From: Candidatus Jordarchaeia archaeon
GTDB taxonomy: Archaea > Asgardarchaeota > Jordiarchaeia > Jordiarchaeales > Jordiarchaeaceae
Assembly: GCA_029856435.1 (NCBI GenBank)
Contig: JAHQXB010000169.1
Location: forward strand, 1-17,786
Reading direction: 5' to 3'
DNA length: 17,786 bases
Shown: positions 1 to 17,786 of the stretch, piece after piece
Layout of the letters: each line of letters begins with the position of its first letter
Numbering within the stretch: position 1 is the stretch's first letter
Position numbers and translations under genes: made by a program
Notes under the pieces: model-generated
Told to the model about the DNA's origin: nothing
The model's input: only the letters and a program-made list of their open reading frames with translations
Databases searched by the model: none

Positions 1-99
1 TGGAACATAGCCGCAAAACATCCCATGTGCCGTCCTTTACCGTTGGCGGCGAAAGCCCTCCATGAACCCCTAATGATAAAGGTGAGAGGGAAGGGATGA
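1..99 (+). mobile_element. tnpB: 3' end (last 32 codons) of a probable IS200/IS605-family TnpB (OrfB) nuclease gene, truncated by the window edge
   Basis: Frame 1 reads WNIAAKHPMCRPLPLAAKALHEPLMIKVRGKG*. The xWNIA followed by a PMxR..P..K..E tail resembles, from memory, the RuvC-III end of archaeal TnpB proteins. The DNA is hairpin-rich, as expected where the omega-RNA overlaps the tnpB 3' end. The catalytic Asp would lie just outside the window. Confidence 0.6.
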
Positions 100-125
100 A
101 AATCTACAAATCCCACAACGGTAGG
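25..125 (+). ncRNA. Putative omega-RNA (reRNA) scaffold overlapping the tnpB 3' end; boundaries approximate
   Basis: Successive stems: GCCGTC(28-33)/GGCGGC(45-50), CCCTC(56-60)/GAGGG(86-90), GGGAT(93-97)/ATCCC(110-114). The position matches known TnpB omega-RNAs. Inferred from context only. Confidence 0.4.
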
Positions 126-256
126 TGTAGTTAGTATTCTTTATCTTGGTCACCTTGCCTTGGGCATTTGAGCGCGTGCTAGGGGAACCTTGAACTCATT
201 TCCCTATTTTGTCATATCCTAGGTATGGGATGAGAAAAGTCGAGAGTTAATGTTAT

Positions 257-1171
257 TTATGATAGTAGTTGGCATGCTTTACATATTTTTTCTACGGAGG
301 GTTCGCCGCATATTGAGCATTCTTGTATTGAGTTTTGGCTAATGGTAATTTGAGGGCTAATTTTGTCATAAAGGCGTAATATGTTATATTTGGTGCCCGG
401 TCTTTTGCTTTCTATTTGGTTGAGGAATGAGCGGATATCGTCTCTGTATGCTTCAGGTGCGTATGGACAGGGTTTTGAATTGTGTTTTAGGTTTCTATAG
501 AAGGCATATAGGGTGGTTTCTTTTTCAGGTATTGTTCTTAAAGGTTTTATTCGTGGAACAAGTTTGGGGTGTACCCTTTTATTTGTTGGGCTATTCCTCG
601 CGAGTCTATTTAGGTCTCCTCTAAGAAAGTTTAGTAATATTGTTTGAGTTTCATCGTCAAGGTTGTGGGCGGTTGCTATGCAGTCTACATTAGCTTCTAA
701 GGCGGCTCTATTTAAGGCTTTTCTTCTAAGTACACCGCAGTAGGAACAAGCGCCTAATCTTTTGTCCTCCTCTTTTTCTGCAATCTTAATAATGTCATCT
801 AATGTTTTGCCATAAATTTTCTTATATGAAGATTGAATGAGAGGTATGTCCAAGTCCCAGGAGTGTTTCTTTACCACTTTTAGGTTATTGTTGCTGTACT
901 GAGATATGCCCTCGTCAACATAAATTATTAATAATTTACTCTCAGGGAAGTTCCTTTCAATCTTATTTAGAATGTGCAGAAGCACCACGCTATCCTTTCC
1001 GCCAGATACAGCAACTCCTATGCGGTCTGATCTATCCAACATTTTATAATGGGAAATTGCTTTTTGAACTCTCTTCTCAACCGAGGTAAGAAAGCATTTA
1101 CGACAAAGTTTTTCTCCTGAGTAGGGTAGGAAAACCACTGCGTTTTTTGTGCATTTTTTACACTGTATCAA
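257..1171 (-). CDS. ttuA: tRNA 2-thiolation protein, TtuA/Ncs6/CTU1 (TtcA family)
   Basis: N-terminal CxxC...CxxC, PP-loop SGGKDS, CSYCGVLRR, ATAHNLDDE, CPY and a C-terminal CxxC...CxxC zinc finger. TTG start with GGAGGA upstream. Confidence 0.92.
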   Translation of the reverse strand: MIQCKKCTKNAVVFLPYSGEKLCRKCFLTSVEKRVQKAISHYKMLDRSDRIGVAVSGGKDSVVLLHILNKIERNFPESKLLIIYVDEGISQYSNNNLKVVKKHSWDLDIPLIQSSYKKIYGKTLDDIIKIAEKEEDKRLGACSYCGVLRRKALNRAALEANVDCIATAHNLDDETQTILLNFLRGDLNRLARNSPTNKRVHPKLVPRIKPLRTIPEKETTLYAFYRNLKHNSKPCPYAPEAYRDDIRSFLNQIESKRPGTKYNILRLYDKISPQITISQNSIQECSICGEPSVEKICKACQLLS

Positions 1172-1192
1172 TGGGCGTATTTCCTCCGATTG

Positions 1193-2389
1193 CTAAAGGG
1201 GAGTGAAACCTACGGTTAATATAGGCAAAACTATATTTGCGACGAGCAGAGTAATCGCAGCGATGCGTGTACCATTAACTAGAATTTTTCTTTGCGAGTA
1301 GGGTTTTCTTCCAATTTTTAGCATTTTCTCCCTTGATATAGAGTTTCTTATAATTTCTTCAAATATCTTATCTCCATCAAGAGAGTATATTGGAAGCATG
1401 TTGAACATAGCTACACTGAAGGTGACAATAAAAATCCAGAAAAGTGTCAAGTATAGGTGCGCTGGGAAGCTCATTCCGAGCCACCATACAGAAGGATACG
1501 GCAAATAGAATGGGCGAGGATAAGTTATTCCTATATAACCTCGAGTAGGATTTCGAGGATTTATACTTGTAGTTAGTGTAATTGTTCCTATACTCGTTTC
1601 TAGCACTAAAGTTTCAAAAGGTTTAACATTCATGAGGTAAAGGGTGAAACTTACGTCGGAGAAAACAGGGGTACCATTAATTGCAAATATTACCGTAGAG
1701 GGTGGGAGTTTAAAGTATGCGGGAGAGTTAGGGTCTACGTCAGTAACAAAGACCCCAATTGGGGGACCATACCAAGGAGACAAAACTAGTGCAAAGTTAC
1801 TAAAAAGTAGTAATGCAAGTAGAGCTGACACAAGATTTACTGCGGAGCCAGCGCTGAATATTCTGAGTCTACAGCGAGAGGGGACTTTCTTCAAAAAATT
1901 TTCATCTATTTCTACGAAGCCGCCTGGTATTAGTATAAAAAATAGTAAACCTGCAGATTTTATGGGTAAACCTTCCGCGATGGCAGCTATTCCGTGCGCC
2001 AATTCATGTGTAACTAATGTGATAATTATAGCAATTAGTACATAAATTATTGAATTGCCAGTTATTGTAATTCCTGGAATTATTGGTATTAGAGGTGAGG
2101 CATTTTGAGGTTGGACAAATACGTTGATTAAGTTTCTTAGTAACACCATGATTCCATAACCGAGCGCTGCATAACTTATTGCTACTCCAAGGGTAGCAGT
2201 AGTTTTCCAGAATTTTGGAGACTTTTGTGCAATTTCTGAGATTAACTTGTTAAATCGCTTGGTTTTATACATCAGAAAGAAGGGGGCGATGTCGAAACCG
2301 TATTTTTCTAATTTCAAGTACTTTGCTATAATAAATAGTATCATCCAAAATAGAAAAATTGCTACTAAAATTAAGTATGCGTCTGGCAA
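1193..2389 (-). CDS. Site-2 protease (peptidase M50) with PDZ-like insert
   Basis: HELAH zinc motif, GGFVE, NMLPIYSLDG (NxxPxxxxDG), multiple hydrophobic segments and a PDZ-like GVFVTDVDPNSPA segment. AGGAG upstream of a TTG start. Confidence 0.93.
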   Translation of the reverse strand: MPDAYLILVAIFLFWMILFIIAKYLKLEKYGFDIAPFFLMYKTKRFNKLISEIAQKSPKFWKTTATLGVAISYAALGYGIMVLLRNLINVFVQPQNASPLIPIIPGITITGNSIIYVLIAIIITLVTHELAHGIAAIAEGLPIKSAGLLFFILIPGGFVEIDENFLKKVPSRCRLRIFSAGSAVNLVSALLALLLFSNFALVLSPWYGPPIGVFVTDVDPNSPAYFKLPPSTVIFAINGTPVFSDVSFTLYLMNVKPFETLVLETSIGTITLTTSINPRNPTRGYIGITYPRPFYLPYPSVWWLGMSFPAHLYLTLFWIFIVTFSVAMFNMLPIYSLDGDKIFEEIIRNSISREKMLKIGRKPYSQRKILVNGTRIAAITLLVANIVLPILTVGFTPL

Positions 2390-2644
2390 AGATTACTCCT
2401 TCCTTTCTGGGTAGATTAAAGTTTTAGGGCGCTAGCTTAGCGTTCTCAATAATTTTTTCGGGAGGCTTATTATGAGCTAGTAATTTCTGATAAACCAGAT
2501 AGGGTGATGCTTAAAAAACTATCCTTGAATGTTATGGTTACCTTTTTGGGTTGTATTATTAAAATTTTTGGAATAAAAAAAGTAATGTTTTTTTGGAATG
2601 GGATAAGAGGGTTATTTTGAGCTTCTATTAAGTTCTGGTGAATT

Positions 2645-3358
2645 ATGATGCCTGAGAAACCAGTGAGAATTGGAGATAAAATTGAGGTAAAATATGATGC
2701 TGGTAGATGGATGCTTTTGAGAGAATTGAGAGAGAAAGCTATTCGTATTATGGAAATACTATTTAGGTACGGGGTTCAAACAATTATTCATGGCAGTATT
2801 GCTAGGGGGGATGTAAAAGAGACAAGTGATGTGGATGTTTTTATCCCTTACGTAGTTTCATCTTTTCTGGTTGAGCACGCTCTTGAGAATATTAAGGAGG
2901 ATTTTTTCTTAAGAGAGATTGTTCAAGCTACTCCTCAATATGCTCCTAAAGCTTACATTTACCTTGAGGATAAAGTAAGTGTGTCTTTTCCTTTGGTAGA
3001 CCTTAGACGCTTAGAAAAAGAATTTTACTATTTTGGTGGCGCTTTAAACTTGGATGAGTTAAAAGAGGATAGAAGAGTACCTGGTGTTGATAAAAGGCTG
3101 ATGTTTATAGAGCCGACCAAGTATGGGCATTTAGAAAGTCCGGTGATTGGGAGAGAGGCGACTGTAGCTAAAAGTTTGGGGGTTAGTTTAGATATAGTTA
3201 ATCAGAGAGTAAGAGTGCTTACTAAACGCGACGATGTTGGGCGAACTGGTGTTTATCTTAAGAGAGTTTTGGAGAAAAATGAGAGCTTTGAGCAAGTAAT
3301 AAAAAGAATATCTGATAAAGACCCTATTGTACGTAAACGTGTACAAATAAAAAGATGA
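2645..3358 (+). CDS. Archaeal predicted nucleotidyltransferase (Pol-beta superfamily, COG2413-like)
   Basis: GSIARGDVKETSDVDV motif (GSxxxG...DxD). GGTGA ribosome-binding site at 2637-2641. Confidence 0.85.
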   Translation: MMPEKPVRIGDKIEVKYDAGRWMLLRELREKAIRIMEILFRYGVQTIIHGSIARGDVKETSDVDVFIPYVVSSFLVEHALENIKEDFFLREIVQATPQYAPKAYIYLEDKVSVSFPLVDLRRLEKEFYYFGGALNLDELKEDRRVPGVDKRLMFIEPTKYGHLESPVIGREATVAKSLGVSLDIVNQRVRVLTKRDDVGRTGVYLKRVLEKNESFEQVIKRISDKDPIVRKRVQIKR

Positions 3359-3368
3359 AGGTGATACT

Positions 3369-4457
3369 TTGCGTAAAATTTCTAAGACGGCGGGGGGGTC
3401 AATTTTTATTGGTGAACTATCTGAAGGTTGCCAACTCTGCATTCGTGGCGCCAAATTGGTTTTATTTGTGACTGGTTTATGTGAGCACCCACCAAGTTGC
3501 TCGTGGTACTGCCCTATTTCATATGAACGAAAAGGGAGGGATTTTACTTTTGCTAATGAAAGATTAGTCCTAGATGATAGTGATATAATTAGTGAAGCTA
3601 TCCTTTGTGGTGCGGAGGGAACAGGAATCACAGGTGGCGAGCCTCTCCTTGTTCTAGATCGAACTATTCATTATATTAACCTTTTAAAAAATCGTTTTGG
3701 AGAAAAGCATCATATCCACCTTTATACAGGTAAGAGACGAATCATCAGAGAGGACATAGAAAAATTAGCTGATGCGGGACTAGACGAAATACGCTTTCAT
3801 ATTTCAACAGAAAAAGAAAGTAAAGTTTTAGCTTCTGTGGATAGTTCTTTGAGTGTTGGTGTTGAAATACCTGCTATACCTGGGAGAATAGAACCTACCA
3901 AGAGATTAATTAAATCACTTGAAAGCTACGAGGTTAATTTTCTAAATATTAATGAGTTGGAATTTAGTGAAACGAATGCTTATCAATTAAAAAAGCGTGG
4001 TTATAAACTTGATAAAAACAGTATGATAGCTGTAGAAGGAAGCGAAAATACGGCTATGAATTTACTCGCATGGGCTTTAAGCAATACTGAGTTAAACATC
4101 CATTACTGCCCATCGAGGTTGAAGGGAGGAGTACAACTTAAGAATAGATTATTAAGACGAGCTAAAAATGTTGCCAAGCCTTATGAAAAAGTTACGAGAG
4201 AAGGTCTTTTATTAAAAGGTGTAATCACTTTTGATGAGTCGAACAAAGATCTAAGTCAGATTTATTCGATTTTCAGGAAGTACAAAATTTCTGACCAGTT
4301 AATATATTTAAATAAAGAAAAATTTAGAATTGAAACATCTGTTAGAGTGGTAAAAAAGATTGCGGAAGAAGCCAAAAGGAAAGGATTTAAAGTTGGCATT
4401 TTAGAGGAGTACCCAACAGAGCAACCTAGACTAGAAACCGAATATACACCTCTTTAA
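3369..4457 (+). CDS. Archaeal radical SAM protein (COG2108-like) of unknown function
   Basis: GCQLC..GAKLVLFVTGLC...C...C, GITGGEPL, GLDEIRFH, NINELEFSETN and IHYC segments. TTG start after GGTGA. Confidence 0.85.
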   Translation: MRKISKTAGGSIFIGELSEGCQLCIRGAKLVLFVTGLCEHPPSCSWYCPISYERKGRDFTFANERLVLDDSDIISEAILCGAEGTGITGGEPLLVLDRTIHYINLLKNRFGEKHHIHLYTGKRRIIREDIEKLADAGLDEIRFHISTEKESKVLASVDSSLSVGVEIPAIPGRIEPTKRLIKSLESYEVNFLNINELEFSETNAYQLKKRGYKLDKNSMIAVEGSENTAMNLLAWALSNTELNIHYCPSRLKGGVQLKNRLLRRAKNVAKPYEKVTREGLLLKGVITFDESNKDLSQIYSIFRKYKISDQLIYLNKEKFRIETSVRVVKKIAEEAKRKGFKVGILEEYPTEQPRLETEYTPL

Positions 4458-4501
4458 CTAGTATACCTTCAGCGATTTACATAAAAGCTATTTCTAAATA
4501 G

Positions 4502-5614
4502 TTATTCAGCTAGATGTTCAGCAAGAGGAAATCTTAAAATTGCGGCAATTCCCCCAAATGCTCGGAGCCGCTCTCCAGCCATGTGCAACGTACTTATTAT
4601 ATGGGTTTTTCCCCCCATGTGCTCTGATTGACGTAAAAGTTCATCATACTTTTCTCTTTCTTCAGTATTAGCGGTTCTTAACTTTTCATCGGTTATAAGT
4701 AGTTTATCTACGGCTCCATGTAACACAGCCTTTTGAACCGCCTCATTTCCATACGCAACTCGTTTATCATCTTTAGATAAATGTATGAAAAATTCTTCCA
4801 TAAGCTGTGAGTCTTTTATAACCTTGCTTTCTTCCAAGATTTTTGCTACTATCCCCCTGTTGATAGCCTCGTAAACTCCATTTACGCCCCCATAACTCGA
4901 ACTCTCCAGTAATAAATTATCTTTTAGAACTGGTAGTTTACTAATTAAGTAATTTAGGAAATTATCTTTTGTAAAACCGGGTCCTACTATTACAATTTTA
5001 TTGATGTCTTGGCCAATCTTCAACTTTTGGGACACAATAAATTGATTAAGAGCTTTGTAGACTTCACTAAAAAAAGCCCTAATTGCTTCGTCGTGTTGAC
5101 TTGCAAACCTTTTTCCCGGTATATTCATACTAATATTACTAATGGTGTCTACACTATAACTATTAATTATTGCTATACTTGCTTCGCCTTCCTCGATTGA
5201 AATTACTATTATTTTTGGTTCTTCCCTATGTTTTTCAGCTTCGTCTATCCGCTCCAGAATATATTTTGGCCATTTATTTTTTATTATTTTAATGGGTGTT
5301 CCTGTTTCCACATTTATTGTGTGATACGAACCTCTAGAAACATTCTCTGGTGCACTAGAAATGATTCCTCTCACTCTTAATTTGTTAGAATATTTATGAA
5401 GTGAGGCGTCCTCTACAGTAATGCCTAAGTATACTGGCGTCTTTTCACCTTTATCCGCTCTTAGAGGTTCATCGGAACTTCTTATTCGCCTGAATGTTTT
5501 CGCATAAATAGTGTCGCCTTTTTCTATAATATTGTATAAATGCCAGAGATCGTTAAGCGTTTCTGGTATTAACTTCATTTCTCCCTTATACACCTTGTCT
5601 CTATACACCTTCAA
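4502..5614 (-). CDS. pelA: Pelota/Dom34 ribosome rescue factor
   Basis: LIPETLNDLWHLYNII, GSYHTINV, IVGPGFTKD, GAVDKLLITD, GGIAAILRF. Start reassigned to TTG at 5614 (GGAGGAG 6 nt upstream), which gives the usual pelota N-terminus rather than the ORF-track start at 5671. Confidence 0.95.
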   Translation of the reverse strand: MKVYRDKVYKGEMKLIPETLNDLWHLYNIIEKGDTIYAKTFRRIRSSDEPLRADKGEKTPVYLGITVEDASLHKYSNKLRVRGIISSAPENVSRGSYHTINVETGTPIKIIKNKWPKYILERIDEAEKHREEPKIIVISIEEGEASIAIINSYSVDTISNISMNIPGKRFASQHDEAIRAFFSEVYKALNQFIVSQKLKIGQDINKIVIVGPGFTKDNFLNYLISKLPVLKDNLLLESSSYGGVNGVYEAINRGIVAKILEESKVIKDSQLMEEFFIHLSKDDKRVAYGNEAVQKAVLHGAVDKLLITDEKLRTANTEEREKYDELLRQSEHMGGKTHIISTLHMAGERLRAFGGIAAILRFPLAEHLAE

Positions 5615-5915
5615 AATTATCTCCTCCATGATCGTCGAAGAAACTATAGCCAAGGAGTATGGTGATATCAATACTTTTAAATTATTCTCGATTTTGAAAA
5701 AAGTGTTGTAAAAACTTTTAACCCATTTTTCGTGAGTTTAAATATCCTTTGTTAGAGTTGAAGCTTCCAATAATCAGGCCTTCTCTCTTTGACAGGACTT
5801 CTAGGAGGTCCATAAAAACACATCACCACTGGGGACAAATAATTATCCCCAATAGCTTTGCAGAATCTGGAAAACTTTAACGGACCTTAGATATGCACTG
5901 CCCGTAATTTATTAT

Positions 5916-7076
5916 TTAATCGTAGCTATCTTTCCCCCTCTGTTCTAATAGTTTTCTAGCTCTCTCCTCTAGAATGGATGCAGGGATATCTGTTAGTGTT
6001 ATGACTGTTCTTCTACCTCTTTTGAGGTTTTTTACTACCGCATTGAACAATCCTATATCTGCAAGAACTCTAATATAATTTCTGAAGTTTCTTGTGGACC
6101 TCGGAGAAGTTTGGTATTCCTCACAAACGATGCGGTACTGTTCGTATGCCTTGTGAATTGGTACTGCAACCTCGTATTTTAGGGTGGTGGCTGTTGATAG
6201 TGCGGCAATTAGTTCGTGTCTATGTAACCCACGTAGTATTTCCGGAGAAGTTTCAGGATAAACTTCATTTTTCGCAATCCGTATCATCTCAGGGGTTATT
6301 TTTTTGTCTTCACTGTTTTCAGCTAAGTATCCTGCATGCCGCAAAATTTCTATTCCATGGCGAGCATTTCCGGTTTCACTTGCTATCTTTGCAACCATAT
6401 TACAATTTTCTCGAGAAAGTACGCCCTCATAGAAACTTAGAGACGCTCTGTAGGCAAGTATCTCCTGTAATTCTTGCTCGGTATATCTTAAAAATTCTAT
6501 TACAGAGTGAACATCTTCTATTAGGTGGGGGTATAGGTGTGCTACCCAATCCTCTGGCCTACTGATAATCAAAGTGCTTACCAAAGCGTTTCCATACCCA
6601 AAATACTCCGCACTGCGAATTAAGCCGTGTATTGCTTCCCCGCCTAAGAGTTTAGCATCATCTAAAGCAATTATGAGACGAGTATCTTCCCTCCTAAGTC
6701 TGTCATTTAATTCAATTATTAATTCGTTTCCAGTTATTCCCATAACTGGCACTTTCTTCCAATTTTTCATAATTATCTGTCTTAGAACAGCAGGTAAGGT
6801 GCGTACAGTACTGCAATACATGTATTCAAAAATTATTTTAGAACCAGACCGTCTAGCCATCTCCTCTATCTTTTGTCCAAACAATTTCGAAGTGGCTGTC
6901 TTTCCGAGACCCGCTTGCCCTACCAAGGCGCTATTTACGCTTACCAGTTTATCTGAAAACAGTGGACGATAAATACGCATTAACTGTTCCAACTGTTTCT
7001 CCCTGTGGGGAAGTAGGGGAGGTACATACTCGGGGAACAGTGTACTTTCATCTTTGAACACAGAGGATCTAATCAT
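5916..7076 (-). CDS. cdc6: Cdc6/Orc1 replication initiator, divergent paralog
   Basis: VFKDESTLFPEYVPPLLPHRE N-terminus, Walker A GQAGLGKT, Walker B IIALDD, sensor-2 GNAR and a C-terminal winged helix. Confidence 0.9.
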   Translation of the reverse strand: MIRSSVFKDESTLFPEYVPPLLPHREKQLEQLMRIYRPLFSDKLVSVNSALVGQAGLGKTATSKLFGQKIEEMARRSGSKIIFEYMYCSTVRTLPAVLRQIIMKNWKKVPVMGITGNELIIELNDRLRREDTRLIIALDDAKLLGGEAIHGLIRSAEYFGYGNALVSTLIISRPEDWVAHLYPHLIEDVHSVIEFLRYTEQELQEILAYRASLSFYEGVLSRENCNMVAKIASETGNARHGIEILRHAGYLAENSEDKKITPEMIRIAKNEVYPETSPEILRGLHRHELIAALSTATTLKYEVAVPIHKAYEQYRIVCEEYQTSPRSTRNFRNYIRVLADIGLFNAVVKNLKRGRRTVITLTDIPASILEERARKLLEQRGKDSYD

Positions 7077-7247
7077 AGTTAACTGTAAACAAGTAACGAA
7101 AAATAAAGATTTTTCACAAAATAACTTTACTTTTAATTAGAATCTTCTAAAACAATGTGACAGGGGAAATATTGGAAATGACACATACATAGGACATTTT
7201 ATACGATTAAGATTATTTTTGTAATAAAGAATAAAAAACATTCTGCA

Positions 7248-8456
7248 ATGGAAGGACAAGCGGTGTCTAATATAGTGGAGGATGAGTTAAGCCGCCCATC
7301 ATCGATATTTAAGGATGAATCTAAATTATCTATTGATTACGTCCCAGAACACCTTCCACATAGAGAGAACGAGTTAAAACAACTTGCCCTCATTTTCAAA
7401 GTGGTCTTAGAGAGGCCGGGAAATAGTCAAAAGGTTATTATTACCGGAAATATAGGTACTGGGAAAACTGCTTTAGCTAAAAATTTTGGAAGCCAAATTG
7501 TGGCTATAGCAAACAGAAGGGGGATTAATATTCATTACATTCACATAAACTGTAGACGTGAGAGAACCAGTTTCGCCATTCTCAACAAAATAGTCAAAAC
7601 ATTCAATCCAAACATACCTAGACGAGGATTTTCCACAGAAGAACTATTTCAAATTATGAAGGAAGATTTAGAAGAGAAAAATGCAAATGTCATTCTCACC
7701 CTTGATGAGTTAGACTTTTTATTGAGAAGAGAGGGAGAGGAGCTTTTATACTCCTTAGTTAGACTTTTTGACGAGCAACTGAATGCGGTTCAGCGTCTCT
7801 CACTTATAGGGATAATGAGAAGCGAGGATCTATTTAGGAGTCTGGATTTAAGTATCATCAGCAGTCTACAAAAAAATATTATTCGCCTAAGGGAATACAC
7901 AGCAGATCAGCTTAAAACCATTCTGAGTGAACGCGCCAAAGAAGCATTTCATGTAGGCACTATAACCGATGAAGAAATAAAATTTATTGCGGATATAGCG
8001 GCGAAACAAGGAGACGCTAGATACGCTTTAGAGATTTTATGGCGCGCGGGAAAAATTGCTGACGCGCAAGGCATAAAACGTATCTTACCTGAGCATATAA
8101 GGGAAGCCAAATCAGAGATTTACCCTGTTATTCGAAAAGATGTTCTACGAGATTTGCCCTTTCAACACAAAGCGTTATTATTAGCAATTTCAAGAACACT
8201 TACCAAAGAGAGGGCATATGTAACAACAAGTGAAACAGAGAAAGTATACAAAATTGTATGCGAAGAATATAATATTAGGCCTAGAAGACATACTCAGTTC
8301 TGGGGATTTCTCAAGGAATTAGAAAAGCAGGGAATTATTGCTACAGAAATCTCTGGGAATGGGATGAAGGGGAAAACAACACTCATAAGCCTGCCAGATA
8401 TTCCTACCTCAATCTTAGAACAAGAAATATTGAATTTATTAGAGGGGGTCAGATGA
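7248..8456 (+). CDS. cdc6: Cdc6/Orc1 replication initiator
   Basis: IFKDESKLSIDYVPEHLPHRE, Walker A GNIGTGKT, Walker B LTLDELD, GDARYALEILWRA and winged helix YKIVCEEY..RPRRHTQFW...GKTTLISL. Confidence 0.96.
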   Translation: MEGQAVSNIVEDELSRPSSIFKDESKLSIDYVPEHLPHRENELKQLALIFKVVLERPGNSQKVIITGNIGTGKTALAKNFGSQIVAIANRRGINIHYIHINCRRERTSFAILNKIVKTFNPNIPRRGFSTEELFQIMKEDLEEKNANVILTLDELDFLLRREGEELLYSLVRLFDEQLNAVQRLSLIGIMRSEDLFRSLDLSIISSLQKNIIRLREYTADQLKTILSERAKEAFHVGTITDEEIKFIADIAAKQGDARYALEILWRAGKIADAQGIKRILPEHIREAKSEIYPVIRKDVLRDLPFQHKALLLAISRTLTKERAYVTTSETEKVYKIVCEEYNIRPRRHTQFWGFLKELEKQGIIATEISGNGMKGKTTLISLPDIPTSILEQEILNLLEGVR

Positions 8457-8824
8457 AAGAAAAAATCGAAACCACTGAGGAAAATTCTCTGGAAAAAATT
8501 TTTTCTTCGAAGGGTCGCATAAAAATAGTCAAGGTTCTTGCCCGCGAGGGAGAACTAAACATATCCGAAATAGCTAAACGTGCAAATCTCAACTATGCTA
8601 CCACCAATCAGCACTTGGAGTTTCTAGAAAAAGCAGGGCTGGTTCAAGAGAAGATATTTGGAAGAATAAGGATATTTAGATTCAGAATAGAAAACATAAA
8701 AGCGCAAGCAATCAAGAATTTATTCGATATTTGGGAAGGCACCAAAACAATAGCAGAAGATTATAAGAGGAACTCAATAATTCATTCATACACGCCGAAA
8801 AAATCCACGGCATACGTAGATTAA
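8453..8824 (+). CDS. ArsR-like winged helix-turn-helix protein, translationally coupled to cdc6
   Basis: IFSSKGRIKIVKVL..EGELNISEIAKRANLNYATTNQHLEFLEKAGLVQEKIFGRIRIFR. ATGA start/stop overlap with cdc6. Confidence 0.88.
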   Translation: MKEKIETTEENSLEKIFSSKGRIKIVKVLAREGELNISEIAKRANLNYATTNQHLEFLEKAGLVQEKIFGRIRIFRFRIENIKAQAIKNLFDIWEGTKTIAEDYKRNSIIHSYTPKKSTAYVD

Positions 8825-9009
8825 ATTAAAAAAATATATTCAAATAACAAGTACTTTCCACATTTATAAGGCTTTATGAGAGGAAGCATTTCTGAGATTT
8901 GGAACCCGCATTGTATTTTACTCTGGATTAGACAAAATTAGTAATATCCCCCTTTTAGAACTTCTTCGCTGAGCCGGACACTTTTTCTACATGCGTTTGG
9001 GTGCTACAC

Positions 9010-9465
9010 TCTTTTAAATCAACGGCTTCTCCTGCATTTACTCCTTAGGTGGGAATATGCTTAAGTTCAGCGTGAGGCTTCTTCCAGAAGCTCATTCTTC
9101 ACGTGACTAACCTGTTACCTGCTGATAGCACTTATCCCCTACGGAAGAAAAGCAACTTGATAGCTGATATGGGCGCCAAATTCAGAACATATCACAAGCA
9201 GGGAGTAACTCTCAAAAGGATGCAAAGCGGCCCCTTCATTTCAACTTCGTAGACGACCCGCAGTTACGGCTCAGAAGATTCCCCCGTTCAACCACCAAAA
9301 CCACCTTTTTGCTCTTCAAGAATAGCTGTTCTAAGCCCTAGCGGAAGAAGTAAGATTACACAAGCTGGAAGCTTTTGCAAAGGACGTATGACTGCAATTT
9401 TGAAGAGACTCTACCAACAGAAGCATCTGAAAGAAATAACCCTTACGGAAGCATGTAACACATGA
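9010..9465 (+). pseudogene. Heavily eroded DDE transposase relic (IS4/IS5-like, DDE_Tnp_1 type)
   Basis: Fragments in shifting frames: frameshifted (D)STGFS near 9017-9032; ADSTY...NLIADMGAK at 9121-9180 (aDxxY second-Asp motif); RSTTKTTFLLFK at 9285-9320, which has the exact R-x3-E-x6-K spacing with E replaced by K. Multiple stops; ends not defined. Confidence 0.5.
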
Positions 9466-9500
9466 ATTTTATCCCATTCACAACCATTAAATTGAATACT

Positions 9501-9508
9501 TTTATATT
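9501..9508 (+). promoter_or_regulatory. TATA box of the RNase P RNA gene
   Basis: TTTATATT centred about 26 nt upstream of the predicted 5' end (9531), the usual archaeal spacing. Confidence 0.6.
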
Positions 9509-9530
9509 CCCCATTGATACCCTTTATATT

Positions 9531-9927
9531 GGGTGATGAGCAGAAGGACGGCTGCCGGTGCCTCGCGGCGCTGAGGAAATCCATCCATCATGTGGGACTC
9601 GAGCACTGTAAAGTGCAGGCTGAGAAGCCTGGCAATGGAGCAGAAATCCTGCGAATTAAGGACTGCAAACGATACATCCATCTGAAGGATGACAATGATA
9701 CGGTCTTTGAACATAAAAATTAAAACACTGGAATATGTTCAAAAGCAAACCGCTGAGGATTCAGATGGAATTGTTGAAACGGCCATCCTCGAGGATGCAA
9801 GTCCAAATAGGCTACCCATGATTCCCACAAGAGGTAGCGGGTAGGACGCTAAGCTGAATGCCGTCAAGAGATTAAATGGTAACATTTATCTTTTAACAGA
9901 AGATGGATTACTCTCTGCACATCACCC
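9531..9927 (+). ncRNA. rnpB: RNase P RNA, archaeal type A
   Basis: Helices read directly. P1 GGGTGATG-A-GCAGA / TCTGC-A-CATCACCC; P2 GACGGC(9547-52)/GCCGTC(9860-65); P3 hairpin; P4 AATCCATC(9578-85)/GATGGATT(9902-09); P6 TGTGGGA(9591-97)/TCCCACA(9823-29); P7 CTCGAG/CTCGAG; P8 CACT-GTAA-AGTG; P9 CAGGCT-GAGA-AGCCTG; P12 TCCATCTGAA/TTCAGATGGA; P15 GTCC/GGAC with GGU in L15; P16 GCTACC/GGTAGC. Conserved motifs GAGGAAA, TTGAAACGG, GATGCAAG and AACAGAAG are present. Confidence 0.96.
9646..9668 (+). other. Candidate 23-nt BHB/BHL-type intron in RNase P RNA
   Basis: GCAG(9640-43)/CTGC(9663-66) 4-bp central helix, 3-nt AAA bulges 3' of it on both strands (9644-46, 9667-69), and an inner TCCT/AGGA stem. 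Excision restores GGAGCAGAAACGATAC. Confidence 0.7.
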
Positions 9928-10293
9928 CCAAACTCCATTGTCTCCTCATTTTGCTGTAAAAAGGATTTTATGGTTTGTCCAAGCGTTTTAGCATTTCAAC
10001 TTTTTAAGAAATAAGCCTAGTACATTTACAAATCTGGATTCTCACAAAAGTTTTCTCTAATACCTATATGATTGCATGGTTGTTTTCAACTCTTCACTTG
10101 CTATAAATGTTCAAGCAGAACCAATATGGAATGAGTTCTCCACAAACTCGCCAGAAAATATTTATGAATAGGTTGAAGGTAACTGTTCGGAGTAGTGTTT
10201 TATTCATTTTAATCAATGGTTATAAAATATCTTAGACGCCGCCCCGTTCTGTCGGTTCAACTTGCACTAGAACGTTTTGCGCCCAGTATTTGT

Positions 10294-10794
10294 TTAGAAA
10301 AGATACTGATTTTGAATTTTTATTATCTCTGTACTGTCTACTGCTCTAGAATATTTTTCTAGGAGTTCTTCATTAAGTCTAATGAAGTTCGGGCCCCATT
10401 TAAAGAGGCTAAGGATTTCTCTAGCTTCTTCTTTGTGATTAGTTATGTAAAGCGCAGCTGCAAAGGCCTCCGCACTACTTAATTTTGTTGGCTTACCATA
10501 GTTTATCGGGTTTGCTGCTACCAAATAGGGCAAAGCTCGTTTTACCCCCTTTATCCTATCAAAAACCCCTTCGATCAATTTCCACGAGCAGTCTATGACG
10601 GTGAGTCCCCCCTTAGTTATGTATTTATCATCTTGTGGTGATATTGCCTTTAAAGCGAAGGGATCGAGTATTAAACTACCTCTAGGTATCTCAGCCAAAC
10701 GGCTTATTAGCCTTACTTTATTAAATCTAGCTAATTTTAGACCAGTGCATAAATGTGGTGCGCATTGTTTAGCATTGTACAAATACAATTTCAT
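10294..10794 (-). CDS. tsr3: rRNA aminocarboxypropyltransferase Tsr3
   Basis: QCAPHLCTGLKL, LDPFALKAISPQD, GLTVIDCSW, RALPYLVAANPINYGKPTKLSSAEAFAAALYI, FKWGPNFIRLNEELLEKY. Confidence 0.96.
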   Translation of the reverse strand: MKLYLYNAKQCAPHLCTGLKLARFNKVRLISRLAEIPRGSLILDPFALKAISPQDDKYITKGGLTVIDCSWKLIEGVFDRIKGVKRALPYLVAANPINYGKPTKLSSAEAFAAALYITNHKEEAREILSLFKWGPNFIRLNEELLEKYSRAVDSTEIIKIQNQYLF

Positions 10795-11007
10795 TTTTTA
10801 CTCACTGGCTCATCGAAATTTTTAGATTTATTTTTAAAACAACTCGGCAATTTGAATTATTTTAAGCGAAATATACTTGTTTTTCTTGGAAAGAAATAAT
10901 AACCTATCATTGATTAACATTTTGGTTTAGTTGCTTTTGCATTAAATATAAGTACCTTAATGTAATAATAATTATTAACTGAAAATTACACGCGTGGTGA
11001 TGCTAAT

Positions 11008-11247
11008 TTGCCCATAGCTTTTGTTTTAATCAACACGGAACCCGCTAATGAGGAGAAGGTTCTTAAAGCAGTTTCTAAAATTGAGGGCATAGAGGAAGCA
11101 TATATCCTATATGGGGTATATGACATTCTAGCGAAAATTAAAACAGAATCGATGGAAAATTTGAAACAGACAATTATATGGCAGATTCGAAAAATCGAAG
11201 GGGTTGTTTCAACTCTCACACTTATTGTGGCTGAGGAAGGAGACTAA
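11008..11247 (+). CDS. Lrp/AsnC ligand-binding (RAM) domain protein without HTH (demi-FFRP)
   Basis: AFVLINTEP...V.EAYILYGVYDILAKI...IRKIEGVVSTLTLIV. TTG start after GGTGA. Confidence 0.9.
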   Translation: MPIAFVLINTEPANEEKVLKAVSKIEGIEEAYILYGVYDILAKIKTESMENLKQTIIWQIRKIEGVVSTLTLIVAEEGD

Positions 11248-11351
11248 AAACTGACATCGCTTTTTTCATTTATTTACATACGCCTGTCTAATGTAGGAAT
11301 AATCTTTTATCATTATTCTTTTTATTATTAAACTAATTTCTCAAATTCTAA

Positions 11352-11523
11352 GGGATCTCGTCTTAGGTATGTAGCTTCTCTTCTATGCGTAATCGTTTGA
11401 TCCTCTCCAAAAAAAATGAGGCTTTACAGGGCTTCCTTCCAAGTAAGCCTAAAAAAAGGAGTAAGACCAGCTAACCCTGCACACATACCATGTCAACAAA
11501 CTACATACTTACGACAAGGTCTC
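11352..11523. mobile_element. 172-bp MITE-like element, possibly IS256-derived
   Basis: 23-bp terminal inverted repeats (11352-11374 and 11501-11523, 18/23 identical) flanked by a perfect 9-bp direct repeat AAATTCTAA (11343-11351 and 11524-11532). No ORF inside. Confidence 0.7.
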
Positions 11524-11590
11524 AAATTCTAATAAAACTTTATTTACTCTTATTTACAAAACAATCTTTCATTATCATTTTTAATCGATG

Positions 11591-11603
11591 GAAAATTTAT
11601 AAA
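11591..11603 (+). promoter_or_regulatory. BRE/TATA promoter for the zinc-finger/tiaS unit
   Basis: GAAAA followed by TTTATAAA about 30 nt upstream of the ATG at 11634. Confidence 0.55.
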
Positions 11604-11633
11604 TTATAAGGCTATTTTATAGCAAGAGAAAAA

Positions 11634-11894
11634 ATGGACAATTCAAAAATGTGTGAAATTTGTGAAGAAGGTGTAGTAGTATCAGAGTGCTTTTTGTGTA
11701 AAAGGCGGATTTGTGCGAACTGCGTATCACAAGGTATTTGTGTTATCTGTGATGAAACCTTATGTACCAATTGCAGAAAACAGTTATCTGATAGGGCGTG
11801 TAATGTTTGCGGTTCATTAGTTTGCGAGGATTGCAGTGTTAAAATAAATGAAGAAATTACCTGTTTAAATTGTAATCCTAAGAGGCGTTTCTAG
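11634..11894 (+). CDS. Small Cys-rich multi-zinc-finger protein (8 CxxC pairs)
   Basis: CEIC, CFLC, CANC, CVIC, CTNC, CNVC, CEDC, CLNC in 86 aa. The stop abuts the tiaS start. Confidence 0.8.
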   Translation: MDNSKMCEICEEGVVVSECFLCKRRICANCVSQGICVICDETLCTNCRKQLSDRACNVCGSLVCEDCSVKINEEITCLNCNPKRRF

Positions 11895-13217
11895 GTGACT
11901 TTTCTTCACATAGGATTTGATGATACTGATTCTCCTTTAGGTGGTTGTACTACCTATTTATGCGCAAAAATAGTAGAGAAGCTTTCATCCTTAAATGTAA
12001 CCTTCATTGATTACCCGCTGCTAATACGCTTAAATCCTAATGTACCATTCCGTACTAGGGGAAATGCTGCATTGTGTTTAAGAATAAAAATCAAGAAGGA
12101 TTTGGAAGAAGCAGTTAAGCAGATTGTTCTTGAAGAAATAAAAAGAGGAGCGAATTTATCATTCAGAAATACTAATCCTGGTATAGCTTTTTATGAAGGA
12201 GAAAAAATACCTCCTGCATTGAAGAAACTCTCAATAAAGACTATGCAGGATATTGTAACGGTTAAGGAAGCTCTAAAAACTGCTAAAACCGTAGGAGCTG
12301 AAATCCACACCTTAAAAAATACAAGAGGCGTTATTGGTGCATTAGCCGCAATAGGTTCACTCCTTGAAAATGATCACACTTACGAAATCCTAACCTATAG
12401 AGTACCTGAAAATTACGGAAAACCACGGAAATTAGACTTTGCCTCTATTAAAAATATGAACTCAACAACTTCTCCAAACACCTTTTGTAATATTGACGAT
12501 GGACGTGTACTCATCACACCTCACGGCCCTGACCCCATACTTTATGGCATCAGAGGAGAAACTGCAGAAATCGTTTATGCGGCGCACAATATGGTCATCT
12601 CCCTTGAACCCATTGAAAGATGGGTAATTTTCAGGTCGAATCAGGGTACAGACATGCATTTGCGGCTCGTACAGAACATTTCCCAAGTCAGACCCTACTT
12701 CTCTGTAATATTGGATGGTGAGGTTTGCGGAAAACCAAAAACGATTCCTGGAGGCCACGTAATTGTGCAGATAAAGGACTCGACTGGAAAAATCGATTGT
12801 GCTGCCTATGAACCTACAGGGCCATTTAGAGAAGTAATAAAACACCTAATTCCCGGAGATCGAGTGCGTGTATATGGTGGTGTACGCCCCGCTTCCTCTC
12901 TTCATCCACTCACAATTAATTTGGAAAAAATTGAAATTCTCAAACTGGCGCCATTATTCATTAAATTTAATCCAAAATGTACCAAGTGCGGAAAGAGTAT
13001 GACCTCCATGGGCAAAAATAAAGGCTTCAAATGCAAGAAATGCGGATTAAAATCAAGTATTTTTGAAAAATCTACTTTAGAGGTTCCCAGACCCATTTCC
13101 GAAAAACTTTACTTACCTCCACCCCGAGCTCACCGTCACTTGACCCGCCCTAAAGAACGCATTGGCAAAGCATCAAAAAAACCAGAAACTATGTTTATAC
13201 CTTGGCACTATCCATGA
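11895..13217 (+). CDS. tiaS: tRNA(Ile2) agmatinylcytidine synthetase TiaS
   Basis: HIGFDDTDSPLGGCTTY, LIRLNPNVPFRTRGNAA, GRGVIGALAA-like TRGVIGALAA, PHGPDPILYGIRG, SNQGTD, OB fold with CAAYEPT, zinc ribbon CTKC...CKKC, and PPPRAHRHLTRP. Confidence 0.97.
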   Translation: MTFLHIGFDDTDSPLGGCTTYLCAKIVEKLSSLNVTFIDYPLLIRLNPNVPFRTRGNAALCLRIKIKKDLEEAVKQIVLEEIKRGANLSFRNTNPGIAFYEGEKIPPALKKLSIKTMQDIVTVKEALKTAKTVGAEIHTLKNTRGVIGALAAIGSLLENDHTYEILTYRVPENYGKPRKLDFASIKNMNSTTSPNTFCNIDDGRVLITPHGPDPILYGIRGETAEIVYAAHNMVISLEPIERWVIFRSNQGTDMHLRLVQNISQVRPYFSVILDGEVCGKPKTIPGGHVIVQIKDSTGKIDCAAYEPTGPFREVIKHLIPGDRVRVYGGVRPASSLHPLTINLEKIEILKLAPLFIKFNPKCTKCGKSMTSMGKNKGFKCKKCGLKSSIFEKSTLEVPRPISEKLYLPPPRAHRHLTRPKERIGKASKKPETMFIPWHYP

Positions 13218-13229
13218 AAACTTTTTTAT

Positions 13230-14162
13230 TCATAGTTCCTTTAGTTTTTGTTTAGCAGCAGCGACTAAAATCGGAAAGGCTACAGTGACATCTGCTATTA
13301 AATCCACGCTTTTTGCGTTACTTTTCAATTTGCCCCATGAACGTGCTTCATCCAAAGTTGCTCCGCTTAACCCCCCCGACTCTGGTCTGTCAAGAGTAAT
13401 TTGGATAGCATAATCAAATCCTTTACCCGTAATAAGCATAGTCTGCAGAATGTGATTTTTAGGGACACCGCCACCTAAAATTATGGCGCCACTTTTTTTA
13501 CTTTCATAAGCTAAGTTTATGATTTGATGCAGATCCTCAAGTATGTTTATTTTTAATGGATTCAATTGGGAAAAAAGCCATGCCTGGAGCCCAAGAATAG
13601 AATCAGTTATAGCCGGGCAAAATATCGGAACCCCCTTATCTGCGGCTACCTTAACAAAGGATTTCTTATCCTTCAGCCTCTTCCCAATTTCATTTATAAG
13701 TTCATATACTGCAATGCCCTCTCTCCTTTTTTCAACATCTATATCCCTAAAGATCTGTTGTATCTTATCTTCAAATTCCATGAATGCTCCGTCAGAAACA
13801 TATACATCATAAATTCGATTAATCCCTCGCCTTCTAAGATCAGTGTCGTCTCCTTCGATACCCTTTTGATGTTGCCCGCCAAAAGCCTCAATTAAGTCAT
13901 GAGTTATATTTGCTCCTGTACTAACAATAACATCTACAAAATCTTCCTGAATCAGGTCTGCAAATATCTGTCCCAACCCTGCGGGCACCAGAGCGCCTGC
14001 AAGCCCCAGGAATACCGTGGTGTCGGGGTCGCTCACCATTTCGACAAATATATCCAAAGCTCTAGCCAAGCGACCTGCACAAAAAACTCCTGCTGCGTCC
14101 ATCTCTTTAACAAGATCCAAGACACTCATATTTTCGTCTATTTTCATGCGTTCCACTTTCAC
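13230..14162 (-). CDS. dys: Deoxyhypusine synthase
   Basis: FLGLAGALVPAGL, STGANITHDL, INRIYDVYV, PAITDSILG, GGGVPKNH, and GGLSGATLDEARSWGK with the active-site Lys. Confidence 0.96.
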   Translation of the reverse strand: MKVERMKIDENMSVLDLVKEMDAAGVFCAGRLARALDIFVEMVSDPDTTVFLGLAGALVPAGLGQIFADLIQEDFVDVIVSTGANITHDLIEAFGGQHQKGIEGDDTDLRRRGINRIYDVYVSDGAFMEFEDKIQQIFRDIDVEKRREGIAVYELINEIGKRLKDKKSFVKVAADKGVPIFCPAITDSILGLQAWLFSQLNPLKINILEDLHQIINLAYESKKSGAIILGGGVPKNHILQTMLITGKGFDYAIQITLDRPESGGLSGATLDEARSWGKLKSNAKSVDLIADVTVAFPILVAAAKQKLKEL

Positions 14163-14277
14163 TTCATATACCCCAAATTAACTTGACTCCAACATCGCCA
14201 TTTTATTTTTTCTATAATGTACCTCAAATTTAATCCTAATAACTTCGATACGTAGTGACCAATTAAAGGATAAAATG

Positions 14278-15621
14278 TTAGGCTTGGTGCTCACTATGTT
14301 TTTCGTCCACTTTAATTACGTCTAACTGTAAACATTTTGCTTCTGTATTTAGTATGGAAGATACGCTTGGTTTTGTTCGTCCCTCGTCACCCGAAATTAA
14401 CTCTTTAATGTATAATCCTCCTTGGCCTTCAATAATTAACTCCAACCTATTTGAATCCAGTATTTTATAGTCTACCCTGTAAACCTTTTTTGCTCTAACT
14501 AGGTTTGCCCTACGATGTGTTACTCTCTTTGGGGTTTGTTGATGTATGATCTCTCCTGTAAGTTTAGTCTTTAATAGTTCTAGCTTTTCTAATGGTACTT
14601 GATCCTTTAGTTCTACCAATGCACAGTAGGTTTTGGTAGAGATTTGAGACATTGCCTTAATATTTCTAACTTCATCCTTATTTGAGAAACTGAGATCCAT
14701 CACCTTTACTTTTCCTTCAGAGTAGGTATTGATTATATTTTCCAACTCTTTTAGATCTATATTTCGCTTTTTGGGGTTTTTAATTTCTAAGACAAATCGA
14801 CGCCCGCTTCCCAACATTCTGGCGTCAATATCCTCTCTACCTGCTCCATGAAATTTTGATTCCTCCCCTCCCGTGATTTCAAGTACTGGTTTAGCAATTA
14901 TTTCTTCCACCGATTCTTGATACATTTTACCCGTGCCCCCGCATCTTTCACATCCTTTTCCACGACATTGCCGGCATGGCCATTTAGTTTGAGGGATGCC
15001 CCTCTTAAGTTTCAAGTATCTCCCCGAAATATGAAGAGGATTAACCTCAATTGATATTGAAAAGTCTTCTAAATCCAAAACTACTAGTATATCTGGCCTA
15101 TTAAACTCAGCCTTTTTACCAGTAATCACTGTCAACATTTTACCAATCTCGCGATTTATTTCCGCCTTTAAGGCCTCACCAGTACTAATTCCAAAAGTCG
15201 CTCTCAAAGCATCCTCCTTTTCAGAAATTCGAGGCGGAACCTTTGATCCTATAAGGAAGTTGTTAAACTCATACTTACCTAACTCTGAAGCAATTTTCCT
15301 TGTAATTTCCTCCTTTTTGGAAAAAATATTTTCACAAATTTCACATTTTCCCTCTATTCTAAGTTCCAAGCCTATTGATTGAAGAATGCCTAATGCGGGA
15401 GCAAAAAACCCGTTAATAGCTACAGTTCTTAATAAACTCTCCCCCCTAACTTTATCCTTCGCGAAAAATTCATGGCCCATTAGCGTTAGAACCGTCTTTA
15501 TCGAACGCCCTCTCTCTTCATTACTAAGTCCTGTTCCCAATAAAGCAAATTGTCTTCCCAAGCAGTTATCGCATAGCTTGTGCGCTTTTAAAATTTCCAT
15601 AGCCTGGTCAATCAGTCCCAT
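14278..15621 (-). CDS. pus10: tRNA pseudouridine(54/55) synthase Pus10
   Basis: N-terminal LCDNCLGRQFA extension, GRYLKLKRGIPQTKW, FHGAGREDIDARMLG (catalytic Asp), QQTPKRV.HRR, GGLYIKELISGDEGRTKPS. Start at ATG 15621 or 15630. Confidence 0.96.
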   Translation of the reverse strand: MGLIDQAMEILKAHKLCDNCLGRQFALLGTGLSNEERGRSIKTVLTLMGHEFFAKDKVRGESLLRTVAINGFFAPALGILQSIGLELRIEGKCEICENIFSKKEEITRKIASELGKYEFNNFLIGSKVPPRISEKEDALRATFGISTGEALKAEINREIGKMLTVITGKKAEFNRPDILVVLDLEDFSISIEVNPLHISGRYLKLKRGIPQTKWPCRQCRGKGCERCGGTGKMYQESVEEIIAKPVLEITGGEESKFHGAGREDIDARMLGSGRRFVLEIKNPKKRNIDLKELENIINTYSEGKVKVMDLSFSNKDEVRNIKAMSQISTKTYCALVELKDQVPLEKLELLKTKLTGEIIHQQTPKRVTHRRANLVRAKKVYRVDYKILDSNRLELIIEGQGGLYIKELISGDEGRTKPSVSSILNTEAKCLQLDVIKVDEKHSEHQA

Positions 15622-16216
15622 TGTTACCATTACTCCACAAATTGTCTAACCAGTTTTGTACCATGATAATGAAATTATCAACTGGACTATTACCACTAAA
15701 AAGTACTTCTGTATATCCTTGCTCAACTAGTTTATTCCTCATAAAATCAGGAAAAGGATATTCAAGCGGTACAATACAATTTATACTACCTTTAATAATT
15801 ATCTCTTCAATATTCCTTCCCTTTAAATTTGGGAAGATTACCTGTTCCGCATTGATATTTCTAAGCCTATCAACTAAATCAGCATCATCTTCAAAGATAT
15901 AAGCTCCTCGTTTCGATAAAACCTTTTTATTATTATCTAGTTCCTTTACTTCCCCCAGTACCTTCATTAACAGAAGAGAAGTAGATCTTATGTCTGGTCC
16001 TAAATATCTTAACTCACTGCCTACTAACTTGATAGTGTAAATTTCGTCTTTAACTATAATATATAGAACTGTATCTTTTCTGATTCCATTAGAAAGAAAG
16101 AAGGCAGCTCTTATACATGCTCCAAGCCTTGAAATAGTGTTATCAACAAATCCCAAATCAAGTTTTCTTTTGTTAATTGCAGAAATACTATTTAACACGA
16201 CGCTGAAAATTCTCAT
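15608..16216 (-). CDS. trmY: tRNA (pseudouridine54-N1)-methyltransferase TrmY, divergent
   Basis: CIRAAFFLSNGIRKD, GSELRYLGPDIRS and C-terminal IIMVQNWLD match TrmY/DUF358; the gene is adjacent to pus10. Start moved to ATG 16216 (ATGA overlap with the srp54 stop). Confidence 0.8.
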   Translation of the reverse strand: MRIFSVVLNSISAINKRKLDLGFVDNTISRLGACIRAAFFLSNGIRKDTVLYIIVKDEIYTIKLVGSELRYLGPDIRSTSLLLMKVLGEVKELDNNKKVLSKRGAYIFEDDADLVDRLRNINAEQVIFPNLKGRNIEEIIIKGSINCIVPLEYPFPDFMRNKLVEQGYTEVLFSGNSPVDNFIIMVQNWLDNLWSNGNNGTD

Positions 16217-17586
16217 GCTAATTTTCCTTTCCACTTCTTTATCTGTTCTGGCGATATACTTTGAGGTATCTGCATTCCATGTTTCCCTCTTAACCTCTGC
16301 TTTCCCATCATCTTTGCTACTTTTTTAGCTGCAAAATACTGGTCGATTAATTCCTTGACCTCTTTCGGTTGCGTTCCAGATCCTCTAGCAATCCGGATTA
16401 TCCTAGAACGGTCAATTAGCTTAGGATTAACTAGTTCCTCCCTAGTCATTGATTGCATCATCACTTTCCAGTACTTCATTTTATCATCAGCAACCTCCCT
16501 TAATTCACTTGGAAATTTGGCGCCGACTCCTAACAGTTCCAAAACTTTACTTACGGGTCCCATTTTCTTAAGTTGTTCCATAGCATTGTAGAAATCTTTT
16601 AAAGTAAACCTACCGCTCAAAAACGCCATAGCCGCCTCCTTATCCGGCGTTAATTCCGCCTCTCTAACTTTGTCTAGAAGACTTTGCAAATCGCCCATTC
16701 CTAATAGGCGCCCCACAAAGCCGGTTGGGTTAAAACTCTCAATGTCTTCAATCTTTTCACCATTGCCTATGAATTTGATTGGAGCTCCTGTGGCTGCTAC
16801 TGCCGAAAGAGCGCCGCCCCCACGAGCTGAGCCATCCAACTTGGTGACAATTATAGACCCAATGTTTGTAGCTTCCTTAAAAGCTCGGGCTTGAACAGAT
16901 GCTTGTTGTCCAAGGGTTCCATCGACTACCAATATTATCTCCTGAGGGTTAATGGCCTTTGCTATGTCTTGCATTTCCTTCATTAGCCCCTTTTCCTCCT
17001 TATGTCTTCCCGAAGTATCAACGATAATCGCTTCACATCCCTCTTTCTGTAGCACTTCTATTCCTTTCCTGGCTACAGAGACACTACTCTTACTATTTGG
17101 TTCCCCATAAAATTTTACACCCAATTCACTAACTAACTGGTAGAGTTGTTCATATGCACCAGCACGGAATGTGTCAGCGCAAACTACCCCTGTTTTTACG
17201 CCTCTTTTAGTGAGGTACCTTGCGAGTTTAGCAACTGTGGTTGTTTTACCTGAACCTTGAATCCCTACAAGCATGATAATATTTGCTTTTCCTGGTGTTA
17301 TCTCGAGAGGATACGCCTTTTTACCGAGAATATTGGTTAACTCGTCATAAACTATTTTCACAACATGCTCTCTTCTACTTATGCCTGGTGGTAATGTCTC
17401 GTCAAGAGCTCTTTTCTTAATCCTTTCACTTAGCTCAAAAACCAGCTCCACATTTACATCAGACATTAGCAGCGCTCTCTGAAGCTCTTTAACTAATTCC
17501 TCGACAGCTTCTCTATCTGCCACATTTGAACGTAGAATCTTATTTATCGCGTTCCTAAGACCTTCACCCAATTTCTCTAAGACCAT
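16213..17586 (-). CDS. srp54: Signal recognition particle 54 kDa protein
   Basis: MVLEKLG N-terminus, ALLMSDVNV, GIQGSGKTT, DTFRAGA, DTSGRH, TKLD, GRLLGMGD and M domain FTLKDF...SMTREE...SRIIRIARGSG. Start at ATG 17586. Confidence 0.98.
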   Translation of the reverse strand: MVLEKLGEGLRNAINKILRSNVADREAVEELVKELQRALLMSDVNVELVFELSERIKKRALDETLPPGISRREHVVKIVYDELTNILGKKAYPLEITPGKANIIMLVGIQGSGKTTTVAKLARYLTKRGVKTGVVCADTFRAGAYEQLYQLVSELGVKFYGEPNSKSSVSVARKGIEVLQKEGCEAIIVDTSGRHKEEKGLMKEMQDIAKAINPQEIILVVDGTLGQQASVQARAFKEATNIGSIIVTKLDGSARGGGALSAVAATGAPIKFIGNGEKIEDIESFNPTGFVGRLLGMGDLQSLLDKVREAELTPDKEAAMAFLSGRFTLKDFYNAMEQLKKMGPVSKVLELLGVGAKFPSELREVADDKMKYWKVMMQSMTREELVNPKLIDRSRIIRIARGSGTQPKEVKELIDQYFAAKKVAKMMGKQRLRGKHGMQIPQSISPEQIKKWKGKLA

Positions 17587-17786
17587 TATATTCACGTCCT
17601 CAAAAGCGAAGCGGTGTTATTTTTAACCATATTTGCTGTAGTTATTAACATTATGCATTAGGAAATAAATAATGTTCCGTTATGAAGTTTCGTTTAGCAT
17701 TATGTATTCCGCTCATAAAAACCAGTCTGGCAGAATATTCCTACCTTTTCGAAAAGGCTCTAATTGAGTTTCTCTTCCTTGTGGCG

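Follow-up and report, generated by a model that had tools for sequence, protein, structure and literature searches.

The locus described here belongs to a universal ribozyme, RNase P RNA, and raises the question of why the gene carries a 23-nt block inside a conserved element, CR-II, and of what becomes of this block in the RNA. The gene lies in what we call the window, the whole 17,786-nt stretch of DNA from an Asgard archaeon of the Jordarchaeia (Freyarchaeia) that was analysed. A sequence-only reading of the window had proposed that the block is a tRNA-type intron of the bulge-helix-bulge (BHB) kind, lodged in a genuine RNase P RNA. The identity of the host is borne out by cmscan (Infernal), which matches positions 9536-9922 (+) to the archaeal RNase P RNA family, RF00373, with 172.7 bits against a gathering score of 84 and over the full model (positions 1-288). 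The gene is of the archaeal type A-like form and is best described as that of an intron-containing precursor. In the same alignment three long stretches exceed the RF00373 consensus. Two of them, an extended P12 and a hairpin (9866-9891), are at sites where the RNase P RNA family varies. The third is the 23-nt block, which Infernal aligns as a single insert between consensus ACAG and AAACGA, inside CR-II (J11/12), as had been claimed.

A possible TATA box, TTTTATATT (9500-9508, +), judged by its position alone, precedes the RNA start by about 30 nt. Contigs from RNA libraries span 9541-9928 and 9770-9927, which would put the 3' end of the RNA near 9927/9928. The long P12 (window 9696-9750) and the P15-like hairpin (9866-9891) are both present in the longer of these contigs, X1, and are therefore retained structural elements, not introns. 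The 5' strand of P4 (window 9573-9586) reads GAGGAAA-UCC and is 1 nt shorter than the Rfam consensus GAGGAAAgUCC; X1 has the same letters as the DNA here, and the sister family has GAGGAAAUUCC. Elsewhere in the window, two divergent Orc1/Cdc6 genes at 5916-7076 (-) and 7248-8456 (+) are about 170 bp apart, so that this could be a replication-origin region. Other neighbours encode a TtuA-like tRNA thiolase, aRF1, an ArsR-type regulator, Tsr3 and TiaS.

The insert is laid out as GCAG / AAA / UCCU-loop-AGGA / CUGC / AAA, then CGAUAC, with GGA (9637-9639) preceding GCAG. GCAG (9640-9643, +), which belongs to the exon and to the conserved letters of CR-II, is the 5' strand of a central helix, H, of exactly 4 bp, and pairs with probability 0.785-0.787 with the 3' strand CUGC (9663-9666, +), which belongs to the intron. 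Between them stand the 5' splice-site bulge AAA (9644-9646, +) and the inner hairpin, h' (9647-9662, +), formed by UCCU (9647-9650), the loop GCGAAUUA (9651-9658) and AGGA (9659-9662). At least 2 bp are expected of such an inner helix; UCCU/AGGA provides it here, and relatives have 2-7 bp. The 3' splice-site triplet, again AAA (9667-9669, +), leads on to CGAUACA and the P12 stem. The 5' triplet is closed by helices on both sides, and the 3' triplet opens into a junction or longer loop.

The observation first read from the DNA is confirmed: the letters are as given there, and RNAfold returns the predicted pairs. When positions 9630-9682 (53 nt) are folded, GCAG/CUGC is stacked over UCCU/AGGA and the first AAA is bulged. 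When the whole 393-nt precursor is folded, each of the eight pairs has a probability of about 0.78-0.79, both AAA triplets are unpaired, the 5' strand of P11 is found just upstream of the motif and a stem starts just downstream. By RNAfold the local structure has no exceptional stability (z = -1.64; 17 of 200 shuffled sequences do equally well). Thermodynamics alone proves nothing here; it is position and conservation that exceed chance.

Splicing of a BHB motif takes place in its two 3-nt bulges, each of which follows one strand of the 4-bp helix on the 3' side (PMC4090602). An outer helix, h, is absent from this example: A9639 faces C9670, as had been noted, and in both the local and the precursor fold the candidates for such a helix are limited to the 5' strand of P11 and a distal UCCAU. 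Since the outer helix is lacking, the motif is of the relaxed HBh'/BHL class described in PMC4090602 and not of the canonical hBHBh' form. Deletion of 9646-9668 gives GGAGCAGAAACGAUAC, which matches the GGAGCAGAAACGACAC of uninterrupted relatives, so the expected restoration of CR-II by excision holds. Deletions of 23 nt that start at 9644, 9645, 9646 or 9647 all give the identical product and, because the AAA repeat thus leaves four equivalent registers, the exact cut cannot be fixed from the sequence. Marck and Grosjean are said to have placed cutting, in 2003, after the second bulge nucleotide. By the BHB rule the 23-nt intron would be 9646-9668 (+), with both cuts falling within the AAA triplets. 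Likewise, the 5' exon would be 9536-9645 (+), comprising the 5' strands of P1-P11 and the first half of CR-II and ending in GGAGCAGAA, with a boundary that the AAA repeat leaves ambiguous over 9643-9646. The 3' exon, 9669-9922 (+), would carry the rest of CR-II (ACGAUAC), P12, CR-III and the 3' strands of the C-domain; it is contiguous in X1.

The class Jordarchaeia was sampled through 11 species genomes from one order and two families. All eight RNase P RNA genes detected among these genomes carry an insert at the CR-II site, as do five metagenome DNA contigs, found by a pattern scan, that are 86-97% identical to the window gene. The insert is 23 nt long in the window's genus, 15, 19, 19 and 19 nt in the sister family and 28 nt in one metagenome contig. 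GCAG, CUG(C/U) and both AAA triplets are invariant in 13 of 13 DNA copies; in two of these, G005 and metagenome contig L043, the 3' strand is CUGU and forms a G-U pair. The inner hairpin is variable: its smallest form is CC/GG around a GUAA loop, and its longest stem has 7 bp. Thus, length changes between 15 and 28 nt while the 4-bp helix and the 3-nt bulges are kept, the opposite of the pattern by which the sequence-only reading would have recognised a retained extra helix.

The same reading had looked to covariation of the two stems. In an alignment of 10 distinct sequences, 94.9% of cells are paired, against 14-38% with slid partners. The central helix is 100% paired, its first pair being GC in eight sequences and GU in two. 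One family closes the inner helix with U-A, the other with C-G. This double change is a single independent compensatory event that separates the two families, so the support that covariation lends is thin.

Outside the class, all 22 RNase P RNA genes read from other Asgard classes, which include equally intron-rich complete genomes of 2.8 Mb, are uninterrupted, with (C/U)AG followed directly by (A/C)AA(C/U)G. Many matches to a pattern with zero gap were also found among the metagenome contigs. All of them come from remote archaeal RNase P RNAs, similar to this gene over less than 45 nt, and none is a spliced copy from the genus.

A further observation comes from environmental RNA. Run X1 is a metatranscriptomic RNA-Seq library from a microbial mat, which was assembled as a 31-mer de Bruijn graph. 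It yields a single 364-nt contig (depth about 6) that spans 9541-9928 and lacks 23 nt at 9644, i.e. exactly the predicted intron. Compared with the window, it has in addition a 1-nt deletion at 9704 and nine substitutions, and all other inserts relative to the Rfam consensus are retained. Only the joined form was assembled, with depth 0 across the insert; being an assembled contig, it says nothing on the unspliced fraction of the RNA. It starts and stops at the ends of the RNA, and a second RNA run, X4, has the same 3' end; these ends argue for a transcript rather than contaminating DNA. X4 covers 9770-9927 only, a raw-read RNA run from a size-fractionated hot-spring sample (X22) contains no reads of the RNase P RNA and a contig run (X5) has nothing on this stretch, so that these three do not bear on the junction.

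The source of the X1 RNA is a near-identical strain and not the window's own genome, and the DNA with which it can be matched comes from elsewhere. The two closest metagenome DNA contigs, L034 and L036, share the 9704 deletion and six of the seven listed X1 substitutions, and the 23-nt insert is unchanged in both. That they are genomic DNA follows from their collinearity with the window, which extends over 5-6.6 kb to either side. X1 differs from them at 9738 and probably at a few further sites. The simplest reading of this comparison is that the 23 nt were removed at the RNA level, with the exons joined precisely, in a strain nearly identical to that of the window; the spliced junction that the sequence-only reading had proposed to seek in RNA is thus found in the X1 contig. 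The motif, its conservation throughout the class and the existence of RNA that lacks exactly these 23 nt are shown, and we regard it as very probable that the insert is a genuine archaeal BHB (tRNA-type) intron that is spliced out of RNase P RNA.

Could the insert instead be an expansion hairpin, a lineage-specific helix kept in the mature ribozyme, and the gene of the X1 strain simply be devoid of it? RNase P RNAs can accommodate many helices specific to a lineage, and this very RNA keeps its long P12 and the hairpin at 9866-9891. The 15-nt form of the sister family is a well-formed stem of 6 bp, bulged and capped by a GUAA loop, and could serve as a structural hairpin that stays in place. 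Moreover, X1 had to be compared with the DNA of other samples. Yet the insert is found in every one of the 13 DNA copies of the class, even in those that are only 85-87% identical and in the sister family. DNA contigs with the marker substitutions of X1 keep it, and the pattern scan of metagenome contigs recovered no genus-like DNA with the joined form. A retained helix would also sequester the GCAG of a near-universal motif, and it would give no reason for two 3-nt bulges at fixed spacing in an element whose length varies from 15 to 28 nt. This explanation appears improbable to us.

Still less credence is due to a technical origin of the gap, with reverse transcriptase skipping the hairpin or the assembler collapsing it. 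It is true that there is one contig of modest depth and that the gap is flanked by a 3-nt AAA microhomology, which can promote template switching. Against this, a 31-mer de Bruijn assembly is unable to collapse a 3-nt repeat, the joined form alone is seen in X1 and more stable hairpins of the same RNA were not skipped. Finally, what is missing is exactly what the predicted splicing would remove.

The genome (3.54 Mb in 181 contigs, 97.8% complete) contains two genes for the splicing endonuclease, EndA, on contigs other than that of the window. Near-identical EndA loci include one on CP147778.1, a complete chromosome from Freyarchaeia. The Tyr/His/Lys triad is present in EndA-1 (192 aa), which among proteins of solved structure is closest to the catalytic subunits of crenarchaeal heterotetramers, with A. 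pernix 3P1Z_B at 3.2e-45. The alignment with 3P1Z_B runs gap-free through the Crenarchaea-specific loop (QPLDVEKPRG), where EndA-1 has RKPK and its K47 stands opposite K44. In the A. pernix enzyme, K44 and the Crenarchaea-specific loop confer broad substrate specificity, and K44 is required (PMC3241643). In EndA-2 (197 aa), a Thr stands opposite the His that is catalytic in M. jannaschii EndA; the protein looks as a structural subunit would, and the two proteins may form a putative two-subunit complex. The EndA type, which the sequence-only reading had left to be looked up in the genome, is therefore that of a Crenarchaeota-like catalytic protein with the specificity-loop Lys and a paralogue without the catalytic His.

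Ligation could be provided by RtcB, the gene of which (G000:C93:302-1636, -) gives a full-length Pfam match of 579 bits. One in-frame TGA occurs within this match, and it may reflect selenocysteine or other recoding, which is reported for Jordarchaeia (PMC9723677).

That the excision is real but due to an agent other than EndA and RtcB, for instance another endonuclease acting on A-rich loops, might be suggested by the 3' site, which has neither a closed bulge nor an outer helix, and by the fact that the enzymes are known here from their genes alone. The geometry is nevertheless that of EndA substrates, a tRNA intron of the same genome shares the layout and the EndA has the loop associated with broad specificity. 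Non-canonical introns are cut only by (αβ)2 and ε2 EndA (PMC5829648), and their cutting by (αβ)2 enzymes is described in PMC4090602 as well. We thus hold another nuclease to be most unlikely, and take EndA and RtcB to be the probable processing enzymes. A self-splicing group I or group II intron is ruled out by the 23-nt size.

The tRNA intron just mentioned is that of tRNA-Val, which reads CGGU-AAA-UCCU-UUCU-GGGA-GCCG-AAU. It has the same architecture as the RNase P insert and is likewise situated between two different helices. Detectable tRNA genes are few for a 97.8%-complete genome of 3.5 Mb: ARAGORN finds three and Rfam seven (loci L158-L164, on G000 contigs C64, C94, C133, C110, C43, C125 and C106; 69-107 nt). 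Most of those detected have inserts in the D-loop, the variable region or the anticodon loop. Introns interrupt 92-95% of the tRNA genes of Freyarchaeia and Atabeyarchaeia, in many cases at non-canonical sites, and in the complete Freyarchaeia genome a single gene often has several (PMC11291895); the few, insert-bearing tRNA genes seen here agree with this figure. These statements draw on single examples and on that paper. A scanner that combined T-arms with the BHB motif returned only 20 T-arms and, for the most part, chance motifs, and was set aside as a source of tRNA introns.

How the RNase P RNA would mature can be sketched as follows. In a primary transcript of about 390 nt, the GCAG of CR-II would be sequestered by pairing with the CUGC of the intron. 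The 5' site would present itself as a strict H-B-h' half, and the 3' site would be embedded in the junction of P11 and P12. A two-subunit EndA would recognise both sites and cut both AAA triplets, and an enzyme of this type would be expected to leave 2',3'-cyclic phosphate and 5'-OH ends and to give rise to a circular intron. RtcB would then join the exons to give GGAGCAGAAACGAUAC, restoring the J11/12 module of the specificity domain. In RNase P holoenzyme structures, J11/12 and J12/13 form an interleaved T-loop module that contacts the tRNA elbow. For this reason the unspliced RNA is expected to bind its substrate poorly, and splicing would be needed for RNase P RNA activity; a regulatory use of this step is likewise conceivable.

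If so, the enzyme that trims the 5' ends of tRNAs probably needs the tRNA-splicing machinery for its own maturation. The dependency is one-way, EndA having no need of RNase P. One may go further and suppose that splicing is an obligatory and tunable checkpoint: since the unspliced ribozyme would be unable to bind the tRNA elbow, the activity of EndA and RtcB would set the capacity for 5'-leader removal, coupling two tRNA-maturation pathways, and the intron would be among the signs that tRNA-type introns have spread more widely among the essential non-coding RNAs of the class. This extension is speculative, and we are inclined to doubt it.

The kind of element and its mechanism, the archaeal BHB intron, are already known; the RNase P host RNA is new. 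Full-text literature searches that paired RNase P RNA with BHB, intron, splicing endonuclease or Asgard retrieved no description of a tRNA-type intron in RNase P RNA, and RNase P is nowhere mentioned in the paper on the intron-rich tRNAs of this lineage (PMC11291895). Should the present case be confirmed, RNase P RNA would join the hosts of archaeal BHB introns as a new class, and 5' tRNA processing would depend on the tRNA-splicing enzymes. It would also mean that introns have spread to other essential RNAs in an Asgard lineage in which nearly every tRNA gene is interrupted, which bears on intron proliferation. There is a practical side as well: with inserts of this kind covariance models score lower, and the non-coding RNAs of these genomes can be missed or misannotated.

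The SRP RNA of the class deserves separate mention. Two Jordarchaeia genes for this RNA have inserts in the apical loop of helix 8, the SRP54-binding site: 32 nt in G005 (L167:1604-1635, -) and 24 nt in G006 (L165:1730-1753, +). They have a relaxed BHB-like layout, CGGG / AGA / hairpin / CCUG or CCG / AUG or ACG. Their removal leaves CCCGGGAGGG, a GGGA-loop hairpin like the GCCGGGAGGC of an uninterrupted Asgard relative (L166). Judged from the genes, the SRP RNA of these relatives is a candidate for another essential non-coding RNA that contains a tRNA-type intron. The SRP RNA model gave no match in the window's own genome.

Several known systems offer points of comparison. Retained helices of RNase P RNAs, such as the variable P12, P15-P17 and those affected by type M and type T reductions, are like the 23-nt block in being insertions relative to the family consensus. 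However, their sites are variable regions and they persist in the mature RNA, whereas the block interrupts CR-II and is absent from the X1 contig. Closest of all are the non-canonical HBh'/BHL introns in the pre-tRNAs of Thermoproteales and of Freyarchaeia and Atabeyarchaeia (PMC4090602, PMC11291895), which have the same 4-bp helix, variable hairpin and short length (15-28 nt), with an unpaired triplet 3' of each helix strand. The lineage setting, with a putative two-subunit EndA that carries the specificity loop, is also the same, and the tRNA-Val intron of this genome has the same layout. What differs is the host, here the RNase P ribozyme, and the location of the 3' site in the P11/P12 junction of a 390-nt RNA.

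The BHB introns of crenarchaeal rRNA are removed by the same machinery as tRNA introns. Those of 16S and 23S rRNA, together with the BHB processing stems of pre-rRNA (PMC10515664), are likewise examples of a tRNA-type motif in a large non-coding RNA. In contrast to the RNase P intron, with its 23 nt and no coding capacity, rRNA introns are usually hundreds of nucleotides long and often encode homing endonucleases. The permuted SRP RNA of Thermoproteus is matured by BHB cleavage and circularisation. It is an essential non-coding RNA that depends on EndA-type processing, as RNase P RNA would, with a permutation there and a simple cis intron here. Finally, the intron in the cbf5 pre-mRNA of Crenarchaeota (PMC2738675) is processed by the enzymes of tRNA splicing although it is neither tRNA nor rRNA, and it too is restricted to a clade, with both gain and loss. 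Splicing of cbf5 restores the reading frame of an mRNA, whereas splicing of RNase P RNA would restore a conserved RNA tertiary module.
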